From assembly GCF_016026235.1 (NCBI RefSeq), contig NZ_CP065614.1: a stretch of 64,000 nt of DNA; one strand, written 5' to 3'. The position numbers and the translations under genes were made by a program. This document shows, in pieces, positions 1-64,000 of this stretch. How positions within the stretch are numbered: the first letter of the stretch is position 1; each line of letters starts with the position of its first letter. Below the pieces are notes generated by a model. It saw nothing but the letters and a program-made list of their open reading frames with translations, ran no database searches and was not told the origin of the DNA. This stretch comes from Escherichia coli (GTDB lineage: Bacteria; Pseudomonadota; Gammaproteobacteria; Enterobacterales; Enterobacteriaceae).

Positions 1-311
1 CACTAATTTAGAGTTAATAACTCACACCCCATTTTTATGAAAATTACATAAAAATAATTTAGAAAAAAAATAAACAAATATCCACCCGTTAAAAACAAAA
101 AAACCAAATAGTGCCAAAACATGAACCATTTTTACTATTTATATTTGCGTTGATTTGTCGTTTACCTGCGATGCAATTATATAACAATTGATTAATGCTT
201 TGATTAATTAACATTTACATACATTAATAATGTAACTCTATTGAGGTATAATATATAATACGGGAGTTGACATGGGATCCCGTATATCAGCAGTTATTTT
301 TACTCGGCAGT

Positions 312-650
312 TCATTGATTATTATCAATAATAAACGTAAACCACGTGGCCGAAATATTGATGGGATAACACCAAGAGGAAAAGGGTGATGACTCCAGGA
401 ACATATGTTTTTCGATAAAAGCACCGATAACTTTTTCATGAAATTTTACAGAGCGAGAGAAACAGATGGTTCTGCGAGCCAGGCGTTTGATTCGGGTTCT
501 CAGGGGCAGATTGTTGCGCTCAATGCGCTGAGTAAAAATCTTACCAGTCAGATACTTCTCTTTCGGTAACTCTCTGGTGTAACTACCCCATTCGTCAGTG
601 GTCAACATACCGATGGTAAAAGGGGGAAGCAGCGCCAGCAGTTCATCGAC
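312..650 (-). pseudogene. IS1-family transposase (InsB-like) C-terminal fragment
   Basis: ORF 312-608 contains TQRIERNNLPLRTRIKRLARRTICFSRS. This matches the motif block of IS1 InsB at 10185-10688. The N-terminal half is missing. Confidence 0.7.
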
Positions 651-993
651 AGGAACTTAAATCCCCAAAAGATTAGAAAAGCACCGAAGAATGCGCGTTT
701 ATTCAACACGACCTGATCATCACGTAATTGGTATAGACACTTGATATTGCTTACATTGATTGATTCAATATATCTCTGATGGTTTTTTGCTCCGTTCCCC
801 TCAACATGGACGCAACTTCCCCTCTGCGGCGCTCAGCCGCACCACCGCATTCGTGCCAGCGGCTCATGCATCATAATCTGCTCTGCCAGACGGTAACCCA
901 TCTTCAGTCCCGTAAACCGCATCTGACCTCCGCACAGCTCGCACTTCAGCGGGTCAACCTTCAGTAACTGCTGATACATCCCTCTCCATGTGA
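651..993 (-). pseudogene. IS91-family element end with transposase C-terminal fragment, cut by the IS at 994
   Basis: 833-993 translates to WRGMYQQLLKVDPLKCELCGGQMRFTGLK...EPLARMRWCG. This is colinear with the C-terminus of the 34688-35875 transposase. The downstream part resembles 35876-36067 and ends in CGATGAAC. Confidence 0.7.
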
Positions 994-1123
994 GTAAGGC
1001 AGTATGACTTTCCGTGAGACAGATGCTGGCCAACGTGGGATATTTAACGCGGGTTAACATCGTTGTCAGAGCCGCATGGGTGAGCTGTTGCTACACCCCG
1101 GTATTTCCACCACGGAGGCCAGC

Positions 1124-2251
1124 ATGAACAACAATAACACATTGTACGTCGGGTTAGATGTTCACAAAGAATCGATTACTGTCGCTTATGCTATCAATTC
1201 AGAACCTGTTGAACTGATGGGTAAAATTGGCACATCACCTACTGATATTCAGAATCTTTGTAAACGTCTCAGGTCAAAGTCATCGCAGGTCAGTATCGTT
1301 TATGAAGCGGGGCCCTGTGGTTATGGACTTTATCGTCGGCTGGTGAAATCCGGTTTTGACTGCATGGTCTGCGCCCCCTCACTTATCCCGAAAAAACCGG
1401 GGGAGCGGGTTAAAACCGATCGCCGTGATGCCATCAGACTTGTGCGTTCACTGCGTGCAGGAGATCTTTCTGCTGTCTACGTACCCGGCATTGAAGATGA
1501 GGCATTCCGGGATTTGGCCCGGGCATGGGCATCTGCCCGCGATGATTTACGGCATGCAAGGCAACGTCTGAAATCGTTTCTTCTGGTTCATGGGGTCCAT
1601 TATGTCGGGCGAGCAGATTGGGGCCCTGCACACCGACGCTGGCTCAGCAAATACTCATTCGAAAGTCCCTGGCGACAATTAGCTTTTGACGAACACCGTC
1701 GTACAATAGAAGACCGGCAGGCACAATGTGAACGGCTGGAATCCGCCCTGAAGGAGGCCGTTACCGAATGGAGGCTGTATCCGGTAGTAGAGGCGCTGCA
1801 AGCCATGCGAGGGATTCAGTTTATTACTGCGGTTGGATTAATTTCTGAACTGGGTGATCTGACCCGTTTTGAACATCCACGACAACTGATGTCATGGTTT
1901 GGTATCACGCCATCAGAATATTCATCGGGTGGAAGCAGACATCAGGGCAGCATTACCAAAGCCGGAAACAGCTATGCCAGAAAGCTATTGGTCGAGGCAG
2001 CGTGGAGTTACCGTCATCCGGCACGCATCAGTCCGGCAATACAAAAAAGGCAGGAAAATTTACCCCGCCCCGTCATTGACAGAGCATGGGATGCTCAACT
2101 CAGGCTTTGTAAGAGGTATCGAAAACTTCAGGCCAAAGGAAAGAATGTCAATATTACAATTGTTGCTGTTGCACGTGAGCTGGCGGGTTTTATCTGGGAT
2201 ATGGGCCGAATAGCAATGTCTGTCGCACAACAACCACAATGTCACAAATAA
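1124..2251 (+). CDS. IS110/IS1111-family DEDD-type transposase (recombinase)
   Basis: N-terminus is MNNNNTLYVGLDVHKESITVAY, the family-typical DxxK motif. GGAGG at 1114-1118 lies 5 nt before the ATG at 1124. The track ORF starts earlier, at 1076. Confidence 0.9.
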   Translation: MNNNNTLYVGLDVHKESITVAYAINSEPVELMGKIGTSPTDIQNLCKRLRSKSSQVSIVYEAGPCGYGLYRRLVKSGFDCMVCAPSLIPKKPGERVKTDRRDAIRLVRSLRAGDLSAVYVPGIEDEAFRDLARAWASARDDLRHARQRLKSFLLVHGVHYVGRADWGPAHRRWLSKYSFESPWRQLAFDEHRRTIEDRQAQCERLESALKEAVTEWRLYPVVEALQAMRGIQFITAVGLISELGDLTRFEHPRQLMSWFGITPSEYSSGGSRHQGSITKAGNSYARKLLVEAAWSYRHPARISPAIQKRQENLPRPVIDRAWDAQLRLCKRYRKLQAKGKNVNITIVAVARELAGFIWDMGRIAMSVAQQPQCHK

Positions 2252-2522
2252 AAATGAGAATAACCAGTTCCCTGAAGGCGACGTAGCCCGGTACAAGAGT
2301 AACCCACGTTAGCGCTTGGCGACGGCGGAACAAAGCTGATTCGCGACGTAAGAAAGTGGCAGGCTCATATGACGGACCTCTGTAATGCGGTATCCAACCC
2401 GCGAATATCAGCGTGATTCACCGTCGGATTTACTGCTACGTCGCCCTCAGGGAATTAAACCTAAAAAGAAAATCGTCAAAATTAGAGATTCCGGTTTGAC
2501 ACGGAAAGTCATATCAGCGTTA
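2252..2522 (+). ncRNA. Candidate element-encoded guide RNA (bridge / seek RNA) region in the 3-prime tail
   Basis: A 271-nt non-coding tail follows the stop codon. It contains an internal copy (2405-2414) of the terminal 10-mer ATATCAGCGT (2511-2520). It also contains the blocks GTAAG..GCAG..TATGAC (2348-2373), which together spell the first 15 nt of the left end. No transcript evidence. Confidence 0.35.
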
Positions 2523-4093
2523 ACGGAGTGCCGTATTGACGCTTATTTATTGGTGAGTGCTACGTTCCATGGCAGGAGTTCGTCAACTCGGTTGGAAGGC
2601 CATTCCGGCAGTACGCTCAGAATATGGCGCAGATACGCTTCCGGATCGATACCATTCAGACGACAGGTACCGATCAGCCCGTACAGCAGTGCTCCACGCT
2701 CGCCGCCGTGATCGCTGCCGAAGAACATAAAGTTTTTCTTTCCGAGACAGACTGCACGAAGCGCTCTTTCCGCGGCATTATTATCCGCCTCCGCCAGACC
2801 ATCATCACAGAAGTTGCACAACGCAACCCAGTGCTTTCTGATATACCGGAACGCATCTCTCAGACGGCATTTTTTCGATAATGTGTGTTCTTTCTCCTGC
2901 ATCAGCTTATACAGGGAAGTCAGTAGCGGTTTACTCTGCATTTGTCTGACCGCCAGGCGTTCAGACACCGGCAACCCGCGTATTTCGTGCTCAATGGCGT
3001 ACAGTTCACCGATTAGTTTCAGGGCTTCTTCCGCCGTCGCGCTTTTGGTACTGATATATACATCGTGGATTTTGCGCCGCGCATGAGCCCAGCATCCTGC
3101 TTCCGTCAACGCGCCGCCTTCGCGTTCGGCACTGAACAGCCGATCGTAACCATTAAACGCATCTGCCTGCAGGATACCCCGGAAGGGGCGAAGGTGCTGC
3201 TCCGGATGTTTACCCTGATGGTCCGGTGAGTAGGCGAACCAGACCGCCGGTGGTTCTGGCGAACCGGCATTCCTGTCATCCCGGACATACGTCCAGATAT
3301 ATCCTGTTTTCGCCTTCTTCCTGCCCGGTGCCAGTACTTTTACTGGTGTGTCATCAGTGTGAACCTTGCAGGTATTCATCACATAACGGTACAGGGCATC
3401 ATTCAGCGGCGTCATTAACTGGCAGCACGCGTCAACCCAGTTGGAGAGTAATGCACGGCTCAGTTCGACACCCTGTCGGGCAAAGATTTCACTCTGACGG
3501 TACAGTGGCAGGTGTTCGCAGTATTTTCCCGTTAACACGCGGGCAAGTAATCCGGGGCCCGCGATACCTCGTTCTATCGGGCGGGACGGCGCCGGTGCTT
3601 CAACGATGCAGTCACATTTTGTACAGGCTTTTTTTACCCGTTCTGTGCGGATGACTTTCAGGGCGCTGCTCACCAGTTCCAGCTGTTCTGCGCTGACTTC
3701 CCCCAGATAATCCAGCTCACCGCCACACTCCGGACAACAGGTTTCTTCAGGTTCCAGACGGTGTATTTCGCGGGGCAGATGTTCCGGTAACGGACGACGA
3801 TGGCGCGACTGTCGCAACTGGCGGGGAACCTGCGGGTCATCCTCTCGCCCACTGTAACGATCGCTTTCCTGTTCGCGTTGTTTCAGCAGGGCCTCAGCCT
3901 GTTCAACCTCACGACGCAGTTTTTCAGAACGAGTACCGAACAGCATCCGGCGCAGTTTTTCTATCTGGGCCCGCAGATGTTCTATTTCCCGCTCGTCTTC
4001 TTCGATCTTTTCTTCGGCGCGTGAAGTGGCACACTGAATTTGGCCACCTGAACAGAGGTGATATGCTCACCTCAGAACAACACAGGTGCTCCA

Positions 4094-5262
<1,169 letters not shown>

Positions 5263-5417
5263 CCACTTCAGCGGGCCAGCGCAGAGCGCAGGAAGGCCTC
5301 CGTCTCTTCAACCAGACTCAGTTGCTGGTCTTTCTGACGGAGCAGGCTTTCCAGTTCTGCAATGCGAATGAGGTATTTCTGACTCATGGCCGTTTTTATA
5401 ATCCGGCCATGACATTT

Positions 5418-5768
5418 TTACAACATTGTCAGTGCATTAAGGCGGGATGTTTTTGGCTGACGCCAGTCCAGCTTATCGAGGAGCATTGCCAGTTGCGAGC
5501 GGGTAATTGATATTTTACCGTCACGCACCGCAGGCCAGATAAACTGGCCTTCCTCCAGGCGTTTGGTGAACAGGCACAGACCATCAGCATCAGCCCAGAG
5601 GATTTTAATCATGTCACCCCGTCAGCCACGGAAGATGAACAGGTGACCGGAGAAGGGGGTCTCATCCAGCACATGCTGTATCTGCTCTCCCAGACCGTTG
5701 AAGGATTTACGCATATCGGTAACGCCGGCAATGAGCCAGATGCGGGTGCCTGACGGGAGTGAGATCAT
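5418..5768 (-). pseudogene. IS66-family TnpB, split into two ORFs
   Basis: 5622-5768 translates to MISLPSGTRIWLIAGVTDMRKSFNGL...FIFRG. 5418-5612 translates to ...LWADADGLCLFTKRLEEGQFIWP. A break lies between them. The upstream tnpA is absent. Confidence 0.75.
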
Positions 5769-6033
5769 CTTCCCCTCACGGTCAGTTCCCGGACCAACAC
5801 CGTGAGCAGCTCTGGTGAAGGATTTTCCAGCGTCATGTTGCCGTGACGGAATGATTGACCGCATTGACGCCAGAGTATTTGCTCAGATGACTGAAGTCAT
5901 TAATTGTATTAGCTCAGACCTGATCTGACTGATACCGGTTATTTATACAGGGATCTGCCCGATGCCATCGTCAGGTTCTTACCCCATAACTAATTGAGCC
6001 CCATGAGACCTGTACTGGCGGGACATCTGATGT

Positions 6034-7281
6034 TTAAAATTTATAATGCTCCTTACTAAGACCGTATTTTTTCATTCTGAGATAGAGTTTTTTCCGCGGG
6101 ATTTGTAAATATTCAGCAACCTCATTGATACGCCCCTGATGGATATTAAGCGCCTCTGTGATTATCTGTCGCTCAGCGTCCTCCACTCGTCTGTCAAGCG
6201 GTGTCGGGGTTCCGACGTGCATCAACGGATTTGCTGTTTCTGCCAGCGGTAATACTCCTACAGTAAACAGTTCTGCTGCATTGGCCAGCTCTCGCACATT
6301 ATTTGGCCACATGCGGCGCATCATCTCTTTGAGCATCTCTTTTCCCACTTCCGGAACAGGATGGTTAAGTCGTTGACATGCTTTACAAAGGTAATGGCGA
6401 AACAGTGGTTCAATATCATCGGGGCGTTGAGCTAATGGCAGGCAAGCGATTTGTGTCATTGCAAAGCAGTAATAGAGCTCCGCGATGATATGGTTGCTGG
6501 CGACCAGCTCGACCAGCGAGGTGTCTCCAATACCAATCAGGCGAAAAGGTCTGTGTTCCTGGCTTTGTAACTGAACCAGATGGTACTGCTGTTCACGCGT
6601 CAGGTGTTCAGGATGGCTGAGCACTAATGTTCCCCCCTGAGCCAGCGCAATGAAATCATTAAGCTGTAGTGCATTGTCTGGTGTCAGCTCGCGGTAGACA
6701 AATTCGCCTTGTGCATTACGTCCAAATTGGTGCAGATAACGTGCACCGGTCATCCGTCCTGTGCCTGGGGCCCCGTAGAGCCAGACGGCAATATCTGTTT
6801 CAGACAACTGCTGTAAACGTCGCCGATACTGATTTATCCATTCACTTCTCCCTATCAACTCCACCTGCAACGTCTGTTGGCAATACTGACGACGCGCAAT
6901 GATTGATTGACGCTGGCGTAGCGCCTCTTCAACCAGAGAAAGCAATTTGCCGGGATCAACCGGTTTTTGCAAAAAATCCCACGCGCCTTTTTTTACCGCA
7001 TCAACTGCCATTGGCACGTCGCCGTGCCCGGTGATAAGCAGAATGGGGATCTGTTGATCATCCTGGTGGAATAACATCATCAAATCGATACCAGAGCAGC
7101 CAGGCATACACACATCACTTAGCACAATACCTGGCCAGTCTGGTTGTATCCACGCCTGCGCCTCAAAAGGATTGTTACAGGCAAAAACCCGATAGCCTGA
7201 CTGTTCAAGTAATTGTGTGTAGGCGTCCAGCACGTCAGCATCATCATCAATCAGCAGAATCGAATATTCACTACTTAGCAT
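6034..7281 (-). CDS. pgtA: PgtA-like NtrC-family response regulator (receiver + AAA+ + C-terminal HTH)
   Basis: Contains ILLIDDD...SDVCMPG (receiver), GAPGTGR, and a C-terminal Fis-type HTH (ITEALNIHQGRINEVAEYLQIPRKKLYLRMKK). The start is taken at MLSSEY. An alternative ATG lies at 7290. Confidence 0.8.
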   Translation of the reverse strand: MLSSEYSILLIDDDADVLDAYTQLLEQSGYRVFACNNPFEAQAWIQPDWPGIVLSDVCMPGCSGIDLMMLFHQDDQQIPILLITGHGDVPMAVDAVKKGAWDFLQKPVDPGKLLSLVEEALRQRQSIIARRQYCQQTLQVELIGRSEWINQYRRRLQQLSETDIAVWLYGAPGTGRMTGARYLHQFGRNAQGEFVYRELTPDNALQLNDFIALAQGGTLVLSHPEHLTREQQYHLVQLQSQEHRPFRLIGIGDTSLVELVASNHIIAELYYCFAMTQIACLPLAQRPDDIEPLFRHYLCKACQRLNHPVPEVGKEMLKEMMRRMWPNNVRELANAAELFTVGVLPLAETANPLMHVGTPTPLDRRVEDAERQIITEALNIHQGRINEVAEYLQIPRKKLYLRMKKYGLSKEHYKF

Positions 7282-9280
7282 CTTCCACATCCGTTAGTCT
7301 GAATTGCAGTACCACACAGGCATTCCTGGTCATCGTTGATGCCAGCCGTAATTCCCCTTTCATTTGCTCCATCAACGACACACAAATTGAAAGACCAATA
7401 CCCAGTCCTACTTCTTTACTGGTGGTAAACGGCTTCAATAACGAAGGCAACAATGCCTCAGGCCAGCCCGGGCCATTATCGCCAATGAATATGTTCAGCG
7501 TTTTACCCTGCATTTGCCAGTTAACGGTAATGACAGCGCCTTGCCCACAAACATCAAGCGCATTCGCCAGTACGTTAACCAGTACCTGCTGGGTTCTGAC
7601 CTCATCGCCTGAAACTGTGGCTGTACCTTGCGGCAGAACAAGCGTAGCTTGCAGAGGGCGATGACGCATGGCCAGAAGTTCCCAGGCCGCACTGAACATC
7701 TGTGCTAAATCAACGGCATGGAGTAATGTTTCCAGTTCGGCGCGCCGGGTAAACTGCCGTAGTGAACGGATAATGGCGTCAATGCGACCAATCACCCCTT
7801 CGGCTTTACCAAGCATCATGCTGGCCTGTTCTGTCTGGGTCTGTTCAATGGCCCTGCGGGCTGTAAACAGATACATCGACAGCGCATTTAGCGGCTGATT
7901 GATCTCGTGGGCCAGCGTGGTCATCGTTTGCCCGACTACCGCCAGCTTCGCTGTCTGAATCAGTTCGTCCTGGGTGGCGCGCAGATCGGCTTCTATCACC
8001 TTTCGATCGGTAATTTCTTGTTCAAGTTGCTGTTTTTGCACATTGAGCTGCCCGAGAGTATGGCGTAATAATCCTGCAATTCTCCCCAATTCATCATTCC
8101 CATAAACAGGAATAGTCGTTTCCGTGCCTCCCAGGCCAATTTGCACAACGGCCTGATTCAGTAGGGCAAAGCGTTTCACCAACCGTGAGCGGATAAAATA
8201 ATGGTTGAATACCCATGCCAGCAGTAACGCCAGTGCTGTCGCCACCAGGATCAGCCCACCGCTAACGCGAACAATTTGTTCCATTCGTTGATTAAACATC
8301 TGCATTTGTTGATGAGTACTGCCAAGCTGCGCTTCCAGTAACATTCTGAAGCGACCCAGTGTCACTTCCCTGGTGCGACTGGCATCCTCTAAGGCTTTTT
8401 GGGCGGCGACATATTCACGCATCGTATCCGGCATTTTATTTTTTACGATTCCCATATCCAGCAATTCATCGATGGTCTGCCTCAGGGTAATGGTGCCAGG
8501 CCAGTCATCCAGCATACGTATATTTTCATCTGCCGTTTTTTTCAGATTTTCAAAATAACGGAGATGAGTTTCCACCTGTATATCGTCATCACGTCCTGAT
8601 TTGAGCTCATTGAGTCTGTCACGCAGATCGTCAACAATCTGATTTTCAATGCGTGCCAAGGTATAAACCTGCTGCTGTTCATTTTGCACTTCACGAGATC
8701 GCTTCAGGTATTGCGCCGTATCGCCCTGTCGGGAGGCGATTTGATCCAGCAGCGTTCCCTGCTGCCAGGTGAAATCCTGCACTAAAGAATTAAGCTCGGT
8801 AGTAAAATCATCGTGTAACCAGTCAATCCGCGCTGATAGCTCACTCACCTTTTCCCGTAGTAAAAACATGTTGTAAAGCGCACGATCCAACCCGGATAAC
8901 AGTGATCGACTGTCCTGCAAAATGACCGTCAGTTGTTGGCGTTCCCGGGATGACAGTCCCCGACTAAGCCGTTCTATGGTGTCGAGATGCTGAATAATCT
9001 GGGTACGAAGTTGCAATCGCACCGTGGTGTTGGGAGCCTGCAAAAATTCATTTAGCTGGTCTACCACCAGATTCAGGTTCCCTTCAATAAGGAAAGCAGA
9101 GTGAATACGGGGAAAATACTCATCCAGCGAGTAACGAATTTGTGAGCTTTGTTCATGCCATGAATACAGACTGACACTACTGACAATCAGGGTCAGAAGT
9201 GCCCCCATCAGAAATGCGCAACGTAAGCTGGTACTGATACTGACCTGTCTTAAACGCTGCCACAGCGTTATGTTTTTCAT
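7271..9280 (-). CDS. pgtB: PgtB-like sensor histidine kinase
   Basis: 669 aa, with an N-terminal TM segment, a second TM segment, an H-box (TLAHEINQPLNA) and an ATPase G-box (IGDNGPGW...GLGIGL). Overlaps pgtA and pgtC. Confidence 0.8.
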   Translation of the reverse strand: MKNITLWQRLRQVSISTSLRCAFLMGALLTLIVSSVSLYSWHEQSSQIRYSLDEYFPRIHSAFLIEGNLNLVVDQLNEFLQAPNTTVRLQLRTQIIQHLDTIERLSRGLSSRERQQLTVILQDSRSLLSGLDRALYNMFLLREKVSELSARIDWLHDDFTTELNSLVQDFTWQQGTLLDQIASRQGDTAQYLKRSREVQNEQQQVYTLARIENQIVDDLRDRLNELKSGRDDDIQVETHLRYFENLKKTADENIRMLDDWPGTITLRQTIDELLDMGIVKNKMPDTMREYVAAQKALEDASRTREVTLGRFRMLLEAQLGSTHQQMQMFNQRMEQIVRVSGGLILVATALALLLAWVFNHYFIRSRLVKRFALLNQAVVQIGLGGTETTIPVYGNDELGRIAGLLRHTLGQLNVQKQQLEQEITDRKVIEADLRATQDELIQTAKLAVVGQTMTTLAHEINQPLNALSMYLFTARRAIEQTQTEQASMMLGKAEGVIGRIDAIIRSLRQFTRRAELETLLHAVDLAQMFSAAWELLAMRHRPLQATLVLPQGTATVSGDEVRTQQVLVNVLANALDVCGQGAVITVNWQMQGKTLNIFIGDNGPGWPEALLPSLLKPFTTSKEVGLGIGLSICVSLMEQMKGELRLASTMTRNACVVLQFRLTDVEDAK

Positions 9281-10184
9281 TTCAGCTCTTCCAGTTTTTT
9301 TATCGCCAGGCGCTGGTTATTCAGAAACCAGAGTTGCCATTCCATCATTTGCTGCTCGGCAAAGCTTTTGTTATCGAACTGTGCCAGCCAGACGGGATCT
9401 TCACTGCTGGCCGCTGCAACGGGCACTTGTGTTAACAGTGCACGTATTTCTGGTAATGGTTTCTTCAGGCGTGCCTCGGTACTGTGCAGCGCTCGCCAGG
9501 CATCTTTTAGCTGCGCTAACCGAAAGCTAATTGCCGTATCAAACAAGCGCTGCACCAGACGTTGACGTTTCAGGATAAGGTGGTAATTCAGCGGGGGTTG
9601 ATTCATCAGGAACTGTTGTTGCGTTGCCCGCGGATTGTCTGCGGCAAGTGGTGTCACAGGATATTTTCCTGTATTGGCATCGGCCAGAATACGCTGTCCT
9701 TTCGGACTTAACAGGTAGTGAATAAAGCGACGGGCTGCATCGGCGTGTGGGCTTTTCCTGAGAATGGCAACGTAGGTGGGAGATACCGCAGACCGGGGGA
9801 AATAGGTAAAAGAGAGATGGGGGTCATTTAACAGTAAATTGGCATAGTTATCGATAACGGGGCCGGCAACACCGAGCCCGCTTTTTATTTTATCGGCTAC
9901 GCCAAAACTGCGGGAGGAGATTGTCACCAGGTTTCCTGCACTTGTCAGCAACGTTTCCCATCCTTTCACCCAGCCTTTTTGCTGTAGTAATGACTCAACC
10001 ATTAAATGGTTAGTATCTGAACGCGACGGACTACTCATCAATAAAGCGTCCTGATAGATCGGCAAAGCAAGATCGTCCCAGTCAGCAGGGGCAGGAAGGT
10101 GTTTTACAGAAAGCGCCGGACGATTAATGAGCAGACCAAAACCTGATATTGCTACTGCAACGGAGGTTGGGTAATGACTCCAAC

Positions 10185-10688
10185 TTACTGATAGTGTTTT
10201 ATGTTCAGATAATGCCCGATGACCTTGTCATGCAGCTCCACCGATTTTGAGAACGACAGTGACTTCCGTCCCAGCCTTGCCAGATGTTGTCTCAGATTCA
10301 GATTATGTCGCTCAATGCGCTGAGTGTAACGCTTGCTGATAACGTGCAGCTTTCCCTTCAGGCGTGATTCATACAGCGGCCAGCCATCCGTCATCCATAC
10401 CACGACCTCAAAGGCCGACAGCAGGCTCAGAAGACGCTCCAGTGTGGCCAGAGTGCGTTCACCGAAGACGTGCGCCACAACCGTCCTCCGTATCCTGTCA
10501 TACGCGTAAAACAGCCAGCGCTGACGTGATTTAGCACCGACGTAGCCCCACTGTTCGTCCATTTCAGCGCAGACAATCACATCACTGCCCGGTTGTATGC
10601 GCGAGGTTACCGACTGCGGCCTGAGTTTTTTAAGTGACGTAAAACCGTGTTGAGGCCAACGCCCATAATGCGTGCACTGGCGCGACAT
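10185..10688 (-). CDS. insB: IS1 InsB frame (made as InsAB by frameshift)
   Basis: The 167-aa ORF overlaps the insA end. Contains the motif [28 protein letters not shown]. Confidence 0.9.
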
Positions 10689-10882
10689 CCGACGCCATTC
10701 ATGGCCATATCAATGATTTTCTGGTGCGTACCGGGCTGAGAGGCGGTGTAAGTGAACTGTAGTTGCCATGTTTTACGGCAATGAGAGCAGAGATAGCGCT
10801 GATGTCCGGCAGTGCTTTTGCCGTTACGCACCACGCCTTCAGTAGCGGAGCAGGAAGGACATCTGATGGAAATGGAAGCCAC
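10607..10882 (-). CDS. insA: IS1 InsA
   Basis: [40 protein letters not shown]... Confidence 0.9.
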
Positions 10883-11669
10883 GCAAGCACCTTAAAATCA
10901 CCATCATACACTAAATCAGTAAGTTGGCAGCATTACCCGGAGGTTGTACGGATCGACTCCGGCACCAGGTTTTGGCTTTCTGCGGGTGCATCATCAAACG
11001 GGGCCAGTTTCTGGTGCTCCTGAAGGTACTGGAGCAGCATTGGTGATGAAGTCAGGATCAGATCGACGTTTTCTACGTTGGCCATATCAAGCAACTGTTC
11101 CAGTGAGGCACTGGTGCGGTTAAGCGTACGGATCATTACCGACTCAGGCTCTGTTTGCCAGCGCTGTATTATCCACGCGGTAGCTCCGGGTGAGAATGTG
11201 GTGGCCATCACCAGTTCATTTCGTTGAGCCCTGACGGCCCTGGCATCCATCAGCAGCAGTAAAAGAATCATGGTTTTGATGCCGATTTCGCACCAGCTAA
11301 AAAATCGGTTTGTGATCCAGGTCATAAATATTAATACACCGCAAAAATCGCATTGAGACAAAAATTACCCGTTACAGACACTTCATCTGATAACACGTCT
11401 GCTCAAAGAGACCGTTAATATATTAATCAGAGATTACCCGATAATCAGCATGAGATTTGTTAATATCCGCACATGCTAACAATAAAACAGATAAAGCATA
11501 AATCTATCCTGTCTATGCATCAATAAAATGGGTCAAAAACAGGCTTTGATTTTATTATTTTGTGTCAATTGTGACACATTTTTTCAGTTTGATGTTTCAT
11601 CTCAATTATATGACTCTCATTGCCAGAATTCTCTTGATGTTCATATCAATATAAAATACAGGTGAAGAC

Positions 11670-21040: not shown

Positions 21041-21081
21041 TGTTTGTTTTTCTATTTGTTTATGAGCAACGGAGACTGGTT

Positions 21082-22062
21082 ATGAAAATCTTTATTGATG
21101 ATGGTTCTACCAACATTAAACTTGCTTGGTTGGAGGATGGTGACGTGAAAACGTTAATCAGCCCTAACAGCTTTAAACCGGAATGGTCTTTTAGTTTACT
21201 GGATGATGCTGCCCCGGCTAATTACGAGATCGACGGCGAGAAGTTTTCATTTGATCCATTAAGTGCTGATGCTGTCGTAACGACTGAAACACGCTATCAG
21301 TACAGTGATGTGAATGTTGTGGCCATTCAGCATGCGCTACAGCAGACCGGCCTGAAAGCGCAGCCTGTTGATGTCATCGTCACATTGCCGATCTCTGAAT
21401 ACCTTGACGCCAACAATCAGAAAAATAAGCAACACATTGAAAGAAAGAAAAAAAATGTGATGCGTGAAGTACGGGTGCAGGGGAGTGATGCATTTGTTAT
21501 TCGCAGTGTTTCCGTTCTTCCTGAAAGTATTCCCGCTGGTTTCAGTGTTCTTGCGGGGCTTGAGGATGATGAATCCCTTTTGATCGTAGATCTCGGTGGT
21601 ACAACTCTTGATGTGTCGCATGTTCGTAGCAAAATGACAGGGATTACAAAAACCTGGTGTGATCCGAATATCGGCGTGTCCCTGATTACATCCGGGGTTA
21701 AGGAACAGATGGCTGTACATGCTAATACAAGAATGAGCTCATTCCAGGCTGACAATATCATTGTGCACCGTAATGAACCTGACTACCTTTCCCGTCGCAT
21801 TTATAATGCTGAACAGCGTGAGTCTATCATTAATGTTATCAATGAACGGCAGAAGTTGCTTATTAAACGAGTTAATGATGTCATCAGCCGTTTCACCGAC
21901 TATACACATGTAATGTGTGTTGGTGGTGGGGCTGAAATTGTGGCCGAGGCTGTGAAGAACCTGACTAAGGTTCCTGATGAGCGCTTTTATCTGAGCTCAT
22001 CCCCGCAGTTTGATTTAGTCATGGGAATGATAAAAATGAAAGGTGGTGTGACTAATGAGTGA
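21082..22062 (+). CDS. stbA: Actin-like partition ATPase StbA (ParM family)
   Basis: Begins MKIFIDDGSTNIKLAW and contains ...VDLGGTTLDV...VGGGAEI. GGAG lies 7 nt upstream. Confidence 0.85.
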   Translation: MKIFIDDGSTNIKLAWLEDGDVKTLISPNSFKPEWSFSLLDDAAPANYEIDGEKFSFDPLSADAVVTTETRYQYSDVNVVAIQHALQQTGLKAQPVDVIVTLPISEYLDANNQKNKQHIERKKKNVMREVRVQGSDAFVIRSVSVLPESIPAGFSVLAGLEDDESLLIVDLGGTTLDVSHVRSKMTGITKTWCDPNIGVSLITSGVKEQMAVHANTRMSSFQADNIIVHRNEPDYLSRRIYNAEQRESIINVINERQKLLIKRVNDVISRFTDYTHVMCVGGGAEIVAEAVKNLTKVPDERFYLSSSPQFDLVMGMIKMKGGVTNE

Positions 22063-22471
22063 TGAAAATAAATCCAGACGCTGCTCATTTGAACTTTTCC
22101 CGGATGAACGGACAGGAGATAAGATAGCAGATGAGCTCATTGCAAATGAAAAACTGAAGGAGCGGGGACGTTTCATGCGCGCGATGTTAGTTACTGGTGC
22201 GGCGTTTGCAGCTATAGATAAACGTCTTCCTTTGCTGATATCGGAGTTACTGACAGAAAATACGACTCTGGATGATATTAATAAGGTGATTTCCAGCGTA
22301 ATACCAGGTGCTTTTTCGGTTGAAAAGAAATTGCTTGAATTACTGGAAAAACAATCTGGTCTCCATACGTCTGTGGATTGCAGTACTCCTCTTACAGAGC
22401 AGAGTCTGTCGAGAAATGACGGTGAAGACCAGACCAGAAGAAACGCTGAAAATATGTTCGGAGATGACTGA
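22055..22471 (+). CDS. stbB: StbB (ParR-type adaptor)
   Basis: 138 aa. Overlaps the stbA stop codon by 8 nt. Confidence 0.7.
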   Translation: MSDENKSRRCSFELFPDERTGDKIADELIANEKLKERGRFMRAMLVTGAAFAAIDKRLPLLISELLTENTTLDDINKVISSVIPGAFSVEKKLLELLEKQSGLHTSVDCSTPLTEQSLSRNDGEDQTRRNAENMFGDD

Positions 22472-22713
22472 ACTAACCCAGCCTGGCCAGGGGAATATCT
22501 CGCCATTTAGTTGTATAACACTGACTCAACATTTCCCGTTTCATTTGCCATTCAGGGGCGGTTCCTCGCCCCGCAAACAATCCACCCGCTCAGCCCCCCT
22601 GTTGCGATGGCGGGTGGTCCCCTGCACCCGAGGAACAGATAATGAAGCCGGGCTGTTTTTTCCCGACTTCGCCAGCGCTGCCGATTATTGTATGGAGAAA
22701 GATATTCCATACC

Positions 22714-22769
22714 GGACCAGCGGGAGCATTTGAACAGAAACTTACGGTTTTGCTCTTTCGGTAGGCTCA
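22714..22769 (-). mobile_element. Tn3-family terminal remnant (putative inverted repeat only)
   Basis: 56 bp that appear identical by eye to 33881-33936. Homology starts at the same nucleotide (GGACCAGCGGGAGCATTTGAACAGAAACTTACGG). Confidence 0.5.
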
Positions 22770-22849
22770 GAACCACGGCAGCCTGGCGGCTGCAAATCGG
22801 GGTGTGGCAGAATATGAGCTTTCAGAGTAACCATCCAGAATGAGTTCCC

Positions 22850-23102
22850 ATGTCACACAACCTGGAGCACCAGAAAGCCCACACCAGAATGGTGAAAGAG
22901 GTTCTGAAATCCGTCGCCAGAGCCAATAATCACCCTTATCCGTCCGTATTTGCAGACTTTATCGCCGGTCATCCCTCCTGCACGGTCTGTTTCTGGGAAA
23001 CCTTCCACAAAATGTACCCGGATTCACCGTACGAATACGTCACGTTCTGCCATACCTGCCGTCGTTTTGATTTATACGAAACAGAAGCGGAGATGAAGGC
23101 GG

Positions 23103-23122
<20 letters not shown>
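22850..23122 (+). CDS. IS91-family accessory ORF (90 aa, Cys/His-rich)
   Basis: Conserved upstream of the transposase in copies A and E, with one aa difference between them. Confidence 0.6.
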
Positions 23123-25613
<2,491 letters not shown>

Positions 25614-25985
25614 TGCAGGATAAGTGCGCCCGGGAATCGGGGTAAGTATAAAAAACGGCCGATTACAGTATTAAAACCGTCCACAGAAAGAAAAAAACAC
25701 CGGCGTGATGTGAAAAACAGCTTACCGCACGAGGCATAAGACGCGGACAGTGGTATCGCTTAGTTTTTCAATTTCCTATACGTGAACAGGCATAGCTGTG
25801 ATTTCATTGAATTATTGGCACAAATCAGTTGATCGTACAATGCTGTGCCTGTCTCGTTTTCTGGAGATTCCTCAGCCTCATGGAGCGGCGTAACAGGCGT
25901 ACCGGCAGGACAGAGATGTTTGCTTTTCCTAGTCCGGCCAGTTTAGTGGAATAACGGAGTTTTTATCCCATGTTTTTTCCCCCGA

Positions 25986-27161
25986 TCACGACTTTTTCAA
26001 ATCAATGCTCAGAATACGTTCTTTAGCTCCTTCCACAAACACATCAGGATCCCAATCGCGGTTAAAGCCTTCTTTGATGCCAATGTAAAGGGTATCCATA
26101 TCGTCCGACAACACCATCTGGTTTGGGTAGACCGGCATGTTAAATTCACGGGTGATGCTGTATTTGGTGGCATCCACTACGCTGATGGTGCCGCTAGTGA
26201 AGTTGGTGACATACAGTTCGTTATATTTCGGATTGTATTTCACCGCGTTAGCTCCGGCTCCTGTGTGCACATAGCCAAGCTGTTTACCGTCGCGTAAGTC
26301 AAAAATATAGAGGCCATCTTTTGTACCGGAACGATCGTCATGGTCGAATACCACCACAAAGGCACGGTCAGAAGCGGAGTCCACCGCCAGATTCTGCACA
26401 CTTGTGATTTGTGGTCTCGGATCTTTCAACGGGATGGTACGCAGCAGCGTCTGATTTTTCGCATCAATTTCGTTGATGTAATCTCTTCCGCCAACGTAGA
26501 TTTTCTGTGTTTTTTCATCCATCGTCAGACCATACGCTGTACCTTTGTAAGCATCCTTAACCTCGCCTTTTAAGGCAAGCGTCGTCCCGTCGAGCATTAA
26601 CAGCTTATGCAGAGGCTTCATGCCCTCGGCCGTTTTCAGCATATTGCTATAACTCACAAACAGGGTATCGGAATCCTGGCTGTAAACCATATGGCGCAAA
26701 TGCTCAAAACGCGAATCTGCAGCGTTTGCCGCTTTAAAACTTAACCTGTCGCTGGTTCTTACCAGTTTGCCGGTTGGGGTGTCAAACATACTGATACGCA
26801 GGGACGCTGACTGGGTGTGTCCGATATAGAGCTGATGTTTATCCTGATTTATCGCCAGCGAAAATGCCCGGTATGGCATCGTGTATTTATTTTCGACTTT
26901 CAGCGAATCTGAATTAAACGAATACAGATAGCCTTTATTGGCTTCACGATTTACACGATCGGTGACTGCTGCAAACACCTTTTTACTGGCATTATCAAAC
27001 GCCAGTTCATAGACGCCTTCATCAGGGGACTGAAGGTAATTCGTTTTCAGGGCAAATCGCGAAAGTTCGCGTTCAGGTGGATCGATAGCCATGGCCATCG
27101 TGGGTAAAAATAGTGAAATTAACAGGTATAGCGGTGCTTTGGATAAAGTGAAAATATTCAT
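25986..27161 (-). CDS. YncE-like periplasmic beta-propeller protein (YVTN repeat type)
   Basis: Signal peptide MNIFTLSKAPLYLLISLFLPTMAMA. 391 aa from this start. Repeated ...YV.....I.V.D... blades. Confidence 0.65.
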   Translation of the reverse strand: MNIFTLSKAPLYLLISLFLPTMAMAIDPPERELSRFALKTNYLQSPDEGVYELAFDNASKKVFAAVTDRVNREANKGYLYSFNSDSLKVENKYTMPYRAFSLAINQDKHQLYIGHTQSASLRISMFDTPTGKLVRTSDRLSFKAANAADSRFEHLRHMVYSQDSDTLFVSYSNMLKTAEGMKPLHKLLMLDGTTLALKGEVKDAYKGTAYGLTMDEKTQKIYVGGRDYINEIDAKNQTLLRTIPLKDPRPQITSVQNLAVDSASDRAFVVVFDHDDRSGTKDGLYIFDLRDGKQLGYVHTGAGANAVKYNPKYNELYVTNFTSGTISVVDATKYSITREFNMPVYPNQMVLSDDMDTLYIGIKEGFNRDWDPDVFVEGAKERILSIDLKKS

Positions 27162-27229
27162 TTTTCGTTCCTGCAATAAAATTGACATAAGAGAGAAAAC
27201 GTATTGTCTGAACCTGGCGGAAATTGTCA

Positions 27230-29491
27230 TCAGAAACGAATGTCCCCGCCAAATATCCATGTTCTGCCACGCGCGGAATTGGCTGGGTGGGTCTCGTCAC
27301 CAAGACCTGGCATCATGTTGAGCTTATTCAGCGCCTCCGAATAATCTCTGTTCATCAGGTTTTGTACCGAAAGTTTCAGTGTCAGGTTGCGGTTGTACTC
27401 GTAAGTACCATAGAGATCGATAATCGTTGGGATCTGCGGCAAATCCTGTTTGATTATTGCGCCGGTATGTTCGTCCTGCTCAAAATCAGGCGACAGGCGA
27501 CGAGCCTTGCCTGTGTATTTTATGATAGTGCCCAGGGTCAACGCGTTATCGAAGAAGCGAACACCAGTATCCAGCGTCATGTATTTTCTGGGCAGTTCGG
27601 TCATATCCCCTGCGCCAAAGTAGGTGCTGGCGATGGAGGTTGGCTGGTCTGTTTGCTGCTGGCTGAAAGAGAGTCGGCCAAAAGCAAAACCTGCATCATA
27701 ATCCATCTCCAGTTCGAAGCCCTTTGCAATAACGTCGCTTGCCGAGTTAACGTAGATGTACATATTGTCGCTGTATTCATCGCTAATGCCCTCCCAGTCA
27801 TTGCCAATCACCTCAGCCATACTGCATTTACGACCTCCAGAACAAACCAGATAAGACTCGCTGTAGATGTAGTTCTGGATCCTGCTGCGGTACGCCAGAG
27901 CCTTAAAGCGCAGGGCATCCTGTTCGACCAGTAAATCTCTGGTATCAATGTTAAAACCCGCCTGCCAGGTTTCTGCACGTTCAGGCTTCAGGAATGGGTT
28001 CATGGATGCGCCTCCTGAATTAGAGAAGAACATCTCCTGGATGTTCGGGGCGCGCATGGATTTGCTGTAGCCAATGAACGGCTGAAGCCATGGTGTTACC
28101 TGAGCAGAAAGCTGAACTGAAGGGTTGAAGCCACCCTCTTTATCGTCAATATCGTAGCTACCCTGTGGCACGCAGATAACGCGTGAATCGCAGGCGGGCT
28201 TGTACCCTGTGATCCTGTTACGTGTGTAGTTGAGATTGAAATCTGCCTCCCAGATGCCGCGCGTAACCTTCAGCCCGGTATACAGCGCTGAAATATCCTG
28301 CTGGCCGGAGGGTGCGAACGGATTGTTCTCGATCGATTCCTGATTCGCTTTCGGGTCGCCCGCCGCTGAGTGAATGGTCCGGTCATAGCGGGTACGCATC
28401 AGTTTGCTGCCCAGCATAAACTCCAGTTCATTGTCCGCGACAGTGAACCGGCTGGTATTGTTGATATCCAGCGCGTCAGAACGATTTTGCGCTGAGGTTT
28501 TGTAGAAAGTATACAGCGAGCCATCACGATACTTTTGATTACCGCGACTGGTACTGGCCGTTACGTTAAAGTCAATTAATTCAGAAAAAGGGGTGTAATG
28601 ATATTTAATGTAATAGTCGTCACTGGTTATATCACGACGTGTAAATTTATTTTCATAGGTTCGAGCGGAAAGTTCGAAGCTGTTAAATTCGTCTGGTCTG
28701 ATATCCATTTTATACAGTTGGGATTTGGGGTTCTGCTTCATATATTTATCATAACCAAACTCTTTGCTGTTAATTCCAGAACCATTTGAGAAATTAGAGT
28801 ACACAGAACTGCCGCTCACAGCAGCCATAACGCCAATGCTTCCCGTATCCGTAAAAGCGTCGCTTTTTCCACCAAGGGCGATCATTCCGCTGCGTCCCAG
28901 CCCATTACTACCGACAGAGAAACGTGAACGAAGGCCATATGTATTACCGTTAAATATTACATCGTCAACGCCAATAGTACGCATATTTGCACTACCGGCA
29001 AGGGCGTTGATCCCTTCAGAGCCACTGCTGTCACCGCGTGTAACATCAACTGCTACCAGTAAGTTAGGATCTATAAGTACGCCAGCCATATTGTTAGTTG
29101 AACCATGCGCCGTTGTTCCGGAGGTAGAGGTTCCGTAAAAACTCTGGGTAATACCATCGACCATAGTGTTTACACGACCAAATCCGCTCATGCCTCGAAT
29201 ATTCACACTGATTGCTCCCTGACCAGGATCTATTTGAGTATAAGTACCAGGCATACTACGCACTGTTGCGTCAAGTGATTGCAGGTTTTTGTCCGTTGTC
29301 CGGGAACTGGTCGCGCCTGTTTTCTCGAGAGCTTCCTGCTCACTGGTCGTCTTCCCGACAGAAACGCTGAGCGGACTGAATTCTGCCGCTCCTTTTTTGT
29401 CGGAATTAGTTTTTTCACTGATGGATTGTGAGTAAGCACCGCAGCTGAGCAATAATATGCCTGAGCCGATAGCCAGTTTTATAACGTTCAT
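27230..29491 (-). CDS. TonB-dependent outer-membrane receptor (haem/haemoglobin-receptor-like family)
   Basis: 753 aa with a signal peptide, a plug domain (ISVNIRGMSGFGRVNTMVDG) and a C-terminal ...TWIFGGDIRF. Carries the FRAP/NPNL-like pair MRAP...NPFL. Confidence 0.85.
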   Translation of the reverse strand: MNVIKLAIGSGILLLSCGAYSQSISEKTNSDKKGAAEFSPLSVSVGKTTSEQEALEKTGATSSRTTDKNLQSLDATVRSMPGTYTQIDPGQGAISVNIRGMSGFGRVNTMVDGITQSFYGTSTSGTTAHGSTNNMAGVLIDPNLLVAVDVTRGDSSGSEGINALAGSANMRTIGVDDVIFNGNTYGLRSRFSVGSNGLGRSGMIALGGKSDAFTDTGSIGVMAAVSGSSVYSNFSNGSGINSKEFGYDKYMKQNPKSQLYKMDIRPDEFNSFELSARTYENKFTRRDITSDDYYIKYHYTPFSELIDFNVTASTSRGNQKYRDGSLYTFYKTSAQNRSDALDINNTSRFTVADNELEFMLGSKLMRTRYDRTIHSAAGDPKANQESIENNPFAPSGQQDISALYTGLKVTRGIWEADFNLNYTRNRITGYKPACDSRVICVPQGSYDIDDKEGGFNPSVQLSAQVTPWLQPFIGYSKSMRAPNIQEMFFSNSGGASMNPFLKPERAETWQAGFNIDTRDLLVEQDALRFKALAYRSRIQNYIYSESYLVCSGGRKCSMAEVIGNDWEGISDEYSDNMYIYVNSASDVIAKGFELEMDYDAGFAFGRLSFSQQQTDQPTSIASTYFGAGDMTELPRKYMTLDTGVRFFDNALTLGTIIKYTGKARRLSPDFEQDEHTGAIIKQDLPQIPTIIDLYGTYEYNRNLTLKLSVQNLMNRDYSEALNKLNMMPGLGDETHPANSARGRTWIFGGDIRF

Positions 29492-29659
29492 AAATTTCCT
29501 TGGATATAATATTAATAAAGATAAGTATAACTATTTGTTTATTAATTATGATCTACTGTCTTTTTGATTTTTTCGACAGTGGAAAAGTTTGATAAAATGT
29601 TCAGCATAAAAATGAAAATTAAATTTCAGTTAAATGAACTTGAACGGCCAATTATCCCT

Positions 29660-30436
29660 TTACTCCTTCAACTTAAAGGTAATCGGCATTTTTACTTTAA
29701 ATAATCCTCCCTCCAATATTTCAGGCGGTGGTTTGGGAAGTGGTTGAGCGCGTTCTAAAACAGCAATAGCTTCGCGGTCAAGAGAAAGGGTTCCTGAAGA
29801 GATTTCCAAGAAACTACTGACAATAGTGCCTTCCGTGTTTACGGTAAAAGTCACAACGGCTGTGCCGGTTCGTGCACGTTTTCTGGCATCGCCAGGGTAA
29901 CGTTTATAACGGTTAAGGTGGCCTTTTACTCTGCTTTCCCAAGATGCCTCAGAATTATCTCGCTTTGTTGAGTCACTGTTAAAAGGCGCAGCAATACGGG
30001 ACGATTCGACCAGAGCCTGAGGTGCAGCATTACTGGAAACGGCTGTGGGGTTGCTGTCGCTGGTTTGAGCCTTTATCTTACGAGGTGGACGTGTCTTTTT
30101 CTTTTCTCCATCGGATGACTTTTTCTTCCTAGTTATTTCAATGGTTGCATCACTGTCTTCAGTGACAGGACGTTGTTGTCTGTCCTCAGTTTGTTGCTTT
30201 TCTTCTGTCACTGCGGACTCCTGTTGAGCGATTCCCACCGGAAGCGAAAGTGGAGAAGAAGGAGCCTCTATAATTTCTGCCCATTGCAGCATGATCGCCG
30301 GTGCAGGAGACATAGCGGGCTGAACTTCGGAAAAACGCCAGATAAACGTAAGGAAAATCAGTCCATGAAGCAGTAGAGAACAGATAAACCAGCTGCTCCA
30401 TTTTACCGACTGTGGGAAGTGGAGAATATTCATCAT
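29660..30436 (-). CDS. TonB-like energy transducer
   Basis: N-terminal TM anchor, a charged linker rich in P/E/K/Q, and a C-terminal TonB domain (YKRYPGDARKRARTGTAVVTFTVNTEGTIV). Confidence 0.8.
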   Translation of the reverse strand: MMNILHFPQSVKWSSWFICSLLLHGLIFLTFIWRFSEVQPAMSPAPAIMLQWAEIIEAPSSPLSLPVGIAQQESAVTEEKQQTEDRQQRPVTEDSDATIEITRKKKSSDGEKKKTRPPRKIKAQTSDSNPTAVSSNAAPQALVESSRIAAPFNSDSTKRDNSEASWESRVKGHLNRYKRYPGDARKRARTGTAVVTFTVNTEGTIVSSFLEISSGTLSLDREAIAVLERAQPLPKPPPEILEGGLFKVKMPITFKLKE

Positions 30437-30443
30437 CCATGGT

Positions 30444-31319
30444 TTACCTTTTTGTTGTATCTGGCGCTACAAACCACACGTAGTCAGCATGATCTACTGT
30501 GATGTTCATTCCTTTTTCTGCAAGCATCAACACCACTGGATGGGTGCCGGTGGCAAGATCTTCCATGTGTAACGGTACGCCCATGCTTTTTGACGCGTGA
30601 TAACCACCTGCAATCAACAACGACGGTACCGGGGCACTCAGAAGCTGGCGGGCCATGTAGCGATCCCGCTGCTGCTGAACAGAGAGCATTGACGTCAGTT
30701 GCTGGCTTTCAAGGTTGCCTTCATGCATAGCTATGATGGTTTCACGCAGAGCTTCTTGTACCACAGGTGCAGTGGATTTTTTTCCTTTAGGAAATTCGTT
30801 TTTTTTGTACAGTGCCAACATCTGCTCCCGGCCAATGTTGGCATTGAGCAGCGGGTAAGGCCCACGTAATAGCTGCATGACGATGTCGCCATACATCTCC
30901 CAGGACCACCCTTTTTGCCAGTTAAGTAGTTCCTGAACACGGCTATCTCGAACCACAGGATTATCTTTCAGCCAACATTTAACTTGGTTAACTCGGGGCT
31001 GTTGGTCTGACGTCAACATCTCAAGCAACACACTCCCCTGTGGTCGCTGGATGAGCAGATTTTGAATAAGCCAAAGCTCAATCTGATGATGCTCGGCATT
31101 ATCGTGTTTTTCACCAATAATAAGATGTCGAGCGGTAGCAAGATCCGCCAAAAGCTCGCTGCTAGAAATAATTTTGCCACTGTGCAAATCGTAAATCTGC
31201 CCGTCAATCAGGAAAGCTTTCTGCCCTGGCGCATCCTGCTTTATGGTGACATTCTGTCTGCAGGCTCCCAGACTAACACTAGCTAACGTTATCATAGAAA
31301 TAAGGATGAACTTTCTCAT
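30444..31319 (-). CDS. ChaN-like (haem-binding uptake, Tiki-superfamily) lipoprotein
   Basis: Lipobox in MRKFILISMITLASVSLGAC. GEKHDNAEHH motif. The start is taken at MRKF. The track ORF begins at 31361. Confidence 0.65.
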   Translation of the reverse strand: MRKFILISMITLASVSLGACRQNVTIKQDAPGQKAFLIDGQIYDLHSGKIISSSELLADLATARHLIIGEKHDNAEHHQIELWLIQNLLIQRPQGSVLLEMLTSDQQPRVNQVKCWLKDNPVVRDSRVQELLNWQKGWSWEMYGDIVMQLLRGPYPLLNANIGREQMLALYKKNEFPKGKKSTAPVVQEALRETIIAMHEGNLESQQLTSMLSVQQQRDRYMARQLLSAPVPSLLIAGGYHASKSMGVPLHMEDLATGTHPVVLMLAEKGMNITVDHADYVWFVAPDTTKR

Positions 31320-31395
31320 ATTCCCATCTGAAACAATATATTTCCATATATTTATTGACAAAACATTAATTATGATAAAACATCAAAGAATAAAT

Positions 31396-31414
31396 GTAAA
31401 TAATTATCATTACC
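31396..31414 (-). promoter_or_regulatory. Fur box
   Basis: The minus strand reads GGTAATGATAATTATTTAC, matching the consensus GATAATGATAATCATTATC at 15 of 19 positions. About 80 nt upstream of the ChaN-like start codon. Confidence 0.6.
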
Positions 31415-31460
31415 AACAAAAAGAATGCACTAGCGAGTGATGTTTACCAGCCGATATTAT

Positions 31461-31483
31461 GGGGTCCGCTTGGAAAACGGATC
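31461..31483 (+). repeat. Solo partial Tn3/Tn21-type terminal inverted repeat
   Basis: Reads GGGGTCCGCTTGGAAAACGGATC. The first 15 nt are identical to both IRs of the miniature element at 36128-36412. Confidence 0.5.
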
Positions 31484-31811
31484 TATGGTCACTCCCGTTT
31501 TTGCAACACCGATTTTGACGATAAGTGGGCTTGCTTGAATCTATCCGGAGTCTGAATGGGATTTCATTCCCGCGCCCCGATGAGTTCCGCGCCTGATGTA
31601 CATGTCGAAGAAAACGGCCGGCGGGAGGAATACGGCGCGCTACCTAGGTCGTTATCTGAAGAAGCCGCCGATAGCGGCCTCCCGGCTGGCACATTACAAC
31701 GGAGGGGCGAGCCTGAGCTTCCGTTACCTGGACCACAAAACGGGAGAAACGGCGACGGAAACGCTGACACAGCGTGAGCAGGTCGCGAGGCTGAAACAGC
31801 ACATCCCGGAG

Positions 31812-40376: not shown

Positions 40377-41504
40377 TTATTTGTGACATTGTGGTTGTTG
40401 TGCGACAGACATTGCTATTCGGCCCATATCCCAGATAAAACCCGCCAGCTCACGTGCAACAGCAACAATTGTAATATTGACATTCTTTCCTTTGGCCTGA
40501 AGTTTTCGATACCTCTTACAAAGCCTGAGTTGAGCATCCCATGCTCTGTCAATGACGGGGCGGGGTAAATTTTCCTGCCTTTTTTGTATTGCCGGACTGA
40601 TGCGTGCCGGATGACGGTAACTCCACGCTGCCTCGACCAATAGCTTTCTGGCATAGCTGTTTCCGGCTTTGGTAATGCTGCCCTGATGTCTGCTTCCACC
40701 CGATGAATATTCTGATGGCGTGATACCAAACCATGACATCAGTTGTCGTGGATGTTCAAAACGGGTCAGATCACCCAGTTCAGAAATTAATCCAACCGCA
40801 GTAATAAACTGAATCCCTCGCATGGCTTGCAGCGCCTCTACTACCGGATACAGCCTCCATTCGGTAACGGCCTCCTTCAGGGCGGATTCCAGCCGTTCAC
40901 ATTGTGCCTGCCGGTCTTCTATTGTACGACGGTGTTCGTCAAAAGCTAATTGTCGCCAGGGACTTTCGAATGAGTATTTGCTGAGCCAGCGTCGGTGTGC
41001 AGGGCCCCAATCTGCTCGCCCGACATAATGGACCCCATGAACCAGAAGAAACGATTTCAGACGTTGCCTTGCATGCCGTAAATCATCGCGGGCAGATGCC
41101 CATGCCCGGGCCAAATCCCGGAATGCCTCATCTTCAATGCCGGGTACGTAGACAGCAGAAAGATCTCCTGCACGCAGTGAACGCACAAGTCTGATGGCAT
41201 CACGGCGATCGGTTTTAACCCGCTCCCCCGGTTTTTTCGGGATAAGTGAGGGGGCGCAGACCATGCAGTCAAAACCGGATTTCACCAGCCGACGATAAAG
41301 TCCATAACCACAGGGCCCCGCTTCATAAACGATACTGACCTGCGATGACTTTGACCTGAGACGTTTACAAAGATTCTGAATATCAGTAGGTGATGTGCCA
41401 ATTTTACCCATCAGTTCAACAGGTTCTGAATTGATAGCATAAGCGACAGTAATCGATTCTTTGTGAACATCTAACCCGACGTACAATGTGTTATTGTTGT
41501 TCAT
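40377..41504 (-). CDS. IS110/IS1111-family transposase, copy 2
   Basis: Protein identical to that encoded at 1124-2251. Confidence 0.9.
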   Translation of the reverse strand: MNNNNTLYVGLDVHKESITVAYAINSEPVELMGKIGTSPTDIQNLCKRLRSKSSQVSIVYEAGPCGYGLYRRLVKSGFDCMVCAPSLIPKKPGERVKTDRRDAIRLVRSLRAGDLSAVYVPGIEDEAFRDLARAWASARDDLRHARQRLKSFLLVHGVHYVGRADWGPAHRRWLSKYSFESPWRQLAFDEHRRTIEDRQAQCERLESALKEAVTEWRLYPVVEALQAMRGIQFITAVGLISELGDLTRFEHPRQLMSWFGITPSEYSSGGSRHQGSITKAGNSYARKLLVEAAWSYRHPARISPAIQKRQENLPRPVIDRAWDAQLRLCKRYRKLQAKGKNVNITIVAVARELAGFIWDMGRIAMSVAQQPQCHK

Positions 41505-41634
41505 GCTGGCCTCCGTGGTGGAAATACCGGGGTGTAGCAACAGCTCACCCATGCGGCTCTGACAACGATGTTAACCCGCGTTAAATATCCCACGTTGGCC
41601 AGCATCTGTCTCACGGAAAGTCATACTGCCTTAC

Positions 41635-41750
41635 CAATATCAACACCAACCGGATTTGTGGAGCCTCCAGTCTGAAGGGGCTTTATGCGTTCCGTATAGG
41701 ATATTATGATGCTGGAGTTTTGCGAAGCTCCACTCCTTTCCGAACATTTA
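41635..41750 (-). pseudogene. Left end and first codons of a third IS110-family element, cut by IS1111-type copy 2
   Basis: The minus strand encodes ..PVGVDI next to the junction. The leader is similar to 48751-48845. Confidence 0.5.
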
Positions 41751-42002
41751 CACAGATATTGCCTAAGAAAAGTGAAACCATAATATGGTTATAGTCCCTT
41801 TCAGTGCAAATACTTAGCTTGTTGCACAGAGAAATAGAAGCTGCATAAGCTCTTTCTTCAAAAAATGTAAATAAAGTTAAATATAGGAAAAATTACTTAA
41901 TCTATCTTAATAACGGAAAGATTTTGTATACAATCACTGTTACAGAAATTTCTTAGTTACTCTGTAAACACTAAATATAGTTTGGTATATTCTGTTGAAT
42001 TT

Positions 42003-44817
<2,815 letters not shown>

Positions 44818-45913
44818 ATACCATCCGGCCGCCACACAGCACGCATTCGAACAGGTCACGACTCAGGAACTGTTTCACCATTTGTGCATAGCACACTTTC
44901 GCCACTGGTTCCGGTTTATCCATCCCCAGAGCACGGTACACCTGCGGCAGCTTCTCTCCACACACCCGGTTGGCAAGGAACCCGAAGTACCTCACCATCT
45001 TAAAAAACTTCTCCGGGATGTGCTGTTTCAGCCTCGCGACCAGCTCACGCTGTGTCAGCGTTTCCGTCGCCGTTTCTCCCGTTTTGTGGTCCAGGTAACG
45101 GAAGCTCAGGCTCGCCCCTCCGTTGTAATGTGCCAGCCGGGAGGCCGCTATCGGCGGCTTCTTCAGATAACGACCCAGGTAGCGCGCCGTATTCCTCCCG
45201 CCGGCCGTTTTTTTCGACATGTACACATGCCAGTATTTTCCTCCGGCTTTCAGCACCAGGCTTCTCCTCTGTGATTCCGTCGTGATATGTGACAACGACT
45301 CCGGCATCGCCAGCCCCTCTGACCACGCTTTCAGAAGCCGTTGCCGCATATTCCACATCCACCGCGAACGCATCGCGTCTTTCAGGAAGCTCAGCTTTTT
45401 CCACTGACCATGCTTATTCAGACCTCCACAGGTTACAGACACATGTACATGCGGATGCCAGTTGAGACGACGGCCATACGTGTGGATGGCGCAGAAGATA
45501 CCGGGTTCCTGCCCCCGTTTCCGGGCGGCATACAGCAGATTCTCCACCGCCAGACGGCACACGTCATTCAGCAGCCACCGGTTGCTTTCGAATACCGGCC
45601 ACAGCGTGTCCGGCAGGGTGAAGACCAGGTGTACCCAGTCGCAGTCAGGAAGACGATTCAGCTGTGTCGCTATCCACAGGTCTGTGGCCTTTTTTCCGCA
45701 GGACGGGCAGGCACGGCTGCCGCATGAGTTAGTGACGTATCTGACGTGGGGGCAGTCAGGTTTATCGCAGTTGTATTCCTTCACTCCCAGTATCCGCGTG
45801 CCGCAGGCCAGCATTTTGGTGACAGCCTCAACCCCGATATCGCGCAGACCGCCCGCATCCAGGAAGGATGTCCAGCACTGGTTGGCCGTGAACAGACGTT
45901 TCAGCGGGCGGGG
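44818..45913 (-). pseudogene. IS91-family transposase copy D, truncated at both ends
   Basis: Colinear with 52149-53357 from PRPLKRLF to ...ECVLCGGRMV. Abuts IS911 at 44817. Confidence 0.8.
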
Positions 45914-45940
45914 AGTAAAAGCGGACAACATGAGGACGGA

Positions 45941-46129
45941 TTAACCCCCGGTATCCTGTAGCCGGGTAAGGGCTGCTGTGTCGCCACGGCGCTCCAGGAT
46001 GGAGGCCGCGACCATCGCAGGTGGTGGGTCCATGGGTTTGAGCATCTTCATCCAGTCCCATTCACGTTGTGAGAGCTTCTCAGCACCAACAGAAAGCAGA
46101 ACGGGATCTATACTTTTGCGGGTCAACAT
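45941..46129 (-). CDS. Hypothetical 62-aa ORF of unknown origin
   Basis: ORF only. No recognisable family. Lies between two IS fragments. Confidence 0.2.
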   Translation of the reverse strand: MLTRKSIDPVLLSVGAEKLSQREWDWMKMLKPMDPPPAMVAASILERRGDTAALTRLQDTGG

Positions 46130-46184
46130 AAGAGGATGAGTCCTTAATAAAACAGGTCCTCAGAGCATACATATTCTGCGGAGC

Positions 46185-46543
46185 GTGCGGCAACAACAGG
46201 ACGAACAGGGGCGGTTTTCAATTTGCAGCCGTCAGGCTGCCGTGGTTCAGCGCCTGATGGGAATCCTCTCACTTAAGGCAGCGATTAAGGTCAAGCGATA
46301 CCGCTCTTACAGAGGAGAGGTAGGGCAAACCGCCCCCAATGTTCTCCAAAGAGATTTCAAGGCTACGCGGCCAAACGAGAAGTGGGTTACCGATGTTACT
46401 GAATTTGCAGTCAATGGGCGCAAGCTGTATTTGTCTCCAGTAATAGATCTCTTCAACAACGAAGTTATTTCTTACAGCCTTTCGGAAAGACCAGTGATGA
46501 ACATGGTCGAGAATATGCTCGATCAGGCATTCAAAAAGCTTAA
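46185..46543 (+). pseudogene. IS150 OrfB internal fragment
   Basis: Contains ...[60 protein letters not shown]. Cut by IS629 at 46544. Confidence 0.75.
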
Positions 46544-47853
46544 TGAACCGCCCCGGGAATCCTGGAGACTAAACTTCCTGAGAAAGAGGTAAACAGGATG
46601 ACTAAAAATACTCGTTTTTCCCCCGAAGTCCGTCAACGGGCAGTCCGTATGGTTCTGGAAAGTCAGGGCGAATATGACTCACAATGGGCGACAATCTGTT
46701 CCATTGCTCCAAAGATTGGCTGTACGCCGGAGACTCTGCGTGTCTGGGTTCGCCAGCATGAGCGGGATACCGGGGGCGGTGATGGAGGGCTCACCACCGC
46801 TGAACGTCAGCGTCTGAAAGAGCTGGAGCGTGAAAATCGTGAACTGCGCCGCAGTAACGATATCCTTCGCCAGGCTTCCGCTTATTTTGCGAAGGCGGAG
46901 TTCGACCGCCTCTGGAAAAAATGATGCCACTGCTGGATAAGCTGCGTGAGCAGTACGGGGTCGGACCGCTATGCAGCGAACTGCATATTGCCCCGTCAAC
47001 GTATTACCACTGTCAGCAACAGCGACATCATCCGGATAAACGCAGTGCCCGTGCGCAGCGCGATGACTGGCTGAAGAAAGAGATACAGCGCGTATACGAT
47101 GAAAATCACAAGGTATACGGTGTGCGTAAAGTCTGGCGTCAGTTGTTACGGGAAGGTATCAGAGTGGCCAGATGCACTGTGGCACGTCTCATGGCGGTTA
47201 TGGGACTTGCCGGTGTTCTCCGGGGTAAAAAGGTCCGTACGACCATCAGCCGGAAAGCCGTTGCCGCAGGCGACCGCGTAAACCGTCAGTTCGTGGCAGA
47301 ACGACCTGACCAGCTGTGGGTGGCTGATTTTACTTACGTCAGCACATGGCAGGGCTTCGTCTATGTGGCGTTCATCATTGATGTGTTTGCCGGATGCATC
47401 GTGGGGTGGCGGGTCTCATCGTCCATGGAAACGACATTCGTGCTGGATGCACTGGAGCAGGCGTTATGGGCCCGTCGACCGTCCGGCACGGTCCATCACA
47501 GTGATAAAGGTTCTCAGTATGTATCGCTGGCCTACACACAGCGGCTTAAGGAAGCCGGATTACTGGCATCAACAGGAAGTACAGGCGACTCGTATGACAA
47601 CGCGATGGCGGAGAGCATCAATGGTCTTTACAAAGCGGAGGTAATACACCGTAAGAGCTGGAAAAACCGTGCAGAAGTGGAACTGGCCACACTCACGTGG
47701 GTGGACTGGTATAACAATCGACGATTGCTGGAAAGGCTGGGCCATACTCCTCCGGCAGAAGCAGAAAAAGCTTATTATGCTTCCATCGGAAACGATGATC
47801 TGGCAGCCTGAGTTCACAGATAAAACACTCTCCAGGAAACCCGGGGCGGTTCA
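46544..47853 (+). mobile_element. IS629, copy 3, intact
   Basis: 1310 bp. OrfA is at 46598-46924 and the 296-aa OrfB at 46921-47811, in -1 frame relation. The flanks are unrelated. Confidence 0.9.
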
Positions 47854-48443
47854 ACCGACGATAATTCCGTTATCTGCCAGCTCCGTCTGGAGCCGCCGGG
47901 TTCCATATGTTTCGCGAGTGCGGATATGTGCCACCTTAATCTCCAGTTTTAGCCGCTCATCACTTTGTTTTCTGTCTGAGGGGGCATGCTGTACCCGGTC
48001 GTAATAACCGCTCCTGGATACACCAGGTACCCGACACATCGCTTCAACAGGGAATTGTTGTCGCCATTGTTCGACTAACGCGTATTTTTCAGCGACTCCT
48101 GGGCAAAATACGCTGTTGCTTTTTTTAATATATCTCGCTCAAGTCGTGCTTCATTTAAAGCCTTACGCAGTTGCATAACTTCAGATTCCAGCTCAGCCAC
48201 TGTGCGGGAGCCTGGTGTATTGAGCCCTTTTCTTGCAGCGGTAACCCATTGTCCTAAAGTGCCTTCAGGAACAGATAATCGGGAAGCGCCTTCACTGATC
48301 GAAAGCTGATTTTCAGGAACCGTTTTGACGGCTTCGGCTTTAAACTCCGTAGAGTAACGTTGGGTTTTTCTGCTCATTATTGGCTCCTTCTGATGCCATT
48401 CTATTTCAGGAAGGAGTGTCCGTTAAACTCAGGCTACCTCAAC
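47854..48443 (-). pseudogene. IS600 left part (IRL, orfA, start of orfB)
   Basis: OrfA (48075-48377) reads MSRKTQRYSTEFKAEAVKTV...AYFAQESLKNTR. The end sequence is TGAGGTAGCCTGAGTTTAACGGACAC (reverse complement, at 48443). Confidence 0.75.
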
Positions 48444-48660
48444 TCTCGTCTGGGGAATATCTCCCCGGCAGCCTTCAGGATAAAATATTATCAGATGACT
48501 GCTTAGAAAAAGAACAAATGGTGGTGTCCGCTATTGCCAGTACACCTCAAGCTTCTTACCATATTTGAAATAAAGCTCAATAGCGCAAATTTTTTGTTCT
48601 TCAGTAAACATGTTTCATCTTCTGAGAGTCCAGGAAATCGTCCGCATCCCCATTACCGTC

Positions 48661-48845
48661 TTATATCACTGGCGCTGACATGTGCTCATTGATGAAGTGA
48701 ATCTGAATGACATGTTTTGCCATATCAACGCCAACCGGTGTATATTTCATTTGTGGAGTCTCCAGTCTGAGGACGCTTTATGCATCCCGTATTGGGCAGT
48801 ATGATGCCGGAAAGCTGCGAGGCTCCACACCTGCCAGTTTCACCC
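48661..48845 (-). pseudogene. Third-kind IS110-family element: leader plus about 30 N-terminal codons
   Basis: Encodes MKYTPVGVDMAKHVIQIHFINEH... The leader resembles 41660-41745. Confidence 0.5.
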
Positions 48846-48874
48846 TTTTAACCATCATACTACTCCGTGTTTAA

Positions 48875-49120
48875 TTGTGTGGGATGCGTTCATTACATTT
48901 TAACAGTGTCACCCCGTCGGCCACGAAAGATAAACAGGTGACCAGAAAAGGGATCTTCATCCAGCACATGCTATATCTTGAACGTAACAACCTGACCCTC
49001 CGCACCCGCATCAAGCGGCTGGCACGTAAAACAATCTGCTTCTCGCGTTCCGTGGAAATCCACGAAAAGTCATCGGCTCCTTCATTGAAAAACACATATT
49101 CTACTGATTGGAAGCGCCAC
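48875..49120. pseudogene. Mosaic of IS66 TnpB (minus) and IS1-family InsB-like (plus) fragments
   Basis: The minus strand encodes ..DPFSGHLFIFRG. The plus strand encodes ERNNLTLRTRIKRLARKTICFSRSVEIHEK. Confidence 0.6.
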
Positions 49121-49128
49121 CCGAAAAA

Positions 49129-49145
49129 GTATCGTTTTTTTACAG
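49129..49145 (+). promoter_or_regulatory. MxiE box
   Basis: Reads GTATCGTTTTTTTACAG. Located 72 nt upstream of the ospE-like ATG at 49217. Confidence 0.8.
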
Positions 49146-49216
49146 TAAACTTCATTTAGCCGACTATAATGTAAAAAAAATAAATTTTTTACCAAAATAT
49201 AACATAAGGAAGTAAT

Positions 49217-49485
49217 ATGCTTACACAAACCATATTCCCTTGTCTTCCCAAAAAACAAGAAAATATCATCCCTGAAGTATCAAATACTATATTATTATCT
49301 TCTACTGTTACTACAGATGGATATACTGTTTTTAATAAACAAAAACAGCCATATACGAATTGCAAATACCTGCTACCAACCGAACGAAAAAGTTGAAATT
49401 CACAGCTACAGAAATACAATGGTTGACAAAGATAAATGAAGCCGGAATTGATGAAAAACAAAGCCAACGGTATTCTGATTTCTGA
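49217..49485 (+). pseudogene. ospE: ospE-like gene, frameshifted
   Basis: Same N-terminus (MLTQTIFPCLPKKQENII...) as 39043-39309. AATAAACAAAAACAGCC replaces AATAAAAAAGCAGC, a +2 nt change that leads to a premature stop. Confidence 0.7.
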
Positions 49486-49876
49486 AGTTAATTTCAGACT
49501 CGTTTAAGCTCCATTTTCAAAAAAAATATATCAGGGTTTGTTACTAATAACTTCTGAAAACAGAAAAAAAATAGAGCAGTAATTCTATTTCAGAGAGGAG
49601 TAACTCCATCTATCCTCGATACGTACTGAACGTTATCGTGATATATTCATCATGCTTTCTTCACCATTATTCGAGTACAGGGAGAGACGCAATGACCTTA
49701 AATACCTTTTTATGGCTGAATTACCATTCTCAGGAATAACAGCAGACTCCTTCCCATAGACGGCTTAGGGGGAAAGCAATACCCGGAGAAAGGGTACAAA
49801 GCAAACTGTTTTAAAATTAATAAGCTATATTCTATTTCACTAGAATTCTTATCGTTGATAAGAAATTTTAGTTATA

Positions 49877-51604
49877 ATGATTAAATCAACCAATATACAG
49901 GCAATCGGTTCTGGTATTATGCATCAAATAAACAATATATACTCGTTAACTCCATTTTCTTTACCTATGGAACTGACTCCATCTTGTAATGAATTTTATT
50001 TAAAAGCCTGGAGTGAATGGGAAAAGAACGGTACCCCAGGCGAGCAACGCAATATCGCCTTCAATAGGCTGAAAATATGTTTACAAAATCAAGAGGCAGA
50101 ATTAAATTTATCTGAGTTAGATTTAAAAACATTACCAGATTTACCGCCTCAGATAACAACACTGGAAATAAGAAAAAACCTATTAACACATCTCCCTGAT
50201 TTACCACCAATGCTTAAGGTAATACATGCTCAATTTAATCAACTGGAAAGCTTACCTGCCTTACCCGAGACGTTAGAAGAGCTTAATGCGGGTGATAACA
50301 AGATAAAAGAATTACCATTTCTTCCTGAAAATCTAACTCATTTACGGGTTCATAATAACCGATTGCATATTCTGCCACTATTGCCACCGGAACTAAAATT
50401 ACTGGTAGTTTCTGGAAACAGATTAGACAGCATTCCCCCCTTTCCAGATAAGCTTGAAGGGCTGGCTCTGGCTAATAATTTTATAGAACAACTACCGGAA
50501 TTACCTTTTAGTATGAACAGGGCTGTGCTAATGAATAATAATCTGACAACACTTCCGGAAAGTGTCCTGAGATTAGCTCAGAATGCCTTCGTAAATGTTG
50601 CAGGTAATCCATTGTCTGGCCATACCATGCGTACACTACAACAAATAACCACCGGACCAGATTATTCTGGTCCTCGAATATTTTTCTCTATGGGAAATTC
50701 TGCCACAATTTCCGCTCCAGAACACTCCCTGGCTGATGCCGTGACAGCATGGTTCCCGGAAAACAAACAATCTGATGTATCACAGATATGGCATGCTTTT
50801 GAACATGAAGAGCATGCCAACACCTTTTCCGCGTTCCTTGACCGCCTTTCCGATACCGTCTCTGCACGCAATACCTCCGGATTCCGTGAACAGGTCGCTG
50901 CATGGCTGGAAAAACTCAGTGCCTCTGCGGAGCTTCGACAGCAGTCTTTCGCTGTTGCTGCTGATGCCACTGAGAGCTGTGAGGACCGTGTCGCGCTCAC
51001 ATGGAACAATCTCCGGAAAACCCTCCTGGTCCATCAGGCATCAGAAGGCCTTTTCGATAATGATACCGGCGCTCTGCTCTCCCTGGGCAGGGAAATGTTC
51101 CGCCTCGAAATTCTGGAGGACATTGCCCGGGATAAAGTCAGAACTCTCCATTTTGTGGATGAGATAGAAGTCTACCTGGCCTTCCAGACCATGCTCGCAG
51201 AGAAACTTCAGCTCTCCACTGCCGTGAAGGAAATGCGTTTCTATGGCGTGTCGGGAGTGACAGCAAATGACCTCCGCACTGCCGAAGCCATGGTCAGAAG
51301 CCGTGAAGAGAATGAATTTAAGGACTGGTTCTCCCTCTGGGGACCATGGCATGCTGTACTGAAGCGTACGGAAGCTGACCGCTGGGCGCAGGCAGAAGAG
51401 CAGAAGTATGAGATGCTGGAGAATGAGTACTCTCAGAGGGTGGCTGACCGGCTGAAAGCATCAGGTCTGAGCGGTGATGCGGATGCGGAGAGGGAAGCCG
51501 GTGCACAGGTGATGCGTGAGACTGAACAGCAGATTTACCGTCAGTTGACTGACGAGGTACTGGCCCTGCGATTGTCTGAAAACGGCTCAAATCATATCGC
51601 ATAA
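49877..51604 (+). CDS. ipaH: IpaH-family LRR + NEL E3 ubiquitin ligase effector (IpaH1.4/2.5 type)
   Basis: N-terminus MIKSTNIQAIGSGIMHQINN, LRR repeats of the LxxLPxLPxxL type, and NEL catalytic motif SCEDRVALTWNNL. 575 aa. Confidence 0.9.
   Translation: MIKSTNIQAIGSGIMHQINNIYSLTPFSLPMELTPSCNEFYLKAWSEWEKNGTPGEQRNIAFNRLKICLQNQEAELNLSELDLKTLPDLPPQITTLEIRKNLLTHLPDLPPMLKVIHAQFNQLESLPALPETLEELNAGDNKIKELPFLPENLTHLRVHNNRLHILPLLPPELKLLVVSGNRLDSIPPFPDKLEGLALANNFIEQLPELPFSMNRAVLMNNNLTTLPESVLRLAQNAFVNVAGNPLSGHTMRTLQQITTGPDYSGPRIFFSMGNSATISAPEHSLADAVTAWFPENKQSDVSQIWHAFEHEEHANTFSAFLDRLSDTVSARNTSGFREQVAAWLEKLSASAELRQQSFAVAADATESCEDRVALTWNNLRKTLLVHQASEGLFDNDTGALLSLGREMFRLEILEDIARDKVRTLHFVDEIEVYLAFQTMLAEKLQLSTAVKEMRFYGVSGVTANDLRTAEAMVRSREENEFKDWFSLWGPWHAVLKRTEADRWAQAEEQKYEMLENEYSQRVADRLKASGLSGDADAEREAGAQVMRETEQQIYRQLTDEVLALRLSENGSNHIA
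50729..51589 (+). repeat. NEL-domain repeat copy 1
   Basis: 861 bp nearly identical to 57751-58611 and to 61246-62082 (the latter truncated to 837 bp). Confidence 0.95.
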
Positions 51605-51619
51605 CCCACTGATAATGTT

Positions 51620-51789
51620 TACTACCGGATGTAGCTTTTTTCATGCCCGAGATGGTCAGTTAGTTCCGCATTAAGCACCGTTTCGACAGTTAATTTCGTC
51701 TGCATACGGGAAAACTGATTGAGGTCGGCCTCGGTTTTGAGGCCTTTAGCCAGTTCAGCCGCAAGGGCTTTAAGCTTCTTTTCGTCCAT
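51620..51789 (-). pseudogene. IS256-family transposase N-terminal fragment
   Basis: MDEKKLKALAAELAKGLKTEADLNQFSRMQTKLTVETVLNAELTDHLGHEK. Confidence 0.65.
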
Positions 51790-51815
51790 AATTTACCTGT
51801 CTCCGTTGTTGGAGT

Positions 51816-53532
51816 GAACCACGGCAGCCTGGCGGCTGCAAATCGGGGTGTGGCAGAATATGAGCTTTCAGAGTAACCATCCAGAATGAGTTCCCATGTC
51901 ACACAACCTGGAGCACCAGAAAGTCCACACCAGAATGGTGAAAGAGGTTCTGAAATCCGTCGCCAGAGCCAATAATCACCCTTATCCGTCCGTATTTGCA
52001 GACTTTATCGCCGGTCATCCCTCCTGCACGGTCTGTTTCTGGGAAACCTTCCACAAAATGTACCCGGATTCACCGTACGAATACGTCACGTTCTGCCATA
52101 CCTGCCGTCGTTTTGATTTATACGAAACAGAAGCGGAGATGAAGGCGGATGACCCGAAGTGGTGGTGATTTTCAGCCCCGACCGCTGAAACGCCTGTTCA
52201 CAGCCAACCAGTGCTGGACGTCCTTCCTGGATGCGGGCGGTCTGCGCGATATCGGGGTTGAGGCTGTCACCAAAATGCTGGCCTGCGGCACGCGGATACT
52301 GGGCGTGAAGGAATACAACTGCGATAAACCTGACTGCCCCCACGTCAGATACGTCACTAACTCATGCGGCAGCCGTGCCTGCCCGTCCTGCGGAAAAAAG
52401 GCCACAGACCTGTGGATAGCGACACAGCTGAATCGTCTTCCTGACTGCGACTGGGTACACCTGGTCTTCACCCTGCCGGACACGCTGTGGCCGGTGTTCG
52501 AAAGCAACCGGTGGCTGCTGAATGACGTGTGCCGTCTGGCGGTGGAGAATCTGCTGTATGCCGCCCGGAAACGGGGGCAGGAACCCGGTATCTTCTGCGC
52601 CATCCACACGTATGGCCGTCGTCTCAACTGGCATCCGCATGTACATGTGTCTGTAACCTGTGGAGGTCTGAATAAGCATGGTCAGTGGAAAAAGCTGAGC
52701 TTCCTGAAAGACGCGATGCGTTCGCGGTGGATGTGGAATATGCGGCAACGGCTTCTGAAAGCGTGGTCAGAGGGGCTGGCGATGCCGGAGTCGTTGTCAC
52801 ATATCACGACGGAATCACAGAGGAGAAGCCTGGTGCTGAAAGCCGGAGGAAAATACTGGCATGTGTACATGTCGAAAAAAACGGCCGGCGGGAGGAATAC
52901 GGCGCGCTACCTGGGTCGTTATCTGAAGAAGCCGCCGATAGCGGCCTCCCGGCTGGCACATTACAACGGAGGGGCGAGCCTGAGCTTCCGTTACCTGGAC
53001 CACAAAACGGGAGAAACGGCGACGGAAACGCTGACACAGCGTGAGCTGGTCGCGAGGCTGAAACAGCACATCCCGGAGAAGTTTTTTAAGATGGTGAGGT
53101 ACTTCGGGTTCCTTGCCAACCGGGTGTGTGGAGAGAAGCTGCCGCAGGTGTACCGTGCTCTGGGGATGGATAAACCGGAACCAGTGGCGAAAGTGTGCTA
53201 TGCACAAATGGTGAAACAGTTCCTGAGTCGTGACCCGTTCGAATGCGTGCTGTGTGGCGGCCGGATGGTATACCGCCGGGCCATTGCGGGGCTGAATGTG
53301 GAGGGGCTGAAGAAAAACGCGCGGGATATCAGTCTGCTGAGGTATATGCCGGCCTGACACAGGCTAAGTGTGCCCGGGAATCGGTGCAAGTATAAAAAAC
53401 AGCCTGTTGCGGTATAAGAATCGACCATGCAGAGAGAGAAAACACCGGAGTGGAGGGAAAAGCAGAAAAGCTCACGTGGCATAAGGCGTGGACAGCGGTA
53501 TCGTCTGGTTTTTCAATTTCCTATACGTGAAC
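51816..53532 (+). mobile_element. IS91-family element, copy E, apparently intact
   Basis: 1717 bp with both ends as in copy A. Accessory ORF at 51896-52168. Confidence 0.8.
52149..53357 (+). CDS. IS91-family HUH rolling-circle transposase
   Basis: 402 aa. Motifs CGSRACPSCGKK, WHPHVHV and YLGRYLKKPP. Confidence 0.85.
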   Translation: MTRSGGDFQPRPLKRLFTANQCWTSFLDAGGLRDIGVEAVTKMLACGTRILGVKEYNCDKPDCPHVRYVTNSCGSRACPSCGKKATDLWIATQLNRLPDCDWVHLVFTLPDTLWPVFESNRWLLNDVCRLAVENLLYAARKRGQEPGIFCAIHTYGRRLNWHPHVHVSVTCGGLNKHGQWKKLSFLKDAMRSRWMWNMRQRLLKAWSEGLAMPESLSHITTESQRRSLVLKAGGKYWHVYMSKKTAGGRNTARYLGRYLKKPPIAASRLAHYNGGASLSFRYLDHKTGETATETLTQRELVARLKQHIPEKFFKMVRYFGFLANRVCGEKLPQVYRALGMDKPEPVAKVCYAQMVKQFLSRDPFECVLCGGRMVYRRAIAGLNVEGLKKNARDISLLRYMPA

Positions 53533-53533
53533 T

Positions 53534-54377
53534 ATGGCTCGCTACGACCTTCCCGATGAGGCATGGACCATCATCAAGCCTCTGTTACCTCCTGAACCCG
53601 CCACACCACGGGCCGGACGCCCATGGGCTGAGCACCGTAAAATCATCAATGGCATGTTCTGGGTGTTATGTTCCGGTGCACCATGGCGCGATTTACCCGA
53701 ACGATATGGGGCATGGAAAACTGTTTATAACCGCTTTAACCGATGGTCAAAGTCAGGCGTGATTAATATTATTTTCAACAGGTTGCTTTCGCTACTTGAT
53801 GCAAACGGCTTTATTGACTGGTCTGCCACCGCGCTGGATGGCAGTAATATCCGGGCGCTGAAATGTGCCGCCGGTGCTCAAAAAACATCCCGATATCGAC
53901 GGAGATAATGGGCCGGGTCGCTCTCGCGGCGGTTTTGGCACCAAAATCCATCTGGCAACAGACGGAAGTGGCCTCCCGTTAAATATCGTGCTAAGCCCCG
54001 GACAAGCTCATGAAAGCCAGTTCGCGCAACGACTTCTGGACGGGATTGGCGTTCAGCGTCAGAACGGCAGCATGAAACGCCGTGGACATGCGGTACTGGC
54101 TGATAAAGCGTATTCAGGGCGCGCATTGCGCAACGAGCTGAAAAATAACGGTATAAAGGCAGTAATCCCCCGAAAGTCAAATGAGAAAATGGCATCGGAT
54201 GGACGTGCACAGCTTGATCGTGATGCGTACTGCAATCGTAATGTCGTTGAACGGTGCTTTGGGCGGCTGAAAGAATATCGCCGCATCGCCACGCGTTACG
54301 ACAAAACGGCGAGAAATTACCTGGCGATGGTGAAACTGGGCTGCATCCGACTCTTTTATCAACGCTTACGTAATTAA
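53534..54377 (+). CDS. IS5-family (IS427-group-like) transposase in two overlapping ORFs
   Basis: ORF1 (53534-53908) begins MARYDLPDEAWTIIKPLLPP... ORF2 (53865-54377) contains ...DKAYSGRALRNEL...NVVERCFGRLKEYRRIATRYDK. An A6 run is at 53880-53885. ORF2 is +1 relative to ORF1, so it could be a programmed or a mutational shift. No upstream terminal repeat remains. Confidence 0.65.
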
Positions 54378-54387
54378 GGGACACAGC

Positions 54388-55546
54388 CTAAATAGCTGCG
54401 CGGAATAGTAGATCCCTTTGAGGGAACTTAGCCCGGATTGTGCGATCTGATCAATCGCCAAATCAAAACAAATCACCAACCGGACTGAGCAATGCCGATC
54501 ATAGCACCAATTTCCCGTGACGAACGACGCCTGATGCAGAAAGCCATCCATAAAACACACGATAAAAATTATGCCCGCAGACTGACTGCCATGCTGATGC
54601 TGCACCGGGGCGACCGTGTCAGCGACGTTGCCAGAACGCTCTGCTGCGCCCGCTCCTCTGTTGGACGCTGGATTAACTGGTTCACGCAGTCGGGTGTTGA
54701 GGGACTGAAATCATTACCTGCCGGGCGTGCCCGTCGCTGGCCGTTTGAGCATATCTGCACACTGTTACGTGAGCTGGTAAAACATTCTCCCGGCGACTTT
54801 GGCTACCAGCGTTCACGCTGGAGTACAGAACTGCTGGCAATAAAAATCAATGAGATAACCGGTTGCCAGTTAAATGCCGGAACCGTTCGCCGCTGGTTGC
54901 CGTCTGCGGGGATTGTGTGGCGAAGGGCTGCGCCAACTCTGCGTATCCGTGACCCGCATAAAGATGAAAAGATGGCAGCAATCCATAAAGCACTGGACGA
55001 ATGCAGCGCAGAACATCAGGTCTTTTATGAAGATGAAGTGGATATCCATCTTCATCCCAAAATCGGTGCGGACTGGCAACTGCGCGGACAGCAAAAACGG
55101 GTGGTCACGCCGGGACAGAATGAAAAATATTATCTGGCCGGAGCGCTGCACAGCGGGACAGGTAAAGTCAGCTATGTGGGCGGCAACAGCAAAAGTTCGG
55201 CGCTGTTCATCAGCCTGCTGAAGCGGCTTAAAGCGACATACCGTCGGGCGAAAACCATCACGCTGATCGTGGACAACTACATTATCCACAAAAGCCGGGA
55301 AACACAGAGCTGGCTGAAGGAGAACCCGAAGTTCAGGGTCATTTATCAGCCGGTTTACTCGCCATGGGTGAATCATGTTGAACGGCTATGGCAGGCACTT
55401 CACGACACAATAACGCGTAATCATCAGTGCCGCTCAATGTGGCAACTGTTGAAAAAAGTTCGCCATTTTATGGAAACCGTCAGCCCATTCCCCGGAGGCA
55501 AACATGGGCTGGCAAAAGTGTAGCGGTATTAAGCGCAGCTATTTAG
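54388..55546 (+). mobile_element. IS630
   Basis: Terminal repeats are CTAAATAGCTGCGC... and ...GCGCAGCTATTTAG. The boundaries are approximate. Confidence 0.8.
54492..55523 (+). CDS. IS630 transposase
   Basis: Begins MPIIAPISRDERRLMQKAIHKTHDKNYARRL... 343 aa. Confidence 0.9.
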   Translation: MPIIAPISRDERRLMQKAIHKTHDKNYARRLTAMLMLHRGDRVSDVARTLCCARSSVGRWINWFTQSGVEGLKSLPAGRARRWPFEHICTLLRELVKHSPGDFGYQRSRWSTELLAIKINEITGCQLNAGTVRRWLPSAGIVWRRAAPTLRIRDPHKDEKMAAIHKALDECSAEHQVFYEDEVDIHLHPKIGADWQLRGQQKRVVTPGQNEKYYLAGALHSGTGKVSYVGGNSKSSALFISLLKRLKATYRRAKTITLIVDNYIIHKSRETQSWLKENPKFRVIYQPVYSPWVNHVERLWQALHDTITRNHQCRSMWQLLKKVRHFMETVSPFPGGKHGLAKV

Positions 55547-55660
55547 ATTATTGCCGCATTTTCTCCACCACGATCAGAGCCGAAAAAAGATAATTTTTTT
55601 CCAACTGCCACCCGGCGTAATGCGTTTTCACCAATGTTACCCCACCTATTGCGGCAAAAG
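55547..55660 (-). pseudogene. IS66-family TnpC C-terminal fragment
   Basis: ...ENALRRVAVGKKLSFFGSDRGGENAAII. Confidence 0.6.
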
Positions 55661-55688
55661 GTAATGTCTTCAATCGATAGAAGTTTCT

Positions 55689-56424
55689 GGTAATCTACTG
55701 GTATTTGAGGTTTTCCATGACTACCGTTACTGTTCATTGTCCGCGCTGTAATTCCGATGAAGTTTATCGACATGGCCGTAGTTGTTCCCGGCATGAGCGT
55801 TTCCGTTGTCGCTCATGTAAACGTGTTTTCCAGCTCACTTACTCTTATGAAGCCAGAAAACTCGGCGTTAAGGAGCAGATCGTTGAAATGGCACATAACG
55901 GCGCAGGGGGCTGTTATACCGCCAGAACACTGAAAATCGGCATCAATACCGTCATACGGACATTAAAAAGCTCTCGCCCCGGCGGATAACATCTGCGCCA
56001 GTCGCTCACGCTGATGTTGCCCTTATCTGTGAACTTGATGAGCAGTGGCGCTTCGTTGGCAGCAAGGCGCAACAACACTGGCCCTGGTATGCGTACAACA
56101 CTAAAACTGGCGGTGTGTTGGCTTACACTTGCGGGCCACGGAATGATGAGACCTGTCGGGAACTGTTAGCCCTGTTGACTCCGTTCTGTATCGGCATGGT
56201 GACCAGCGATGACTGGGGCAGCTACGCCAGAGAAGTGCCGGAGGAGAAACACCTGACCGGCAAAATCTTCACGCAACGTATGAACGTAACAACCTGACCC
56301 TCCGCCCCCGCATCAAGCGGCTGGCACGTAAAACAATCTGCTTCTCGCGTTCCGTGGAAATCCACGAAAAAGTCATCGGTTCCTTCATTGAAAAGCACAT
56401 ATTCTAATGATTGGAAGTACTACC
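55689..56424 (+). mobile_element. IS1-family variant element, degenerate
   Basis: IS1-like end GGTAATCTACTGGTATTTGAG. The InsA-like ORF (55717-55989) begins MTTVTVHCPRCNS... The InsB-like frame is broken (56115-56297, then ...RIKRLARKTICFSRSVEIHEKVIGSFIEKHIF). Confidence 0.7.
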
Positions 56425-56610
56425 CGGCAAAACTCATTCAGTGCATTCCAGTGATTCAGGATATAGTTGAACGCCTTTACCATTTCAGCATGGTTTGACA
56501 AAGTTTTCCTCTGGAGCTTTATCCAGTCATACAAGGACTTCATTCGCGGCACACATTTCTCCTGCCTTACCGCAAGCCGTTTTTCTGCCGGCCTCCCTCG
56601 TATTAAATGT

Positions 56611-56627
56611 GTATCGTTTTTTTACAG
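56611..56627 (+). promoter_or_regulatory. MxiE box
   Basis: Reads GTATCGTTTTTTTACAG. About 305 nt upstream of the ipaH7.8-type ATG. Confidence 0.75.
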
Positions 56628-56931
56628 TAATTTTAATTTATCATTCTATAATAGGAATAAATGAGCTTGGCTAAAATATGATGTAAAACAAATATACTTA
56701 CTCGGATTACATTTCCTTGCTCACTGGAATGTTGAATTCAGTGTTATTATTGACTGCAGTCACAATAAAAAAAGAATTCCATAGAAAACCTCAATAAATA
56801 AATTACAACTAACTTCTGTTATGTGTAAAATGGAAACTATTAAAACTTAATATCGGAAATGGTAAGTGAAATTTGTATAAATATACAATTTTAAATATTT
56901 ATTCTCACAAATATAAGGTTGCCCTAGCATT

Positions 56932-58629
56932 ATGTTCTCTGTAAATAATACACACTCATCAGTTTCTTGCTCCCCCTCTATTAACTCAAACTCAACCAGT
57001 AATGAACATTATCTGAGAATCCTGACTGAATGGGAAAAGAACTCTTCTCCCGGGGAAGAGCGAGGCATTGCTTTTAACAGACTCTCCCAGTGCTTTCAGA
57101 ATCAAGAAGCAGTATTAAATTTATCAGACCTAAATTTGACGTCTCTTCCCGAATTACCAAAGCATATTTCTGCTTTGATTGTAGAAAATAATAAATTAAC
57201 ATCATTGCCAAAGCTGCCTGCATTTCTCAAAGAACTTAATGCTGATAATAACAGGCTTTCTGTGATACCAGAACTTCCTGAGTCATTAACAACTTTAAGT
57301 GTTCGTTCTAATCAACTGGAAAACCTTCCTGTTTTGCCAAACCATTTAACATCATTATTTGTTGAAAATAACAGGCTATATAACTTACCGGCTCTTCCCG
57401 AAAAATTGAAATTTTTACATGTTTATTATAACAGGCTGACAACATTACCCGACTTACCGGATAAACTGGAAATTCTCTGTGCTCAGCGCAATAATCTGGT
57501 TACTTTTCCTCAATTTTCTGATAGAAACAATATCAGACAAAAGGAATATTATTTTCATTTTAATCAGATAACCACTCTTCCGGAGAGTTTTTCACAATTA
57601 GATTCAAGTTACAGGATTAATATTTCAGGGAATCCATTGTCGACTCGCGTTCTGCAATCCCTGCAAAGATTAACCTCTTCGCCGGACTACCACGGCCCGC
57701 AGATTTACTTCTCCATGAGTGACGGACAACAGAATACACTCCATCGCCCCCTGGCTGATGCCGTGACAGCATGGTTCCCGGAAAACAAACAATCTGATGT
57801 ATCACAGATATGGCATGCTTTTGAACATGAAGAGCATGCCAACACCTTTTCCGCGTTCCTTGACCGCCTTTCCGATACCGTCTCTGCACGCAATACCTCC
57901 GGATTCCGTGAACAGGTCGCTGCATGGCTGGAAAAACTCAGTGCCTCTGCGGAGCTTCGACAGCAGTCTTTCGCTGTTGCTGCTGATGCCACTGAGAGCT
58001 GTGAGGACCGTGTCGCGCTCACATGGAACAATCTCCGGAAAACCCTCCTGGTCCATCAGGCATCAGAAGGCCTTTTCGATAATGATACCGGCGCTCTGCT
58101 CTCCCTGGGCAGGGAAATGTTCCGCCTCGAAATTCTGGAGGACATTGCCCGGGATAAAGTCAGAACTCTCCATTTTGTGGATGAGATAGAAGTCTACCTG
58201 GCCTTCCAGACCATGCTCGCAGAGAAACTTCAGATCTCCACTGCCGTGAAGGAAATGCGTTTCTATGGCGTGTCGGGAGTGACAGCAAATGACCTCCGCA
58301 CTGCCGAAGCCATGGTCAGAAGCCGTGAAGAGAATGAATTTATGGACTGGTTCTCCCTCTGGGGACCATGGCATGCTGTACTGAAGCGTACGGAAGCTGA
58401 CCGCTGGGCGCAGGCAGAAGAGCAGAAGTATGAGATGCTGGAGAATGAGTACTCTCAGAGGGTGGCTGACCGGCTGAAAGCATCAGGTCTGAGCGGTGAT
58501 ACGGATGCGGAGAGGGAAGCCGGTGCACAGGTGATGCGTGAGACTGAACAGCAGATTTACCGTCAGTTGACTGACGAGGTACTGGCCCTGCGATTGTCTG
58601 AAAACGGCTCACGACTGCACCATTCATAA
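56932..58629 (+). CDS. ipaH7.8: IpaH7.8-type LRR + NEL E3 ligase effector
   Basis: N-terminus MFSVNNTHSSVSCSPSINSNSTSNEHYLRILTEWEKN. NEL domain with SCEDR. 565 aa. Confidence 0.85.
   Translation: MFSVNNTHSSVSCSPSINSNSTSNEHYLRILTEWEKNSSPGEERGIAFNRLSQCFQNQEAVLNLSDLNLTSLPELPKHISALIVENNKLTSLPKLPAFLKELNADNNRLSVIPELPESLTTLSVRSNQLENLPVLPNHLTSLFVENNRLYNLPALPEKLKFLHVYYNRLTTLPDLPDKLEILCAQRNNLVTFPQFSDRNNIRQKEYYFHFNQITTLPESFSQLDSSYRINISGNPLSTRVLQSLQRLTSSPDYHGPQIYFSMSDGQQNTLHRPLADAVTAWFPENKQSDVSQIWHAFEHEEHANTFSAFLDRLSDTVSARNTSGFREQVAAWLEKLSASAELRQQSFAVAADATESCEDRVALTWNNLRKTLLVHQASEGLFDNDTGALLSLGREMFRLEILEDIARDKVRTLHFVDEIEVYLAFQTMLAEKLQISTAVKEMRFYGVSGVTANDLRTAEAMVRSREENEFMDWFSLWGPWHAVLKRTEADRWAQAEEQKYEMLENEYSQRVADRLKASGLSGDTDAEREAGAQVMRETEQQIYRQLTDEVLALRLSENGSRLHHS
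57751..58611 (+). repeat. NEL-domain repeat copy 2
   Basis: As above. Identity with copy 3 extends upstream to about 57622 / 61117. Confidence 0.95.
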
Positions 58630-58707
58630 TCACGTCGCATAAGCATAAACCGCAGACCGGATTGACTCCGGAAAAACTGTGACCCGATTACGGACCTTAA
58701 CAACAAC

Positions 58708-58744
58708 CCGTAAATCCTCGCTCAATACCGGCAGGGATTTACGG
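58708..58744 (+). terminator. Possible terminator hairpin after the ipaH7.8-type gene
   Basis: 10-bp perfect stem CCGTAAATCC / GGATTTACGG with a 17-nt loop. The T-run starts only about 12 nt further on, so this is a weak call. Confidence 0.3.
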
Positions 58745-58775
58745 CGTGCAACTGACTTTTTTGAGGGGCTAACCA

Positions 58776-60069
58776 CTGAGGGATCCCCAGAAAATTTAGT
58801 AAACCATTATCATATTGGTATACCGTTGCTGTAGAACTTTCAGCCCTGCGTCAAGTGACAGTGTGTTTAGTATGAGTGGAGAATGTCGAATCACATTCTC
58901 CGCCAGTTTTAATAACGAGATGACTCGCCTGTGCTTCACTGTATTTGCCTGATATTTATGATGTATCCCTTTGTTTTCCAGGCTGAAACCGCTTAACCAC
59001 ATAATGATACTGGCTAATGTTGCGATCAGACTCAATACCGTGACCCGCCCGGATGAATGACTGGCACCAAACCGTAGTCCAAATCCCCAGCGAGGATTTT
59101 TTTCATCCCTGAAATTTTGCTCAATTTGCATTCTACGGCTGTATAATTTCATTACCTGTTTTGGCGAGAACTCAGTACTGTTTGTGAAAATAAACCATGG
59201 TGATTTCCCGGCAGTACGAGCTTTAGCCGTCACCGATGGTCTGGTTGCTCTTTCCTTCGAGCGTTTAAATCTACGACCTTTAGGCTTACTTTTATAAAGA
59301 TAAAAATGCCCTTCATGTTGTGCATTTTTATCTCGACCCAGCAGGCCTTCACCTAAATAAATTGCTGTCGTTGATGCTTTTGTGCCTGAGTCCGACACCT
59401 TTTCCCAGCCATTACCAACATTGTAATAATGATTGCCCAGTACCCGGCAAATATAGGTCCAGCCACGGGAGCGGAGCTGTTGGAACCATCGCCCCTGAAA
59501 ACCGGCATCTGTAATAACAATGACATCAGTCCCGGGGGAAAAGCACTCAGCAAGCGATTCCAGAAAACGCTCATGTACATCTGCATTCGCTGTCTGTGAT
59601 GATGGAACGACACAACTCATCAACGGTAAAGAACGCCCGTCACATGCCAGGCTTGCCCGCAAAAGCTGAAAACGAGAGGCATGATAAGCACTCCAGTCAA
59701 TGAGTATCACAACACGAGACATTCCCCGCGTAATCTTTTGGGTAATTCGCTGAAAAATGGTGGAAACCTCATTTTGCAAATGTCGATTCCCCAACAGTCG
59801 ATCCACCCGCTTTATTTTGTTTTTAACTGATGCCGTACCGGTTAAATGACGCCCGATACTGGTAAGTGTGAGGGAAGCGCCATTTATTACAGCATTAGTT
59901 GCGTCAATCAGTGATTTTTGACGGTAAAGATGCAAAGGGGCCAGTATGTTGTTAAGGAAATTTTGGCATAATGAACGTGCAGGCATAGTGGTGATCTCCT
60001 TGAAATTGTTAGCACAATCAATTAGATCACATCTCACTATGCCTGTCTTGTTTTCTGGGGATTCCTCAG
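58776..60069 (-). mobile_element. IS4-family element, IS10-like
   Basis: Terminal repeats are CTGAGGGATCCCCAGAAAA and TTTTCTGGGGATTCCTCAG. Flanking direct repeat GGCTAACCA at 58767-58775 and 60071-60079. Confidence 0.8.
58796..59986 (-). CDS. IS4-family (IS10-like) transposase
   Basis: Begins MPARSLCQNFLNNILAPLHLYRQKSL and contains ...KRVDRLLGNRHL...YSRRMQIEQNFRDEK. AGGAG lies upstream of the ATG at 59986. The track ORF extends to 60220. Confidence 0.8.
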   Translation of the reverse strand: MPARSLCQNFLNNILAPLHLYRQKSLIDATNAVINGASLTLTSIGRHLTGTASVKNKIKRVDRLLGNRHLQNEVSTIFQRITQKITRGMSRVVILIDWSAYHASRFQLLRASLACDGRSLPLMSCVVPSSQTANADVHERFLESLAECFSPGTDVIVITDAGFQGRWFQQLRSRGWTYICRVLGNHYYNVGNGWEKVSDSGTKASTTAIYLGEGLLGRDKNAQHEGHFYLYKSKPKGRRFKRSKERATRPSVTAKARTAGKSPWFIFTNSTEFSPKQVMKLYSRRMQIEQNFRDEKNPRWGFGLRFGASHSSGRVTVLSLIATLASIIMWLSGFSLENKGIHHKYQANTVKHRRVISLLKLAENVIRHSPLILNTLSLDAGLKVLQQRYTNMIMVY

Positions 60070-60286
60070 GGGCTAACCAACCAGATCGTTTGCTATGGGA
60101 ATATCGAGACAGTAATGAGTTAAATGATAAAAATTGTTTGAAAATATAGGGGATAAAGATCAATCCAAACTGGATGAAAGTAGAACTGGTCACATTAACA
60201 TGGGTAGACTGATATAACAATCGACGGTTACTGGAAAGACAGGAACATATTCCTCCAGCTGGAATGAAAACGCCGATAAAGCTCTA

Positions 60287-60303
60287 GGATTGTTTTTTTA
60301 AAG
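60287..60303 (+). promoter_or_regulatory. MxiE-box-like sequence
   Basis: Reads GGATTGTTTTTTTAAAG, with 2 mismatches to the GTATCGTTTTTTTANAG consensus. Located 58 nt upstream of the ATG at 60361. Confidence 0.5.
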
Positions 60304-60360
60304 ACTTTCTCGTTTTATTTGCATTAATAGACCAAGATATGAATAGTGAGGGGTTAATAA

Positions 60361-62085
60361 ATGAAACCGATCAACAATCATTCTTTTTTTCGTTCCCTTT
60401 GTGGCTTATCATGTATATCTCGTTTATCGGTAGAAGAACAGTGTACCAGAGATTACCACCGCATCTGGGATGACTGGGCTAGGGAAGGAACAACAACAGA
60501 AAATCGCATCCAGGCGGTTCGATTATTGAAAATATGTCTGGATACCCGGGAGCCTGTTCTCAATTTAAGCTTACTGAAACTACGTTCTTTACCACCACTC
60601 CCTTTGCATATACGTGAACTTAATATTTCCAACAATGAGTTAATCTCCCTACCTGAAAATTCTCCGCTTTTGACAGAACTTCATGTAAATGGTAACAACT
60701 TGAATATACTCCCGACACTTCCATCTCAACTGATTAAGCTTAATATTTCATTCAATCGAAATTTGTCATGTCTGCCATCATTACCACCATATTTACAATC
60801 ACTCTCGGCACGTTTTAATAGTCTGGAGACGTTACCAGAGCTTCCATCAACGCTAACAATATTACGTATTGAAGGTAATCGCCTTACTGTCTTGCCTGAA
60901 TTGCCTCATAGACTACAAGAACTCTTTGTTTCCGGCAACAGACTACAGGAACTACCAGAATTTCCTCAGCGCTTAAAATATTTGAAGGTAGGTGAAAATC
61001 AACTACGCAGATTATCCAGATTACCGCAAGAACTATTGGCACTGGATGTTTCCAATAACCTACTAACTTCATTACCCGAAAATATAATCACATTGCCCAT
61101 TTGTACGAATGTTAACATTTCAGGGAATCCATTGTCGACTCGCGTTCTGCAATCCCTGCAAAGATTAACCTCTTCGCCGGACTACCACGGCCCGCAGATT
61201 TACTTCTCCATGAGTGACGGACAACAGAATACACTCCATCGCCCCCTGGCTGATGCCGTGACAGCATGGTTCCCGGAAAACAAACAATCTGATGTATCAC
61301 AGATATGGCATGCTTTTGAACATGAAGAGCATGCCAACACCTTTTCCGCGTTCCTTGACCGCCTTTCCGATACCGTCTCTGCACGCAATACCTCCGGATT
61401 CCGTGAACAGGTCGCTGCATGGCTGGAAAAACTCAGTGCCTCTGCGGAGCTTCGACAGCAGTCTTTCGCTGTTGCTGCTGATGCCACTGAGAGCTGTGAG
61501 GACCGTGTCGCGCTCACATGGAACAATCTCCGGAAAACCCTCCTGGTCCATCAGGCATCAGAAGGCCTTTTCGATAATGATACCGGCGCTCTGCTCTCCC
61601 TGGGCAGGGAAATGTTCCGCCTCGAAATTCTGGAGGACATTGCCCGGGATAAAGTCAGAACTCTCCATTTTGTGGATGAGATAGAAGTCTACCTGGCCTT
61701 CCAGACCATGCTCGCAGAGAAACTTCAGCTCTCCACTGCCGTGAAGGAAATGCGTTTCTATGGCGTGTCGGGAGTGACAGCAAATGACCTCCGCACTGCC
61801 GAAGCCATGGTCAGAAGCCGTGAAGAGAATGAATTTAAGGACTGGTTCTCCCTCTGGGGACCATGGCATGCTGTACTGAAGCGTACGGAAGCTGACCGCT
61901 GGGCGCAGGCAGAAGAGCAGAAGTATGAGATGCTGGAGAATGAGTACTCTCAGAGGGTGGCTGACCGGCTGAAAGCATCAGGTCTGAGCGGTGATGCGGA
62001 TGCGGAGAGGGAAGCCGGTGCACAGGTGATGCGTGAGACTGAACAGCAGATTTACCGTCAGTTGACTGACGAGGTACTGGCCTGA
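60361..62085 (+). CDS. ipaH4.5: IpaH4.5-type LRR + NEL effector, C-terminal tail replaced by the IS629 junction
   Basis: N-terminus MKPINNHSFFRSLCGLSCISRLSVEEQC. The ORF ends ...DEVLA, with the stop codon TGA formed by the first 3 nt of IS629 (62083-62085). Confidence 0.8.
   Translation: MKPINNHSFFRSLCGLSCISRLSVEEQCTRDYHRIWDDWAREGTTTENRIQAVRLLKICLDTREPVLNLSLLKLRSLPPLPLHIRELNISNNELISLPENSPLLTELHVNGNNLNILPTLPSQLIKLNISFNRNLSCLPSLPPYLQSLSARFNSLETLPELPSTLTILRIEGNRLTVLPELPHRLQELFVSGNRLQELPEFPQRLKYLKVGENQLRRLSRLPQELLALDVSNNLLTSLPENIITLPICTNVNISGNPLSTRVLQSLQRLTSSPDYHGPQIYFSMSDGQQNTLHRPLADAVTAWFPENKQSDVSQIWHAFEHEEHANTFSAFLDRLSDTVSARNTSGFREQVAAWLEKLSASAELRQQSFAVAADATESCEDRVALTWNNLRKTLLVHQASEGLFDNDTGALLSLGREMFRLEILEDIARDKVRTLHFVDEIEVYLAFQTMLAEKLQLSTAVKEMRFYGVSGVTANDLRTAEAMVRSREENEFKDWFSLWGPWHAVLKRTEADRWAQAEEQKYEMLENEYSQRVADRLKASGLSGDADAEREAGAQVMRETEQQIYRQLTDEVLA
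61246..62082 (+). repeat. NEL-domain repeat copy 3 (cut by IS629)
   Basis: As above. Confidence 0.95.
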
Positions 62086-63392
62086 ACCGCCCCGGGAATC
62101 CTGGAGACTAAACTTCCTGAGAAAGAGGTAAACAGGATGACTAAAAATACTCGTTTTTCCCCCGAAGTCCGTCAACGGGCAGTCCGTATGGTTCTGGAAA
62201 GTCAGGGCGAATATGACTCACAATGGGCGACAATTTGTTCCATTGCTCCAAAGATTGGCTGTACGCCGGAGACTCTGCGTGTCTGGGTTCGCCAGCATGA
62301 GCGGGATACCGGGGGCGGTGATGGAGGGCTCACCACCGCTGAACGTCAGCGTCTGAAAGAGCTGGAGCGTGAAAATCGTGAAATGCGCCGCAGTAACGAT
62401 ATCCTTCGCCAGGCTTCCGCTTATTTTGCGAAGGCGGAGTTCGACCGCCTCTGGAAAAAATGATGCCACTGCTGGATAAGCTGCGTGAGCAGTACGGGGT
62501 CGGACCGCTATGCAGCGAACTGCATATTGCCCCGTCAACGTATTACCACTGTCAGCAACAGCGACATCATCCGGATAAACGCAGTGCCCGTGCGCAGCGC
62601 GATGACTGGCTGAAGAAAGAGATACAGCGCGTATACGATGAAAATCACAAGGTATACGGTGTGCGTAAAGTCTGGCGTCAGTTGTTACGGGAAGGTATCA
62701 GAGTGGCCAGATGCACTGTGGCACGTCTCATGGCGGTTATGGGACTTGCCGGTGTTCTCCGGGGTAAAAAGGTCCGTACGACCATCAGCCGGAAAGCCGT
62801 TGCCGCAGGCGACCGCGTAAACCGTCAGTTCGTGGCAGAACGACCTGACCAGCTGTGGGTGGCTGATTTTACTTACGTCAGCACATGGCAGGGCTTCGTC
62901 TATGTGGCGTTCATCATTGATGTGTTTGCCGGATGCATCGTGGGGTGGCGGGTCTCATCGTCCATGGAAACGACATTCGTGCTGGATGCACTGGAGCAGG
63001 CGTTATGGGCCCGTCGACCGTCCGGCACGGTCCATCACAGTGATAAAGGTTCTCAGTATGTATCGCTGGCCTACACACAGCGGCTTAAGGAAGCCGGATT
63101 ACTGGCATCAACAGGAAGTACAGGCGACTCGTATGACAACGCGATGGCGGAGAGCATCAATGGTCTTTACAAAGCGGAGGTAATACACCGTAAGAGCTGG
63201 AAAAACCGTGCAGAAGTGGAACTGGCCACACTCACGTGGGTGGACTGGTATAACAATCGACGATTGCTGGAAAGGCTGGGCCATACTCCTCCGGCAGAAG
63301 CAGAAAAAGCTTATTATGCTTCCATCGGAAACGATGATCTGGCAGCCTGAGTTCACAGATAAAACACTCTCCAGGAAACCCGGGGCGGTTCA
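62083..63392 (+). mobile_element. IS629, copy 4, intact
   Basis: 1310 bp. OrfA is at 62137-62463 (one aa change, L to M) and OrfB at 62460-63350. The flanks are unrelated. Confidence 0.9.
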
Positions 63393-63560
63393 GTTGCTGA
63401 ACTGCTGGAACCGCTGTATGACATCCTGCGCCAGTATGTGCTGATGCCCGGTAAAGTCCATGCCGATGATATCCCCGTTCCGGTCCAGGAGCCGGGCAGC
63501 GGTAAAACAAGGACTGCCCGGCTGTGGGTCTACGTTCGTGATGACCGTAACGCCGGTTCG
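63393..63560 (+). pseudogene. IS66-family TnpC internal fragment
   Basis: Encodes VAELLEPLYDILRQYVLMPGKVHADDIPVPVQEPGSGKTRTARLWVYVRDDRNAGS. Similarity to the TnpC at 2543-4021 stops at 63560. Confidence 0.7.

Positions 63561-64000: not shown

Follow-up and report, generated by a model that had tools for sequence, protein, structure and literature searches.

A four-gene TonB island on an Escherichia coli plasmid is the known cjrABC-senB operon, with chromosomal relatives in other Enterobacteriaceae

The island at positions 25986–31414 of the analysed window (a stretch of 64,000 nucleotides from E. coli) is cjrABC-senB, which was already known and was rediscovered here in a genome scan; the four genes very probably constitute this operon as carried by the EIEC/Shigella invasion plasmid, serving Fur-controlled outer-membrane uptake with a private TonB. 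The island is 100% identical over 5.8 kb to the EIEC invasion plasmid pCFSAN029787_01, 99.9% identical to pINV of Shigella boydii, S. dysenteriae and S. flexneri, and 99.5% identical to pUTI89-like ExPEC IncF plasmids, and at least 522 plasmids hold at least 80% of it. The operon was named in 2001 (Smajs & Weinstock), followed by Cusumano 2010, the colicin Z work of 2019 (Micenkova/Smajs) and Huang 2020. It plays a part in UTI and is frequent among pUTI89-like plasmids, and one survey recorded it in 37% of F-plasmid-positive bloodstream isolates. It ranks among the commonest virulence-plasmid markers of bloodstream and urinary E. coli, and is also what the Shigella/EIEC-specific colicins Js and Z target. 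Added here are the conserved chromosomal Fur-box module, the alternative oligopeptidase-B accessory, and TdfH and HasR as nearest relatives, which narrow the range of worthwhile experiments.

Island boundaries, regulation and encoded proteins

All four co-directional minus-strand genes described in the initial annotation were present as ORFs on that strand, in a neighbourhood containing virF, ipaH and ospE2. A block of 6,029 bp (25783–31811) is common with ExPEC IncF (pUTI89-like) plasmids (99.47% by blastn against one such plasmid) and is the unit that moves between plasmid backbones. On the senB side, the bounding IS91 copy (22850–25783, plus strand) was confirmed, its 3′ end abutting the island at 25783, and is interrupted by an IS3-family element at about 24052–25354. 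On the other side, a partial Tn3-type end had been proposed at 31461; a repeat of ~140 bp does start there (31461–31598), but its Tn3 type was not upheld, as it represents a terminal fragment of an IS4321/IS5075-like (IS110 family) element. Copies with 91–96% identity are found on thousands of plasmids, and in the one plasmid examined the repeat lies at the outer edge of a 1,327-bp span containing an IS4321 transposase gene. It is followed by a 5′-truncated IS91 copy (31597–33699, plus strand) split by IS4 (31811–33238), as delineated from self-comparison, plasmid comparison and ORFs. The ORF list of the island contains no further ORF of note and therefore no exbBD, periplasmic binding protein, permease or haem oxygenase gene, as had been initially observed.

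The Fur box (31396–31414, minus strand; GGTAATGATAATTATTTAC, matching GATAATGATAATCATTATC at 15/19 positions) overlaps the −35 hexamer of the best sigma-70-like promoter 5′ of cjrA (31372–31400, minus strand; TTTACA, 17 nt, TATCAT; 10/12 in a consensus scan). For this promoter the match is to the consensus only, and the region has no more promoter-like sites than chance would give. The Fur box is the sole site with at least 15/19 matches in the 64-kb window, where block shuffles gave an expectation of 0.15, and for the 241 nt upstream P is about 0.001. Its distance to the cjrA ATG is 76 nt, in line with the approximately 80 nt first given. At least 18 homologous modules on chromosomes have a Fur box of 15–17/19 at the equivalent position. 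No Zur box was found at cjr; the highest-scoring candidate (15/23) coincides in part with the AT-rich Fur site. A single putative Fur-box promoter precedes cjrA, cjrB, cjrC and senB; the Fur box has been published as functional and the operon as iron-repressed (PMC7412671), and temperature regulation of its expression has also been published.

The first gene, cjrA (30444–31319, minus strand), encodes a ChaN/PhuW-family lipoprotein; the coordinates were taken from the ATG giving 291 aa, whereas the mechanical TTG ORF extends to 31361. The N-terminus, MRKFILISMITLASVSLGAC, contains the lipobox LGAC, confirming the lipobox initially read as SLGAC, and the ChaN assignment is supported by Pfam PF04187 (E 1e-34; 120.8 bits against a cut-off of 27.7; profile positions 1–212 of 213) and by a full-length match to the ChaN structure 2g5g (E 1.4e-30). 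Two GxxH motifs, GEKH at 69 and GGYH at 238, are both conserved. CjrA was located in the inner-membrane fraction and causes serum sensitivity (PMC7412671); it has been compared to PhuW of a haem operon and put forward as a Shigella vaccine antigen.

The TonB homologue initially placed 8 nt past the ChaN gene is indeed a TonB homologue, lying 7 nt after the cjrA stop. This gene, cjrB (29660–30436, minus strand), encodes a dedicated TonB paralogue of 258 aa, with an N-terminal membrane anchor containing CSLLLHG (S-x3-H) and a TonB C-terminal domain (TonB_C PF03544, E 8e-11, 42.6 bits against a cut-off of 24.6; TIGR01352, E 2e-19, 69.9 bits against 27.1). As first described, a gap of 168 nt (29492–29659, minus strand), which is AT-rich and has no Rfam match, separates it from cjrC (27230–29491, minus strand), encoding a TonB(CjrB)-dependent outer-membrane receptor of 753 aa in which Plug and barrel domains were recognised. 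Colicins Js and Z use CjrC as their surface receptor, and CjrB together with ExbB/ExbD, but not TonB, is needed for entry of both (PMC6668396); cjrBC suffice for colicin Z sensitivity, for which exbB and exbD are required and tonB or tol are not (PMC6668396), and colicin Js requires CjrB and CjrC (PMC7412671). Published experiments have shown that CjrB energises CjrC via the chromosomal ExbB/ExbD motor, without host TonB. They agree with the initial proposal of a Fur-controlled outer-membrane and periplasmic acquisition module with its own dedicated TonB and without an importer.

Chromosomal modules, cargo and the role of SenB

The four-gene order and the conserved Fur box were found on the chromosomes of about 20 other Enterobacteriaceae species in differing contexts, which speaks for a self-contained functional unit under iron control, with senB as one of its members. 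No dedicated inner-membrane importer accompanies the chromosomal module in most species carrying it, and neither a haem oxygenase nor a haem permease was linked to it in about 30 loci; an ABC importer divergently adjoins the module in Klebsiella aerogenes, in this one species only, and is not clearly of the ferric-iron type. The nearest relatives of the plasmid CjrABC, from Cedecea and Serratia, have no senB and contain a secreted oligopeptidase-B-like gene of ~2.1 kb where the plasmid has the cjrB–cjrC spacer; nucleotide homology to one such close-relative locus (L044) ends at window position 29655 and restarts at 29550, with L044 positions 6799–8904 skipped. SenB, on the other hand, is closest to Phytobacter, and the plasmid operon therefore looks mosaic. 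A CjrC relative in Janthinobacterium lies in the order ChaN-ExbB-ExbD-TonB-receptor.

In its normal role the system would bring an iron source across the outer membrane by TonB-type import under Fur control. Cargo handling in the periplasm may fall to CjrA and SenB, and transfer into the cytoplasm could proceed via housekeeping chromosomal transporters. Cells expressing the operon have a compromised outer membrane and survive less well in serum (PMC7412671), indicating that its net benefit is context-dependent.

CjrC falls in the "haem/haemoglobin-transferrin-lactoferrin" receptor class. Haem uptake, in which CjrC imports haem, CjrA binds it in the periplasm like ChaN, and a housekeeping permease such as Dpp provides entry, is conceivable but tentative. 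The HMM classification proposed in the initial annotation returned the haem/haemoglobin receptor TIGR01785 as the best NCBIfam subfamily (E 3e-75), with a score of 254 bits, below the cut-off of 316.85. HasR is the second-closest solved relative (E 3e-28), and ShuA and PhuR are also among the solved relatives; CjrA aligns over its full length with haem-binding ChaN and has been likened to PhuW. The plug-apex His is kept in 13 of the 13 aligned CjrC family members, and the FRAP-like and NPNL-like boxes (MRAP...NPFLKPE) are present across the family. However, no family member has a His between the two boxes, TdfH, a zinc-piracy receptor, leads the solved relatives of CjrC by 50 orders of magnitude, and the absence of a linked haem oxygenase or haem permease also weighs against haem.

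Another candidate cargo would be non-haem iron taken from a host protein or a peptide/chelate carrier, as by TdfH, TbpA or Campylobacter CtuA; the metal, or a fragment of its carrier, would reach the periplasm and be processed there by CjrA and SenB, or by an oligopeptidase B in the sister modules; judged from the sequence comparisons, this too is conceivable but tentative. The solved structure closest to CjrC by sequence is gonococcal TdfH (PDB 9oaa chain T, recognised as TdfH from cluster member names; E 1e-82 over plug and barrel), the source annotations of homologues include "NMB1497" and "hemoglobin/transferrin/lactoferrin receptor", and the plug resembles that of TbpA. ChaN is encoded beside a related receptor in Campylobacter, and both the secreted oligopeptidase-B homologue within the operon of the closest CjrABC relatives and the K. 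aerogenes ABC importer are consistent with such a cargo. Against it, TdfH exceeds CjrC by about 150 residues, so that CjrC probably lacks the long protein-binding loops, the ABC neighbour has the restricted occurrence and ambiguous type noted above, and the plasmid copy has no peptidase.

A broader, more novel reading takes CjrABC as the core of a family of Fur-controlled, outer-membrane-only modules with either SenB or oligopeptidase B as accessory, the cargo being peptide- or protein-associated iron that is dismantled in the periplasm, the plasmid operon a recombinant, and SenB a cargo-handling protein rather than a toxin; as a whole, this combination is still rather doubtful. The cargo is suggested by the alternative periplasmic accessories together with the lack of an inner-membrane permease. 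Under the same module-family reading, the metal would continue through housekeeping transporters in these permease-less modules, and the recombinant would have joined a Cedecea/Serratia-type cjrABC, from which the peptidase was lost, to a Phytobacter/Raoultella-type senB. The N-terminal half of the secreted oligopeptidase B is likewise a propeller.

senB (tieB; 25986–27161, minus strand) encodes a Sec-signal periplasmic YncE-family seven-bladed beta-propeller; translation from the annotated ATG gives 391 aa, the mechanical maximum is the 424-aa ORF, and the signal peptide reads ...LPTMAMA/IDPP. The YncE-like propeller initially reported as the fourth gene product was borne out by sequence (E 2e-22 to YncE 3vgz) and by predicted fold, YncE being the best PDB match of the AlphaFold model (pLDDT 83; Foldseek E 3e-23, target-normalised TM 0.88, rmsd 3.1 Å to 3vgz), with unrelated propellers next at about 4e-14, 9 orders behind. 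Against the YncE equivalog NF052280 it scored 158 bits, below the cut-off of 400, and SenB is accordingly a homologue of YncE, not an orthologue. That senB is an enterotoxin or enterotoxin-production factor, functionally unrelated to cjrABC and its neighbour by chance, is very unlikely. The literature credits SenB with part of the EIEC/Shigella enterotoxic activity, and AMRFinderPlus labels it "enterotoxin production-related protein TieB" on identical plasmids. However, domain-profile searches found no toxin-like domain in this propeller, orthologues with 62–86% identity lie directly 3′ of ChaN-TonB-receptor genes on about 20 non-Shigella/EIEC Enterobacteriaceae chromosomes, and Alcaligenaceae also have a ChaN–SenB pair beside a related receptor. 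SenB is a YncE-family propeller and not a recognisable toxin, and its YncE-like nature tells more than the usual label "enterotoxin SenB/TieB"; the comparative picture argues against scoring senB as an enterotoxin gene in genomic surveys.

The initial framing as a novel, uncharacterised TonB island, which could draw on the generic names in the automatic annotation of matching plasmids (ChaN family lipoprotein, energy transducer TonB, TonB-dependent receptor), is hardly credible and was rejected, because the DNA is identical to that of plasmids bearing the named cjrABC-senB, whose regulation, colicin-receptor role, ExbBD dependence and infection phenotypes are all in print; identity with an already characterised uptake system, which the initial annotation had named as the outcome that would overturn it, largely applies through the colicin Js/Z route and the Fur- and temperature-regulated operon.

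Comparison with known systems

In Campylobacter jejuni, chaN (cj0177), the cj0178 receptor gene and exbB-exbD-tonB form one locus, so that ChaN is encoded beside the receptor. As in cjr, a ChaN-family lipoprotein gene accompanies a TonB-dependent receptor and a private TonB; the plasmid operon differs in being without exbBD, borrowing the chromosomal pair, and in having senB as an extra gene. Among the HasR systems of Serratia and Pseudomonas, HasR is an STN-domain transducer, as is the CjrC-like receptor of Alcaligenaceae, which is FecI/FecR-coupled. CjrC, in contrast, has no N-terminal signalling domain, and the plasmid is without a hemophore, Has secretion genes or a sigma/anti-sigma pair.

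TdfH (CbpA, NMB1497), the calprotectin-binding zinc-piracy receptor of Neisseria, is closest to CjrC among solved receptors by sequence, but it has 901 aa, so that CjrC is 148 residues shorter, and its metal is zinc, while cjr carries a Fur box instead of a Zur box. The Zur regulation of TdfH-type zinc piracy is not a feature of cjr, CjrC probably lacks the long calprotectin-binding loops, and the plug-apex His of the CjrC family is missing in the aligned TdfH segment. E. coli yncE, beside yncD/pqqU, resembles senB in encoding a propeller with a signal peptide and in adjoining a TonB-dependent receptor gene. The two proteins share about 22% identity, yncE is divergent from the receptor gene whereas senB lies downstream of it, and the invariant His residues of the SenB family (H115, H154, H157 and H274) are not conserved in YncE, which is dispensable for PQQ uptake according to the literature.

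The published cjrABC-senB of pINV and of pUTI89/pRS218-type ExPEC plasmids agrees with the island in DNA (identical or 99.5–100%), gene order, gene lengths (291, 258 and 753 aa, plus senB), Fur box and plasmid type. There is no substantive difference, the copy described here being set apart by its flanks, with an IS4-carrying IS91 remnant upstream and an IS91 with an IS3-family insertion downstream.

The cjrABC-senB operon and its control region

The four-gene cluster on the minus strand at 25986-31414 is the named cjrABC-senB operon, which is already known. Its first gene, cjrA (30444-31319, minus strand), encodes a 291-aa lipoprotein of the ChaN/Tiki superfamily with the N-terminal lipoprotein signal MRKFILISMITLASVSLGAC and two GxxH motifs; the protein matches the whole Pfam ChaN profile PF04187 (E = 1e-34) and the ChaN crystal structure 2g5g (E = 1.4e-30). 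Only 7 nt separate the cjrA stop from the start of cjrB (29660-30436, minus strand), whose 258-aa product combines a TonB-type anchor (CSLLLHG) with a TonB C-terminal domain. An AT-rich spacer of 168 nt (29492-29659) leads to cjrC (27230-29491, minus strand), encoding a 753-aa TonB-dependent receptor with Plug and barrel domains, and a further 68 nt (27162-27229) to senB (25986-27161, minus strand), which encodes a 391-aa YncE-like propeller with a Sec signal peptide. Beyond these co-directional genes, no other sizeable ORF was found in 25986-31414, and Rfam models yielded no match in 25700-31700 even at E up to 1, leaving both spacers without a known RNA element. The ORFs and domain matches confirm the gene list of the initial annotation, and its observation held overall.

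A Fur box, GGTAATGATAATTATTTAC, is located at 31414-31396, lies 76 nt ahead of the cjrA ATG and agrees with the 19-bp Fur consensus in 15 positions. The 64-kb window has no other site of that quality, and shuffles preserving local composition give 0.15 such sites per window; in the 241-nt upstream region, 0.1% of shuffles give such a site. In the best promoter-like site (TTTACA, 17 nt, TATCAT), the -35 hexamer is overlapped by the box, a classical layout for repression by Fur. Terminator and promoter scans gave matches not above chance, the Fur-overlapping promoter alone being noteworthy, and no convincing match to a Zur box was found. Between this promoter and the cjrA ATG, a single copy (ATGGAAAT, 31340-31347) of the VirB half-site motif RWGGAAAT was found; the window holds 18 matches to this motif versus 12 expected, an enrichment that is not significant. 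The founding paper on the operon reportedly gives protein lengths of 291, 258 and 753 aa and is said to attribute the temperature effect to VirB. Its title states the regulation by iron and temperature (Smajs & Weinstock 2001).

The identity of the operon was established by megablast of 25800-31600 against a plasmid collection, with identities taken over the full length, and a full-text literature search tied the cluster to the name cjrABC-senB. These reached 100% for E. coli pCFSAN029787_01 and other enteroinvasive E. coli (EIEC) plasmids, 99.9% for the invasion plasmids of Shigella boydii, S. dysenteriae and S. flexneri, and 99.5% for ExPEC IncF plasmids, and 80% or more of the query was present on at least 522 plasmids. 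Around the operon, the EIEC plasmid is annotated with virF, ipaH1.4/4.5/7.8 and ospE2, which indicate an invasion plasmid (pINV), and the fourth gene is annotated on the matching plasmids as senB, "enterotoxin production-related protein TieB". The cluster, which had been framed as an uncharacterised island, is thus sequence-identical to plasmids with the published operon and in essence a characterised system; the interpretation of it as an iron-regulated uptake module was right in kind, but the object itself was already known.

One study describes cjrABC-senB as preceded by a functional Fur box and repressed by iron, and colicin Js sensitivity as needing CjrB and CjrC (PMC7412671). The same study likens CjrA to PhuW, CjrB to TonB and CjrC to haem or siderophore receptors, found CjrA with the inner membrane on fractionation, and identified it as the main cause of complement sensitivity and outer-membrane leakiness (PMC7412671). 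For the colicin Z sensitivity of E. coli K-12, cjrB and cjrC are sufficient; exbB and exbD are needed, while tonB, tolA, tolB and tolQ are not (PMC6668396). A published study credits the cjr region of the ExPEC IncF plasmid pUTI89 with a contribution to early bladder infection. CjrA is immunogenic in shigellosis, and senB-cjrABC serves as a plasmid marker, being present in 37% of F-plasmid-positive bloodstream isolates. Two of these papers, PMC7412671 and the one reporting the plasmid marker, state that iron uptake by the operon itself has never been demonstrated.

Boundaries of the mobile block

The block in common with one ExPEC plasmid covers 25783-31811 (6,029 bp, 99.47% identity). Its senB-side edge is exactly the 3′ end of an IS91 copy (22850-25783), which is split at ~24052-25354 by an IS3-family element, presumably IS629 from its protein sequence. 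On the cjrA side is a repeat of ~140 bp (31461-31598), copies of which, 91-96% identical, occur on thousands of Klebsiella, E. coli and Enterobacter plasmids. In the one case examined, plasmid NZ_CP012567.1, this repeat forms the outer end of a 1,327-bp span with an IS4321 (IS110 family) transposase gene; judging by that case, 31461-31598 is probably an IS4321/IS5075-type end fragment rather than the Tn3-type end that the initial annotation had placed at 31461. The repeat abuts a 5′-truncated IS91 (31597 onward), which is split by IS4 (31811-33238) and whose homology returns at 33238-33699. Two IS91 copies in the same orientation (31597-33699 and 22850-25783) bracket the operon, and the one upstream of cjrA lacks its cargo-side end through the 5′ truncation. 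A truncated rolling-circle IS91 beside cargo resembles ISCR-type gene capture, and this may account for the movement of the 6-kb block between pINV and IncF ExPEC plasmids.

Chromosomal relatives and an apparently mosaic plasmid operon

Many Enterobacteriaceae carry SenB homologues of 62-86% identity on the chromosome. When one genome per species was scanned and the resulting 29 loci were screened with phmmer, the same order of ChaN, TonB, receptor and SenB genes emerged in about 20 Enterobacteriaceae species, including Phytobacter, Raoultella, Yokenella, several Klebsiella, Silvania, Leclercia, Dryocola, Pluralibacter, Intestinirhabdus and Buttiauxella. The flanks of these modules vary from genus to genus, and nearly all the loci have a Fur box of 15-17/19 at the position equivalent to that on the plasmid. 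The chromosomal Fur boxes and gene order support a module that is iron-regulated throughout the family. In the Alcaligenaceae (Castellaniella, Corticimicrobacter), a ChaN-like gene immediately precedes the SenB-like gene, and these loci together with those of the Enterobacteriaceae support the view that senB is functionally part of the uptake module. Two Alcaligenaceae loci, L036 (4806-11161) and L030 (Corticimicrobacter), contain a divergent CjrC-like receptor gene (52% identity), encoding an STN signalling domain, beside FecI/FecR-type sigma and anti-sigma genes, and this arrangement is a cell-surface-signalling version of the cjr system. SenB-like genes of 62-65% identity were also seen in Cedecea colo (L026) and Klebsiella spallanzanii (L027), in both at ~10001-11176, with no CjrA, CjrB or CjrC homologue detected within 10 kb, indicating that the propeller is not confined to the module.

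In Klebsiella aerogenes (L002/L003, 1864-5508), an ABC importer composed of a solute-binding protein, a fused double permease and an ATPase adjoins the cjr-like module divergently, with Fur boxes within the shared intergenic region. An ABC importer adjoins the module in no other locus of the remaining ~25, and NCBIfam gave no ferric-specific assignment for that of K. aerogenes; on these two grounds, derivation of the plasmid operon by truncation from an Fbp/Kfu-type ferric ABC importer locus was dropped as a general explanation. The chromosomal loci support that the module normally travels without an inner-membrane importer.

Sequence comparison points to an apparently mosaic plasmid operon. 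Plasmid SenB shares 86% identity with Phytobacter SenB, against only 49, 37 and 51% for CjrA, CjrB and CjrC. The receptors of the compared loci fall into at least three types, which are ~50% identical to one another, and SenB identity varies smoothly across these loci from 62 to 86%. The CjrC search returned a Cedecea-like assembly (L044, 88% identity), Cedecea neteri (82%), a further assembly (78%) and Serratia marcescens (68%), and CjrA and CjrB of the Cedecea-like assembly are 70% identical to the plasmid proteins. All four of these closest CjrC loci (L044, L041, L042 and L046) have the order ChaN, TonB, peptidase S9, receptor, and senB is absent from all four. The peptidase encoded between TonB and receptor is homologous to oligopeptidase B (NF007511, 898 bits versus a cut-off of 1313) and has a signal peptide and a GGSAGG serine motif. 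At the nucleotide level, the plasmid and L044 align over cjrA-cjrB at 72%, and a second aligned stretch (79%) begins 59 nt before cjrC and extends 19 nt beyond its stop codon; the alignment omits exactly the 2.1-kb peptidase gene (L044 6799-8904), opposite the 168-nt plasmid spacer. From 27180 onward the best match becomes Phytobacter senB (79%), which places a junction within the 68-nt cjrC-senB spacer.

The peptidase-type loci are also preceded by Fur boxes (15-16/19), and a Janthinobacterium relative has the order ChaN, ExbB, ExbD, TonB, receptor. The peptidase-type, senB-type and Janthinobacterium loci indicate that the conserved core consists of ChaN, TonB and the receptor, and the accessory to this core is either SenB or a secreted oligopeptidase B. 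The plasmid arrangement could derive from recombination between the two subtypes or from differential loss in an ancestor with both accessories; loss stays plausible, since Buttiauxella combines a type-II-like receptor (64%) with SenB (66%).

Proposed uptake route, cargo and relation to known systems

The four genes would be transcribed from the cjrA promoter under iron limitation and, on pINV, at 37 °C through VirB. CjrC would take an iron-bearing ligand at the cell surface, and CjrB, drawing on chromosomal ExbB/ExbD, would open its plug; the periplasmic ligand could then be received or processed by the lipoprotein CjrA and the soluble propeller SenB, and iron or haem would pass on through housekeeping inner-membrane transporters. 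The private TonB co-varies with receptor type among the compared loci, and probably shields the receptor from competition for TonB. What remains of interest is the substrate that the known operon imports, the evidence for the "enterotoxin" SenB as a conserved part of an uptake module in the periplasm, the alternative oligopeptidase-B accessory and the apparent mosaicism.

The best curated family for CjrC is the haem/haemoglobin receptor subfamily, matched below its cut-off (254 versus 316.85 bits). Of the solved structures, 9oaa chain T is its closest relative by a wide margin (E = 1e-82); this chain was identified indirectly, through a search with the aligned fragment and the names of cluster members, as TdfH of Neisseria gonorrhoeae, a calprotectin-binding zinc-piracy receptor; HasR is the next relative (3e-28), and ShuA, PhuR and TbpA are weaker. 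The plug-apex histidine and the FRAP-like and NPNL-like boxes (MRAP...NPFLKPE) are conserved in the CjrC family, and no histidine was found between these boxes, so that the classical haem signature is incomplete. From these sequence features we conclude that the cargo is probably an iron source, with haem and protein- or peptide-associated iron about equally likely.

SenB aligns with E. coli YncE across its entire length (E = 2e-22), and sequence similarity to the oligopeptidase-B propeller was not detectable. Its AlphaFold model (pLDDT 83, pTM 0.82) has YncE as the top PDB match in Foldseek (E = 3e-23, TM 0.88, rmsd 3.1 Å), followed by unrelated seven-bladed propellers at ~4e-14. Four histidines of SenB (H115, H154, H157 and H274, including the EHLRHMV motif) are invariant in homologues down to 45% identity. 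They may constitute a candidate metal- or haem-binding site, and all four are replaced in YncE.
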